The notes beneath the pieces were generated by a model. It was given only the letters and a program-made list of their open reading frames with translations, did not search any database and was not told where the DNA came from. The position numbers and the translations under genes were made by a program. Shown one piece after another: positions 1 to 64,000 of a stretch of DNA of 64,000 bases; within the stretch, counting starts at the first letter, position 1; every line of letters starts with the position of its first letter. Source of the stretch: Alphaproteobacteria bacterium (GTDB taxonomy: Bacteria; Pseudomonadota; Alphaproteobacteria; UBA828); assembly GCA_965221125.1 (NCBI GenBank), contig CBDCRW010000006.1, positions 1 to 64,000 of the forward strand. Reading direction: 5' to 3'.

Positions 1-994
1 CGTTGGCTGTGATCTGAGCAAGGTATTCGGCTGGTGTTTGTCCGCCAAGGGCGTGGTGTGGCCTGAAGCTGTTGAACTCGTCGGCGAAGGCGTCGATCCA
101 TCGGTTGATGTCCTTGAGGCTGTCGCTGGGCAGCTCCCAGGTAGCGTAGAACTCGTAGCGCCAGGCGCCGTTGTTGCGCTCGACATGGCCGTTGAGTTCG
201 GGCGTGCGGGGCGGCAGCTCGTAGAGGGCGATGCCGCGCCGCGCGCATTCGGCCTCGAAGTCGGCCTTGAACTCCGATCCGCCATCGACCTGGATGGCCT
301 GGATGGGGAAGGGCATGTCGGCCTGGAGCTTGTCGAGGAAGTTCTTGGCGTTGTGCGCGCTGGCGCGTCGGAAGGCTTGGGCGCAGGTCCACTTGGCGAG
401 CGGATCGCAGGCGGTGAACTGCTTGAGCGTGCGCCGCTCTGCGCCGAGAGAGACGCTGAGCGTGTCGAGCTGGACGATCTCGCCGGGCCGGCTCGGCCTC
501 AGGCCCTTGGGCAGGCGCCTGGCGTGGGGCCGCTTGCGGCGGACGCCATGGCGGCGGCGGCGCAGGGTGGGCACGGGCACGACCCGGCCTCGGGCGACCA
601 GCATCGCCAGGATGCGGCCTACGGTGCTCTCCGAGACGACCCAGCCCTCGCGGCGCAACAGGACGACCAGCTTGGCCTTGCCCCACATCGGATAGTCGCG
701 GCGCATGGCCTCGACCGCCTCCACCAGCGCCGGCGGCCAGGTCGGCCGGCGCAGCCGGTGGGGCCGGCGCGAGCCGGGCTCCGGGCGCTTCGCCCAGCGA
801 TAGAGGGTGGCGCGCGGCACGCCGACCGCCTCTGCGGCATCGGCGGCACTCAGTCCCCGCGCTCGGGCCTGCTGCCAACGCATAAGCGCATCGCGCCTGA
901 TCGCCGCTGCGCTGTCGGGGGGCTCCGCGCCGATCAGGCGCGACCCGACCATCGCGTTTCGGATAACATGGCGGGGCAGGCTTCTGACCTGCAT
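1..994 (-). CDS. IS481-type DDE (rve/integrase core) transposase, 3' end off window
   Basis: ATG at 994 after a GAAGGAGG RBS. MQVRSLPRH... with HTH (AADAAEAVGVPRATLYRW) and DDE motifs VQLDT, IQVDGGSEF and NGHVERNN. Confidence 0.88.
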   Translation of the reverse strand, partial: MQVRSLPRHVIRNAMVGSRLIGAEPPDSAAAIRRDALMRWQQARARGLSAADAAEAVGVPRATLYRWAKRPEPGSRRPHRLRRPTWPPALVEAVEAMRRDYPMWGKAKLVVLLRREGWVVSESTVGRILAMLVARGRVVPVPTLRRRRHGVRRKRPHARRLPKGLRPSRPGEIVQLDTLSVSLGAERRTLKQFTACDPLAKWTCAQAFRRASAHNAKNFLDKLQADMPFPIQAIQVDGGSEFKADFEAECARRGIALYELPPRTPELNGHVERNNGAWRYEFYATWELPSDSLKDINRWIDAFADEFNSFRPHHALGGQTPAEYLAQITAN

Positions 995-1092
995 GGGGGC
1001 CTCCTTCAGGCTGCTTCGGTTCGCACCAACAGCCTCGGAGACCCCCACCCCCACTTCAAGGGGCCCGTCTCATATCTCTCTGAACTTGGTCA
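1..1092 (-). mobile_element. IS481-family insertion sequence, copy 1 (apparently intact; last 35 bp run off the window)
   Basis: Left end reads TGACCAAGTTCAGAGAGATATGAGACGG on the minus strand from 1092. It is near-identical to the interrupted copy at 50958-58810; position 1 corresponds to 58775, giving a 1127-bp element. Confidence 0.88.
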
Positions 1093-1180
1093 GCAGCGGC
1101 GCGCCTCGTTCTCGCCTTGCGCCGGACGCGAGCCCGCCCGACCATGAGCGCCTTCGCATGGAAACGGAGGAGGACGCGTT

Positions 1181-1945
1181 ATGGGACTCGCAAGACGTGA
1201 CATCCTCGTCGGTCTCGCCGGGCTGCCGCTCGCGGCGGTCCTCGCCAACCCGCGGCTCGCGCGTGCCGCCGCGGCCGGCCTCGAGACCGTCACCATCACT
1301 ACAGAAGGCGGGCGAGAGGTCTCGGCGGCGCTCGGCGTCCCCGCAGCGCTGCCGGCGCCGGCCGTGATGCTCGTGCACGAATGGTGGGGGCTGAACGACC
1401 AGATCAAGTCGGTCGCCGCCGCGCTCGCCGACACGGGCTACCTGGCGCTCGCCATCGACCTCTACGACGGGCAGGTGACCGCGGATCCAGGGAAAGCGCG
1501 CGAACTGGTCGGCGCGGTGAACGCAGAAGCCGCGACCGACACCTGCGCCTCGTGGGTGGGCTGGCTCAGGGGCCACGAGAGTAGCACCGGCAAGGTCGGC
1601 ACCGTGGGCTGGTGCTTCGGCGGCGGCTGGTCGCTCAACGCCTCGCTGGCAGCGCCGGTGGATGCGACCGTCGTCTACTACGGCAGCGTGAAGAAGGGGC
1701 GCGAGCGCCTCGCGGCGCTGGCCGGGCCGGTGCTCGGCCACTTCGCCACCAAAGACAAATGGATCAACAGGGACATGGTCGACGGCTTCGAGGCGGAGAT
1801 GGCGGCGGCGGGCAAGAGCGCCGAGAACCACTGGTACGAGGCCCACCACGGCTTCGCCAACCCGACCGGCGCGCGCTACGACGAGGAAGACGCCGCACTC
1901 GCCTGGCAGCGGACCCTGGATTTCTTCGCGGCCCACCTCGCCTGA
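1181..1945 (+). CDS. Dienelactone hydrolase family protein with Tat signal peptide
   Basis: HEWWGLN, GWCFGG nucleophile motif and HGFAN; N-terminal twin-arginine ARRDIL. Confidence 0.9.
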   Translation: MGLARRDILVGLAGLPLAAVLANPRLARAAAAGLETVTITTEGGREVSAALGVPAALPAPAVMLVHEWWGLNDQIKSVAAALADTGYLALAIDLYDGQVTADPGKARELVGAVNAEAATDTCASWVGWLRGHESSTGKVGTVGWCFGGGWSLNASLAAPVDATVVYYGSVKKGRERLAALAGPVLGHFATKDKWINRDMVDGFEAEMAAAGKSAENHWYEAHHGFANPTGARYDEEDAALAWQRTLDFFAAHLA

Positions 1946-1960
1946 GCTGAAGGTGAGGGG

Positions 1961-3838
1961 TTAAGCGCTCCGGATTCTGGGGCGGGATTCGAAGGCGCGC
2001 TCGTCGCGGGGCTTCTCGTCGAAGAGCTCGGCGAGCTTCTCGGTCATCGTGCCGCCGAGCTGCTCCGCATCGGTGAGCGTGACCGCGCGCCGGTAGTAGC
2101 GGGTCACGTCGTGGCCGATGCCGATGGCGAGCAACTGCACCGGCGAGAAGGTCTCGACCCAGTCGATGACCGAGCGCAGGTGCCGCTCCAGATAGTTGCG
2201 CGCGTTGACCGAGAGCGTGCTGTCGTCGACCGGCGCGCCGTCGGAGATCACCATGAGGATGCGCCGCTCCTCGGTCCTGCCGAGCAGGCGGTCGTGCGCC
2301 CACAGCAGCGCCTCGCCGTCGATGTTCTCCTTGAGCAGGCCCTCGCGCAGCATGAGGCCGAGGCTGCGCCGCGCCCTGCGCCAGGGCTCGTCCGCGTTCT
2401 TGTAGATGATGTGGCGGAGGTCGTTGAGGCGCCCCGGATTGCGCGCGCGCCCCTCGGCCAGCCAGCGCTCGCGCGACTGGCCGCCCTTCCACGCCCGGGT
2501 GGTGAAACCCAGGATCTCCACCTTCACGCCGCAGCGCTCCAGGGTGCGCGCCAGGATGTCGCCGCTCATGGCGGCAACCATGATCGGCCGCCCGCGCATG
2601 GAGCCCGAGTTGTCGATGAGCAGCGTGACCACCGTATCCCTGAACGACGTCTCCTTCTCCATCTTGTAGGAGAGCGGGTGCAGCGGGTTGGTGACGACGC
2701 GCGAGAGCCGCGCGGTATCCAGCAGGCCTTCTTCCAGGTCGAACTCCCACGAGCGCGTCTGGCGCGCGAGCAGGCGGCGCTGCAGCCGGTTCGCGAGCCG
2801 GCTGATGACGCCATGCAGCTGCGAGAGCTGCTGGTCGAGCTGAAGCCTGAGCCGGGTCAGCTCCTCCGCGTCGCAAAGCTCGGAGGCGCTGACGATCTCG
2901 TCGAAGGCGGTCGTGTACGCCTTGTAGGGCGGCTCCTTCGGCTGGCCCGGCCCGGAGCCGGGATGGAAGCGCCGCCGGCCGGCCTCCTCGTCGTCCTCCT
3001 CGCCCTCGCTCATGGAGGCGTCGGCGTCCTCGTCGGCCGCGTCCTGCGCGTCGGCGTCCGCATCCGCGTCGGCATCCGCCTCCCGGTCGCTGTCCGAGTC
3101 CATCTCGTCGCCGCGCTCGGCCTCGCCCGGCTGGCTGGCGTCGTCATCGTCGGTCTGTTCCGGGCTCGACTGGTCCTCGGCGTCGTCCGGGTCCTCGGCG
3201 TCCTCGTCAGGCAGGTCCAGGTCCTTGATGAGGCGCCGGGAGAGCATGGAGAACTGGGACTGATCCTCCATCGCGCGCATGAGCTGCGTCGTGTACTTGG
3301 CGCCCTTGTTTTCGAACCACGGCCGCCACAGGTCGGCCATGTGGCGGGCGGACTGCGGCAGGTGCCGGCCGGTGAGCTTCTCGCGCATGATCATGGCGAG
3401 CGCTTCGGCGACCGGCACCTCTTCCGGCATCGTGCTGTGATCGTAACCCTTGCGCCGGCATCTCTGTTCGAGCGCGGAATCGAGGTTGGCCGCCACGCCC
3501 GCCATCCGGCCTGCGCCCAGCGCTTCGACCCGCGTCTGCTCGATGGCATCGTAGATCGCGCGCGCGGTCTTGCCGCGCGGCTGCTCGCGCACGTGGGCGC
3601 CCTGATCGTGGTAGCGCAGCCTGAGCGCCAGCGCGTCGGCCGAGCCCCGCACCAGCTCCACGTCGAGCGCGTTGAGATCGCGCGCCGGAAACGGGAGCTG
3701 GACCTGGTCGCCCGCGACCTGCGGCTGGTCCGCGCCGAAGGAGACCTGCAGCTCCTCGTCCGTGCGGCCCGCGATGGCGCGCAACGCCGAGCCGACGGCC
3801 CGCTGGAAGGTCTCGACCGGAGTTTCCTCTTCGGCCAC
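1961..3838 (-). CDS. cobT: Cobaltochelatase subunit CobT
   Basis: Acidic linker plus C-terminal vWA domain ([31 protein letters not shown]); follows cobS. Confidence 0.95.
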
Positions 3839-3853
3839 GGGGCGTGCTCCGGC

Positions 3854-4855
3854 TCAGGCGCTCGGCAGCAGCGGCGCCGAGGATTCGGGAAGCTCCATGC
3901 CCAAGCACCGCTGGAAGTACTCGGCGATGATCGGCCGCTCCATCTCGTCGCACTTGTTCACGAAGGTGGTGCGGAAGGCATAGCCCACGTCGCCGAAGAT
4001 CTCCGCGTTCTCGGCCCAGTGGATGACCGTGCGGGGCGACATGACGGTGGAGACGTCGCCCGCCATGAAGCCCGCGCGGGAGAGCGCCGCGACCTCGACC
4101 ATCGCGTGGATCAGCTTGAGCTTCTCCTCGTTCTCGTAGGACGGCACCTTCGAGAGCACGATCTTCACTTCCTCGTCGTGGGCGAGGTAGTTGAGCGTCG
4201 CCACCAGGTTCCAGCGGTCCATCTGGCCCTGGTTGATCTGCTGCGTGCCGTGATAGAGGCCGGTCGTGTCGCCGAGGCCGACGGTGTTGGTGGTGGAGAA
4301 GATGCGGAACGCGGGATGCGGCCGCACCACCCGGTTCTGGTCGAGCAGGGTGAGCTTGCCGTCGACCTCGAGGATGCGCTGGATCACGAACATGACGTCC
4401 GGCCGGCCGGCGTCGTACTCGTCGAACACCAGCGCCGTCGGGTGCTGCAGCGCCCACGGCAGCAGGCCCTCGCGGAACTCGGTCACCTGCTTGCCGTCGC
4501 GGATCACGATCGCGTCCTTGCCGATCAGGTCGATGCGGCTGATGTGACTGTCGAGATTGATGCGGATGCAGGGCCAGTTGAGGCGGGCGGCAACCTGCTC
4601 GATATGGGTAGACTTCCCGGTGCCGTGATAGCCCTGGATCATCACCCGGCGGTTGTGCGCGAAGCCGGCCAGGATGGTGAGCGTGGTATCGCGGTCGAAG
4701 CGGTACGCGGTGTCGATGTCTGGCACGTGATCCGTCGGCTCCGAGAACGCCGGCACCTCCATGTCGGTGTCGATACCAAACGTCTGGCTGACGGAAACCT
4801 GGATGTCCGGCACGCTGCCGTTGGCGCCCGCCGCCTCTGCCTCGTTCTTCTGCAT
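3854..4855 (-). CDS. cobS: Cobaltochelatase subunit CobS (AAA+)
   Basis: [22 protein letters not shown] and [11 protein letters not shown]; start chosen at MQKNE. Confidence 0.95.
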
Positions 4856-4932
4856 TGCGCGCTTTCCCTCCGCACAAAGAAGGCCGCCATCGGCGGCCCG
4901 TCCCGTGCCAGTCCGATCGACCTCGCCTTCGT

Positions 4933-5514
4933 CTATAAGCACTCCTTCTTGAGGTAGTTATAGGCGTGATTGATGTGTTTCAAAAGCTCCTCGGACTCGC
5001 GCGAGCCTCCGTTGGCGTCGGGGTGATGCCGCTTGACCAGGGTCTTGTAGCGCCGCTTGAGCAGGTCGAGGTCGAAGGGCGGCGTGAGGTCGAAGAGCGC
5101 GAGCGCTTCGAGCTTGGCCTCGGAGAGCGCGTGCGCGCCGGGGCGCCGATGTCCGTTCTGCCCGACGTCGTCGCCCAGCCACTCGCGCGCGAAGATGCGG
5201 AATGCCTCTTCCAGCTCCTCCCGCCGGCGCCCGCCGGGGCCGTTGCAGAACGGCCAGGTGGGGCGGTGGCCGGTCATGTCGTCGCGCTGGAAACGCTCGA
5301 TGTCGTGCTGGCTCCAGCCGGCGAAGAAGTTCCACGAGCGGTTGTAGTCGCGCACGTGGTCGAGACAGAACCAGCGGTAGGAGCGGAGGTCGTCCGGCGC
5401 GCGCGGTGCGCGGTGGTCCGCCTCGCGCTCGCAGTCGGGATGCTCGCACACGCGGACAGGCGGCTCCTCCGCCTCGTGGGGCGCTCCCCCTTCCGCTGCA
5501 TGGCGCCATTCCAT
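4933..5514 (-). CDS. J-domain protein with N-terminal Cys/His motif
   Basis: C-terminal HHPDANGG; conserved alphaproteobacterial position upstream of cobST. Confidence 0.88.
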
Positions 5515-5610
5515 GGCCGCACTATGCCGCCCCCACCAGGGCGGAGCAAGGCGAGGAACGGAGACAATTCGGTGACTAAGGGTTGCCTGAGCGGCTGGCC
5601 CTAACGCGCT

Positions 5611-7221
5611 CTAATTATGGTCGCGGCGGATCATGTCGGCGGCCTTCTCGCCGATCATGATGGTGGGCGCATTGGTGTTGCCGGACGGAATCGCGGGCAT
5701 GATGGAGGCGTCGGCAACCCGCAGGCCGGCGATGCCGTGGACCCGGAGCCTGGCGTCGACGACGCTCATGGCGTCGCTCCCCATCTTGCACGTGCCCACC
5801 GGGTGATAGACCGTGCCTGCGGTCTCGCGCACGTAGGAGATCAGCGCTTCGTCGCTCTCCACGTCCGGCCCCGGCCGCTCCTCGGCGACGACGCAGGAGG
5901 CGAAGGGCTCGGTGGCGAGGATGCGGCGCAGGATGCGCACGCCCCGCACGAGGCTCATCACGTCTTCGTCGTGATCGAGGTAGTTGGGTTGGATCGCGGT
6001 GCGCTGCGCACCCTCGGCATCGCGGGCGAGCGTGACCCGGCCGCGGCTCCTCGGCCGGGTGGCGCAGACCGAGCCGGTGCCGCCGGGGTAGGGGTGCGCG
6101 CGCCAGCCGCCGTCCGGCAGCAGGTCGAAGCTGAGCGGGCGGAAGGTGATCTCGATGTCGGGTCTGCCGCCGCGCTCCGTGGAATCGAGAAAGCCGCAGA
6201 CCTCGCACGAGGTCAGCGACAGCGCGCCGGTGCGGAAGAGGCCGTAGCGCAGCACCTCCGCCGCGAGCCGCGGGCGGCTGCGGAGCAGCCGGTTGAGCGT
6301 CGGCACTCCCTTCTTCAGCCGGGGCTGCACGAAGACGAAGAGATGGTCGTGCAGGTTCTCGCCGACGCCCGGCAGATGATGGACCGGCGCGATGCCGAGT
6401 TCCTTGAGCGCCGCCGCATCGCCGATCCCGGATTGCTGCAATATCTGGGGCGAGGCCACGGCGCCGGCGCAGAGCACCACTTCCCGCTCGCACCGGGCGG
6501 TGACCGTGGCGCCGGATTTCTCCCTGTAGACGACGCCGGTAGCGATGCCGTCCTCCACGACGATGCGCTCTGCCAGCGCCTCGGTCACGATGCGCAGGTT
6601 CTCCCGCGCCGTCGCCGGCCGCAGGTAGCCCACGGCGGTGGTCATGCGCCGGCCGTTCCTGATCGTGCCCTGGACGTGGGCGATGCCGTGCTGGTCGCCG
6701 GTGTTCAGGTCGTCGAGGCGGGGAATGCCGCTCCGCACCGCGGCGTCGACGAAGAGCCGCGACGCCGGGCTGCTCGGCCGCGTGTCGCTCACCCCGATGG
6801 GGCCGCCGGCGCCGTGGCTCTCGCTCTCGCCGTGCTGCTGGTCCTCGGCCTTGCGGAAGTAGGGCAGCACGTCGTCCCAGCCCCAGCCTTCGTTGCCGGC
6901 GTCGCGCCAGGCGTCGTAGTCCTCCGCCTGGCCGCGGATGTAGAGCATGCCGTTGATCGCGCTGGAGCCGCCAAGCACCTTGCCGGCGGGGAAGGGCATG
7001 CGCCGGCCGCCGAGGCCCGGCACCGGCTCCGACTGCCGCCGCCAGTTGAGCGTCGGGTGGGTGAGCAGGCGGGTGAACCCGGCGGGGATGTGGATGAAGG
7101 GGTTGGTGTCTTTCGGCCCCGCTTCGAGCAGCAGCACGCGGTTGCGCGGGTCCTCGGCAAGGCGGCCTGCGACTGCGGCGCCGCCGGAGCCCGAGCCGAT
7201 GACGATGTAATCGGCCTGCAT
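5611..7221 (-). CDS. GMC (choline dehydrogenase-like) oxidoreductase
   Basis: GSGSGG FAD motif, [22 protein letters not shown] and [13 protein letters not shown]. Confidence 0.92.
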
Positions 7222-7231
7222 GGGCTGCGCG

Positions 7232-7963
7232 TCAGGCGAGCGCTTCCGCGAGCGCCGTCGTGTCCGCGACGATCAGGTCCGGCCGGTGCGGGGTCTCGCC
7301 GAAGGGCCGGCTGCGGCGGTCGATGAAGACCGTGCGCATGCCGTAGGCCTTGGCGCCGATGCAATCGAAGGCGTGATTGGCGACGAGGGCGCAGGCCGTG
7401 CGGTCGACGCCGATGATCTCCGCGGCCCTGGCGTAGGTCCGCCAGTGAGGCTTGAAGGCGCCGGCCTCCTGCACCGAGACGACGTGGTCGAAGGGCACGC
7501 CCACGTGCGGCATGGCGGCCTCCAGCATGTCGCGGTCGCCGTTGGAGAGGATGGCGAGCGCGTAGCCGGCGGCGCGCAGCCGCTCCAGCGCCTCCGGCAC
7601 TTCGGGGAAGGGTTTTAGCGTCTCGATATGGCTGACGAGGCGCATCACCTCCTCCTGCGTGTAGGGAAAGCCGCAGCGATCCATCACGTAAGAGAGCGCG
7701 CGGTGGCTGATCTCGCGATAGGAGGTATGGCCCCGGTCGCAGAGGGAATCGATCATCGAGTTCTCGAAATGGGTGCGCCGCCACCACGTGACGAAGCGGT
7801 GCGGCATGCCGTCCCAGCCCTTCTCCTTCAAGTACGGGGCGGCGGCCTCGGTCAGCCCGGCCTGCATGTCCACGACCGTGCCGTAGAGGTCGAAGACCAG
7901 GACCTTCGTCTCGCGCCTGAGGATCGCCGCCCGCTCCGTGCCGGCGCCGGGATCAGTCGACAA
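7232..7963 (-). CDS. Haloacid dehalogenase type II family hydrolase
   Basis: FDLYGTVVD, LSNG, FKPH and ANHAFD motifs. Confidence 0.88.
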   Translation of the reverse strand: MSTDPGAGTERAAILRRETKVLVFDLYGTVVDMQAGLTEAAAPYLKEKGWDGMPHRFVTWWRRTHFENSMIDSLCDRGHTSYREISHRALSYVMDRCGFPYTQEEVMRLVSHIETLKPFPEVPEALERLRAAGYALAILSNGDRDMLEAAMPHVGVPFDHVVSVQEAGAFKPHWRTYARAAEIIGVDRTACALVANHAFDCIGAKAYGMRTVFIDRRSRPFGETPHRPDLIVADTTALAEALA

Positions 7964-8651
7964 AGCGGGCTGCTCCCGGCTCCAGGTAGGCGCGCCACGA
8001 GTCGGGATAGGTGAGGCCGTCCTTCACCTTGGCCTCCACCTCGCTCTCCATGCGCTTGATTTCGTCGACGTGGGCGATCACGTCGCCGAGCGCATCCTGG
8101 GGCACGACGACGACGCCATCGACGTCGCCCACCAAGACGTCGCCGGGGTTCACCGTGACGCCGCCGATGCTGATGGCCAGGCCCACCGTGCCGGGGCCGT
8201 TCCGTTGCGGCGAGTTGGGGCTTACGCCCGCGCAAAAGACCGGCAGGCCGACGGCGATGATGCCGGGCGTATCGCGCACCGCGCCGTCGGTGACCAGCCC
8301 CGCAGCCCCGCCGTTCAGCAGCATGCCTGCCATCAGGTCGCCGATCACGGCGGTGCCGAGATAGCCCTCGGTGCCGACCACGAGCACGTCGCCGGGCTCC
8401 GCGTACGCCAGCGCGCCGACCAGGCCGAGCTGGTCCGCCGGGCTGGTCATGCAGGGCAGCGCCGGGCCCACAAAACTCTTCATGGCGGGCGGCGCATCCG
8501 CGATCGGCTTGATCGACGCATCGAGCGCGCCGAGCCCGCCGAGCGCGTCGACGACCTGGCCGGTCATCGCGCCCTCCAGCGTGGCGATGGCGTCGCGCGG
8601 CGGCCTCCGGAACGTGCGGCGAATGGTGAGCGCGGGCGGGGTCTCGAGCAT
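7953..8651 (-). CDS. RraA-like / HMG-aldolase family protein
   Basis: AVIGDLM, LVTDGAVRD and PGDVLVGDVDGVVVVP. Confidence 0.88.
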   Translation of the reverse strand: MLETPPALTIRRTFRRPPRDAIATLEGAMTGQVVDALGGLGALDASIKPIADAPPAMKSFVGPALPCMTSPADQLGLVGALAYAEPGDVLVVGTEGYLGTAVIGDLMAGMLLNGGAAGLVTDGAVRDTPGIIAVGLPVFCAGVSPNSPQRNGPGTVGLAISIGGVTVNPGDVLVGDVDGVVVVPQDALGDVIAHVDEIKRMESEVEAKVKDGLTYPDSWRAYLEPGAARFVD

Positions 8652-8701
8652 GGCGTGGTCCTCTGGTTGTTCTGCGGTCTCGAATCGTCGGAAACGCTGC
8701 C

Positions 8702-9967
8702 TCAGGCCTCGACGCAACGGATCGGCAGGGATTCCAGGCCGCGCAGCACGATGCTGTTGCGGAAGCGCGGCTCTCCATCGAGCAGGCCGATCCGCGAAAA
8801 ACGCTCCAGCAGCATCTCCAGGACGATCCGGCCCTCCAGGCGCGCGAGGGGGGCGCCGATGCAATGGTGGATGCCGCGCCCGAAGGACAGATGGGAGCGG
8901 TCTCCGCGGCCGACGTCCAGCGTGTCCGGATTCTCGAACACGTCCGGGTCCCGGTTGGCCGAGCCGAGGAGCAGGACGATGTTCTCGCGCTGCTTCAGGG
9001 GGAATCCGTTCACCTCGCAGTCGGTGAGCACGCGCCGGAAGTCGGTCTGCACCGGCGAATCGAAGCGCAGCAGCTCATCCACGGCCAGCGGGATCAGGCT
9101 TGGATCGTCCCTGAGCCGCTGGAGCTGATCGGGGTAGCGCAGCAGCGCCAGAAAGCCGTTGCCGATGAGGTTGGTGGTGGTCTCGTTGCCGGCGATGAGC
9201 AGCAGGCGCAGCATGTTCAGCATTTCGCGCTCGGTCAGGCGGTCGCCTTCTTCCTCGGCCTGCGCGAGCCCGCTCAAGATGTCGTCCTGCGGTTCCGCCC
9301 GGCGCTCCTCGATGATCGGCCGGAAGTATGCATCGAGCGCCCTGGACGCGGCTTCGGAGGCCGCGCGTTCCTGCGCGCTGATAATCGGCTCCAGGGTACG
9401 CGCGCGCTGGTCCGACCAGATCTTGAACTGCGCCCGGTCTTCCGCCGGTATGCCCAGCATCTCGGCGATGACGATGACCGGCAGCGGCTGAGCCACCGCC
9501 TTCATGAGGTCGAAGCCGGCGGGATCGTCGATGTCGTCCAGCAGGGACCCGAGCAGGCTGCGGATGTGGGGCTCGAGCGCGTTGACCGCCTTGGGCGTAA
9601 ACGCCTTGTTGACGAGTGCTCTCAAGCGCTTGTGGTCCGGCGGGTCGAGGAACAGCATCGTGAATTCCTCGTCCGCCGGCAGCTTGGCGCGCTGATCGCG
9701 GGAAAGCGTGCCCTTGCGCGGGTCGTTGCCGAAGCGCTGATGGTCGCGCAGGATGATGTCGATGTCGGCGTGGCGCGAGAACAGCCAGGCGTTCATCAGC
9801 CTGCTGTGGTGCACGGGCCCCCGCTCGCGCAAGGCCGCGTAGACGGGATAGGGGTCCTGAGCCGTAGCGTCGGACAGCGGGTTGTAGGCCACGCCGCTCT
9901 GCCAGCGCTCCCGCGCGAGCATCGAGCCCACGACGACGGACTTGATCGCTTGGCGCATTAGCTGCAT
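8702..9967 (-). CDS. Cytochrome P450
   Basis: DPPDHKRLR, I-helix AGNETT, EXXR (ELLR) and heme motif FGRGIHHCIG. Confidence 0.95.
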   Translation of the reverse strand: MQLMRQAIKSVVVGSMLARERWQSGVAYNPLSDATAQDPYPVYAALRERGPVHHSRLMNAWLFSRHADIDIILRDHQRFGNDPRKGTLSRDQRAKLPADEEFTMLFLDPPDHKRLRALVNKAFTPKAVNALEPHIRSLLGSLLDDIDDPAGFDLMKAVAQPLPVIVIAEMLGIPAEDRAQFKIWSDQRARTLEPIISAQERAASEAASRALDAYFRPIIEERRAEPQDDILSGLAQAEEEGDRLTEREMLNMLRLLLIAGNETTTNLIGNGFLALLRYPDQLQRLRDDPSLIPLAVDELLRFDSPVQTDFRRVLTDCEVNGFPLKQRENIVLLLGSANRDPDVFENPDTLDVGRGDRSHLSFGRGIHHCIGAPLARLEGRIVLEMLLERFSRIGLLDGEPRFRNSIVLRGLESLPIRCVEA

Positions 9968-10815
9968 CGAAGCCTCCTTGCTGCCGCCCCTGTCGTGGCA
10001 CCGTCGGTGACGCGAGAATAGCGCGGCAGACCGAGAGAGCGCCATCGGCGCGGTGGGAGTCCCCAACTGGCAGCGCCCATCGAGACTCAGCCGCGCGGAC
10101 CGCGCCTTTCATGCCGAAAGCGGCATGGCAAGGCCCGCAACCGTACTGAGGCAGCGACGAATCGGCGCCCGCTCGGCGCAAAGCGCGCGCTACGCGGAAA
10201 ACTTGTCTTTGTCCGAAACGTCGACAGTCACACTAATGTGTCAAACATCGGTTTCCGCCAGTCGGCAACTCAGCCCGTCGATCGCGTTCTTGCCACCGCG
10301 TTCGAAAACCCCGACCCGAAGAATGGCCAATCCGGTTTGTCGATACAAAGGCAAGCAGTCGCCGACAATCCTCAATGGTGTCGTTGTTGGCCTCTTTCTC
10401 TTCAATTGTGACGGCAAAGCGCCGGATGTAGAATTCGCAATCTTGGCCATTTAGGATGGCAAATGGGGTGGCGCTAGCTGGAAAAGCGGCGCCCGTGGCT
10501 ATCCTCCTGCCTCCAGAGTGACGGCCTCTGGCTAATCCAATGGCTCTTCAGCCGGCCATATGATTGTTTGGTATTGACGGTCCGGCAGCGTAGTCGGCGT
10601 AGTCCGAGCAAGTCGGGTGCTTACCGCCAGACCCTTCCCGATGCTCGTTTTGTCGACGCGAATTGCAGCTACTGCGAAAAGGCCTGACGCACCGCCCAGG
10701 GCGAGCGCCTGTTGCCGACACGGGCCACCATGGCGCGCCCGAACGGTACGCTCCGGGTCTGCAAATCGAAAACGGCCCCCGGCGCTCGGGGACCGTTCGG
10801 AGCTGTGCTGAACAG

Positions 10816-11097
10816 TTACTGTTTGGCCGGCTCGACGATGATCCGTCCGCGACCGCGCCTGAGCAGATAGCCGCCCCGCGGGATTGCCAAGGTGCCCTGC
10901 TGGACGAGGGGCCAGAGAGCATCGACGATCATCGCCGCATTCTCATCGGCTTTTGCGACCGGCCGCGACGCAAGCCACTCGGCAAACGCGCGCTCGCCGA
11001 CCTCGTCGCCCACCGATTTTCTGAGCGCATTCAGTTTGCGGCGCTGACCCTTGGTCAGAGCGCTTTCGTCGATCCGGGGAGGAGAATTTTGAGCCAT
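10816..11097 (-). CDS. Small basic hypothetical protein
   Basis: Protein-like 93-aa ORF (MAQNSPPRIDESALTKGQRRKLNALRKSVG...) with an AAAGG-like RBS, in an AT-richer spacer; no family recognised. Confidence 0.6.
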   Translation of the reverse strand: MAQNSPPRIDESALTKGQRRKLNALRKSVGDEVGERAFAEWLASRPVAKADENAAMIVDALWPLVQQGTLAIPRGGYLLRRGRGRIIVEPAKQ

Positions 11098-11495
11098 CGA
11101 ATTGCCTTTTGTGATTGCATCAGCGGGGCGCCTCTCCTGCTTCATACCATCTTTGTCGCCGAAAGTCCTTAACATGATCCAAAATTTTGTTTGCTGAATC
11201 CGCAATACGGCAAAGAACGCCTGCTCGGTCCGCGTGTGACGAGCGCGGTCAAAGGCACCGTCTGCACCGTCGCGTGTGTCGGCTCGTCCGTGGACCTCGC
11301 AGCCAATACGGCCGCGCCCATGCTTGACTCCAACCGAAGTGCGGCGAAACGACCCGCGAAACTAAATGGACGCTGCGAATTCCTGCAGGGCGATGGAGAG
11401 GCCCGGCCGTTTTCCCTTCATCTCAATACACACGGCTCCCCGATTGGCGCTTTCGGTTCGGACGTGCGACACCTGACGAGACGTGCGGAACAAGG

Positions 11496-12707
11496 ATGAC
11501 GACGATGGAGCAGCTCAAGACGATCCGGAACGGAGAGAGGGTCAGGCCGACATTCTCGGCCAGCGAGATGAACCGCCGGCTCAAGGCGTTGCGCGCCCAC
11601 ATGGCCGAAAGGCAGATCGATGCCTGCCTCTTCACCTCGATTCACAACATCCACTACTTCAGCGACTTCCTCTACTGCTCCTTCGGGCGCACGTACGGCC
11701 TGGTGGTCACGCAGGACGGCCAGACCACGATCTCGGCCAACATCGACGGCGGGCAGCCCTGGCGGCGCACCTTCGGCGACAACATCGCCTACACCGACTG
11801 GCACCGGGACAACTACTTCGTCGCCGTGAAGCAGCTGATCCGGGATGGCTCCAGGGTCGGCATCGAGCTCGATCACATCACCGTTGAGAACCTGCGCAAG
11901 CTGCAGGGCGCGCTGCCGGCGGCGGAACTCGTCGACGTGAGCAGGCCTGCCATGCGCATGCGCATGATGAAGTCCGACGAGGAGATCGCCTGGATCCGCG
12001 AGAGCGCCCGCGTCGCCGACGTCGGCGGCGCGGCCGGTGTGGAAGCGATCGCCGTCGGCGTGCCGGAGTACGAGGTGGCGCTCCACGCGACCCAGGCCAT
12101 GGTGCGGGAGATCGGCCGGAGCCAGCCCCACGTGGAGCTGATGGACACCTGGACCTGGTTCTCCTCCGGAATCAACACCGATGGCGCCCACAATCCCGTC
12201 ACGTCGCGCAGGATCGAGCGCGGCGACATCCTGAGCCTCAACTGCTTTCCCATGCCGGCGGGCTACTACACGGCGCTGGAACGCACGCTCTTCGCCGAGG
12301 AATGCCCGGACGATCACCTGCGGCTCTGGACCATCAACGTCGAGGTGCACGAGGCGGGGATCGCGCTCATCAAGCCCGGCGCGCGCTGCTGCGACATCGC
12401 CGCCGAGCTCAACACGATCTACGAGCGCCACGGGCTGCTGCCCAACCGCACGTTCGGCTACGGCCACAGCTTCGGCGTGCTCTGCCACTACTACGGCCGC
12501 GAGGCGGGCCTCGAGCTTCGTGAGGACGTGACGACCGTGCTGGAGCCCAACATGGTGGTCTCCATGGAGCCGATGATCATGATTCCCGAGGGCGAGCCCG
12601 GCGCGGGCGGCTACCGCGAGCACAACATCCTGGTGGTGACCGAGGAGGGCGCCGACGACATAACCGGGTTCCCCTACGGGCCGGCGCACAACATCGTCCG
12701 CGCCTGA
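11496..12707 (+). CDS. Creatinase (creatine amidinohydrolase, M24 fold)
   Basis: YCSFGR, DGGQPWRR, INTDGAHNPVT, YYTALERT, CHYYGREAGLELRED and GYREH. Confidence 0.92.
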   Translation: MTTMEQLKTIRNGERVRPTFSASEMNRRLKALRAHMAERQIDACLFTSIHNIHYFSDFLYCSFGRTYGLVVTQDGQTTISANIDGGQPWRRTFGDNIAYTDWHRDNYFVAVKQLIRDGSRVGIELDHITVENLRKLQGALPAAELVDVSRPAMRMRMMKSDEEIAWIRESARVADVGGAAGVEAIAVGVPEYEVALHATQAMVREIGRSQPHVELMDTWTWFSSGINTDGAHNPVTSRRIERGDILSLNCFPMPAGYYTALERTLFAEECPDDHLRLWTINVEVHEAGIALIKPGARCCDIAAELNTIYERHGLLPNRTFGYGHSFGVLCHYYGREAGLELREDVTTVLEPNMVVSMEPMIMIPEGEPGAGGYREHNILVVTEEGADDITGFPYGPAHNIVRA

Positions 12708-12821
12708 CGGGCCCGGCCTGCGGAGGCACCGACGGGGCCGTTCGGTCGCGCAGCGCTTGGGTTTCGTGCTAAGACCCGGAGGCGGCGGCGCAATTGCCAG
12801 CGCTGCCGGTTAGGGAGGGCG

Positions 12822-14354
12822 ATGGACGACATTCGCCATACGCTGGAGGAACGCCGTGCCCGGGCCCGGTTGGGCGGCGGCGCGGCGCGGATCGACCGCC
12901 AGCACGCAAAGGGCAAGCTCACGGCCCGCGAGCGCCTGGAGCTGCTCCTCGACGACGACTCGTTCGAGGAATACGACATGTTCGTCGAGCATCGCAGCAC
13001 CGACTTCGGCATGGCCGAGCAGCGCGTGCCCGGCGATGGCGTCGTCACCGGGCGCGGCACGGTCAACGGGCGGCTGGTCTTCGTCTTCAGTCAGGATTTC
13101 ACCGTCTTCGGCGGCTCGCTCAGCGAGGCGCACGCGGAGAAGATCTGCAAGGTCATGGACCACGCCATGCGAGTGGGCGCGCCGGTCATCGGCCTCAACG
13201 ATTCCGGCGGCGCGCGCATCCACGAGGGCGTCGCCTCGCTCGCGGGCTATGCCGAGGTCTTCCAGCGCAACGTGCTGGCCTCCGGCGTCGTGCCGCAGGT
13301 TTCGGTGATCATGGGCCCCTGCGCCGGCGGGGCGGTCTATTCGCCGGCCATGACCGACGCGATCTTCATGGTCCAGGACAGCGCCTACATGTTCGTCACC
13401 GGGCCGGACGTGGTGAAGACCGTGACCCACGAGGTGGTGACGCACGAGGAGCTGGGCGGCGCGGGCACCCACACCGGCCGCTCCGGCGTCGCCGACCAGG
13501 CCTTCGAGAACGATGTCGAGGCGCTGGCCGAGACGCGGCGCTTCATCGACTTCCTGCCCGCCAGCAACCGCGAGCAGCCGCCGACGTGGCCGGCCAGCGA
13601 TCCCGCGAGCCGGGCGGAGCCCTCGCTCGACAGGCTGGTGCCGGCCAACCCCAACATGCCCTACGACATGAGGGAGCTGATCGCGAAGGTCGTGGACGAG
13701 GGCGATTTCTTCGAGCTGAAGCCCGCGTACGCGCAGAACATCATCACCGGCATGGGCCGCATCGGCGGCGGCACCATCGGCATCGTCGCCAACCAGCCGA
13801 CCGTGCTCGCCGGCTGCCTCGACATCGCGTCATCGCGCAAGGCGGGGCGCTTCGTCCGCTTCTGCGACTGCTTCAACATTCCGCTGCTCACCTTCGTCGA
13901 CGTGCCGGGCTTCCTGCCCGGCACCGATCAGGAATACGGCGGCATCATCACCCACGGCTCGAAGCTGCTTTATGCCTATGCCGAGGCGACGGTGCCGAAG
14001 GTGACCGTGATCACGCGCAAGGCCTATGGCGGCGCCTACGACGTGATGGCGTCGAAGCACCTGCGGGGCGACCTCAACTACGCGTGGCCCACCGCCGAGA
14101 TCGCGGTGATGGGCCCGAAAGGCGCGGTGGAGATCATTTTCCGCGGCTCGCTGGACGACCCGGCGGCCGTGGACGCCAAGACCGAAGAGTACCGCCGCAC
14201 CTTCGCCAACCCTTTCGTCGCCGCAAGCCGGGGCTTCATCGACGACGTGATCCGCCCGCAGGACACCCGCGCCCGCGTGGCGCGCGCCTTCGAGACGCTG
14301 CGCACCAAGCGCCTCGAAAACCCGTGGAAGAAGCACGGGAACATCCCGCTTTAG
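12822..14354 (+). CDS. pccB: Propionyl-CoA carboxylase beta subunit
   Basis: [27 protein letters not shown] and C-terminal KKHGNIPL. Confidence 0.92.
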
Positions 14355-14373
14355 GCCGGGAGGAGCGGCGCCG

Positions 14374-16371
<1,998 letters not shown>

Positions 16372-16497
16372 CGCCCGTCGGCGCTTGCCTGCGGCATCGG
16401 ATGGGCGCATTGTGGCGCCCATCCGCGGAGGGCGTGCGCGCAGGATTGGCGCGGCGGCGCCCCAGCGCGGGCGCATCCCCCGGCAGGAGTCTCGGCC

Positions 16498-17826
16498 ATG
16501 GCGTATCCCGATCCGCACTCGCGTTCTGCCGCGCTCGGCGCGAGAGCCCGCGCGGTGTTCCCCGGCGGCGGCACGCGCGGCCTCACGCAGCTCTCGCCCT
16601 ATCCGATCTACGCGCAGGAGGCCCACGGCTGCCGCGTCGCCGACGTGGACGGCACGGAGCGGATCGACTTCATCAACAACTACACGGTCCAGCTCTTCGG
16701 CCACTCGCACCCGGCCATCGTCGAGGCGGTGGTGAAGCAGGCCGAGCGCTTCATGTCGCTCACGCTCGCGACCGAAAGCGAGATCGAGCTTGCCGAGGCG
16801 ATCTGCGGCCGGGCGCCGTCGCTGCAGCAGATCCGCTTCACCAACACCGGCACGGAAGCCGTGATGCACGCCATCAAGGGTGCGCGCGCCTACACCGGGC
16901 GGCCCAAGATCGCGAAGTGCGAGGGCGTCTACCACGGCGCCTACGACTATGCCGAAGCGAGCCTCGACCCGGACCCGCAGAACTGGGGCACGGACCGGCC
17001 GCGCGCGGTGGGCTACGCCAAGGGCACGCCGGCCGGGCTGCTGCAGGATGCGGTGATCATCCCCTTCAACGACGTGGCCGGGACCCGCGCGGTCCTGGAG
17101 CGCCATGCCCAAGACATCGCCGCGGTGCTGATCGACCTCGCGCCGGCCCGCTGCGGGGGGCTCCCCATGAGCGCCGCCTACATCGACATGCTGCACGCGT
17201 TCCGCCGCGAATCCGGCGCGCTCATCATCGACGACGAGGTGATCACCTTCCGCCTGCACGAGGGCGGCGCGTTGACGCTCTACGGGCTGGAGCCTGACCT
17301 CGTCACGCTCGGCAAGGTGATCGGCGGCGGCCTGCCCATCGGCGCCGTGGCCGGCACCGAAGAGGCGATGGCGGTCTACGACAGCAGCGCGGGCAAGGCC
17401 GCGTGCCCGCAATCCGGCACGTTCACGGCCAATCCGCTCTCCATGGCCGCAGGCGTCGCGGCCATGCGCTTGTTCACGGCGGAGGCCGTGGATCGCCTGA
17501 ATGCCCTCGGCGAGAGCGCGCGGACCAAGCTGGCTGACGCCTTCCGCATCGCCGGCTGCGAGGGGCAGGTCACGGGCGAGGGCTCGCTGATCCTCTTCCA
17601 CATGAGCGACGAGCCGCTCACCGATTACCGCGCCGTCTACCGCGCCGGCACGGAGGGGCGCGCGCGCAGGCTGGATGCGCTGTTCCGCGCGCTGCTCAAC
17701 CACGGCGTCGTGACCTCGGTTTCCGGCATGGCGTGCCTGTCCACGCCGATGGAGGAAGCGGAGATCGACCATCTGGCGGACGCCGTGCTGGCGAGCCTGC
17801 GGGGCCTCGCGCAAGAGGCCGCCTGA
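16498..17826 (+). CDS. Class III PLP aminotransferase (GSA-aminomutase-like)
   Basis: TNTGTEAVM, YHG, DEVITFR, LGKVIGGG and SGTF. Confidence 0.88.
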   Translation: MAYPDPHSRSAALGARARAVFPGGGTRGLTQLSPYPIYAQEAHGCRVADVDGTERIDFINNYTVQLFGHSHPAIVEAVVKQAERFMSLTLATESEIELAEAICGRAPSLQQIRFTNTGTEAVMHAIKGARAYTGRPKIAKCEGVYHGAYDYAEASLDPDPQNWGTDRPRAVGYAKGTPAGLLQDAVIIPFNDVAGTRAVLERHAQDIAAVLIDLAPARCGGLPMSAAYIDMLHAFRRESGALIIDDEVITFRLHEGGALTLYGLEPDLVTLGKVIGGGLPIGAVAGTEEAMAVYDSSAGKAACPQSGTFTANPLSMAAGVAAMRLFTAEAVDRLNALGESARTKLADAFRIAGCEGQVTGEGSLILFHMSDEPLTDYRAVYRAGTEGRARRLDALFRALLNHGVVTSVSGMACLSTPMEEAEIDHLADAVLASLRGLAQEAA

Positions 17827-17855
17827 GCCTAGGAACTCACCGGGCGACCTACGCC

Positions 17856-18191
17856 ATGCGCCGCCGCGTCCTCTGCCGCCTCGCCGAGATTCCCGATCCC
17901 GGCTCCAGGGGCTTCGACTTCCGCGAAGGCGACGCGCTGCACTCGGTCTTCGTCGTCCGCGCGGGCGACACGCTGCGGGCCTACGAGAACGCCTGTCCGC
18001 ACACGCAAGGTCCCCTCGACTGGGTGCCGGACCAGTTCCTCACGCGGGAGAAGGACATGATCCTCTGCGCCACCCACGGCGCGCTCTTTCGCATCGACGA
18101 CGGGCACTGCCTCTCCGGCCCCTGCGTGGGCGAGAGCCTGCGGCTGCTCCCGCTCTCCGTCGAGGGCGACACGGTCGCGGTAGACCTCTAA
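17856..18191 (+). CDS. Rieske (2Fe-2S) ferredoxin
   Basis: CPH...CATHGALF ligand motifs. Confidence 0.9.
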   Translation: MRRRVLCRLAEIPDPGSRGFDFREGDALHSVFVVRAGDTLRAYENACPHTQGPLDWVPDQFLTREKDMILCATHGALFRIDDGHCLSGPCVGESLRLLPLSVEGDTVAVDL

Positions 18192-18253
18192 CCGTATATA
18201 ATCCCGCCGCGCCGAGACGGTCGGCCAATCCGTGAGGGAGGCGTTGCGCCACG

Positions 18254-20197
<1,944 letters not shown>

Positions 20198-20239
20198 GGC
20201 GCGCTGCCCCGCGCCGCCTGCCGAGAGCGGCCGACGACC

Positions 20240-21760
20240 ATGCCTGAGGCGACGGACATCCACGCGCTGCTGGAGCGGGGCGGGCGGGACGACATCGCCA
20301 TCGCGGCGCCGGAGCGGGAGCCGCTGAGCTACGGCGGCTTGCGCGATCAGGTCGGGCGGACGGGCGATGCGCTGGGTCGCGCCGGGATCGGGCCGGGCGA
20401 CCGGGTCGCCATCGTGCTCCCCAACGGGCCGGAAATGGCGACCGCCTTCCTCGCCACCGCCGCCCACGCCACGGCGGCCCCGCTCAACCCTGCCTACCGC
20501 GTCGACGAGTTCGCCTTCTACCTGGAAGACCTCAGCGCCAGGGCGCTGATCCTGCAGGCGGGCGCGGAGACCCCGGCCATCGAGGCGGCTGAACGCGTGG
20601 GCGTGCCGATCATCGGGCTCGCGCCGGAGCCAGGCGCGGGCGCCGGCAGCTTCACCCTCGACATACCCGCCGACGCGGGCGATGCGCGGGACGACGGCGA
20701 GCGCGACGACGCGGCGCTGGTGCTGCACACCTCGGGCACCACGTCGCGGCCCAAGATCGTGCCGCTCACGGCTGCCAACCTCTGCGCGTCCGCGCGCAAC
20801 ATCGCCGACTGGATCTCGCTGGAGCCGGGCGAGCGCTGCCTCAACATCATGCCGCTCTTCCACATCCACGGGCTGATGGGGGGCGTGATGGCCTCGCTGC
20901 ACGCGGGCGCCTGCGTGATCTGCACGCCGGGCTTCAACGCGCTCCGCGTCTTCGCCTGGCTCGACGAGATGGCGCCCACCTGGCTCACCGCCGTACCCAC
21001 CATGCACCAGGCGATCCTCGCCCGCGCCGCGCGCAACCGGGAGATCGTCGCCCGCCGCAGGCTCCGGCTGCTGCGCTCCTCCTCCTCCTCGCTCCCGGCG
21101 CCGGTGATGAAGGAGCTGGAGGCGACCTTCGATGCGCCGGTGATCGAGTCTTATGGGATGACGGAAGCCTCCCACCAGATGACCAGCAACCCGATGCCGC
21201 CGGCCGAGCGCAGGCCGGGCGGGGTGGGGATCGCCGCCGGACCGCAAGTCGCGATCATGGACGAGGCCGGCCGGCTGCAGGCACCGGGCACCGAGGGCGA
21301 GGTGGTGATCCGCGGCCCCAACGTCACCTTGGGCTACGAGAACAACCCGGAGGCCAACGCGGCGGCGTTCGCGCACGGCTGGTTCCGCACCGGCGACCAG
21401 GGCGTGATCGACGGCGCGGGCTATCTCACGCTCACCGGGCGGCTCAAGGAGATCATCAACCGGGGCGGCGAGAAGATCGCGCCCCGCGAGGTGGACGACG
21501 TGCTGATGGCGCACCCCGCCGTGGCGCAGGCGGTTGCCTTCGCCGTGCCGCACCAAAAACTCGGCGAGGACGTGGCGGCGGTGATCGTGCTGCGCGAGGG
21601 CGCCGAGGCGGGCGAGCGGGAGCTGCGCGCCTTCGCCGCGGATTCGCTTGCCGACTTCAAGGTGCCGCGCACGATCCTCTTCCGCGACGAGATCCCCAAG
21701 GGCGCCACCGGCAAGCTGCAACGCATCGGCCTCGCAGAGAAGCTGGGCCTCGGGACGTGA
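20240..21760 (+). CDS. Acyl-CoA ligase, probably oxalate--CoA ligase
   Basis: LHTSGTTSRPKIVPL, MPLFHIHGL, YGMTEASHQMTSNP and GATGKLQR, typical of the AAE3/PCS60/oxalyl-CoA synthetase group. Confidence 0.8.
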   Translation: MPEATDIHALLERGGRDDIAIAAPEREPLSYGGLRDQVGRTGDALGRAGIGPGDRVAIVLPNGPEMATAFLATAAHATAAPLNPAYRVDEFAFYLEDLSARALILQAGAETPAIEAAERVGVPIIGLAPEPGAGAGSFTLDIPADAGDARDDGERDDAALVLHTSGTTSRPKIVPLTAANLCASARNIADWISLEPGERCLNIMPLFHIHGLMGGVMASLHAGACVICTPGFNALRVFAWLDEMAPTWLTAVPTMHQAILARAARNREIVARRRLRLLRSSSSSLPAPVMKELEATFDAPVIESYGMTEASHQMTSNPMPPAERRPGGVGIAAGPQVAIMDEAGRLQAPGTEGEVVIRGPNVTLGYENNPEANAAAFAHGWFRTGDQGVIDGAGYLTLTGRLKEIINRGGEKIAPREVDDVLMAHPAVAQAVAFAVPHQKLGEDVAAVIVLREGAEAGERELRAFAADSLADFKVPRTILFRDEIPKGATGKLQRIGLAEKLGLGT

Positions 21761-22746
21761 AAATCTGCATCGTCGGCGCAGGCGCCATCGGCGCCTATTT
21801 CGGGCTGGAGCTTGCCGAGGGGGGCGCGGAGGTCTCGCTGATCGCGCGGGGGCCCCACCTCGCGGCGATGCAGGCGGGTGGCGTGCGCGTCCGCGCCGGC
21901 GGCGAAGAGCGCCGCGCCGATATCCGCGCGACCGACGACCCGGCAGAGCTCGGGGTCCAGGATGCGGTCATCATCACGCTGAAAGCGCACTCGGTGCCCG
22001 GCATCTGCGCGCGCCTGCAGCCGCTGCTGGGCCCGGAGACGGCGGTGGTCACAGCCTCCAACGGCATTCCCTGGTGGTATTTTCACAAGCTGGAAGGCCC
22101 CTATGAGGGCCGGCGCATCGCCGCCGTCGACCCCGAGGGCACCCAGTGGGACCTGATCGGGCCGGAGCGCGCCATCGGCTGCGTGATCTTCGCGGCCGGC
22201 GAGATCGTCGAGCCCGGCGTGATCGAGATTTCGGGCCACCTCAGCCAGAAGCGCCTCCCCTTCGGCGAGCCGGATGGCTCGCGCAGCGAGCGGGTGCAGG
22301 CGCTGAGCCGGGCCTTCATGGCCGCGGGCTTCAAGTCGCCGGTGCGCACCGACATCCGCTCGGACATCTGGGTCAAGCTCTGGGGCAACCTCGCCTTCAA
22401 CCCGGTGAGCGCGCTCACGGGTGCGACGCTGGAGGACATCGCGGGCAACCCCGGCACCCGCGCCGTGGTCCGCGCCATGATGGAGGAGGGGCAGGCGGTG
22501 GGCGAGGCGCTCGGCGCGCGCTTCGCCATCGACGTGGACAAGCGCATCGAGGGCGCCGAGCAGGTGGGCGCGCACCGCACCTCGATGCTGCAGGACCTCG
22601 ACCTGGGCCGGCCCATGGAGATCGAGGCGCTGGTCGGGGTAATCAGCGAACTGGGGCGGCTGGTCGGCGTGCCGACGCCCGCCATCGACATGGTCTACGC
22701 GCTGGTGACGCAGCGCGCGGTGGAGGCGGGGTGTCTGCCGGGGTGA
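21757..22746 (+). CDS. Ketopantoate reductase family protein (PanE2 / oxalyl-CoA reductase-like)
   Basis: GAGAIG, NGIPWWYF, KLWGN and TSMLQD; overlaps the ligase stop codon. Confidence 0.82.
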   Translation: MKICIVGAGAIGAYFGLELAEGGAEVSLIARGPHLAAMQAGGVRVRAGGEERRADIRATDDPAELGVQDAVIITLKAHSVPGICARLQPLLGPETAVVTASNGIPWWYFHKLEGPYEGRRIAAVDPEGTQWDLIGPERAIGCVIFAAGEIVEPGVIEISGHLSQKRLPFGEPDGSRSERVQALSRAFMAAGFKSPVRTDIRSDIWVKLWGNLAFNPVSALTGATLEDIAGNPGTRAVVRAMMEEGQAVGEALGARFAIDVDKRIEGAEQVGAHRTSMLQDLDLGRPMEIEALVGVISELGRLVGVPTPAIDMVYALVTQRAVEAGCLPG

Positions 22747-22868
22747 GCCAGATAGGCCGTTGAAGTATAGGAGGAAGTTTTGCGCGTTATACGGAACGGC
22801 CCTATATTGCGCGAGTACGCGCCCGCCCCAATTGACGCCGCGGCAAAGGCGCGTTGGAGCTAAATGCG

Positions 22869-23084
22869 ATGGCCAACTCATACAGCGTTGATGTTTTTCG
22901 GTGCGAGGAAGCCGACGTATTCGTGGCTACAAGCGAGGACATACCGGGCCTGACGCTCGAGGCCGACTCGATCGGCGGCATGCTCGAGGCCGTCATGGAG
23001 ATGGTCCCGCAACTGATCGAGCGCAACTTGGACCTGCCCCAAGACGCTGACGTTCAGATGGCGGTGCGGCTGCAACAGGCATAG
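22869..23084 (+). CDS. DUF1902 / HicB-like small protein
   Basis: EEADVFVATSEDIPGLTLEADS...MVPQLIERN pattern. Confidence 0.75.
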   Translation: MANSYSVDVFRCEEADVFVATSEDIPGLTLEADSIGGMLEAVMEMVPQLIERNLDLPQDADVQMAVRLQQA

Positions 23085-23402
23085 CAACCTGCGGCGCAAT
23101 AAAGACACGGTCGAGACGGGTTGCCTGCCGGGGGCGAGGGATCGCTCTTATCGTTTCGAATTCTTGTGGTGCAACACGCTTCACGCAATTTACTCAATGC
23201 TCTTGCACTATTGTCGCCGACTACGATTTCAACACCGGATTGTCTCGGGGTATTTCACTCAAGACGCGATCAATGAGATTTGAAAGAACCGAAATGTCAT
23301 CCATATAGTAGCGCCATTTCTTTTCTTTCATCGCTTCCCACGGATAACGCGTCTTCCATAGCTTTGTATTCTTGTCCAAATACTCAAAGAGACCTTCGAG
23401 AC

Positions 23403-24855
23403 GATCGTGTCCCGAGGAGTGGTGTAAGAGCGTCGCGCTTTACGCGGCATCCGGCGGGTAGGGCCGGGTTATTCAGGCTGCCACAGCGGACAGCTTGATC
23501 GTGGGATTGTCGCTCAGGGGAGCGATCGATTCCAGCGTCATGTACCTCCTTCCGACGGTCCATTCGTCGTTCTGCTCGAGCAGCACGGCGCCGACGAGGC
23601 GGGTGATGGCGTCCTCGTTGGGGAAGATGCCGACGACGTTGGTGCGTCGCTTGATCTCGCCGTTGACGCGTTCGAGCGGGTTGGTCGAGTGAAGCTTGAC
23701 CCGGTGCTCCTTGGGGAAGCTCATGTAGGCGAGGACGTCGTGCTGGGCCTCGTCCATGAGGGCCGCCAGCTTGGAGGCCTTGGGCCTGAGCTGGTCGGCG
23801 ATCAGGCGCCACTGGGCGGCAGCGGCCTCGGCATCGTCCTGGGCGAAGGCGGTGGCGACGAAGGCGGAGACGACGCGCCGGCCCTGCTTGCCGGCATGGG
23901 CCAGCAGGTTGCGCATGAAGTGGACGCGGCATCTCTGCCAGGTGGCGCCGAGGATCCGGGTGGTGGCGGCCTTCAGGCCCTTGTGGTCGTCGGAGATCAC
24001 CAGCTGCACGCCGCGCAGGCCGCGCCTGGTCAGCGAGCGCAGGAACTCGGTCCAGAAGGTCTCGGCCTCGGAGGCGCCGATCGCCATGCCGAGGATCTCG
24101 CGCCGGCCCTGGTCGTTGACCGCGACGGCCACGGTGACCGCGACCGGGACGATGCGCCCGGCCTCGCGCACCTTCACGTAAGTCGCATCCAGCCAGAGAT
24201 AGGGCCAGTCGCCTTCGAGCGGGCGGTCGAGGAAGCTGCGGATCTTGTCGTCTATCTCCCCGCAAAGGCGCGAGACCTGGCTCTTCGATATCCCGCTCAT
24301 GCCCATGGCCTGAACCAGTTCGTCGACCGAGCGGGTCGATACCCCCTGGATGTAGGCCTCCTGGATCACCGCCGTGAGCGCCTTCTCCGCCGTCCGTCGG
24401 GGCTCCAGGAAGCCGGGGAAGTAGCTCCCCTTCCTGAGCTTCGGAATCTTCAGGTCGACCGTGCCGGCCCGGGTCTCCCAAGGCCGATCGCGGTAGCCGT
24501 TGCGCTGGTTGATCCGCTCCGGCGTCCGCGCGCCATGCTCGGCGCCGGTCAGGCCCTCGACTTCCAGCTCCATAAGGCGCTGCGCAGAGAAGGCGATCAT
24601 CTCACGCAGCAGATCGGCGTCAGAGCTCTTCTCCAACAGCGTCCGCAGGGTAAGCTTGTCATCGGTCATCGTGGTTCTCCTTAGGCTCGGGTCGATTCGG
24701 ATTCACCCAAACCCTAAACCGGAACCGCGATGGCCACCCCGCTGTGGATAACCGGCTTGGCGCCACCAGACTCGAGGGCGGTCGCGGCGCCAAGCCGGTT
24801 ACCCACAGCTACCGGGGGTAGCGGGAGCTCCTACACCACGTCTGGGGACACAACC
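23403..24855 (-). mobile_element. IS256-family insertion sequence
   Basis: Imperfect terminal IRs GATCGTGTCCCGAGGAGTGGTGTAAG and GGTTGTGTCCCCAGACGTGGTGTAG; 8-bp TSD TTCGAGAC at 23395-23402 and 24856-24863. Confidence 0.9.
23473..24669 (-). CDS. IS256 (Mutator-type) transposase
   Basis: [38 protein letters not shown] and [15 protein letters not shown]. Confidence 0.96.
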
Positions 24856-25411
24856 TTCGAGACGATACACTTCTCGTCTTGGTGGGGAATATTCAGGACC
24901 AGGCGCGCCCCGTGGCCTATTGATAAATCCGGCAAAACCGAGGCCTTCAGGAAGACCCCTCCCCGTAGCTCTGTACTTGATTTCGAGCTGATCCCTAAAT
25001 TCCTTAGGAATCTTGGCGTATAGGCGAGTCAATGAGTGACGCCGGCTCTTGGGAATGTCGCACCAAGGAATATTGTGGAGATGGAGAATTAGCTTGAGCA
25101 ACAACTCCAGAGCCGTTCCTATATTGAAGTGGGAGACAGTTTTGTACGATATCCACATTTCGTGATGAATGCGGCCGTCAGTATCAGGCACCTCTTCCCA
25201 ACTGTCGTAAAGTAAGCCGAGACGAACGATTTCTGACTCGACATGCTCGGCAGCGCCCTTAAAGTCGATTATGTTATCATACAGTAGGCGGATCGCGTCC
25301 GCTCCTGAATTTTTCCCTTCCGATTTCACCAAGAAGCTAATTCCGTTTGCCACGTGATGTAACAATCATTGCGCGCACTCCGTACAATATTCCGGCAAAC
25401 CAGCCCCCCTT

Positions 25412-26998
25412 CTAAATCCCCAGCGCGCAGCCGTCCTTGCGGGGGTCGGAGCCGCCGGTGAGAACACCCGTCGCGCGGTCGATGGCGATGGCCTGGCCGC
25501 CGCCGTGGGGAATCTCCGACCACGCCACCTGGTGGCCGAGGACGGCGAGGCGGAGGGCAACCTCCTCGTCGATGGTGGTCTCCAGCGCCATGACGCCGCC
25601 GAAGTGGAAGGCGCGGGGGCAATCCAGCGCCGCCTGCGGGTCCATACCGTAGTCGATCACGTTGGTGAGGAAGTGCGCGTGGCCGCAGGCCTGGAAGTGC
25701 CCGCCCATCACGCCGAAGGGCATCACCGCGTGCTCCCCCTGCCCCACCATGCCGGGGATGATGGTGTGCATGGGCCGCTTGCCGCCGGCGATGCGGTTGG
25801 GATGGTCGGGGTCGATGACGAAGCTCGCGCCCCGGTTCTGCAGCATCACGCCGGACGCCGTGCAGAGGCCTGAGCCGAAGGACGCGAACAGCGAGTTGAT
25901 GAATGAGATCGCGTTGCCCTCACCGTCCACCACGGTGAGGTAGATCGTATCGCCGTGGGCCGGGTAGCCGGGCGGCAGCTCCGGCGGCATGGCGCGCTCG
26001 GCGCTGATGTGGCGGCGCATGGCATCCGCGTACGCCGCCGAGAGCAGCCCCGCGACCGGCACGTCCACCGCGTCGGGGTCGGCGATAAGCGCGGCGCGGT
26101 CGCGGTAGCCGAGGCGGCAGGCCTCAGCCTCCAGGTGCAGGCGCTCGGCGCCCACCGGGTCGAGCCCGGCAAGCTCGAAGCCCTCGAGGATATTGAGGAT
26201 GATGAGCGCGATGATGCCTTGCCCGTTGGGCGGGCACTCGTAGATGTCGAAGCCCCGGTAGTTGGTGCTGATCGGCTCCACCGCCTGGGGCGAGAAGGCG
26301 GCGAGGTCGTCCGCCGTCATCAAGCTGCCGTGGGCCGCGAGGTGGGAGGCGATGTCGTCCGCGATGGCGCCCTTGTAGAAGGCGGCGGCACCGTCCTTCG
26401 CAATCAGCCGGAGCGTCTCCGCAAGCTGTGGCAGGCGGTGGATGTCGCCGGCTCTCGGCGCCCGCCCGCCGGGCAGGTAGAAGGCGCGTGCGTTCTCGCA
26501 GGCGCGGAGTTTTTCCGCGTTCTGGCCCCAGTCGTAGGCGACGCGGCTGTGGACGACGAAGCCCTCCTCGGCGTAGCGGATGGCGGGCTGGAGCACCTCG
26601 TCGAGGCCCTTCGTGCCGTGGTCCGCCAGCAGCCGCTCCCACGTGCCGACGGCGCCCGGCACGGTGACGGCATGCGCGCTCTCGAAGTCGATGGCGTCGA
26701 TGCCGCGCTCATGGAACCAGTCCACGCTCGCCGCAGCCGGCGCAGGGCCTGAGCCGTTGATGGCGTAGGGCGGCACCCGCCCGCCCGGTGCATAGAGGGC
26801 GAAGCAGTCGCCGCCGATGCCGGTGGACTGCGGCTCGACCACGCCTTGCACGGCAGAGGCCGCCACCGCCGCATCCACGGCGTTGCCGCCCGCGCTGAGC
26901 ACCTCGATCGCGGTCGCGGTGGCCAGCGGATGCGAGGTCGCGGCCACGCCGCGCGTGCCGTGGACCGTGGACCGGCCCGGCCGCTGGAAGTCACGCAT
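25412..26998 (-). CDS. ggt: Gamma-glutamyltransferase family protein
   Basis: GGNAVDAAVA, TGIGGDCF, DT nucleophile site and KRPMHTIIP. Confidence 0.9.
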   Translation of the reverse strand: MRDFQRPGRSTVHGTRGVAATSHPLATATAIEVLSAGGNAVDAAVAASAVQGVVEPQSTGIGGDCFALYAPGGRVPPYAINGSGPAPAAASVDWFHERGIDAIDFESAHAVTVPGAVGTWERLLADHGTKGLDEVLQPAIRYAEEGFVVHSRVAYDWGQNAEKLRACENARAFYLPGGRAPRAGDIHRLPQLAETLRLIAKDGAAAFYKGAIADDIASHLAAHGSLMTADDLAAFSPQAVEPISTNYRGFDIYECPPNGQGIIALIILNILEGFELAGLDPVGAERLHLEAEACRLGYRDRAALIADPDAVDVPVAGLLSAAYADAMRRHISAERAMPPELPPGYPAHGDTIYLTVVDGEGNAISFINSLFASFGSGLCTASGVMLQNRGASFVIDPDHPNRIAGGKRPMHTIIPGMVGQGEHAVMPFGVMGGHFQACGHAHFLTNVIDYGMDPQAALDCPRAFHFGGVMALETTIDEEVALRLAVLGHQVAWSEIPHGGGQAIAIDRATGVLTGGSDPRKDGCALGI

Positions 26999-27204
26999 CG
27001 CCTTCTCCTCCCGCCTCTGCGCGGCCATTCCGCCGACGCTGCGGGGGTTTTAGACGGTTTGCCGCTTGCGCGAAACGGGCGAGCCTGCGGCGGCGGAAGT
27101 CGCCGCCGATGTCGCACCCTGCAGCCAGTCTTCTTGACGGTCTCGAGTCTGGCGCATAGCCTTCCAAAAAAAGAGCGGTTCGGGATGTGGGAGGCAAGAA
27201 GACC

Positions 27205-28479
27205 ATGTTCATGAAATCATTCAGGAAAACGACACTCGGCGGGTGGCTCAAGCGGTCGCTCGCGACGGCGATTGTGGCCGGGGCGGTCGCGTTCGCGGCT
27301 CCGGCACAGGCGAACGACACCATCAAGATTGGCTTCAGCATGGCGCTCACCGGCGGTCTCGCCGGCGCGGGCAAGGGCGCGCTCATCGCCATGCAGGTGT
27401 GGGCCGAGGACGTCAACGCCGCGGGCGGGCTGCTCGGCAAGCAGGTCGAGCTCATCTACTACGACGACCAGACCAACCCGGCGACCGTGCCGGCGATCTA
27501 CACGAAGCTGCTCGACATCGACGAGGTGGACTTCGTGGTATCGGGCTACGGCACGAACCTGATCGCGCCGGCGATGCCGATCGTCATGCAGCGGGGGCTC
27601 GTCTTCCCCTCGCTGTTCGGCCTCGCGGTCAACGAGAAGTTCAACTATCCGAACTACTTCCAGATCATGCCGTCGGGCCCGGAGCCGATGACCGACTGGT
27701 CGAAGGGCTTCTTCGACGTCGCCATGGCGCAGGATCCGCCGCCGAAGACCATCGCGCTCGTGGGCGCCGACGCGGAGTTCGCGCGGAACGCGGTGAACGG
27801 CGCGCGGACCAACGCGGAGAACCTGGGGCTCGAGATCGTCTACGACGAGTCCTATCCGCCGAAGACCGCGGACTACACGCCGATCGTCAACGCGATCCAG
27901 GCGCGCAATCCGGACATCGTGTACGTCGGCTCCTATCCGCCCGATTCCGTCGGCATGGTGAAGGCGGCCACCGAGGTCGGGCTCAAGGCCAGGATGTTCG
28001 GCGGCGGCATGGTGGGGCTGCAGTTCGCCTCGATCATGACGGCGCTGGGGCCGAAGCTGAACGGCATCGTGAACTACGACTTCTGGGTGCCGGAGCCGAC
28101 GCTGAAGTTCGAGGGCGTCGAGGCCTTCCTCGCCAAGTACCAGAAGGCCGCCGAGGGCGAAGGCGTGGACCCGCTGGGCTACTACCTGCAGCCCTATGCC
28201 TACGCCTATCTGCAGATCCTGGGGCAGGCGATCGCCGCCACGAACAGCATGGATCACGCCGCCATCGGCGAGCACATCCGCAACTCCGAGTTCGACACCG
28301 TCGTCGGCAAGGTGAGCTTCGCGCCGAACGGCGAGTGGGCGAACACCCGCGTGCTGATGGTCCAGTACCAGGGGATCGCGGACAACGAGCTCGCGACCTT
28401 CACAAAGCAGGGCACGCGCGTGGTGCTCTATCCGGCGGAATGGAAGTCGGGGGACATCAACTACCCCTACGCCGAGTAG
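27205..28479 (+). CDS. Liv-type (HAAT) ABC transporter substrate-binding protein
   Basis: Signal peptide, IKIGFSMALTG and INAAGG-like VNAAGGLLGKQVELIYYDDQ; heads a five-gene ABC operon. Confidence 0.9.
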   Translation: MFMKSFRKTTLGGWLKRSLATAIVAGAVAFAAPAQANDTIKIGFSMALTGGLAGAGKGALIAMQVWAEDVNAAGGLLGKQVELIYYDDQTNPATVPAIYTKLLDIDEVDFVVSGYGTNLIAPAMPIVMQRGLVFPSLFGLAVNEKFNYPNYFQIMPSGPEPMTDWSKGFFDVAMAQDPPPKTIALVGADAEFARNAVNGARTNAENLGLEIVYDESYPPKTADYTPIVNAIQARNPDIVYVGSYPPDSVGMVKAATEVGLKARMFGGGMVGLQFASIMTALGPKLNGIVNYDFWVPEPTLKFEGVEAFLAKYQKAAEGEGVDPLGYYLQPYAYAYLQILGQAIAATNSMDHAAIGEHIRNSEFDTVVGKVSFAPNGEWANTRVLMVQYQGIADNELATFTKQGTRVVLYPAEWKSGDINYPYAE

Positions 28480-28578
28480 GCTCTGCTCCCGAGAGGAGCC
28501 GGGCAGCGACTGAAGATGGAAGTGTCGTCCCGCATCCGACGGGATGACACTTCCTGTTTCCGCTAGGGCAGCCGTTCG

Positions 28579-29451
28579 TTGTTCTCCGTCGAACTCCTGG
28601 TGAACGCGCTCATCGCCGGCGTGATGCTGGGCGGCTTCTATGCCGCGGTGAGCCTCGGGCTCACCGTCTCGTTCGGGCAGCTCAACATCGTCAACATCGC
28701 CCATCCCGCCTTCATCATCCTGGGCTCCTACATCGCCTACATGTGCAACAGCCTGTGGGGGCTGGATCCCATCCTGGTGGGGATCATCTTCATCCCCGTC
28801 TTCTTCCTGATCGGCGCCGGCGCCTACCGGCTCTACTACGAGAGCTTCGAGCGCAAGGACGACGAAGCGCTGCGCGGCCTCGCCTTCTTCTTCGGCGTCA
28901 TGTTCATCATCGAGGTCGCGCTGATCATGGTCTACGGCGTTGACTTCCGCACGGTGCAGGCGTCCTACATCGGGCAGAGCTGGAAGGCCGGCGGGATCGG
29001 GGTGCCGACGCGAATGTTCGTGCCGTTCTGCGTCTCCATCGCGATGTTCACGGTCGTATTTCTCTACATGTCGCGCACCTTCAACGGCCGCGCGATCAAG
29101 GCGGTGGCGCAGGATAGGCTCGCGCTGCAGCTCATGGGCGCCGATCCGGTCAAGATCAAGCAGCTCGGCTTCGGCATCAGCATCGGCACCGCCGCGCTCG
29201 CCGGCGCGCTGCTGATCATCATCATTCCGGTCGAGCCCTCGGTGGGGCGGCTCTACATCGGCCAGGTGTTCGCGATCGCGGTCCTCGCAGGCCTCGGGTC
29301 GATCCCCGGCACGCTGGTGGCGGGCCTCGTCCTTGGCGTTGCCGAGAGCCTGGTGTCCACGTTCTTCGGCCCGTCCTGGGCGCCTGCCGTGGCCTTCGGC
29401 ATCCTGCTGGCGGCCCTGGCGTTTCGGCCGCAAGGGCTGTTCGGCCGATGA
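28579..29451 (+). CDS. ABC transporter permease (LivH-like)
   Basis: Hydrophobic; SLGLTVSFGQLNIVNIAH and C-terminal RPQGLFG. Confidence 0.9.
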   Translation: MFSVELLVNALIAGVMLGGFYAAVSLGLTVSFGQLNIVNIAHPAFIILGSYIAYMCNSLWGLDPILVGIIFIPVFFLIGAGAYRLYYESFERKDDEALRGLAFFFGVMFIIEVALIMVYGVDFRTVQASYIGQSWKAGGIGVPTRMFVPFCVSIAMFTVVFLYMSRTFNGRAIKAVAQDRLALQLMGADPVKIKQLGFGISIGTAALAGALLIIIIPVEPSVGRLYIGQVFAIAVLAGLGSIPGTLVAGLVLGVAESLVSTFFGPSWAPAVAFGILLAALAFRPQGLFGR

Positions 29452-30413
29452 GAGCGCCTGCGGTGAAGCTCTCCGCCTTCTGGATCGGCGCCGCGACCGT
29501 GGCCCTCGTGGGAGCGCTGCTGACGATCTTCGACGTGGTCGCCATCAACAAGTTCATCTTCTTCGCGGGCTACGTCGTGCTGCAATACGTGGTCCTCGCC
29601 ACCGCCTGGAACATCATGGGCGGCTACATGGGCTACGTGAACTTCGGCACCGCCGGGTTCTTCGCCGTGGGCGCGTATGCCTCGGTCGTCCTCTACAACC
29701 TGATCGAAGCGCCGCTGGCCCTGATGATCCCCTTCTCGGGCGTCGTCTGCGGCCTGCTCGGCCTCGCCATGGGGTATCTCACGCTCCGCCTGCGGGGTGT
29801 GTTCTTCGCCATCGCCACGCTCGCGATGGCGATCGTGCTCGAGACCTTGATGATCAATTGGGACTACGTGGGCGGCGCCACGGGCGCCTACATCCTGCGC
29901 TCGCGCGAGATGGCGCCCTTCGGCGACTACGTGGAGTTCCTGTTCTTCGTGATGCTTCTGCTCGCGATCTTCGCGGTCGCGGTCGCGCGCTGGCTCGAGC
30001 TGTCGAAGGCGGGGCGCGGCTTCACCGCCATCCGCGACGACGAGATCGCCGCCGAATGCGCGGGCGTGCCGACGCTCAGGCTGAAGCTGGTCGCGACCAC
30101 GGTCTCAGGCTTCCTGATGGGCGTCGCCGGCGCGCCCTTCGCGCTCTACGTGGGCTTCATCGAGCCGTCGTCGGCCTTCAACCTCGTCTACGCGGTGAAC
30201 GCCATCGCCATGCCGATGATCGGCGGCGCCACCACGTGGCTGGGCCCGGTGATCGGCGCGCTGCTGCTCGGCACCGTCCAGCAGGTGGCGACGGTGACGA
30301 TCTCGTCCGAGCTCAACCTGCTGATCGTGGGCGTGGTGCTGGTGTTCTTCGTGATCGTGGCGCCCGAGGGGATCGTCGGGCTGATCCGGAAGTGGTGGAG
30401 GCCCCGCAAGTGA
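29448..30413 (+). CDS. ABC transporter permease (LivM-like)
   Basis: AWNIMGGYMGYVNFG, LRLRGVFFAIATL and AIRDDEIAA. Confidence 0.9.
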   Translation: MRAPAVKLSAFWIGAATVALVGALLTIFDVVAINKFIFFAGYVVLQYVVLATAWNIMGGYMGYVNFGTAGFFAVGAYASVVLYNLIEAPLALMIPFSGVVCGLLGLAMGYLTLRLRGVFFAIATLAMAIVLETLMINWDYVGGATGAYILRSREMAPFGDYVEFLFFVMLLLAIFAVAVARWLELSKAGRGFTAIRDDEIAAECAGVPTLRLKLVATTVSGFLMGVAGAPFALYVGFIEPSSAFNLVYAVNAIAMPMIGGATTWLGPVIGALLLGTVQQVATVTISSELNLLIVGVVLVFFVIVAPEGIVGLIRKWWRPRK

Positions 30414-31132
30414 GCGCCGACGCGCTGCTCGACGTGCGCGCCGTCACCAAGCGCTTCGGCGGGTTCACGGCGCTCGACCAGATCAGCATGGAGGTCCGCG
30501 CCGGCGAGCGCTTCGGCATGATCGGGCCGAACGGCTCCGGCAAGACCACCATGATCAACTGCATCTCCGGCACGCTCGCGAACGACGGCGGCGAGATCGT
30601 CTTCAAGGGCGTGAGGCTCGACGGCAGGAAGCCCCATCAGCGCACGCGGCTCGGCATCGCGCGATCGTTCCAGATCCCCAAGCCCTTCCGCTCCCTGACG
30701 GTGCTGGAGAACCTCGGCATCGCGCTGGAATACGCGTCCGACTCCGCGCCGGGCGAGGTGCAGGAGCGCGGCATGGCGATCCTGGAGACGATCGGCCTTG
30801 CAGAGCGCGCGGGCACCAACGCGGGCGCGCTGACGCAGATCGACATGCGCAAGCTCGAGCTCGCCCGCGCCATGGCGACCCAGCCGGAACTGCTGATCTC
30901 CGACGAGGCGATGGCCGGCCTGTCCTCGACGGAGGTCGACGACATCCTCGACATCCTGTTCAGGCTGAACGAGGCCGGCATCACCATCATCATGATCGAG
31001 CACATCATGCGGGCGGTGATGCGCTTCTCGACGCGGATCGTCGTGCTGGACGCGGGCCGGAAGATCGCGGAGGGGACGCCGGACGAGATCGTCAACGACG
31101 CGGAAGTCGAAAGGGCCTATCTCGGTGAGTAG
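30410..31132 (+). CDS. ABC transporter ATP-binding protein (LivG-like)
   Basis: GTG start overlapping the previous stop; GPNGSGKTT and C-terminal AYLG. Confidence 0.9.
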   Translation: MSADALLDVRAVTKRFGGFTALDQISMEVRAGERFGMIGPNGSGKTTMINCISGTLANDGGEIVFKGVRLDGRKPHQRTRLGIARSFQIPKPFRSLTVLENLGIALEYASDSAPGEVQERGMAILETIGLAERAGTNAGALTQIDMRKLELARAMATQPELLISDEAMAGLSSTEVDDILDILFRLNEAGITIIMIEHIMRAVMRFSTRIVVLDAGRKIAEGTPDEIVNDAEVERAYLGE

Positions 31133-31856
31133 GATCGTCGTCGATAACGTCGAAGCCGGCTACGGCTCGGTGCGGGTGCTGCACGGCGTCTCGGTCTCGG
31201 TCGATCCCGGCGAGACGGTGGTGCTGCTCGGCACCAACGGCAACGGCAAGTCGACGCTCATCAACTGCATCATGGGGATCGTGGCGCCTTCTGCCGGCTC
31301 GATCACCTACGAGACCGACGAGGGCGAGAAGATCGAGCTCGTGGGCAAGACGCCCGAGGACGTGGTCGAGCTCGGCATCACGCTGGTGCCGGAAGGCCGC
31401 CGGCTCTTCCCGCAGCTCACGGTGGTCGAGAACCTGATGCTGGGCGCCTACCGGGCATCGGCGCGGAAACGGATCGACGACAACCTCGCCTTCGCGTTCG
31501 AGGCCTTCCCGGTGCTGGCCGAGCGCCGGCGCCAGCTCGCGGGCTCCATGTCCGGCGGCGAGCAGCAGATGCTGGCCATCGCGCGCGCGCTGATGTCGGA
31601 GCCCCGCATCCTGCTCATCGACGAGCCCTCGGTCGGGCTCGCGCCGATCCTGGTCAGCCGCGTGATCGCCAAGATCCGCGAGCTGAAGGAGCGGCGCAGT
31701 CTCACCGTGCTGATGGCCGAGCAGAACTTCAACCAGGCGATCAAGATCGCCGATCGGGGCTACATCATCGTGCACGGCGAGATCGCTTTCGCCGCCGCGA
31801 GCGCCGCCGATCTGTCTGAAAACGAGATGGTCAAGCAGTACTACCTCGGCGCGTGA
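31125..31856 (+). CDS. ABC transporter ATP-binding protein (LivF-like)
   Basis: GTNGNGKST, MSGGEQQMLAI and DEPSVGLAP. Confidence 0.9.
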   Translation: MSRIVVDNVEAGYGSVRVLHGVSVSVDPGETVVLLGTNGNGKSTLINCIMGIVAPSAGSITYETDEGEKIELVGKTPEDVVELGITLVPEGRRLFPQLTVVENLMLGAYRASARKRIDDNLAFAFEAFPVLAERRRQLAGSMSGGEQQMLAIARALMSEPRILLIDEPSVGLAPILVSRVIAKIRELKERRSLTVLMAEQNFNQAIKIADRGYIIVHGEIAFAAASAADLSENEMVKQYYLGA

Positions 31857-32106
31857 CGAAGGCTTCCGCCGGGGAGCCTGAGCGCACCGACTAAAGAGCC
31901 GCGATCTTTCACGAAATGTTGCGCGGCCGTGTCTGCCGCTCCTGTGGCCGGGGCATGGCGTTTTCGCTAGTGTCCGCACAAGGCTGGCGAGCCGATTGCT
32001 GAGGCTTGAGATCGGCGCCGCGCCAGCCGATATCACGACAAGGGGCTGCGTGCGGCCATCGCGCCGGGTGCCGCCCGACGAGGACGGCAACACAAGGATC
32101 GAGACC

Positions 32107-32556
32107 ATGCGATTAGTGGGATTTGCGGCCGCCGGCCTGGCCGCCGGCGCGATCGCTCTCAGCGCCGGCGCCCTGCAGCCGGCATCGGCGGCGTCGGAGC
32201 CGCAGCGGGTCACTATGACCGGCGAGATCATCGATTCCTGGTGCTATCTGAGCGAGATCATGTGGGCCGAAGGCTCGGCCCATCACCGCTGCGCCGTCTG
32301 GTGCGCGCGCGGCGGCGTGCCGGTGGGCATCCTCGGCGAGGACGAGGAGGTCTACATCGTGCTCAAGATGGAGAACGACCCCGGCGTGATCGGCAACAGG
32401 GCGGTGTTCCGCATGCAGACCAACGAGGTCGTCGTCACCGGCGATCTCTACGAGCGCGACAGCGTCAAGTATCTCGCCGTCGGCGAGATCGTCGAGGACC
32501 ACGGGATCGTGAACTACTCCCACGAGGACTTCGACATCCAACCGGGAGGGCTCTGA
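32107..32556 (+). CDS. Exported hypothetical protein with three Cys and a His-His
   Basis: Signal peptide; GEIIDSWCY...HHRCAVWCARGGVPVGIL; high-GC3 coding pattern. Confidence 0.8.
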   Translation: MRLVGFAAAGLAAGAIALSAGALQPASAASEPQRVTMTGEIIDSWCYLSEIMWAEGSAHHRCAVWCARGGVPVGILGEDEEVYIVLKMENDPGVIGNRAVFRMQTNEVVVTGDLYERDSVKYLAVGEIVEDHGIVNYSHEDFDIQPGGL

Positions 32557-32558
32557 TC

Positions 32559-33104
32559 ATGCGGGCCAACCGAACATTCGTCCGTCTCGCCGCCGCGCTC
32601 GCGTTCGCAGGCTCCATGGCGGTCTCGGGGATCGCGGCCGCGGCCAACAGCTGGGGGCTGCCCGAGGAGGTCGAAGCGCGCTTCGACGCGCAGGTGACCG
32701 ACGTGCTCTGCGTACTCAGCGGCGACTGCCCCGAGGACTGCGGCGCAGGCTCCCGCCTGCTGGGCCTGCTCCAGGACGACGGCACCCTGGTGCTGCCGCT
32801 CAAGAACGCCGGCCCGTTCACCGGGCCGACCGCCGATCTCATCCCCTTCTGCAACCAGCGGGTGACCGTCGACGGTCTCTTCACCACCAACTACGGCGTC
32901 ACCACCTTCGCGGTCCAGTTCGTGCGGCCCGAGGGCGGCAAGTGGCGCGGCGCCAACGGCTTCGTCCGCCAGTGGGCCAAGGAGCGCGGACTGGAGACGA
33001 AGGACAAGAAGGCGCGGCGCTGGATGCGCCACGACGAGGCGATCCTCGAGGTGATCGAGGAGCAGGGCGTGCTCGGCCTCAAGGACAAGGGGATCACCCC
33101 TTAG
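32559..33104 (+). CDS. Exported hypothetical protein, apparent paralog of the upstream gene
   Basis: Signal peptide; VTDVLCVLSGDCPEDCGAGSRLLGLL; starts 2 nt after the upstream stop. Confidence 0.8.
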   Translation: MRANRTFVRLAAALAFAGSMAVSGIAAAANSWGLPEEVEARFDAQVTDVLCVLSGDCPEDCGAGSRLLGLLQDDGTLVLPLKNAGPFTGPTADLIPFCNQRVTVDGLFTTNYGVTTFAVQFVRPEGGKWRGANGFVRQWAKERGLETKDKKARRWMRHDEAILEVIEEQGVLGLKDKGITP

Positions 33105-33211
33105 AGCGCGTCCTTACTTGACGGATGGGCGGGCGGCGCGCAGGCCCGGCGCGCCGCACCCCCGCCGCCGCTTGAGCGTCGACGCCGCGCGGTGCGGCTG
33201 GTAGGCACGCG

Positions 33212-33835
33212 ATGAGCCGGTTCCCGCTCGATCCCTCCGGCCTCTGGCGCGAGGTGCGGAGCGGCCGGCCGGTCGAGCCGGGGCCCGCGCTCTTCCTCGA
33301 CCGGGATGGCACGCTCATCCGGCTTGTGAACTACCTGAGCCGCGCAGACGACGTCGCGCCGGTCCCCGGCGCCTTCGAGAGTCTCGCGCAGGCGCGGCAC
33401 GCGGGCTTCCGGGCGGTCATCGTCACCAACCAGTCGGGCATCGGCCGCGGCTGCTACGGGTGGGACGCGTTCGCCGCGGTGCAAGCGCGCGTGATCGCGC
33501 TGGCGGAGGCGGCGGGTGGGGCGATCGACGCGGTCTATGCCTGCCCGGCGCTGCCGGGGAGCGGCGCCGCCTGCCGCAAGCCCGCGCCCGGCATGATCCT
33601 GGCTGCCGCAGAGGACCTCGCCATCGACCTCGGCGCAAGCTGGATCGTGGGCGATTCGGCGAGCGATCTGGAGGCCGGCCGCCGCGCCGGCCTCCGCCGC
33701 GGCTGGCTGGTGCCGACCGGCTACGGCGCGGGCGATCGCAGCCTCGCTGCGGGCTTGGCCTCCGGCAGTTTCCGCGTCACCATCGGGCGGCCGATCGCCG
33801 CGCTGGGCGCGGCGCTCGCCGCAGAGCGAGCCTGA
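33212..33835 (+). CDS. gmhB: D,D-heptose 1,7-bisphosphate phosphatase (HAD IIIA)
   Basis: FLDRDGTL, VTNQSGIGRG, CRKPAPGM and VGDSASD. Confidence 0.82.
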   Translation: MSRFPLDPSGLWREVRSGRPVEPGPALFLDRDGTLIRLVNYLSRADDVAPVPGAFESLAQARHAGFRAVIVTNQSGIGRGCYGWDAFAAVQARVIALAEAAGGAIDAVYACPALPGSGAACRKPAPGMILAAAEDLAIDLGASWIVGDSASDLEAGRRAGLRRGWLVPTGYGAGDRSLAAGLASGSFRVTIGRPIAALGAALAAERA

Positions 33836-33852
33836 GGCGTGCAGGGAGCCCC

Positions 33853-34473
33853 ATGACCTTTCCCGACAAGGCCTATCCGTCGATCGCGGACTTCTGCGAC
33901 GATTACCTGGCCTGCCTCGCACGGGCGGGCGCCTCCATCGACCGCGCCCGGCTTACGGAGGCCAGCGCGCTGCTCGATGCGGCGTTCGCCCGCAGCGCGT
34001 GGCTCTTCGTCTGCGGCAACGGCGGCTCGGCCGCGATCGCCAATCACCTGCTCTGCGACGTCGCCAAGGGCGTGCAGACCGACACCGGCGTGCTGCCGCG
34101 GGTGATGAGCCTGAGCGCCAACTTGGAAATCGTCACCGCGATCGCCAACGACATCGCCTTTGAGGACTGCTTCGCCTACCAGCTCAGGACCGCGGCCCGG
34201 CCCGGCGACGTGCTGATGACCATCTCGGCCTCGGGCGATTCGGAGAATATCGTCCGCGCGCTCGACTGGGCCAGCGCCAACGGGCTCGAGAGCATCGCGC
34301 TCACGGGCTTCGACGGCGGCCGCTCGGCGCCGCTCGCCAGCGTCAACCTCCACGTGGACGGCGACAACTACGGCGTGATCGAGGACACCCACCAGTCGAT
34401 CATGCACATGCTCGCGCAGTACCTGCGCCAGGCGAACATGCCGGACGCGCTCATCCCCGAACGTAAGTTCTAA
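33853..34473 (+). CDS. gmhA: Phosphoheptose isomerase (SIS domain)
   Basis: CGNGGSAAIANH, TAIAND, SASGDSEN and IEDTH. Confidence 0.82.
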   Translation: MTFPDKAYPSIADFCDDYLACLARAGASIDRARLTEASALLDAAFARSAWLFVCGNGGSAAIANHLLCDVAKGVQTDTGVLPRVMSLSANLEIVTAIANDIAFEDCFAYQLRTAARPGDVLMTISASGDSENIVRALDWASANGLESIALTGFDGGRSAPLASVNLHVDGDNYGVIEDTHQSIMHMLAQYLRQANMPDALIPERKF

Positions 34474-34583
34474 CGCGCGACCGACTTTGACGGACGCGCG
34501 TCAGGCCGCGACAGCGGCCCGCCGCGAACGCGGCGCGCCCGCGCAGGCGCCGGCTGAAAGCCGGCTGCCGTGAGCGATAAAGG

Positions 34584-34620
34584 CATAGAGCGTTTCCGTG
34601 CAAGACGGAAACGCTCTATG
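34584..34620. repeat. Perfect 16-bp-stem palindrome (RIME/REP-like; probable bidirectional terminator)
   Basis: CATAGAGCGTTTCCGT-gcaag-ACGGAAACGCTCTATG between convergent genes; includes the TAG stop of the YqaA gene. Confidence 0.75.
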
Positions 34621-35266
34621 CGGCGAAGCGGATCGCCAGGATCGCGGCGATCAGTACGGCGAGGGCGGCGAGGGCGACCCAGCCCAGGTGGCGCTCGACG
34701 AAGGCGCGCGCCGGCGGGCCGAACTGCCAGAGCAGCGCCGCCACGATGTAGAAGCGCGCCCCCCGCGCGAGCAGCGAGGCGAGAATGAAGACGCCGATGT
34801 CGAGCTTGCCCGCGCCGCTCGCAATGGTGATCAGCTTGTAGGGGAGCGGCGTGAAGCCGCCGGCGACGACGATCCAGGCGCCCCATTCGTCGCGGTAGCG
34901 CTGGAAGGTCGCGAGCTTGTCCTCGTTGCTCCAGAGCTCGAGCAGCGGGCCGCCGAAGGCATCGAACAGGTAGTAGCCGATGGCGTAGCCGAAGAGGCCG
35001 CCGGCGACCGAGAAGAGGGTGCAGACGCCTGCCAGCAGCCACGCCGCCGCCCGGCGCGCAAGCACCATGGGGATGAGGAGCAGGTCCGGCGGGATGGGAA
35101 AGAACGAGCTTTCGGCAAACGCCACGGCGGCGAGCGCCCAGACGGCGTGGCGCTTGCCGGCGAGCGCCAGCGTCCAGTCGTAGAGCCTGCGGAGCGGCCC
35201 GGGCCTTCCACTCACAGCCACGCTCCGCCCGAGGCCGGTTGACCGTTGCCCGGCCCCGCCCAACAA
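34616..35266 (-). CDS. YqaA/DedA (VTT domain) membrane protein
   Basis: AFAESSFFPIPPDLLLIPM and FTPLPYKL; the true start may be later. Confidence 0.88.
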   Translation of the reverse strand: MLGGAGQRSTGLGRSVAVSGRPGPLRRLYDWTLALAGKRHAVWALAAVAFAESSFFPIPPDLLLIPMVLARRAAAWLLAGVCTLFSVAGGLFGYAIGYYLFDAFGGPLLELWSNEDKLATFQRYRDEWGAWIVVAGGFTPLPYKLITIASGAGKLDIGVFILASLLARGARFYIVAALLWQFGPPARAFVERHLGWVALAALAVLIAAILAIRFAA

Positions 35267-35296
35267 TGCCGCGAGCGCTCCGGACGGGCACCCCTC

Positions 35297-36388
35297 ATGC
35301 AGTCACGACTCATCCTCTTCGCCGCCTCGGCCGGTATCGCCGCCCTCACTATCTATCTCCTCATCTCGGGGCGGAACATCCTGATCCCGATCGCCATCGC
35401 CGTCATGGCCTGGTACCTGATCAACGCGATCGCGCGCGGAATTAGGCGCATCAGCATACGCGGCGTGCGCCCGCCGCGCTGGGCCGCGCTCACGCTCACG
35501 GTGCTGGTGGTCATCGCGGCGGTGATGTCGCTGGCCGAGATGGTGAGCGGCAACTTCTCCGCCGTCGTCGATGCGATCCCCACCTACCAGGCCAACCTGC
35601 AGCGCCTGATCGGCGAGGTGGCCGCGCTGTTCGGGATGCAGGAGACGCCCAACCTCACCGATCTCGTCGAACGCATCGACTTCAGGTCGGTCGTCAGCAG
35701 CATCGCCGCGACGCTCACCGGAATCGCGGGCGAGGCCGGGCTCATCCTGGTCTACGTGCTCTTCCTCTTCGTCGAGCAGGGCAGCTTCGACCGCAAGATG
35801 AAGGCGCTCTTCCCCGACCCCGAGCGGGAGGAGCGGGTGCACAAGATCCTCACCCACATGAGCGAGGAGATTCAGAACTATCTCTGGATCAAGACCTTCA
35901 CGAGCGCGCTGACGGCGGGGCTGAGCTACGCCGTGCTGGCCTCGGTCGGCCTCGACTTCGCCGGCTTCTGGGTGGTCATCATCTTCCTGCTCAACTACAT
36001 CCCGACCATCGGCTCGCTGCTCGGCATCATCTTCCCGGCGCTGCTGGCGCTGGTGCAGTTCGATACCTTTGTGCCCTTCCTCATCGTTACTCCGAGCCTT
36101 GCCGTGATCCAGGTCTTCGTCGGCAACTTCCTGGAGCCGATGCTGATGGGCTCCTCGCTCAACATCAGCCCCTTCGCGACGCTCGTCTCGCTTGCGGTGT
36201 GGGGCTCGATCTGGGGTATACCGGGGATGTTCCTGTGCGTGCCCATCACCGTGATCGCCATGATCATCTTCGCCCACTTCCCCCGCACGCGGCCGATTGC
36301 GGTCATGCTGTCCACCGACGGCCGCGTCGCCTGGGGCGAGACCGAGCCTCGCCCGCCGCCAGACCCCCGCCCGCCGCCCGGAGCCTGA
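35297..36388 (+). CDS. AI-2E family transporter
   Basis: LNYIPTIGS, GNFLEPMLMGSSLNISP and WGIPGMFLCVP. Confidence 0.9.
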   Translation: MQSRLILFAASAGIAALTIYLLISGRNILIPIAIAVMAWYLINAIARGIRRISIRGVRPPRWAALTLTVLVVIAAVMSLAEMVSGNFSAVVDAIPTYQANLQRLIGEVAALFGMQETPNLTDLVERIDFRSVVSSIAATLTGIAGEAGLILVYVLFLFVEQGSFDRKMKALFPDPEREERVHKILTHMSEEIQNYLWIKTFTSALTAGLSYAVLASVGLDFAGFWVVIIFLLNYIPTIGSLLGIIFPALLALVQFDTFVPFLIVTPSLAVIQVFVGNFLEPMLMGSSLNISPFATLVSLAVWGSIWGIPGMFLCVPITVIAMIIFAHFPRTRPIAVMLSTDGRVAWGETEPRPPPDPRPPPGA

Positions 36389-36390
36389 CC

Positions 36391-37512
36391 ATGACCGTTC
36401 CCCAGGAAGACGCCCTCGCGATCGACGCCGGGCGGCTGAGAGAGGCTGTCGCCGCAATCTTCACGACCGCCGGCTGCGCGGAGGAGGAAGGCGCGCGCAT
36501 CGCCCGCTACCTGGTGGAATCCAACCTCACCGGGCACGACAGCCACGGCGTCATCCGCGTACCCCGCTACGTGTACTGGCTCGACGCCGGCACCGTGCGC
36601 GCAGGCCGGCACGTCAAGACGGTGATGGACGCAGGCGCGGTCGCCGTGCTCGACGGCGACCACGGCTTCGGCCAGACCATCGGCGAGGAGGCGATCACCC
36701 TCGCGGCGGAGAAGGCGCGCGAATACGGCGTCTCCGTGGTCGGCCTGCGCAACTCTGGCCACCTGGGGCGGATCGGCGACTGGGCCGAGCTCGCGGCGGC
36801 GGAGGGCCTGATCTCCATCCACTTCGTCAACACCAGCGGGCTCGGCATGATCGTGGCGCCCTTCGGTGGCACCGAGCGGCGCATGTCCACCAACCCCATC
36901 AGCATCGGCGTGCCGATGCCGGACGGCCCGCCGCTGGTGCTCGACTGCGCGACGTCGGTCGTGGCCGAGGGCAAGGTGCTGGTCGCGCTCAACGGCGGCA
37001 AGCCGCTGCCCGACGGCGCCCTGATCGAGCGGGACGGCACGCTCACCACCGATCCCAATGCCCTCTACGGCGAGGTGGACGGCACCCAGCCCCACGACCA
37101 GCGCACCGGCGCGGCCGCCGTGCGCGCGATGGGGGAGCACAAGGGCTCCGGCATCAGCTTCATGTGCGAGCTGCTCGCGGGCGCGCTCACCGGCGGCGGC
37201 TGCGGCAAGGCGGGCCACAAGACGCTGGAGAACAATATGCTGTCCATCCTGCTCGACCCGGCGCGCTTCGGGACCGAGACGGTGCTCTGGCCGGAGATCG
37301 ACCGCTACATCGAATTCGTGCGCAGCGCGCGTTCGGCGCCGGGGCATGACCAGGTGCGCCTCCCCGGCGAGCCCGAAGAGGAGATGCGCGCCGAGCGGCG
37401 TGCGCACGGCGTCCCCCTGCCGCGGAAGGTGCGGGCGAGCCTCGCGCTCACGGCGAACTCCCTCGGCCTGGCGGAGGTGGCCGCCGTGTTCGAGCCCGAG
37501 GCGCGCGCGTAG
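36391..37512 (+). CDS. Ldh_2 family (malate/L-lactate/ureidoglycolate) dehydrogenase
   Basis: GHDSHGV, HLGRIG, STNP, HKGSG and LPGEPE. Confidence 0.88.
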   Translation: MTVPQEDALAIDAGRLREAVAAIFTTAGCAEEEGARIARYLVESNLTGHDSHGVIRVPRYVYWLDAGTVRAGRHVKTVMDAGAVAVLDGDHGFGQTIGEEAITLAAEKAREYGVSVVGLRNSGHLGRIGDWAELAAAEGLISIHFVNTSGLGMIVAPFGGTERRMSTNPISIGVPMPDGPPLVLDCATSVVAEGKVLVALNGGKPLPDGALIERDGTLTTDPNALYGEVDGTQPHDQRTGAAAVRAMGEHKGSGISFMCELLAGALTGGGCGKAGHKTLENNMLSILLDPARFGTETVLWPEIDRYIEFVRSARSAPGHDQVRLPGEPEEEMRAERRAHGVPLPRKVRASLALTANSLGLAEVAAVFEPEARA

Positions 37513-37600
37513 GCCACAAATCGTGTAAGCTTTCCTTTACGATGCTACCCTTTCGCTCAATCATCCATCTTGCACCAGCCTCAGAGAGGTAGCTTGGGTT

Positions 37601-38677
37601 ATGCCTGCCGCCACCCCTGACCAGCTGGCTCATCAGCTGGGAACCCAACGAAGAATGGTCGACTTCGATACCTTCGACATTCAACTTCAAGAGCTCTTGC
37701 GAATGCTTGAGGGTGGCCAAATTACAATCGCCCCGGCCTACCAGCGCCAATTCAGATGGGATACTGAGAGATGCGCTCAGCTAATTGAATCTCTAATGTT
37801 GGGAATTCCCATCCCAAATCTATTTATGGCAACTAACGAGGACAACACTTGGGAGGCAGTCGATGGAGTTCAACGACTGAGTGCGATTGTCAAGTTTGCG
37901 GGCAACGATGAATTGAGGCAAAAATTAAAACTCGGGAAGGCTCTTGTTCTCGAAGGGTTACACAAGGTTAGTATGTTCAACGGACTTCCCTTTTCCAAGC
38001 TTCCGCAAACAATTCAACAACACATTAGAACACGCCCTCTGAAGGTTGTAACTTTAAACGACAAGAGCGATAAAGTTGTGCGGTTTGACTTGTTTGAACG
38101 GCTCAACACCGGAGGTGTTTCGTTATCGAGTCAGGAAATTCGTGATTGTGTATATCAGGGACCATTTGCCGAAAAGCTAGACGAATTGGCGGCGACCGGT
38201 GAGTTTAGAACGGTAGTAAGGTTAACAAGCAGACAGATCAAGGACGGAACAATAGAGGAATGTGTCTTGCGCTTTTTCGCATTCTTGGAGCGATATAAAA
38301 AATTTGAACACAGCGTGACGGACTTCTTGAATGATTACATGAGGGACGCTAGTGAACATTTTGAGCAAGCGAGAGAGCGTGAGTTTCGACGTACATTTGC
38401 TGAACTTGCAGAGTGCTTCCCTGATGGCATTAGGCGTCCAGGCCGGAAAGGTAACACACCCCTGAACTTGTTCGAAGGAGTGGCAGTTGGAGCTGCATTG
38501 GCTCTCAGGAGACACGCAGGCCTGGAGATTGCAAACTTACAACAATGGTTGGGCTCTGAAGAACTCCGACAGTATACAACCGGCGCAACCAATAATCGTC
38601 GTGCTGTGAATGGTCGTATCGAATTCTGCAGAGACCGCTTCATGGGAAAGCCTTATGTTCCCCACGTTGAAGAGTGA
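37601..38677 (+). CDS. DUF262 (ParB/GmrS-like) domain protein
   Basis: YQRQFRW, LIESLMLGIPIP, DGVQRL and FERLNTGG; AT-rich. Confidence 0.88.
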   Translation: MPAATPDQLAHQLGTQRRMVDFDTFDIQLQELLRMLEGGQITIAPAYQRQFRWDTERCAQLIESLMLGIPIPNLFMATNEDNTWEAVDGVQRLSAIVKFAGNDELRQKLKLGKALVLEGLHKVSMFNGLPFSKLPQTIQQHIRTRPLKVVTLNDKSDKVVRFDLFERLNTGGVSLSSQEIRDCVYQGPFAEKLDELAATGEFRTVVRLTSRQIKDGTIEECVLRFFAFLERYKKFEHSVTDFLNDYMRDASEHFEQAREREFRRTFAELAECFPDGIRRPGRKGNTPLNLFEGVAVGAALALRRHAGLEIANLQQWLGSEELRQYTTGATNNRRAVNGRIEFCRDRFMGKPYVPHVEE

Positions 38678-39299
38678 AGTTGAGGCGAGATTTGGGGCTA
38701 TCGAGAAGTTCTTGCAGGAGACCAAATGTCTAGAAGGAGATCACGCAGCAACTGCAAAGGGCTTGATGTTTGTTCAAGTTTACGCTGTGTATGAGTATAC
38801 GGTGAGGAGCGTAGTAAGGGCAGCGGTTGATTCAATAAGGGCTCGAAAAGATAAGTTGAAGCACCTTTCCCCGTCAATGTTGGCGTTGTTCCTAGATCCA
38901 GAGTGGGAGTCACTCAGAGACAGTGGAAGAAAAAGTCAGTGGCAGAGGCGCCTGAATATTATGGAACGGGCGTTTTCGAATGACGCTGTTGACTTATCTA
39001 GCGATACAAAATTACCAGACGATGGTTCGCACTTTAGGTACACACATTTGCTCATGATATTCAAGGTTTTTGGTATATCGCGGTTGCCAGTGCGCCGTAG
39101 GCGACACAGACAAAGAATCGACGAGGTGGTTGCTCACCGAAATTCAATTGCTCACGGGGAAGAGAAAGCGGACGACATAGGTAGGAGGTATAGTCGGTCG
39201 GACATTCGCCATATGACACGTCAGATGAAAAGTGTTTGCCTGCTGCAAGTAGAGGTTTTCGAAAGCTTTTGCTCGAGCAATTTGCCGCGTCGAAGATAG
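38655..39299 (+). CDS. HEPN nuclease (MAE_28990 / RiboL-PSP-like)
   Basis: YAVYE helix and RNSIAHG (Rx4H); overlaps the DUF262 gene by 23 nt. Confidence 0.8.
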   Translation: MFPTLKSEVEARFGAIEKFLQETKCLEGDHAATAKGLMFVQVYAVYEYTVRSVVRAAVDSIRARKDKLKHLSPSMLALFLDPEWESLRDSGRKSQWQRRLNIMERAFSNDAVDLSSDTKLPDDGSHFRYTHLLMIFKVFGISRLPVRRRRHRQRIDEVVAHRNSIAHGEEKADDIGRRYSRSDIRHMTRQMKSVCLLQVEVFESFCSSNLPRRR

Positions 39300-39418
39300 G
39301 AGGGGGGAGCACAAAGAATGGTGCCATTTGGAGAGTTTGTATTGGATACTTTCAACTCCTTCCGGTTGTACAGGCCCCTGCTTGACCTTATTTCGGCAGA
39401 TAGCTTTACGATGGCGCG

Positions 39419-40198
39419 CTACCACACGCCGGGGTAGCGGCCCCCGTCGATCACCAGGTTCTGGCCGGTGATGTAGCCGGCCTGCGCGCTGCAGAGGAAG
39501 GCGCAGGCCTCGCCGAACTCGGTCTCGTTGCCGAAGCGCTTCGCCGGCACGCTCTCCCTCTGCCGCTCGGCGAACTCGTCGACGCTGAGGCCGGCCCTCT
39601 TGGCGCCCTTCTCGATGCCGTCGTAAAGCCGCTCGGTATCGAAGAAACCCGGCAAGAGGTGGTTGATCGTCACGTTGCTCGCGGCGACTTGGGGCAGGAC
39701 GCCGGCAAGGAAGGCGGAGAGGCCTGCGCGCGCGCCGCTGGAGAGGTCGAGGCCCGGCACCGGCATCTTCACCGAAACCGAGGTGATGTTGACGATCCGC
39801 CCGAAGCCGCGTGCGGCCATGCCGTCGATCACGTGGCCGATCATCTCCACCGGGGTCGCCATGTTCATCACCACGCCCTGGATGAACGCGGGGCGGTCGA
39901 TCTCGCGGAAGTCGCGGCGGGGCGGGCCGCCGTTGTTGTTGACGAGGATGTCGGGCTCGGGCACCGCCTCGATCAGGGCGGCCTGAATTGCGGGCTCGCT
40001 GATGTCGCCGGCGACCGTCTGCACGGCAACGCCGGTCTCGTCGCGGATCGCCTGCGCCGTCTCCTCGAGGGAGGCGCGGTCGCGCCCGTTGATGACGATG
40101 TCCACCCCGTTCCGGGCGAGCGAGACGGCGCAGCCCCGGCCGAGCCCGCGGCTTCCGGCGCAGACGATGGCGCTGCGCCCCTTGATACCGAGATCCAT
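39419..40198 (-). CDS. SDR family oxidoreductase
   Basis: MDLGIKGR...AGSRGLG, LVNNNGGPP and GYITGQNLVIDGG. Confidence 0.9.
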   Translation of the reverse strand: MDLGIKGRSAIVCAGSRGLGRGCAVSLARNGVDIVINGRDRASLEETAQAIRDETGVAVQTVAGDISEPAIQAALIEAVPEPDILVNNNGGPPRRDFREIDRPAFIQGVVMNMATPVEMIGHVIDGMAARGFGRIVNITSVSVKMPVPGLDLSSGARAGLSAFLAGVLPQVAASNVTINHLLPGFFDTERLYDGIEKGAKRAGLSVDEFAERQRESVPAKRFGNETEFGEACAFLCSAQAGYITGQNLVIDGGRYPGVW

Positions 40199-40316
40199 GG
40201 CTCCTATCTCCCCTGCAGCGGCCGCATCCTGGCGCGGCTTCCCCCGCCGACGCAAGGCCGCAACCCCAAGCTCCCGCGGACAACGAAGCGATGCTTGATT
40301 CGCCGCAACAATGGTG

Positions 40317-40343
40317 TTAGCACTCATTCCTAGCGAGTGCTAA
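40317..40343 (+). promoter_or_regulatory. CIRCE operator (HrcA site)
   Basis: Perfect TTAGCACTC-N9-GAGTGCTAA upstream of groES; the IR extends to GGTG/CACC. Confidence 0.97.
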
Positions 40344-40385
40344 CACCGCTTCCAGACCATCGTCAGGACGAAATCGGAGGAACCA

Positions 40386-40700
40386 ATGAAGTTTCGACCG
40401 CTGCATGACAGGGTCGTGGTCCGTCGCATTGGCGAGGACACCAAGACCGCCGGCGGAATCATCATCCCCGACACGGCTCAGGAGAAGCCGCAGGAAGGCG
40501 AGGTCGTGGCCGTGGGCCCCGGCACCCGCGCCGATGACGGGACGCTGCATGCGCTGGACGTGAAGCCGGGCGACCGTGTGCTGTTCGGCAAGTGGTCCGG
40601 CAACGAAGTGTCGCTCGATGGCGACGAGCTCCTCTTCATGAAGGAGTCCGACATCATGGCCATCGTCGAGACCGGCAAGAAGGCGAAGAAGGCCGCGTAG
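40386..40700 (+). CDS. groES: Co-chaperonin GroES
   Basis: [21 protein letters not shown] and KESDIM. Confidence 0.97.
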
Positions 40701-42374
<1,674 letters not shown>

Positions 42375-42397
42375 CCCGGCCTTCCAGGCTTTCGTTC

Positions 42398-42426
42398 AGG
42401 GGCGGGCCTTCGGGTCCGCCCCTTTT
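42398..42426 (+). terminator. Rho-independent terminator of groESL
   Basis: AGGGGCGGGCC-TTCG-GGTCCGCCCCT followed by a T run. Confidence 0.9.
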
Positions 42427-42653
42427 CGTTCAAGTACTTCTCAGACTTCAAGTGGTGCATGAAACGTGTATACCGGCACTGCACCAAAATGCACCTACAT
42501 CGCTACAAAGCCGAATCTGAGTTTCACCACGACAATCATTCTTTGAGTTAAATCAACGGCTTCACCTGGTTAGAGTCGCTTCTTAGTGGCGTCGTCGGCA
42601 AGTGGCCTCTGTACCGGGACTCGTTTCACGTATAATGTCGCCTAAACCGTTGA

Positions 42654-43418
42654 GTGGGGGGATTCGCGTTGGCTGACGCGAAGGACCTAGTCCTAAAGAT
42701 CGACGCCTATGCTCCCGAGACGATGCCGATGAGTCGTCTTGCGGAGTACATGACTGACTTGGCCAAGCTCCTCGGGGAGAAGGCCAGTGTTCATTTTGTG
42801 CGTCTTGAGCCTGGGAGTACCCAACTGGTTCACCGCATTGACCACGAAGCCGTACCCAAGGTGGAAGAACGTCTGCGTCGAGTGAGGACAGGAAGTGGTC
42901 CGAGCGAAGCTCAACGCGCTGCTGCCGAAATTAACCGCCGGCTAGCTGCGGACAACGCGAGCGGTGTACTGAAGGAAAAAGCTGGATCCGAGATTATTCC
43001 GTTTCCGGGCGTACATCGTTTTGTCGAACCCGAATTCGGTCCATTCAATGAGCCTGGCTCCATAGATGGCGTAATAATCCGGGTTGGAGGACAAAGGCAG
43101 AAGGTGCCCGTACATCTTGAAACCAGGACAGGCTTTGAAACTCATTGCGAGACTACACGCGATTTAGCGAAGGAATTGGGAAAGCTCATCTACGGACCAG
43201 AAGTGCGCTGTATCGGATTTGGCCGCTGGCACCGAGACGGTACAGGCACTTGGGAAATGCGTAATTTCACAATTTCCGAGTTTTCCATATTGGATGACAG
43301 GCCGTTGGCAGAGGTAGTTGCTGAGCTTCACGCTGTAGAGGGGAGTGGTTGGCGAGAAATTGCCGACCCGTGGGCCGAGCTTTCTGACATTCGATCCGAC
43401 AGCAAGGCTCCTAAGTAG
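42654..43418 (+). CDS. Hypothetical protein, coupled partner of a PIN nuclease
   Basis: 254-aa AT-richer ORF (PETMPMSRLAEYM...VHFVRLEPGST); TATAAT at 42631-42636; stop overlaps the next start (TAGTG); start uncertain. Confidence 0.75.
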   Translation: MGGFALADAKDLVLKIDAYAPETMPMSRLAEYMTDLAKLLGEKASVHFVRLEPGSTQLVHRIDHEAVPKVEERLRRVRTGSGPSEAQRAAAEINRRLAADNASGVLKEKAGSEIIPFPGVHRFVEPEFGPFNEPGSIDGVIIRVGGQRQKVPVHLETRTGFETHCETTRDLAKELGKLIYGPEVRCIGFGRWHRDGTGTWEMRNFTISEFSILDDRPLAEVVAELHAVEGSGWREIADPWAELSDIRSDSKAPK

Positions 43419-43996
43419 TGGCACTATTTGACGCCAATATCTTGTTGCTTTTGCTGGACCCCACCTTGCCGGCGCCCCTTGATAAGGCTACCGGAAAGAC
43501 GGTGACGGACGTCGGGCGACGAATCAAATATCTGGTCAGTTTGCTACAGAAAGACCGAACAAAGATCATTATTCCGACACCCGCTCTTGCTGAGGTTCTG
43601 ACGCGAGCAGAGCGGGCGGGCGCTGACTACTTTACGATGCTGAATCGATCAGCAGCGTTCAAGATTGAACCATTTGAAACCCGCGCTGCCATCGAATTGG
43701 CTCGGATGACTGCAATGGCGCTTGCCGGCGGAGATAAACGGGAAGGCCTCGAAGCTACATGGAGCAAGATTAAGTTCGACAGACAAATTGTAGCAATCGC
43801 AAAAGTGGCTAAAGTTTCAACAGTGTATTCCGATGATGAAGACTTGGGGAGATTTGCTAAAGCCCAAGGGCTTAGTGTGATGACAGTTGGGGAATTGCCC
43901 TTGCCTCCCGAAGATGCTCAGATGACATTCGCTTGGGACGTGATTCACGAAGAGCAAGAAGCTGATGAGAATCAGCCGTACGAAGATATGAACTGA
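43418..43996 (+). CDS. PIN-domain nuclease
   Basis: Acidic tetrad pattern FDAN, PTPALAE, KFDRQIVAIA and YSDDEDL. Confidence 0.82.
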   Translation: MALFDANILLLLLDPTLPAPLDKATGKTVTDVGRRIKYLVSLLQKDRTKIIIPTPALAEVLTRAERAGADYFTMLNRSAAFKIEPFETRAAIELARMTAMALAGGDKREGLEATWSKIKFDRQIVAIAKVAKVSTVYSDDEDLGRFAKAQGLSVMTVGELPLPPEDAQMTFAWDVIHEEQEADENQPYEDMN

Positions 43997-44119
43997 GGTA
44001 TCACGTGATACCAAGCGCTTATATCTGGGGCGTCTGTCAGCAAGTAGTGCGAACAGAATAGCCATCTTTCGTTTGCAGCCGCGGCACGCACGAGCGCTGC
44101 ATCAGCCGAGGGAATCCCC

Positions 44120-45565
44120 ATGAGCGCCGATATCGGAGCCTTGTTCGACGAGCGGGATTCGCTCGAGATCGCAGCCCTGGTGAAGGCGGGCGAAGTGACG
44201 CCCAGCGAGCTTGCCGAGGAGGCGATCGGGCGCATCGAGGCGCTGAACCCGGTGCTGAACGCGGTCTCCATCCCGCTCTTCGACCATGGCCGCGAGGCCG
44301 CCGCCGACCCCGCCCTGCCCGACGGGCCGTTCAAGGGCGTGCCGTTTCTGCTCAAGGACCTCGGCACGCTGTGGGAGGGCATCCCGCTGGTCAACAGCTG
44401 CCCCTACTTCAAGGACTTCGTCTGCCCTGCCGACATGACGTACACGCGGCGGATCAAGCAGGCGGGCTTCGTGCTGCTCGGCCGCAGCAACGCGCCCGAG
44501 ATGGGCTGGTGCCTGGCCACCGAGCCCACCCTCTTCGGCCGCGCCAACAACCCCTGGAACCTGGAGCGTACGCCCGGCGGCTCCAGCGGCGGTGCGGCGG
44601 CGGCGCTGGCGGCGCGCATGGTGCCCTTCGTCGATGCGAGCGACGGCGCGGGCTCGACGCGCGTGCCGGCGTCGCATTGCGGGCTGGTGGGGCTCAAGCC
44701 CGCGCGCGGCCGGGTCACGCTCGAGCCCTACCCCGACTACTGGTACGGCGGCGCGAGCTTCCTCACCGTGACCCACACGGTGCGCGAGACCGCCGCCTAT
44801 CTCGACGCGGTCGGCGGCCGGGTGACGGGCGACGTCTACTACACGGACATGCCGGAAACTCCGTACCTGGACGAGGTGGGGCGCGAGCCCGGCACGCTCC
44901 GCATCGGCGTCACCACGGCCTCGCCGGCGGGGCTCCCCATCCACGACGAGGTGGCGCAGGCGGTGCAGGGTGCCGCGGCGCTCTGCGAGAGCCTCGGCCA
45001 CGAGGTGGAGGAGCGGGAGCTTGCCCTGGACTGGGAGCGGTTCTGGGGCGCGTACACGCGGATGACGGCGGCGGAGACGGCCTCAGGGCTAGAGGATGCG
45101 GAGGCGCTGATCGGCCGCCCGATGACGGAAGACGACGTGGCGCCTCTGATCTGGGCGATCGTCCAGAAGGGCAAGGCCATCGGCGGGCCGCAGCACTACC
45201 GCGACGTGAACGATCTCAAGCTCATCAGCCGCGCGCTGATCGCGAGCATGGCGGACTGCGACGTGCACCTGATGCCGGTGATCGGCCACCCCGCCCGCCC
45301 CCACGGCCACTATCCCATGAGCATGGGCGATATCGAGCGCTACAACGCCGACCTCATGGGGCCGGATGCGGTGTTCACGGCGCCGTTCAACGCTTCCGGC
45401 CTGCCTGGCATGTCGCTGCCGCTGCACGTGACGGCCGACGGCCTGCCGGTGGGCGTGCAGCTCGTCGGCCGCGAGTGCGACGAGCGCACCCTCTTTCGCC
45501 TCGCCGGCCAGCTCGAGGCCGCGAAGCCCTGGAAGCACCGCCGCCCGCCAATTCTCGCCGGCTAG
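44120..45565 (+). CDS. Amidase-signature family amidase
   Basis: GVPFLLKD and TPGGSSGG...ASDGAGSTRVPASHCG. Confidence 0.92.
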   Translation: MSADIGALFDERDSLEIAALVKAGEVTPSELAEEAIGRIEALNPVLNAVSIPLFDHGREAAADPALPDGPFKGVPFLLKDLGTLWEGIPLVNSCPYFKDFVCPADMTYTRRIKQAGFVLLGRSNAPEMGWCLATEPTLFGRANNPWNLERTPGGSSGGAAAALAARMVPFVDASDGAGSTRVPASHCGLVGLKPARGRVTLEPYPDYWYGGASFLTVTHTVRETAAYLDAVGGRVTGDVYYTDMPETPYLDEVGREPGTLRIGVTTASPAGLPIHDEVAQAVQGAAALCESLGHEVEERELALDWERFWGAYTRMTAAETASGLEDAEALIGRPMTEDDVAPLIWAIVQKGKAIGGPQHYRDVNDLKLISRALIASMADCDVHLMPVIGHPARPHGHYPMSMGDIERYNADLMGPDAVFTAPFNASGLPGMSLPLHVTADGLPVGVQLVGRECDERTLFRLAGQLEAAKPWKHRRPPILAG

Positions 45566-45575
45566 AGCGTTTCCG
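45563..45575 (+). repeat. Half copy of the TAGAGCGTTTCCG intergenic motif
   Basis: Identical 13-mer to the 34584-34620 palindrome arm; starts at the amidase TAG, between convergent genes. Confidence 0.55.
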
Positions 45576-45592
45576 CACGAAGCGGGAGGGAC

Positions 45593-46732
45593 CTAGTCCT
45601 TCAGGTCCTCCCACAACTCCTTCACCTTTGAGAAGAAGCCCTCCGCCTCGGGGCTGGTGGGGCGGGAGCCGCCGTGGTCGTCGAACTGCTTGAGCAGCTC
45701 CTTCTGCCGCTTGGTGAGGTTGACCGGCGTCTCGACCGCGACCTCGATGTACATGTCGCCGTGGCCGGCGCCCCGCAGCGCCGGCATGCCCTTGCCGCGC
45801 AGGCGGAACTGATGCCCTGACTGTGTGCCGGCCGGCACCGTGACGCGCGCGCGGCTGCCGCCGACGGTGGGCACCTCAACCGCGCCGCCCAGCGTCGCCG
45901 TCGTCATCGGGATCGGCACGCGGCAGTGAATGTGCATCGCGTCCCGCTGGAAGATGTGGTGCGGCTTGAGCGAGAGGAAGATGTAGAGATCGCCCGGTGG
46001 GGCGCCGCGCGCGCCGGCCTCGCCCTCGCCGGCCAAGCGGATGCGGGTGCCGTCCTCGACGCCGGACGGGATGTTCACCGCGAGCGATTTCTCCTTCTGC
46101 ACACGGCCCGCGCCGCGGCACTCGGGGCAGGGATCGGCGATGACCTGGCCCGCGCCTTGGCAGGTGGGGCAGGTCCGCTCGACGGTGAAGAAGCCCTGCT
46201 GCGCCCGCACTTTGCCCACGCCGCCGCAGGTGCCGCACGCGGTGGGCCGCGTGCCCGCGCGGGCGCCGGAGCCGTTGCAGGCCTCGCAGCTCACCGTGCC
46301 GGGGACGCGTATCGTCGCCTGCTTGCCGGAGAAGGCGTCCTCCAGCGAGATCTCCATGTTGTAGCGGAGATCGGCGCCGCGCGGCGGCTGCCGCCGGCCG
46401 CCGCGCCTCGCGCCGCCGCCCATGAACTCCCCGAACAGATCGTCGAAGACGTCGGCGAAGCTGGTGCCGAAGTCGAAGCCGGCCGCGCCGGGGCCGCCGC
46501 TCGCGCCATCGAACGCGGCGTGGCCGAAGCGGTCGTAGGCCGCGCGCTTCTCCTTGTCGGAGAGCACGTGGTAGGCCTCGGAGATCTCCTTGAACTTCTG
46601 CTCGGCGACCTTGTCGTCCGGGTTGCGGTCCGGATGGTATTGCATCGCGAGCTTGCGATAGGCCTTCTTAAGGTCGTCCTCGCTGGCATCGCGGGAGGCG
46701 CCGAGAAGGTCGTAATAGTCGGCCTTGGCCAT
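45593..46732 (-). CDS. dnaJ: Chaperone DnaJ
   Basis: HPD, G/F region and four CxxCxGxG repeats. Confidence 0.97.
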
Positions 46733-46812
46733 GGCTCAGCGGCCCGTCGCGGCCCGAAGTGCGGGCAGGCGGCAGTCGTCGCTTTGCAGGGGCACGGGTG
46801 GCGCCCGCCGGC

Positions 46813-48762
<1,950 letters not shown>

Positions 48763-48892
48763 GTCTCGTCCCTATCGTCAGCAGGCCCGAGCGACCACAT
48801 CATGCATCGCGTCGAGCCCCGGTGTCCCTCACCCCACGCCTGGCGACCGTGGGGCCTCCCTCGCGGCGGTCGCCCGCCGCGCTCAAGCCTCA

Positions 48893-48920
48893 ATATGGGT
48901 GCGGATTCGCGCGCTGCAAG
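48893..48920 (-). promoter_or_regulatory. Putative RpoH (sigma-32) promoter of dnaK
   Basis: Minus strand CTTG-N17-CCCATAT, matching the alphaproteobacterial RpoH consensus. Confidence 0.75.
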
Positions 48921-48935
48921 CGCCCCGTGCAGCGC

Positions 48936-49664
48936 TCACGCAGGCTCATCCGCCGGCGTATCGGCGCCCTCCGCCCCGGTTTCGGCCTCGTCGTCATCGC
49001 CGCCGTCGGCCGGCGCCGAGCCGCCCTTGGCCACGCCGACCATCGCCTCGCGCAGCAGCCGGTCGCCGATCCTGTAGCCGGTCTGCAGCACCTGGACCAC
49101 CGTGCCGTCCGGCTGGTCCGTCTGATCGGTCTCGAACAGCGCCTGGTGGAGGTTGTAGTCGAACTTCTCGCCCAGCGGGTCGATCCTGGTGATGCCGTGG
49201 CGTCCCAGCGCCGCCTCGAACTCCCGCACCGTCATCTCGATGCCGTCGGCGATCGCCTTCACCGCCTCGTCACTCTCGCGCCGCTCGGCGGGGATGCTGT
49301 CCAGCGCGCGGCCCAGATTGTCGCCCACGCCGAGCAGATCCTGGGCGAAGCGCGAGATCGCGTAGGCCCGTGCGTCGTCCACGTCCTTCTTCGCCCGCCT
49401 GCGCGCGTTCTCCGCATCGGCCAGCGCGCGAAGCAACTGGTCCCTGAGCGCCTCGTCGCCGCCCTCTTCCTCGTCCTCGTCGGCGTAATCGCCTTCTTCG
49501 GCCTCGGCAGCGTCGTCTCCGCCGTTATCGTCCGCCTGGGCGTCAGCGGCACCAGCGTCCTTGTCCTCGGCGTCGCCCGTTCCCGCCGCCCGCTCCGCGT
49601 CGCTCTGTTCCGCAGCCGCGGGAGCTTCCGCGTCCGGCTCGGCCCGTTCCGTCTCGTCCTGCAT
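48936..49664 (-). CDS. grpE: Nucleotide exchange factor GrpE
   Basis: LRALADAENARRR, FDYNLHQA and GYRIGDRLLREAMVGV; AAGGAG RBS before MQDE. Confidence 0.95.
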   Translation of the reverse strand: MQDETERAEPDAEAPAAAEQSDAERAAGTGDAEDKDAGAADAQADDNGGDDAAEAEEGDYADEDEEEGGDEALRDQLLRALADAENARRRAKKDVDDARAYAISRFAQDLLGVGDNLGRALDSIPAERRESDEAVKAIADGIEMTVREFEAALGRHGITRIDPLGEKFDYNLHQALFETDQTDQPDGTVVQVLQTGYRIGDRLLREAMVGVAKGGSAPADGGDDDEAETGAEGADTPADEPA

Positions 49665-49726
49665 CGTCTCCTTCGTTCCCTTTTTCGGCCCCCAGCCCCG
49701 CCGCTCCGATTTCGCCATGCCGCCGC

Positions 49727-50764
49727 TCACCCCAGCACCCGGCCGATGATCGCGGCGGTGTGATCGACCATCGGGATGATGCGGCCGTAGTTGATCCGGG
49801 TCGGCCCGATCACGCCAATGGCGCCGATGAAGCGGGCTTCGGAATCGCGGTATGGGGCGACCACCATGGAGCACCCGGTGGAGGCGAAGAGCGTGCTCTC
49901 CGCCCCGATGAAGATCTGGACCCCTTCCGCGTCCTCGGTGCTTTCCAGCAGGCGGATGAAGTCGTTCCGCTCGTCCAGGGCGTCGAACAGCTGGCGGATG
50001 CGCTCGAGGTCGGCGAGCGCCGTGACATCCTCGATGAGGTTGGCCCGGCCGCGCACGATGAGGCTGCCGTGATCACGCGCCTCGTTCGCCCATTCGGCGA
50101 TTCCGGCCTCGACGACGCGGGCGGTGAGATCGTCGAGCTGGGCCCGGTGGTCCTCGATCTCCGCGCCGATCTCGTCCCTGAGCTCGGCGAGCGTGCGCCC
50201 GGCGAGCCGCGCGTTCAGGTAGTTGGTGGCGCGGCTCAGGTGCGACTGCGTCATGCCCGTCGGCACGTCGATGACGCGGTTCTCGACGAGCCCGGCCTCG
50301 GTCACCATGACCGCGAGCGCGCGGCCGTGGCTGAGGCTCACGAACTCGACCTGGCGGCACGGCACGTCGGCCTTGGGCGCGAGCACCAGCCCGGCGCAGC
50401 CGGAAAGCCCGGAGAGCGCTTCCGTGGTCTCGGTCAGCATCTCCTCGACCGTGCGTCCCGCCGCGCGGCACTTGCCCTCGATGCTGGCGCGCTCCTCCTC
50501 GGTGAGGCGCCCCAGCTCGAGCAGCCCGTCCACGTAGATCCGCAGGCCCAGTTGGGTCGGCAGCCGGCCCGCCGAGACATGGGGCGAGTAGAGCAGGCCG
50601 GCGTCCTCCAGGTCGGCCATGACGTTCCGCACCGTGGCGGGCGACACCGGGGTCGAGAGCCGGCGCGAGAGCGTGCGTGAGCCCACCGGCTGCCCGGTCT
50701 CCATGAATTCTTCCACCAGGCGGCGGAGAACCTCCCGCGAGCGATCCGTCAGTTCGCGCAGCAC
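49727..50764 (-). CDS. hrcA: Heat-inducible transcription repressor HrcA
   Basis: PVGSRTL, SPATVRNVMADLE, PHVSAGRLPT and GVIGPTRINY; GTG start. The longer called ORF runs into the IS. Confidence 0.95.
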   Translation of the reverse strand: MLRELTDRSREVLRRLVEEFMETGQPVGSRTLSRRLSTPVSPATVRNVMADLEDAGLLYSPHVSAGRLPTQLGLRIYVDGLLELGRLTEEERASIEGKCRAAGRTVEEMLTETTEALSGLSGCAGLVLAPKADVPCRQVEFVSLSHGRALAVMVTEAGLVENRVIDVPTGMTQSHLSRATNYLNARLAGRTLAELRDEIGAEIEDHRAQLDDLTARVVEAGIAEWANEARDHGSLIVRGRANLIEDVTALADLERIRQLFDALDERNDFIRLLESTEDAEGVQIFIGAESTLFASTGCSMVVAPYRDSEARFIGAIGVIGPTRINYGRIIPMVDHTAAIIGRVLG

Positions 50765-50795
50765 CGTGCGATCCCGTCCTGTGATGGGCGGCCTG

Positions 50796-50824
50796 AATGT
50801 AGTGAGCGCCCCCTGGAGCGTCAA
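50796..50824 (-). promoter_or_regulatory. Putative promoter of hrcA
   Basis: Minus strand TTGACG-N17-TACATT. Confidence 0.55.
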
Positions 50825-51017
50825 CGCCGGCCCCGGCAAAGAAATCAGCATCTCCGAGAGGGGAACGGGAGCATCCGCACGGTGCAGACTGCCGCAGGAC
50901 ACCCGAGGCATGGCGGCATGCACTGACGGCATGCCTACCCGACTTTCAGGCCCGCCATGACCGAGTTCAGAGAGATATGAGACGGGCCCCTTGAAGTGGG
51001 GGTGGGGGTCTCCGAGG

Positions 51018-53107
51018 CAGGAACATTTTTTAGTCATGGCTGAGAGGGCGGGATGACCGAGAGCGGGCAGGCTTGGGCCGATGAAGGTCCTGGCCGAGCT
51101 TGGCTGGGCGGCTGCATGGGGTCCGCGGGGGCCGGTAGGGCTCGGTTTTCGGGCTCGCCGGGCAAAGCGATCCCGCCGCGCCGTTCGACGGCGCGTCCCG
51201 TCGCGCTCTGCGACGCGGTTACGCCCGCAGGATCATGCAGCGGGCGCGATCAGGATCGCGTCGAGAGCCTCCTGGGCGCGGGCGGCATAATGCCGGTTGG
51301 CCTCGGGCAGGAAGCGGAAGCGCCCGTCGCAGCGCACGATGGCGATGGCCGCGTTGGTCAGGCAGGAGAGATTGCGCGGCAGGTGGCGCACGTACGCCCG
51401 GCAGCGGTCTTCGTCATAGGTGAAGTCGCGCACGTAGTGCAGCCGGTTCTCGATGTGCCAGTGATTGCGGACCAGAGCCAGAAGCTCCTCGGGCCCGGCG
51501 CGGTCTGCGCCGAGCGAGGTCAGGCTCCAGGTCACCTCGACGCTGCGCTCGCCGGTCTTGAGGATCTCGCGCTCGCGTTCGATGCGCATCGCCTGGCGGC
51601 GTCCGTGAAGGTTGGCGTAGCCGTCCCATTCGGCAGCGGAGAGGTCGACGACGGCGCAGCGGCGGCGCTCGATGCGGCCATGGCCCTTGTCGACGGTTTC
51701 GTGCCAGGGCGCGTCGGAGAAGTCGATCGCCTTGAGGTCTTCGAGGATGGTCTCCTGATTGTCCTTCACCGCGGTGACCACGTAGTCGGCGCGACGCCCG
51801 AGCAGGCAGCGCGCGGTCTCGTGCTGGGCGTGCATCGCATCGAGGGTGACGGTCCGGCCTGCGAGGTCGAGACTGCTGGAGAGTTCGCGCACGGCGGGGA
51901 TCTCGTTGCTCTTTCTATCGACCTCGACCTGTCCCAGGACCATGCCGGTCTTGTGCACCAGCGCCGCGACCATCATGCGCCGCCCGTCTTCGGTCTGCTT
52001 CGAGGCGCCGCGCAGGTCCTTTCCGTCCATGGCGACCGGGGCGTGCGCGCCGTCGTGCTGGCCGGTCCACCGGCCGATGGCGTTGTCCAGCGTCTCCGGC
52101 GGCAGGGCGGCGAGGATGTTGTGGAAGGTGGTGATCGCGGGCGCGGTGTAGCGCTTCTTCGAAGGGCTCCAGAACGCGCCGACCGCCTCGAGCTGCTCCT
52201 GCGAGAGCAGGGCGGCGAACTGGGCGAAGGCTGTCGAGCCCCGGTAGCCGGCAAGGCGGGCGGCGACGGCAACCGCCAGCACGGTCTTCAAGGGATAGCG
52301 CTTGCCCCGGGCATGGCGGCACTCGGGCACCTCGCCCAGGCACTCGAACAGGCTGCGCAGCCGGGGCGCCGTCATCGGCTCGCTGTGTTGCTCGGCGTTC
52401 CAGTTCGCCGGGATCTCGGCCCGGCTCAGCGCTTCGGCGGCGCCATCGCTAAGTTCGAACACGAAGACCTCCTTGGGCTGGCCGTGGTGGCGCCAGCGCG
52501 GAGCAGCTCCGGGGTCACGGGCAAAGCCGCGCGTCATCCCCAGCGAGCGCCAGTTCGACGCGCGGTAGCAGGTGCCGGCGAAGCGCGCGGGATCGACGAA
52601 GGTCTCGGCCAGGAGCGCCGGGTATCCATGCACCGCCTGGGTGTCCGCAGACAGCCGCCGCAGGCTCAGCCCCAGAACCCGCGAGGCCAGGTTGGGAACC
52701 CGCTCAGGCGTCAGGATCACGAAGCGCGAGTTGTTCGCGATCAGATGCAGGCGCCGGAACTGCTGCTCCGCCGACCAGCCGATCCAGCGGTCGCGCGCGG
52801 CCAGCTTGAACGCGCCCGGCTGCCAGCCGATCAGGGCGAGCCAGGTCTCGCCATGCACCGCGACATGGCGCAGCCCCTTGCCGACGACGCCGTGGAATCG
52901 CAGGTAGTGGTGCTCCTCCACCAGCCGGTCCCAGCGCCGGTGCTCCCGCGCGCCCCAGGTCGGGCGCACCGTGACCGCACGCAGATCAATGGACGAATCC
53001 AGGCCCGGCAACGTCGCCATGGCCGCTACACTGCCACAGCGAAAACGAAATGACCAGCGCCGCGATCACCTCACGCCGCTCGCCGGGCGGACAAAAAACG
53101 AGCCCTG
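51018..53107 (-). mobile_element. ISAs1-family insertion sequence (2090 bp)
   Basis: Ends CAGGAACATTTTTTAGTC and CAGGGCTCGTTTTTTGTC; 10-bp TSD GTCTCCGAGG at 51008-51017 and 53108-53117. The empty site is visible in copy 1. Confidence 0.92.
51233..53020 (-). CDS. ISAs1 transposase with N-terminal DUF4338 (Mom/GNAT-like) domain
   Basis: C-part DGKDLRG, TLDAMH, EKGHGR-like DKGHGRIERR and HWHIENRLH; N-part HHYL, ARDRWIGW, NNSRF, NLAS and ETFVD...GTCYRASNW. Confidence 0.88.
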   Translation of the reverse strand: MATLPGLDSSIDLRAVTVRPTWGAREHRRWDRLVEEHHYLRFHGVVGKGLRHVAVHGETWLALIGWQPGAFKLAARDRWIGWSAEQQFRRLHLIANNSRFVILTPERVPNLASRVLGLSLRRLSADTQAVHGYPALLAETFVDPARFAGTCYRASNWRSLGMTRGFARDPGAAPRWRHHGQPKEVFVFELSDGAAEALSRAEIPANWNAEQHSEPMTAPRLRSLFECLGEVPECRHARGKRYPLKTVLAVAVAARLAGYRGSTAFAQFAALLSQEQLEAVGAFWSPSKKRYTAPAITTFHNILAALPPETLDNAIGRWTGQHDGAHAPVAMDGKDLRGASKQTEDGRRMMVAALVHKTGMVLGQVEVDRKSNEIPAVRELSSSLDLAGRTVTLDAMHAQHETARCLLGRRADYVVTAVKDNQETILEDLKAIDFSDAPWHETVDKGHGRIERRRCAVVDLSAAEWDGYANLHGRRQAMRIEREREILKTGERSVEVTWSLTSLGADRAGPEELLALVRNHWHIENRLHYVRDFTYDEDRCRAYVRHLPRNLSCLTNAAIAIVRCDGRFRFLPEANRHYAARAQEALDAILIAPAA

Positions 53108-53673
53108 GTCTCCGAGGCTGTTGGTGCGAACCGAAGCAGCCTGAAGGAGGCCCCCATGCAGGTCAGAAGCCTGCCCCGCCATGTTATCCGAAACGCGATG
53201 GTCGGGTCGCGCCTGATCGGCGCGGAGCCCCCCGACAGCGCAGCGGCGATCAGGCGCGATGCGCTTATGCGTTGGCAGCAGGCCCGAGCGCGGGGACTGA
53301 GTGCTGTTGTTTTCCGGTCTAGCCGGATAGAAGCACGGGTTTTTTTCTCACTTTGATTGGTTGGTGGATTTCCCGGGATGGTGGCCGAGTGCGGGAAGGA
53401 CGCTGCCTGCGGCATTTTTTTGATCCTCAGCAGAATCCTCATTGCTGTTGAAGCTGTGGAGCGGTGGGCGCGAGATCGGCGAGTGTGGTCAGGCGGTGGG
53501 CAAGCGCCAGCTTGTCCACGGGCTGTCCACACGGTCCGCAGGACGCCGATCGGTCCGCAGGACGCGTCCACGGCTCCACAGCTTGGCGGCGGCGGGGAGC
53601 GTCCGTAATCTTGGCCTCTCACTGAACGACAAAGAGAGGCCCGGGGGACGGAACTCCCGCCGGGCCAGGGCCG

Positions 53674-54309
53674 GTGCAGCTTCGCTACGAAACGGGGCTC
53701 ACCAGCGAGGAATACGTTAAGACCGAGGCGTGGCGCGACGCAAGGCTTGAGCGCTGCCCGAATCACCCGCACGGCGGATGTTCTGTGGCAAGCCACGGCA
53801 CCTACGAGCGGAAGACCCCGCCCGGCGCAAGGGTTCCTCGCTGGTATTGCCGTGAGAGCCATACGACCATCGGCCTGCTGGCCGACTGTCTGGCGGCGCG
53901 GCTGCCGGGCACGCTCGATGCGCTGGAAGCGGTTGTTGTCGTGGCGGAGGAGGCCGGCAGCCTGGAGGAGGCAGCGGACGAGGTGCGCTGCCCCGAGGAC
54001 GAGGACGCCATCGAGCTTCCCGGCGCCGTGCGTTGGATCCGCCGCAGGCTGAAGCTTGTGCACGACGCGCTTGTGCGCGTCATCGGCCTGATCCCCGACC
54101 TGCTCGCGGGCTGCGCGCCCACCATGAGCGCGGTGCGCGAGCGTCTGAAGAGCGACAGCGCGTTGATGGAACTGCGCGGCCTGGTCGCCGGGCAGCTCCG
54201 GACGCTACCCGCGCCTCTGGGCTTCCAACCCCACGGCATCGACGTGGGGAATCGCAAACCGCAGTTCCAACAACGGGCGGGGCCGGACCCGCCGCCGGAG
54301 AGTTCGTAG
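53674..54309 (+). CDS. Cys/His-rich (putative Zn-finger plus HTH) transposon protein, DUF6431-like
   Basis: CPNHPHGGC...HGTYER...RWYCRESHTT followed by an HTH-like SLEEAADEVR...AVRWIRRR. Confidence 0.7.
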   Translation: MQLRYETGLTSEEYVKTEAWRDARLERCPNHPHGGCSVASHGTYERKTPPGARVPRWYCRESHTTIGLLADCLAARLPGTLDALEAVVVVAEEAGSLEEAADEVRCPEDEDAIELPGAVRWIRRRLKLVHDALVRVIGLIPDLLAGCAPTMSAVRERLKSDSALMELRGLVAGQLRTLPAPLGFQPHGIDVGNRKPQFQQRAGPDPPPESS

Positions 54310-54354
54310 CGTGACGATCCCGGGGCCAGGGAGTCCCTGAACGAGGATCGCACC

Positions 54355-55683
54355 ATGAACAGCTCAGACGACGACCTTCGCCAACAGATCGCGCTCTTCC
54401 GATACGACGTCATCGCCGATCTGGTGCATCTGCCCGTGGGTGCACCGGGTGCCGGCGCGATGATGCGCGCCAAAGCCGAGAAGACCTACACGATCCCCGG
54501 AACCACCAGGACCCGGGTCGCCGCCGAGACCATGCGGCGCTGGATCAAGGACTACCGCTACGGCGGCTTCGACGCGCTCTACCCCAAGCCCCGCACCGAC
54601 CGGGGGAAGCCCCGGCGGCTGCCGCCCGAGGTCGCCGAGCGCCTCATCGCGCTGAAGACCGAGAACGACGCATTGTCGGTTCGCGCCATCATCCAGAAGG
54701 TCAAGGAGGAGGGTATCGACCACCCGCTCGCCTCGTCCACCGTGCACCGCCTCTTCAGCCGCGAGGGCCTGTTCGACAAGAAGCCGCCCGACGGGGCGGA
54801 TCGCCGCCGCTTCGCCTTCCGGCATGCCGGCGAGATGTGGATGAGCGACGTCATGCACGGACCCAAGGTCCGGCACGGCCGAACCCGGCGCAAGACCTAC
54901 CTGATCGCCTTCATCGACGACGCCACCCGCGTCATCCCGTTCGCCGCCTTCGCCATGGCGGAGAACACTGCGGCGTTCCTGCCGGTGTTCAAGGACGCGC
55001 TGATCCGGCGCGGCCTCCCGGCCCGCTTGTACGTCGACAACGGAAGCGCCTACCGCTCCCGTCATCTCTCCCTGGTCTGCGCCAGGCTCGGCGTTGCGTT
55101 GATTCACGCAAGGGCGTTCCAGCCAGCGGGAAAGGGTAAGATCGAGCGCTTCTTCCGCACCCTCCGGGCCGGCTGGCTCCGCCACCTCGGCGATGACGTC
55201 GACAGCCTGGAGGCGCTCAACCGCAGCCTCTGGGCCTGGATCGAGGGGGAGTATCACAACAGCCCGCATCGTGGCCTCGACGAGGGGCGCACCCCGCTTG
55301 AGCAGTGGGCGCTGGCCTCGGCCGGCGTGCGCTATCCCGACGCCACCATGGACCTCGACGATCTGTTCCTCTTCGAGGCCAGGCGCCGTGTCTACAAGGA
55401 CCGCACCGTTAGTCTGAACGGCCGCGTCTACGAGGTCGACGCCCTCCTGGTGGGTCAGAACGTCATCCTGCGCTACGACCCGGCCGCGCCGCCCTCGCGC
55501 CCTCTCGACGTGGTCCATGACGGCAAGCCGGCCGGCAAGGCCAGCCCTCTCGACGCCTACGCCAATACCGCCGTCAGGCGCACCTACCCGGCCAGGGAGA
55601 TCGAGGCCGAAGATCCGGCGCCCGAGCCTCCGCCCTCGCCGCTGGCCATGCGCAACCTCAAGGACAAGAAGGAGGACGAGTGA
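54355..55683 (+). CDS. Mu/TnsB-like DDE transposase with Mu-type C-terminal domain
   Basis: N-terminal HTHs; WMSD, YVDNGSAY and GKIERFFRT; C-terminal RRVYKDRTVSLNGRVYEVD. Confidence 0.9.
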   Translation: MNSSDDDLRQQIALFRYDVIADLVHLPVGAPGAGAMMRAKAEKTYTIPGTTRTRVAAETMRRWIKDYRYGGFDALYPKPRTDRGKPRRLPPEVAERLIALKTENDALSVRAIIQKVKEEGIDHPLASSTVHRLFSREGLFDKKPPDGADRRRFAFRHAGEMWMSDVMHGPKVRHGRTRRKTYLIAFIDDATRVIPFAAFAMAENTAAFLPVFKDALIRRGLPARLYVDNGSAYRSRHLSLVCARLGVALIHARAFQPAGKGKIERFFRTLRAGWLRHLGDDVDSLEALNRSLWAWIEGEYHNSPHRGLDEGRTPLEQWALASAGVRYPDATMDLDDLFLFEARRRVYKDRTVSLNGRVYEVDALLVGQNVILRYDPAAPPSRPLDVVHDGKPAGKASPLDAYANTAVRRTYPAREIEAEDPAPEPPPSPLAMRNLKDKKEDE

Positions 55684-56483
55684 TGTACCTGCGCCACTTC
55701 GCCTTCACCCGCCTGCCCTTCGAGACCCCGGCAGAGACCGACGAGCTGTTCGAGTCCAACGCGCGCCGCGAGGCCGAGGCCAGGCTCGGCCACCTCATCG
55801 ACCTGCGCGGCATCGGCCTGCTCACCGGCGAGGTGGGCTCCGGCAAGACCACCGTGTGCCGGCATCTGACCGCGCAGCTTCATCCAGGCCTCTACCGGGT
55901 CCACTACGTCTCGCTGACCACGGGCAACGTGCTCGACATGTACAAGGCGATCGCGTGGGAGATCGGCCTGCCCATCGAGCGCTCCCGCGCCTCGGCCTAT
56001 CAGGCCATCCGAAACGAGATCTCCCGCCTCGTCACCGAGGCCAAGCAGCTGCCGGTCCTCGTCATCGACGAGGCCCATCATCTGCGCAACGACGTCCTTG
56101 AGGACCTGCGCCTGCTCACCAACTTCGCCATGGATGCAGAGCAGCGCCTGTGCCTCGTCCTCGTCGGTCTGACCGAGCTCAGGCGCCGCCTGGCCATGGC
56201 CATGCACGAATCCCTCAGCCAGCGCCTCGTCGTCCGCCACCACCTGAGCGGTCTCGACCGCGACGAGGTCGACGCTTACATCAAGCACCGCCTCAGGCTC
56301 GCGGGATGCGAACTGCCGCTGTTCGAAGAGCCCGCCGTCGAGGCCCTGTTCCAGGGCGCGCGCGGCCTGCCGCGCCAGATCAACCGCATCGCCCACTACG
56401 CGCTCTCCGCCGCCGCTCTCGACGAGGCGAGGACCGTCAGTGCCGACCACCTGCAGCACGCGCTCGAGGAACTGCGGCCATGA
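55680..56483 (+). CDS. ExeA/TnsC/MuB-like AAA+ ATPase
   Basis: GEVGSGKTT, VIDEAH, SQRL and GLPRQIN; overlaps the transposase stop. Confidence 0.9.
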   Translation: MMYLRHFAFTRLPFETPAETDELFESNARREAEARLGHLIDLRGIGLLTGEVGSGKTTVCRHLTAQLHPGLYRVHYVSLTTGNVLDMYKAIAWEIGLPIERSRASAYQAIRNEISRLVTEAKQLPVLVIDEAHHLRNDVLEDLRLLTNFAMDAEQRLCLVLVGLTELRRRLAMAMHESLSQRLVVRHHLSGLDRDEVDAYIKHRLRLAGCELPLFEEPAVEALFQGARGLPRQINRIAHYALSAAALDEARTVSADHLQHALEELRP

Positions 56484-57520
56484 CCGGCTTCCCGACCCGC
56501 GCCCCGATCGAGCTGGAGGAGCGGCCGCGCGAGCAGCAATGGCTGGTGGACACGCTATGGGGCGAGCAGGCCGTCGGCATCGTCGGCGGCGAGCCGAAGT
56601 GCGGCAAGTCCATCCTGGCGCTGGACCTCGCGGTCGCAGTCGCCGCCGGCGTCCCATGCCTGCGGCACTTCGCCCCGGCCCGGCCTGGCCCGGTCCTGCT
56701 GTTCGCCGCAGAAGACGCCGGCCACCTCGTGCGCAAGCGCCTGCAGGGGATCGCCCGCGCCGCAGGCGCCCGCTTCGAGACCCTCGACATCGCCGTCATC
56801 GACGTGCCCACACTGCGCCTCGACCATCTCGACGACCGCCGCCGCCTGCAGCAGACCGTGGAGCGCATCGCACCGCGCCTCGTGGTCCTCGACCCCCTGG
56901 TCCGCCTGCACGGCGTGGACGAGAACACGGTTGCGGACGTCGCCCCGATCCTCGGCTTCCTGCGCGACCTGCAACGCCGCTTCGAGACCGCCGTCCTCCT
57001 CGTCCACCACGCCCGCAAGAGCGGGGCCACGAGGCCGGGGCAGGCCCTGCGGGGCAGCAGTGAGCTGCACGCCTGGGGGGACTCGAACCTCTACCTGCGC
57101 CGCCGGGACCGGCAGACCCTCATGACCGTCGAGCATCGCGCCGCACGCGGTCTCGACGACATCGAGATCGAGCTCAAGGAAGACGGAGAGGAGCCCTCCT
57201 TCCGGCTGCGCCAGCCGCCCACGGCCGGCGGCGGGGCGCCTCAGCCCGAAACACCCGAATGCCGCGTTCTCAAGGCGCTCGCCGACGCCGGGGCGCCGCT
57301 CTCGCAACGCCAGATCCGGGAACGCGCCGCGACCCGGCACAAGACCGTCGGCGTAATCTTGCAAAAGCTCGTCCAGGAGGGTCGCGTCGCGCGCAACGCC
57401 GAGGGCGGCTACAGCGTCGTCGCAGGCGCAGCGGACAAGCGGGCGGCGGCCGCCGCCGCCAACGGCAGCAGTCGGCCGCAGGCCCCGCGGTTCCCGGAGC
57501 CCGGTTCCGCCAACGCCTAG
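56480..57520 (+). CDS. RecA-fold AAA_25 (RepA-helicase-like) ATPase with C-terminal HTH
   Basis: WLVDTLW, GEPKCGKS, AAED, LVVLDP, LVHHARK and LRGSS; C-terminal LSQRQIRE...VGVILQKLVQEGRV; ATGA overlap with the upstream gene. Confidence 0.85.
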   Translation: MTGFPTRAPIELEERPREQQWLVDTLWGEQAVGIVGGEPKCGKSILALDLAVAVAAGVPCLRHFAPARPGPVLLFAAEDAGHLVRKRLQGIARAAGARFETLDIAVIDVPTLRLDHLDDRRRLQQTVERIAPRLVVLDPLVRLHGVDENTVADVAPILGFLRDLQRRFETAVLLVHHARKSGATRPGQALRGSSELHAWGDSNLYLRRRDRQTLMTVEHRAARGLDDIEIELKEDGEEPSFRLRQPPTAGGGAPQPETPECRVLKALADAGAPLSQRQIRERAATRHKTVGVILQKLVQEGRVARNAEGGYSVVAGAADKRAAAAAANGSSRPQAPRFPEPGSANA

Positions 57521-57834
57521 GGGTTCGAGCCGGAACCGCCGTCGGGAACCACCCTTCCCCAACGGTCCGGAAGGCGCTGCGCCTCCACCGGGATACTACG
57601 TCAGGTGAGCGGCCAGTCCGTGGCCGGAAGCTTGCTTCAGGCCATGGCAGCACTTCGTCGTGTGGACGGTGGCGAGTCACCCGAAGGGCCGAAGCGAAGC
57701 GCAGGAGCGGCGCAGCCGCTTGACGCGCCGACGGCCGCGCGACACCTCGTCAGCTCTCCTCAAGCACCAGTCCAAACCTCAATCAGACAGCGACCCCGGA
57801 CCGCCCGCAGAGACCATGAGCTCCTACGCTTCGA

Positions 57835-57925
57835 TCCGGAAAAGACCGAGCAATCTGGGAAATCAGGGCAGCGATCACGTCAAATAATCTGGGAGATTCG
57901 GCGTCAAATAACGTGCGAAACAACA
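57835..57925 (-). repeat. Subterminal transposase-binding-like repeats at the right end of the 4.6-kb transposon
   Basis: Read inward: TTTCGCACGTTATTTGACG, TCTCCCAGATTATTTGACG and TTTCCCAGATTGCTCGG; a related GATTTCCCGGGAT lies near the left end (about 53368). Confidence 0.7.
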
Positions 57926-58815
57926 AGTGCCGCCGATGCCGCAGAGGCGGTCGGCGTGCCGCGCGCCACCCTCTATCGCTGGGCGAAGCGCCCGGAGCCC
58001 GGCTCGCGCCGGCCCCACCGGCTGCGCCGGCCGACCTGGTCGCCGGCGCTGGTGGAGGCGGTCGAGGCCATGCGCCGCGACTATCCGATGTGGGGCAAGG
58101 CCAAGCTGGTCGTCCTGTTGCGCCGCGAGGGCTGGGTCGTCTCGGAGAGCACCGTAGGCCGCATCCTGGCGATGCTGGTCGCCCGAGGCCGGGTCGTGCC
58201 CGTGCCCACCCTGCGCCGCCGCCGCCATGGCGTCCGCCGCAAGCGGCCCCACGCCAGGCGCCTGCCCAAGGGCCTGAGGCCGAGCCGGCCCGGCGAGATC
58301 GTCCAGCTCGACACGCTCAGCGTCTCTCTCGGCGCAGAGCGGCGCACACTCAAGCAGTTCACCGCCTGCGATCCGCTCGCCAAGTGGACCTGCGCCCAAG
58401 CCTTCCGACGCGCCAGCGCGCACAACGCCAAGAACTTCCTCGACAAGCTCCAGGCCGACATGCCCTTCCCCATCCAGGCCATCCAGGTCGATGGCGGATC
58501 GGAGTTCAAGGCCGACTTCGAGGCCGAATGCGCGCGGCGCGGCATCGCCCTCTACGAGCTGCCGCCCCGCACGCCCGAACTCAACGGCCATGTCGAGCGC
58601 AACAACGGCGCCTGGCGCTACGAGTTCTACGCTACCTGGGAGCTGCCCAGCGACAGCCTCAAGGACATCAACCGATGGATCGACGCCTTCGCCGACGAGT
58701 TCAACAGCTTCAGGCCACACCACGCCCTTGGCGGACAAACACCAGCCGAATACCTTGCTCAGATCACAGCCAACGAAACCCAGCCGTCTCATAAGCCCTG
58801 AACTAGGACACGCCA

Positions 58816-58844
58816 TTGTATCGGCCGGCTCGGCACACTATGAT
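58816..58844 (+). promoter_or_regulatory. Putative sigma-70 promoter of rne
   Basis: TTGTAT-N17-TATGAT about 320 nt upstream of the rne start, consistent with a long rne 5' UTR. Confidence 0.65.
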
Positions 58845-59164
58845 ACAGGTGCGAACCGGAAATGGACGGACCGCGTCGCACCGCGCACTCGATGATGGCG
58901 AGGGCGGCGGCCTCCCGGCAAGAATTGCCCGGCGGCAGCGGTTGCGTCCAGTGATTCCACACCTCGAAACCACGGAACGAGTCCGATGCGGCAGCCGCCA
59001 CCCATCGAGCCGACCGACCCCGCCGTGACGCGGCCCGTCGCGAGACGGGATCGCCACGCGCCGGCCGGCGGCCGCTTCTCGGCGCGGCGCCGCATCGCGT
59101 TCCCGCGGACGCGCTTACCGGAGGCGAAGCCCTCCGCGCGCTCCCGGACGGAGAATATTCAGGA

Positions 59165-61786
59165 ATGGCCAAACGTATGCTCATCGATGCCAGCCACGCG
59201 GAAGAGACCCGCGTGGTCGTGGCGGACGGAACGCGACTAGAAGAGTTCGACTTCGAATCGGCTGCGCGGAAGCAGCTCAAGGGAAATGTCTATCTGGCCA
59301 AGGTGATGCGCGTGGAGCCCTCGCTCCAGGCGGCGTTCGTCGACTATGGCGGCAATCGCCACGGCTTCCTTCCCTTCAACGAGATCCATCCCGACTACTA
59401 CCAGATCCCGGTCGCGGACCGGGAGGCGCTCTACGCCGAGCAGGCGGAGGCGGACGAGACCGACGAGCCGGCCCTGGCCCAGACGGCCGTACCGGCGGAG
59501 AACGGCTCAGGCGACGAGGCGCCGCCCGATGGCGACGTCCAACCGGACGGGGCGGAGGCTCCGCACTCTGCCGAGGCGGCAAACGACGCCGGGAGCGGCG
59601 GCAGCGGCGACGACGGTGCGGCCGAGGCCGGCGCTGCCGAGCCCGGCAGTACCGGCGAGGGCGACAGCGCTGCCAACGGCGACGGCGGCGATGTGGAGGT
59701 CATGGGCGGCGACGAGATGGACGACCTGGAACGCCGCCGGCTCCAGGCCAGCCGCTCGCTGCTCAGCCGCCGCTATCGCATTCAGGAAGTGATCAGGAAG
59801 CGCCAGATCCTTCTGGTGCAGGTGGTCAAGGAGGAGCGCGGCAACAAGGGCGCGGCGCTCACCACCTACCTCTCCCTCGCCGGGCGCTACATCGTGCTCA
59901 TGCCCAACGCGATCCGGGGCGGGGGCATCTCGCGCAAGATCGTCAACGCCGACGACCGCCGGCGCCTCAAGAAGATCATGAACGACCTCGATATCCCGGC
60001 GCGCATGGCGGTCATCGTGCGCACGGCGGGGCTGTCGCGGTCCAAGACCGAGATCAGGCGCGACCTGGAATACCTGGTGCGCCGCTGGCAGAACATCCGC
60101 GACCTCACGATGGAATCGATGGCGCCCTGCGTGATCAACGAGGAGGCCAACCTGATCCGCCGCTCGATCCGCGATCTCTACACGCGCGACATCGAGCAGA
60201 TCCTGATCGAGGGCGACGAGGGCTACAAGACCGCCAAGGGCTTCATGAAGACCATGATCCCGAGCCACGCCGCGCGGGTAAGACCCTATCGGGACCGGAT
60301 TCCGCTCTTCGTCCGCTACCAGATCGAGAGCCAGCTCGATTCCATGTACGGGCCGGAGCTGCAGCTCAAGTCGGGCGGCTACCTGGTCATCAACCCGACC
60401 GAGGCGCTGGTCGCGATCGACGTGAACTCGGGCCGGGCGACCAAGGAGCGCACGATCGAGGAAACCGCGCTCAGGACCAACCTGGAGGCGGCGGAGGAGA
60501 TCGCGCGTCAGCTTCGGCTGCGCGACCTCGCCGGGCTGATCGTCATCGACTTCATCGACATGGACGAGAACCGCAACCAGCGGGCGGTGGAGCGCAAGCT
60601 CAAGGAGGCGATGCGGGTCGACCGCGCGCGCATCCGCATGGGCCGGATCAGCCCCTTCGGGCTGATGGAGCTCTCGCGCCAGCGGCTGCGCCCGAGCCTG
60701 GTGGAAGCCAGCATGGAGCGGTGTACGAGCTGCGGCGGCACCGGCGTCCGGCGCTCGGTGGAATCGTCGGCGGTCCACGCGCTCCGCGCCATCGAGGAAG
60801 AAGGGCTGCAGGGGCGGAGCGCCGAGATCCTGCTGCGTGTGCCGGCGGCGGTCGGCCTCTACATCCTCAACCGCAAGCGCCGCATGCTGGAGGACATCGA
60901 GCAGCGCTACGAGTTCGCCGTGAGCTTCGAGCAGGACGACAGCCTCGTGCCGCCGAGCTACGCGATCGAGCGCATCGCGGCGCGGACCGCGCCGGTCGAG
61001 GAGGCGGCCGAGGAGGACGCGGTCGAGGCGGCACCGGCCGAGCCCGAGACCAAGGCGGAGGCTGCGGAACCGGCCAAGAGGCGCAGGCGCAGGCGGCGCA
61101 AGCCGCGCGCCGAGGCGACGGAGGCAGCCGAGGCCGGCGCCGCTGCCGCCGAGCCGAAGCAGGCTCAGGCGGAAAGTCAGGCGGAAGAGGAGCCGGAAGA
61201 CGCAGCCGCCGCAGGGGACGGCAAGGCCGAAGAGGCCCCCCGCGCCAAGCGCCGCCGCCGCGGCCGGCGGGGCGGTCGCGGCCGCGCCTCGAAGCAGCAG
61301 GAGCAGCAGGAGACGCCGCGCGAGAGCCCGGCCGAGGGCGCTGCAGAGGAGGCGCCGCCTGCCCCGCTCGCGGCTGCGGAAGACGAGCTGCCGGCGCCCG
61401 AGAGCGAGCCCCCGGCGAGCGCTGCAGAGCCCGATGCCGACGGCGCGGCCGACCCCGCAGACGGTGCGATCCCGCCGGCGGAGGAAGCGGCCGAGCCCGC
61501 TCCGGTCGAGGCGGACGTCCTGCCCGGCCCGATGCCTGCGCCCGAATTAGTGGTCACCCCGGAGGCGGATGCCGACGACGGTGCGGAGGCGCGCGGCGAG
61601 CCTGCAGAGGCGCTACCCGCCGAGGTGGCGGTCCCGGCCGCTCCGGTGAGCGCGGAGCAGGACGACGTTACGCCGGCCGGCGGCGACCAAGAGGCGCATG
61701 GCGAGGAGACCGCGCCGGCGGCGCTGCCGGACGACAGGCCGCGCCGGCGCGGCTGGTGGCAGCGGATCGCCTCGACGTCGCGCTAA
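59165..61786 (+). CDS. rne: Ribonuclease E
   Basis: MLIDASHAEETRV, VEPSLQAAFV, IDVNSG, DFIDM, Zn-link CTSCGG, acidic S1 insert, Arg-rich disordered CTD and terminal GWW motif. Confidence 0.95.
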   Translation: MAKRMLIDASHAEETRVVVADGTRLEEFDFESAARKQLKGNVYLAKVMRVEPSLQAAFVDYGGNRHGFLPFNEIHPDYYQIPVADREALYAEQAEADETDEPALAQTAVPAENGSGDEAPPDGDVQPDGAEAPHSAEAANDAGSGGSGDDGAAEAGAAEPGSTGEGDSAANGDGGDVEVMGGDEMDDLERRRLQASRSLLSRRYRIQEVIRKRQILLVQVVKEERGNKGAALTTYLSLAGRYIVLMPNAIRGGGISRKIVNADDRRRLKKIMNDLDIPARMAVIVRTAGLSRSKTEIRRDLEYLVRRWQNIRDLTMESMAPCVINEEANLIRRSIRDLYTRDIEQILIEGDEGYKTAKGFMKTMIPSHAARVRPYRDRIPLFVRYQIESQLDSMYGPELQLKSGGYLVINPTEALVAIDVNSGRATKERTIEETALRTNLEAAEEIARQLRLRDLAGLIVIDFIDMDENRNQRAVERKLKEAMRVDRARIRMGRISPFGLMELSRQRLRPSLVEASMERCTSCGGTGVRRSVESSAVHALRAIEEEGLQGRSAEILLRVPAAVGLYILNRKRRMLEDIEQRYEFAVSFEQDDSLVPPSYAIERIAARTAPVEEAAEEDAVEAAPAEPETKAEAAEPAKRRRRRRRKPRAEATEAAEAGAAAAEPKQAQAESQAEEEPEDAAAAGDGKAEEAPRAKRRRRGRRGGRGRASKQQEQQETPRESPAEGAAEEAPPAPLAAAEDELPAPESEPPASAAEPDADGAADPADGAIPPAEEAAEPAPVEADVLPGPMPAPELVVTPEADADDGAEARGEPAEALPAEVAVPAAPVSAEQDDVTPAGGDQEAHGEETAPAALPDDRPRRRGWWQRIASTSR

Positions 61787-61805
61787 CGGGTCAGATTCAG
61801 GCGGC

Positions 61806-62948
61806 CTACCTGAGCCAGCGCTGGAGGGCGGCGCAGGCGCCTTCCACCTCTTCCGTGGCGCCCGCGTAGGAGAAGCGGACGAAGGCGCGGCCACGCTCGG
61901 TGTCGAAATCGATGCCGGGCGTCGCCGCGACCCCGCACTCGGCCAGCATGCGCTGGCAGAAGGCCTCACTGTCGTCGGTCAGGCCGGAGACGTCGGCATA
62001 GGCGTAGAAGGCGCCGTCGCAGGGCGCGAGCGCGCCGAAGCCGGCAGCCGGAAACGCCTGCTGGACGATGCTGCGGTTGCGGGCGTAGCGCGCCACGTTG
62101 GCCTCCAGCTCGTCCCGGCAATCGAACGCGACGAGCGCGGCCCGCTGCGAGAGCGCGGGCGGCGAGATGAAGAGGTTCTGCGTGAGCCGCTCCACCGCCC
62201 GCGCGAGGTCCTCGGGCACGAGCATCCAGCCGAGCCGCCAGCCGGTCATCGCGAAATACTTCGAGAAGCCGTTGATCACGACCGCGCTGCGCGAGAAAGC
62301 GGCGGCGCTGGCTGCAGGCTCGCCGTAGGTGATGCCGTGGTAGATCTCGTCCGAGACCACGCGGATTCCCCGTTGCTCGCAGTGGGCCGCCAGCGCCGCC
62401 AGCATGCGGCGCGACAGCATGGTCCCGGTCGGGTTGGAAGGGCTGGCTATGATCAGGCCTTGGATCGGCTGCTCCAGCGCCTCAAGCATGGCTACCGTCG
62501 GCTGAAAGCGGGTCTCCGCCGTGGTCGGCAGCGGCACCGGCTCGAGCCCGAGCGCCTGCAGCGTGTTGCGGTAGGCCGGATAGCCGGGGTTGGCGAGCGC
62601 GATGCGATCGCCCACGTCGAAGGCGGCGAGGAAGGCGAGAATGAGCCCGGCCGAGCCCCCGGTGGTGACGACGATGCGGTCCGCAGACGGGGCGAAGCCG
62701 TAGCGTTCGTCATAGAGGGCGGCGATGCGCTGGCGGAGCAGCAGCACGCCGTGGGCCTCGGTGTAGCCGATCTTCTCGGCCCCGAGCGCGGCCCGTGCTG
62801 CGTCGAGGACGGGCTTGGGCGCGCCCGAGCCGGGCTCGCCGGTTTCCATGTGAAAGACCCGCGCGCCCTCGGCCGCGCGTTCCGTCGCGGCCTTGAGGAT
62901 TTCCATCGCGAAGAAGGGCGCGACCTCCGCGCGCCGGGATGCACCCAT
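61806..62948 (-). CDS. Class I/II PLP aminotransferase
   Basis: SPSNPTG, SDEIYHG and FSKYFAMTGWRLGW; usual neighbour of rne. Confidence 0.92.
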   Translation of the reverse strand: MGASRRAEVAPFFAMEILKAATERAAEGARVFHMETGEPGSGAPKPVLDAARAALGAEKIGYTEAHGVLLLRQRIAALYDERYGFAPSADRIVVTTGGSAGLILAFLAAFDVGDRIALANPGYPAYRNTLQALGLEPVPLPTTAETRFQPTVAMLEALEQPIQGLIIASPSNPTGTMLSRRMLAALAAHCEQRGIRVVSDEIYHGITYGEPAASAAAFSRSAVVINGFSKYFAMTGWRLGWMLVPEDLARAVERLTQNLFISPPALSQRAALVAFDCRDELEANVARYARNRSIVQQAFPAAGFGALAPCDGAFYAYADVSGLTDDSEAFCQRMLAECGVAATPGIDFDTERGRAFVRFSYAGATEEVEGACAALQRWLR

Positions 62949-63063
62949 TGCCGGGTCCTAGAGCGCAGGCAGCGGCGCAGTCGCCACGAATACGTGAAGG
63001 GCCGTGCATTGACGCAAGCGCGCGAGCGGCATATCCAGACGCGAACCCCTTGGACTGTGAGCG

Positions 63064-64000
63064 TTGGCCATCCGTCTTGCACGCGCCGCTGCACTCGCCT
63101 GCGTAACGCTCGCCTCGATCCTGGCAGCGGCGACGCAGGCGCAGAGCATGTCGCTGATCCGCGACGCCGAAATCGAAGATACCATCCGCTCCTATGCCGC
63201 GCCACTGCTGGAGGCTTCGGGCCTGGGCGAGGGCGCGGTCAAGCTGCACATCGTCAACGACCCCAGCATCAACGCCTTCGTCGCCGGCGGCCCCAACCTC
63301 TTCCTCTCGAGCGGCATGCTGTCGGCCTCCGAGGAACCGGGCGAGATCATCGGCGTCATCGCGCACGAGATCGGCCACATCGCCGGCGGCCACCTGGTGC
63401 GCACGCGCGATGCCATGGAGAACGCATCCACCGAGATGATCCTGGCGACCGTGCTCGCGGCCGGCGCCATCGTCGCCGGCCAGGGCGAGGTGGGCAGCGC
63501 CGTCCTGAGCGGCGGCCAGGCGATGGCGCAGCAGTCGTTCCTCCGCTACAGCCGGGCGCAGGAGGAGGCCGCCGATCAGGCCGCCATCCGCCTCCTGGAC
63601 AAGACGGGACAGTCCGCCGAGGGCCTGCTGCGCATGTTCGAGAGGCTGGAGGAGCGCGAGCGGCTCTCCCTCGGCAATGCGAACAGCTACGCGCGCACCC
63701 ACCCGCTCACGCGCGAGCGCGTCCGCTTCGTCCGCGACCATGTGGCTGAGGCGGAGGGGGCCGTGAACGAAACGCCGGAAGCGGCGCGCCTCGCCCATCG
63801 CCGGATGGTGGCGAAGCTCAAGGGCTTCCTCGATGAGCCGGAGGAGACGTTCCGCGTCTATCCGGCCGAGGACCGGTCGCTCGACGCGCGCTACGCCCGC
63901 GCGATCGCCTACTACCGGATTCCCGACCTGCATGGCGCGCTCGAGACCCTCGACGCGCTGCTAGCGGACCACCCCGACGACCCCTGGTTCCACGAGCTCA
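63064..64000 (+). CDS. M48 metalloprotease (BepA/YfgC-like), 3' end off window
   Basis: TTG start and signal peptide; LIRDAEIE, INAF, HEIGH, QEEAAD and THP. Confidence 0.9.
   Translation, partial: MAIRLARAAALACVTLASILAAATQAQSMSLIRDAEIEDTIRSYAAPLLEASGLGEGAVKLHIVNDPSINAFVAGGPNLFLSSGMLSASEEPGEIIGVIAHEIGHIAGGHLVRTRDAMENASTEMILATVLAAGAIVAGQGEVGSAVLSGGQAMAQQSFLRYSRAQEEAADQAAIRLLDKTGQSAEGLLRMFERLEERERLSLGNANSYARTHPLTRERVRFVRDHVAEAEGAVNETPEAARLAHRRMVAKLKGFLDEPEETFRVYPAEDRSLDARYARAIAYYRIPDLHGALETLDALLADHPDDPWFHEL

Follow-up and report, generated by a model that had tools for sequence, protein, structure and literature searches.

Mu (MuA/MuB) and Tn552 (p480/p271) have TG...CA ends, multiple end sites that are unequally arranged, and a 5-bp duplication at the insertion point. 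The resolvase of Tn552, whose host genus is Staphylococcus, is BinL, and replication of Mu relies on host restart proteins. Another described element is Tn6049 of Cupriavidus metallidurans CH34, which was named in 2009-2010 and which two reports (PMC2864759, PMC4739549) give as 3.5 kb long and present in 12 copies. No mechanistic study of Tn6049 was found in the literature.

The window analysed here (the whole stretch of DNA, 64,000 nt) contains a 4,621-bp element at positions 53305-57925 with TGTTGTTT and AAACAACA tips, inserted into a copy of an insertion sequence. An intact copy of this host IS occupies positions 1-1043 on the minus strand, where the uninterrupted GACTGAGTGCCGCCG represents the empty site, and the inverted-repeat arms 1-850/57926-58775 and 846-1043/53107-53304 have precisely the 5 bp of the duplication in common. 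The element encodes four co-oriented genes, g1 to g4. Of these, g1 and g2 are spaced by 45 bp, g2 and g3 share GTGATG, and g3 and g4 share ATGA (stop/start overlaps). The non-coding ends outside the four genes measure 369 and 405 bp, and no additional gene would fit between the element ends. The features are as follows:

53107-53304, plus strand: left part of the host IS (rve-type transposase), a 100% match to the reverse complement of 846-1043
53300-53304, no strand: left target-site duplication AGTGC; empty site at window positions 846-850 of the intact IS copy
53305-53324, plus strand: left terminal inverted repeat TGTTGTTT, candidate terminal transposase site L1
53366-53379, plus strand: left subterminal repeat L2, GGATTTCCCGGGAT, from sequence alignment
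53532-53565, plus strand: 15-bp direct repeat CGGTCCGCAGGACGC, two copies, upstream of g1
53674-54309, plus strand: g1, 211-aa Cys/His zinc-ribbon plus helical protein
54355-55683, plus strand: g2, 442-aa Mu/TnsB-type DDE transposase (HTH_32, rve, Mu-transpos_C)
55680-56483, plus strand: g3, 267-aa MuB/TniB-type AAA_22 ATPase; start overlaps the g2 stop
56480-57520, plus strand: g4, 346-aa predicted RepA/DnaB-like RecA-fold ATPase (AAA_25), winged helix at the C-terminus; start codon shares ATGA with the stop of g3
57846-57865, minus strand: right subterminal repeat R3, TGATTTCCCAGATTGCTCGG, inward reading
57878-57899, minus strand: right subterminal repeat R2, GAATCTCCCAGATTATTTGACG, inward reading
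57903-57925, minus strand: right terminal inverted repeat AAACAACA (plus-strand letters), terminal site R1
57926-57930, no strand: right target-site duplication AGTGC
57926-58775, plus strand: right part of the interrupted host IS, matching the reverse complement of window 1-850; its ORF has rve/rve_3/HTH_32 domains (Pfam)

A motif of ~17-20 bp resembling GATTTCCCGGATTATTT occurs in three copies at the right end (at the tip, ~27 bp in and ~60 bp in), and at the left end it is found at the tip and ~60 bp in. The L2 repeat has an aligned counterpart in the left ends of loci L010-L019, and it also aligns with the R2/R3 motif. Ends and duplications are conserved among relatives of the element, in which the subterminal repeats are kept and the left tip retains the form TGTTGT(T/C)TC(C/G)C. 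The 15-bp direct repeat recurs in relative L012, which lacks g4, and is therefore not tied to g4.

The element's own genome carries 20 copies at 100% identity, an observation far beyond chance. Seventeen of these are intact, and the other three are broken by an IS256-type IS. The duplications are perfect 5-bp repeats in 15 copies, 4-bp repeats in two, a 4-of-5 match in one, and swapped in the two inverted copies C4:671960 and C4:716887. The swapped pair fits an intramolecular replicative inversion, and homologous recombination can equally give the same structure. Insertion sites are many and varied, with only a weak, CCNGG-like bias, and genomes of the same genus contain multi-copy relatives at 81-98% identity. 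The element is thus a genuine transposon that has moved recently, and by mechanism it belongs to the class of Mu, Tn7 and Tn552. Several proposals of the first-pass annotation, made from the letters of the window, are borne out by these data: the exact boundaries backed by an empty site in the intact IS copy, the 5-bp duplication (AGTGC on both sides), the subterminal repeats, the co-orientation of four genes with the last three coupled by overlaps, and the activity of the element.

That annotation had also seen a DDE transposase paired with an AAA+ protein as in Mu, Tn7 and Tn552, an assignment upheld by Pfam, PHROG and PDB matches of g2 and g3. The g2 protein matched the Pfam families rve (1.2e-10), Mu-transpos_C (1.7e-7) and HTH_32 as well as TnsB in the PDB (7svw, E 5e-7), and the residues of its candidate catalytic triad, D165, D228 and E264, are all invariant in the g2 family alignment. 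For g3, which has a conserved ATG at 55683, matches were obtained to AAA_22 (5.7e-27), weakly to TniB (2.9e-4), to phrog_296 (DNA transposition protein, 1.4e-29) and to MuB (PDB 8xvb, E 1e-3); its Walker A GxGKT and DEAH motifs are invariant across the aligned family. Membership of the IS481 family was rejected, as g2 scores 201.9 bits against NCBIfam transpos_IS481 (cut-off 224) and the element has four genes rather than being a single-gene IS. The IS21 family was likewise rejected, with 43 bits for g2 against transpos_IS21 (cut-off 160) and no IstB_IS21 match for g3 in Pfam. The four proteins showed no domain of TnsA, TniQ, Cas or a resolvase in Pfam and NCBIfam, in agreement with the initial impression that these, and ordinary cargo, are lacking.

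The g1 protein had no match in Pfam, NCBIfam or PHROG, its AF2 model (pLDDT 83) gave no match to PDB folds at E<=1e-3, and no direct match to DUF6431 (Pfam PF20020) was seen even at E 10. However, a profile of g1 aligned with a profile of positionally equivalent ORFs with an hhalign probability of 94.5% (E 8e-8), and DUF6431 was matched by 5 of 13 positionally equivalent first ORFs. This suggests that g1 is a remote relative of DUF6431 proteins. Among the 60 loci whose transposase is at least 46% identical, g1 was found beside g2 in 58 and g3 was found in 59. The g1 gene is therefore a conserved core partner.

A total of 5,837 transposase relatives were scored, 445 genomic stretches were confirmed, and 79 distinct loci were kept and examined. 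The g1-g2-g3 trio is a very large family conserved across many phyla; a DUF6431-like ORF takes the g1 position at distant loci, and plasmid relatives are annotated as DUF6431, IS481-family transposase and AAA ATPase. The core of the element is accordingly not a wholly new family, its layout being Tn6049-like and its kinship to Tn6049 only distant, so that the suggestion of a distinct, undescribed family does not hold for the backbone. In a transposase tree of 61 rows rooted with two Tn6049-type rows as outgroup, the fourth gene was absent from 26 rows (on g4 and Toprim queries alone), of the Toprim type in nine, AAA_25 in seven and AAA_25 plus DnaG in one; the other 18 rows were not assessable. 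Of the four genes, the trio is kept among homologs, and g4 occurs in a minority of assessable rows. Moreover, three-gene relatives are themselves multi-copy with duplications (L017 with three copies, L019 with at least six loci, L026, L028 and L037) and insert at varied sites. This means that g4 is not core: it is an accessory gene, dispensable for mobility in related elements, and its function is therefore not essential.

The g4 lineage has a distribution of its own. In 70 of 72 assessable metagenome loci, the gene immediately before a g4 relative was the AAA+ gene of a DDE transposon, and these 70 transposon-linked relatives span four transposase families; the upstream neighbour was AAA_22 in 66 of the 72 loci and IS21-type IstA/IstB in four. 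Across 401 genomes of the phylum, all three g4 matches at or above 41% identity outside the own genome follow a transposase/AAA_22 pair. In the g4 tree, copies of the element's own lineage are nested among Tn6049-type-linked copies, and genomes of the same genus contain g4 on Tn6049-type backbones. Furthermore, g4 copies that are 70-80% identical ride on backbones that show no such similarity in their ends and transposases, and the start/stop codon overlap with g4 recurs in unrelated backbones. The trees point to a lateral capture of this g4 lineage from Tn6049-type transposons. Although accessory, g4 thus differs from ordinary sporadic cargo in that its clade is found almost nowhere but at this transposon position. 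The first-pass annotation had stated that its proposal would fail if genes 1 and 4 were sporadic cargo dispensable for transposition; for g4 this is partly so, given its dispensability for mobility and its apparent lateral acquisition.

It could be argued that g4 rides along for its own benefit and takes no part in transposition, e.g. as a remnant of a plasmid or phage replication module or as a defence or addiction gene, sitting in the sole permissive slot of the element. The many active relatives without g4 and the variable content of the slot (none, Toprim or AAA_25) would agree with this, as would the distant AAA_25 proteins (25-35% identity), which are parts of larger proteins and around which no transposon genes were detected in the loci fetched. 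We nevertheless regard this as unlikely, since position directly behind the transposition ATPase is maintained over four transposase families, with coupling overlaps in unrelated backbones and ATPase motifs invariant across the g4 clade. What else fills the slot is also relevant here. Nine rows of the family have DUF3991+Toprim_2 instead of g4, a DnaG-like primase gene follows the AAA_25 gene at locus L123, and a DUF3991/Toprim gene does so at L206. The slot-fillers examined by name were all of replication type and none was mixed cargo; the 26 rows scored as lacking a fourth gene had been screened with g4 and Toprim queries only. The DUF3991-Toprim proteins could be nucleases rather than primases, because no solved relative was found and their match to dnaG was only faint (E 0.007).

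As to the protein itself, g4 matched AAA_25 in Pfam (9.4e-37), with weak matches to a MarR-type wHTH and to DnaB_C. Its only sequence-level PDB match was the RSF1010 RepA helicase (E 9.6e-10), in an alignment that spans Walker A, AED, LDP, HHA.K and RGSS, and the RecA-fold core carries the helicase motifs H1, H1a, H2, H3 and H4. The residue preceding the Walker A lysine is C, not the canonical G, in most clade members. These matches indicate a RepA/DnaB-like ATPase, predicted to be of the hexameric-helicase type. The top Foldseek matches were DnaB (E 2.5e-11) and RepA (TMt 0.68-0.70), but Rad51 and RadA scored nearly as well (E ~1e-10 to 1e-9 for these two and Dmc1), and the helicase call therefore relies mainly on the sequence match to RepA. 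The structural scores, the lack of a resolvase in the element and the swapped-duplication pair, which shows recombination or replicative inversion between copies, could instead suggest a RecA/RadA-type recombination protein that resolves cointegrates or repairs the donor site in place of a resolvase. This appears very improbable: the RepA alignment includes the helicase-type HHA.K and RGSS motifs, neither RecA nor Rad51 families were among the Pfam matches listed for g4, and the link to primase-type genes would be left unexplained.

The explanation of the whole that we consider moderately probable is a trio-core transposon with TGTTGTTTC...GAAACAACA ends in which g4 is an accessory replication helper. 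Here, as in Mu, g2 would probably nick the 3′ ends and join them to a target that the g3 ATPase holds, since neither a TnsA-like second nuclease nor a resolvase is present, and g1 may bind DNA and serve in assembly or regulation. Replication from the fork so formed would then copy the element. The g4 protein could be loaded as a helicase at the branched intermediate made by the transposase and act at this replication step, and in relatives a Toprim or DnaG-like protein in the g4 slot might work alongside g4 or replace it, which would make replication depend less on the host restart machinery. We infer that g4, Toprim and DnaG-like genes may help replicate the transposition intermediate; if true, such transposons carry some of the machinery for copying their DNA with them. 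The Mu-like pathway is a candidate one, because g2 scores near IS481, and IS481 and IS21 are considered to use copy-out-paste-in via circles (10.1101/2023.06.07.543989).

A different role for g4 would be that of a regulator or a target or immunity factor, in which ATP-controlled DNA binding by the winged helix would tune how often or where the element transposes, and not its replication. Its C-terminal winged helix is of MarR/GntR type, the RSF1010 homolog was deposited as 'regulatory protein RepA', and the element has no TniQ-type selector. Against this, the DnaG-like and Toprim partner genes point to DNA synthesis, and sequence-specific end binding by g4 fits poorly with copies 70-80% identical serving unrelated ends and transposases. 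As to site choice, the g4-bearing element shows only the weak insertion bias, and three-gene relatives also have varied sites. We therefore hold such a role to be distinctly unlikely, and no evidence was obtained for the earlier idea that genes 1 and 4 act in target selection.

The replication-helper reading can be set against the described systems. Tn6049 has a small Cys-rich ORF, an HTH_32+rve DDE transposase and an AAA_22 ATPase ('gspA') in the same layout (locus L092), and is likewise compact and multi-copy with TGT...ACA-type ends and short duplications (PMC2864759, PMC4739549). Tn6049 relatives also share the AAA_25 gene behind the ATPase, whereas Tn6049 itself has a 71-aa ORF in that position. 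However, the two transposases are only 26% identical (E 9e-25), compared with 50-60% for true Tn6049 relatives, and the two Tn6049-type rows, the outgroup of the tree, pair with full support (100*) on long branches separate from the family of the element. The first ORF of Tn6049 has no detectable homology to g1 (hhalign probability 3.6%), and the terminal repeats are TGTGCATAAGCA in Tn6049 and TGTTGTTT here. Strict membership of the Tn6049 family was therefore rejected, gene order alone being in agreement.

Tn7 and Tn5053/Tn402 (TnsABC+D/E; TniABQR) share with the element a TnsB/TniA-type transposase, a TnsC/TniB-type ATPase, a 5-bp duplication and TGT ends, but TnsA, TniQ/TnsD and TniR were not found and insertion is not site-specific. 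A Tn7-like assignment was rejected on the missing TnsA domain and on a g1 model without PDB match, and Tn5053 membership on the lack of TniQ/TnsD, TniR or a res site and of space for additional genes. IS21 (IstA/IstB) is likewise a DDE plus AAA+ two-protein system, and some IS21-type elements have a g4 relative (54% identity) behind istB (L139). The hexameric helicase RepA of RSF1010 (PDB 1g8y) shares with g4 a RecA-fold core with Walker A, the catalytic AED, Walker B LDP, HHA.K and RGSS; it differs in that g4 has an added C-terminal winged helix and belongs to a transposon, without RepB/RepC partners, and not to a plasmid replicon. As the first-pass annotation had supposed, the coupling of a RepA-type ATPase to such DDE/AAA+ transposons does not seem to have been described before, no paper on it being found in the literature. 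Staphylococcus contributed 408 of 1,037 matched plasmid records, counted by genus, for which Tn552 is only a candidate identity. Compared with Mu and Tn552, the element has no phage genes, no resolvase or res site, and an extra zinc-ribbon protein and helicase-like gene. With both it shares a DDE transposase with a Mu-type C-terminal domain, an AAA+ activator of target DNA, TG...CA ends, several unequally arranged end sites and a 5-bp duplication. The combination of rve with Mu-transpos_C, an adjacent ATPase of the MuB/TniB/TnsC kind, and these ends, sites and duplication places the element in the superfamily of Mu/TnsB-type DDE plus AAA+ transposons.

The element is 4,621 bp long (window 53305-57925), starts on the left with TGTTGTTT, finishes on the right with AAACAACA and has AGTGC duplicated on either flank. 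It splits an IS with an rve-type transposase, and an uninterrupted second copy of this host IS at window 1-1043 (minus strand) represents the empty site. In a repeat search, the mutual overlap of the inverted-repeat arms 1-850/57926-58775 and 846-1043/53107-53304 was exactly the five duplicated bases. Inside the element lie four co-oriented genes, g1 (zinc-ribbon protein), g2 (DDE transposase), g3 (AAA_22 ATPase) and g4 (AAA_25 RepA/DnaB-like protein with a winged helix), with stop/start overlaps at g2/g3 and g3/g4 and a gap of 45 bp between g1 and g2. The first-pass annotation had described the ends, the 5-bp duplication, the empty site in an intact IS and the four co-oriented genes correctly throughout. 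A scan of 53000-58200 revealed no Rfam family, and the DNA of the whole element gave just two short, chance-like matches in the plasmid collection. The host IS, whose transposase also carries HTH_32, occurs in at least two near-identical copies (window 1-1043, and 53107-53304 plus 57926-58775); as one of them forms the very start of contig C6, of which the window is positions 1-64000, this repeat is probably where the assembly is broken. A 595-aa ORF just left of the interrupted IS (window 51233-53020, minus strand) has a translation resembling another IS's transposase.

The element encodes a DDE transposase of the Mu/TnsB kind and an AAA+ partner, with ends and duplications typical of that kind. 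In Pfam, g2 has the domains HTH_32, rve and Mu-transpos_C; it matches a MuA-like PHROG (3.2e-49) and, in the PDB, TnsB of a type V-K CRISPR transposon (E 5e-7), and it scores 201.9 bits with the NCBI IS481 model, just below the 224-bit cut-off. Its residues D165, D228 and E264 are unchanged across 24 relatives. g3 is an AAA_22 ATPase (5.7e-27) with a weak TniB match in Pfam, and is similar to a 'DNA transposition protein' PHROG (1.4e-29) and to MuB in the PDB (E 1e-3). For g1, no match was obtained in Pfam, NCBIfam or PHROGs, and its 1,297 relatives are all unnamed or 'hypothetical'. Since a Foldseek comparison of the g1 model (pLDDT 83) with the PDB gave nothing at E<=1e-3, no fold class is claimed for this protein.

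The element has recently been amplified to 20 copies in its own genome (4.58 Mb in 7 contigs, approximately 69% G+C), all at 100% identity and together making up about 2% of the genome. Seventeen are intact and three are split by a 1,453-bp IS, of which the genome holds 14 identical copies, including the three within element copies; this IS was therefore active after the transposon had spread. Its transposase of about 400 aa looks IS256-like, judging by the translation alone. Copies of this IS lie, among other places, at:
window 23403-24855, minus strand, 1,453-bp IS
C5:758404-759856 (another contig of the same assembly), 1,453-bp IS
C6:194952-196404, 1,453-bp IS
C7:276233-277685 (another contig of the same assembly), 1,453-bp IS

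Perfect 5-bp duplications flank 15 of the 20 element copies, two others have 4-bp duplications (CCTT and CTGC), and one shows a 4-of-5 match. Two inverted copies located 40 kb apart on contig C4 (C4:671960-676580 and C4:716887-721507) carry swapped duplications, CGGGG/CCCTC and CCCTC/CGGGG, which implies that the intervening 40-kb segment has been inverted; the pattern is expected from homologous recombination as well as from intramolecular replicative inversion. The 15 clean sites are all different, with a weak palindromic CCNGG tendency (C at position 2 in 11 and G at position 5 in 9 of them). Target immunity is not claimed, since the smallest distance between copies, 18,978 bp, lies within chance expectation by a rough estimate for 20 copies in 4.6 Mb. 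Matches at E<=1e-3 were present in 16 of 18 other genomes of the same genus, 11 of them at E<1e-50, and include multi-copy four-gene relatives with 81-98% DNA identity. Contigs from four RNA libraries (three studies) contain pieces at 90-99% identity over most of the element, and three of them span the g3/g4 junction; such libraries can contain DNA and the contigs do not show transcripts, so that this coverage is a weak hint.

Altogether 5,837 transposase relatives were scored, and from at least 445 genomic stretches carrying them, 79 loci (L009-L087) from the best ones were examined. These come from Alpha- and Gammaproteobacteria, Spirochaetia, Bryobacterales, Verrucomicrobiae, Desulfobacterota, Bacillota and others. 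Sixty of the loci reach 46% transposase identity or more; g2 has a g1 homolog next to it in 58 of these and is followed by g3 in 59, the exceptions being contig ends or broken copies. At one locus (L024:16-637) the g1 homolog is on the strand opposite g2 and split over two frames, through either a rearrangement or a misassembly. Comparing copies from one and the same genome gives the family ends as TGTTGTTTCCC...GGGAAACAACA, with 5-bp duplications and sizes of 3.3-3.5 kb for three-gene and 4.2-4.4 kb for four-gene elements. The aligned ends share a conserved repeated block, present at three sites in the right end and at the tip plus one site in the left end. At greater distance (loci at 37-43% identity), the place of g1 is taken by an ORF for a CxxC...WGHG...RYRCxxC protein; 5 of 13 such ORFs match Pfam DUF6431, and their profile aligns with that of g1 at a probability of 94.5%. 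The same trio, that is, a DUF6431 protein, a DDE/IS481-family transposase and an AAA ATPase, is encoded on annotated plasmids of Cupriavidus necator and Geobacillus.

The elements are mosaics generated by recombination. Over 255 bp in the inner part of the left non-coding end (window 53420-53673), the window element is near-identical to L012:5064-5318, from a g4-less relative, while the tips of the two elements are about 80% alike and their proteins 79-89%. The backbone represents a new family, and a very abundant one, among Mu/Tn552/Tn6049-like DDE plus AAA+ transposons, which may possibly have a name in ISfinder or TnCentral. The system is thus less exotic than the isolated one with four needed genes that had been proposed: the backbone is widespread, and relatives with only three genes likewise occur in several copies with duplications. 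A candidate for a characterised relative, TnRErm46/ISRe46 of Rhodococcus equi, was rejected, as PMC6794481 shows it to be a true single-transposase IS481 element with the target NCTAGN.

The named transposon with the same gene layout is Tn6049 of C. metallidurans CH34, described as a 3.5-kb element present in 12 copies, each with an ATPase gene, gspA (PMC2864759), and as having 12-bp repeats and a 4-bp duplication (PMC4739549). Its pMOL30 copy has ORFs of 181 aa, 479 aa (transposase), 277 aa (AAA_22 ATPase) and 71 aa. The layout is shared with the window element, but the transposases are only 26% identical, and hhalign detected no relation between the first ORFs of Tn6049 relatives (Tn6049-type elements) and either g1 or the DUF6431-like set. 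A transposase tree was built from L009-L087 after dropping g2 matches of 380 query residues or fewer, stop-containing matches and exact duplicate proteins, giving 61 rows (55, the window copy and 5 others); this tree and the g4 tree were computed by a quick method with SH-aLRT support only. The two Tn6049-type rows, used as outgroup, pair with full support apart from the window's family. At the C. necator locus L088, whose transposase is not closely related to that of Tn6049, a search with the terminal repeat given for Tn6049 in PMC4739549 yielded one match with two mismatches, no better than in shuffled sequences, and in four metagenome loci a search for bounding inverted repeats of Tn6049-type elements returned chance-like pairs only. 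Our literature search, in which seven papers contained the name, found no mechanistic study of Tn6049.

The fourth gene sets the window element apart from its three-gene relatives. g4 matches AAA_25 (9.4e-37) and, weakly, a MarR-type winged helix in Pfam, and in the PDB its sequence matches only the RSF1010 hexameric helicase RepA (E 9.6e-10), in an alignment passing through Walker A, AED, LDP, HHA.K and RGSS. In the alignment of the g4 clade the Walker A motif is mostly PKCCKS, with Cys for the canonical Gly before the lysine; the window copy reads PKCGKS. The best structural match of the AlphaFold model (pLDDT 75) is DnaB (E 2.5e-11), and RepA gives the fullest coverage (TMt 0.70). RadA and Rad51 follow close behind, and the element encodes no second-strand nuclease, target selector or resolvase; g4 could thus be a RecA-like recombination protein standing in for the missing resolvase. 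Given the winged helix, it could also be a regulator or immunity factor. Upstream of g1 lies a 15-bp direct repeat that might have served as a site for the g4 winged helix; as the g4-less L012 has it too, the repeat was rejected as specific to g4.

In the 61-row transposase tree the slot behind g3 is empty in 26 rows, holds DUF3991+Toprim_2 in 9, AAA_25 in 7 and AAA_25 with a DnaG-like primase behind it in 1, and is not assessable in 18, requiring at least seven state changes. Three-gene elements are multi-copy with duplications, and the same genus, too, has a three-gene variant (L207), from which it follows that g4 is not needed for mobility. It could then be a mere passenger. g4 is accessory, yet its close relatives occur almost only directly behind the ATPase gene of transposons. 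Across 401 genomes of the phylum, three matches at 41% identity or more were found outside the own genome, each behind a transposase/AAA_22 pair; the remaining ones have at most 35% identity, many within much longer open frames (to about 1,000 aa). A metagenome scan with the g4 alignment gave at least 578 relatives, and 72 loci among the best 80 had at least 300 bp upstream. In this best-80 sample, an AAA_22 gene lies directly upstream in 66 of the 72, another 4 are IS21-type (IstA with Mu-transpos_C_2, IstB_IS21 and the AAA_25 gene), and g4 is truncated in the remaining 2. Where enough sequence was available among these best 80, transposase and ATPase were both present in 39 of 42 loci and the first ORF together with both in 27 of 34, nearly all on backbones of the Tn6049 type. 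Representative variants are:
L139:430-4386 (also L137, L146, L154), IS21-type elements with a g4 relative (54% identity) immediately behind istB
L123:315-5273 (G158:C87), five-gene variant with transposase, AAA_22, AAA_25 and DnaG-like primase (Zn_ribbon_DnaG + Toprim_2)
L206:2815-7072 (G413:C8), five-gene variant in the same genus with Tn6049-type backbone, AAA_25 and a DUF3991/Toprim-like gene

The IS21-type elements also have a preceding 189-aa ORF without family. In the g4 tree (75 rows: 65 from the 80 metagenome loci, after dropping matches under 850 nt or with stops, and 10 others), the window-lineage copies form one group in a fully supported clade shared with Tn6049-type-linked copies. 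The tree in which this clade is nested is dominated by Tn6049-type-linked copies; those linked to IS21, and a single other one linked to the wider window family, are nested elsewhere. Two genomes of the same genus have many copies of Tn6049-type backbones bearing g4 relatives, which are 75% identical in one and 70% in the other; in one of these genomes the g4 relative is followed by a DUF3991/Toprim-like gene. The helicase-like gene has thus passed repeatedly from one DDE/AAA+ transposon to another, unrelated one, and every transfer placed it immediately behind the ATPase gene. The module recurs in four transposon families and is more general than the first-pass annotation supposed. A full-text search, with subscription journals, ISfinder and TnCentral outside its reach, returned no paper tying AAA_25, RepA-/DnaB-like helicase or DUF3991/Toprim genes to such transposons.

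Transposition would begin with nicks at the 3' ends, which would be joined to a target to which the g3 ATPase is bound, after which the element may be duplicated by replication from the resulting fork; alternatively, as the IS481 and IS21 affinities allow, it may use replication-dependent copy-out. g1 is a candidate DNA-binding assembly or regulatory subunit, on account of its zinc ribbon and of the HTH seen in a DUF6431 relative. g4 probably acts at the replication step. This is suggested by its RepA/DnaB likeness, by its near-exclusive link to transposition modules whose intermediates need replication, by its co-occurrence with DnaG-like/Toprim genes and by its replacement by Toprim genes in sister lineages. 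The possible alternatives (a passenger, a regulator or immunity factor, or a RecA-like protein) each explain the pairing with primase-type genes less well than a role in replication. Under the replication reading, as g4 copies that are 70-80% identical sit on backbones whose proteins are less than 30% identical, what g4 recognises would be expected to be a structure in the DNA or a conserved factor of the host, and not a particular protein of the transposon. We put forward tentatively, with the balance tilting slightly against it, that a broad class of bacterial DDE/AAA+ transposons carries a dedicated, laterally exchangeable replication module that is loaded at the transposase-made fork and allows self-copying without the host restart primosome. 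The module would consist of a RepA/DnaB-type helicase, alone or together with a Toprim or DnaG-type primase, and the class would comprise the window's family, Tn6049-type elements, a third lineage and some IS21-type elements.

Regardless of mechanism, a very abundant family is now defined, together with its ends, the zinc-ribbon subunit that it conserves and how it relates to Tn6049. This definition helps in annotating genomes, since numerous short MAG contigs consist of nothing but this element. If the proposal is true, the elements would be replicative transposons of a 'self-priming' kind that bridge transposons and replicons; the module would help explain their spread across phyla and could account for their host range and for burst-like expansion such as the 20 identical copies. 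It would also be relevant to engineering TnsB/TnsC-type insertion tools without TnsA, which leave cointegrates. To our knowledge, phage Mu is the sole case in which the start of the replication step in replicative or copy-out transposition is known in detail, and there host restart proteins start it; should transposons encode their own helicase and primase, this start would become directly testable in a 4.6-kb, four-gene system. The IS-excision enhancer, described as a primase-helicase protein encoded outside the IS and acting on IS intermediates (10.1101/2023.06.07.543989, preprint), is not a relative but provides a precedent for the idea.
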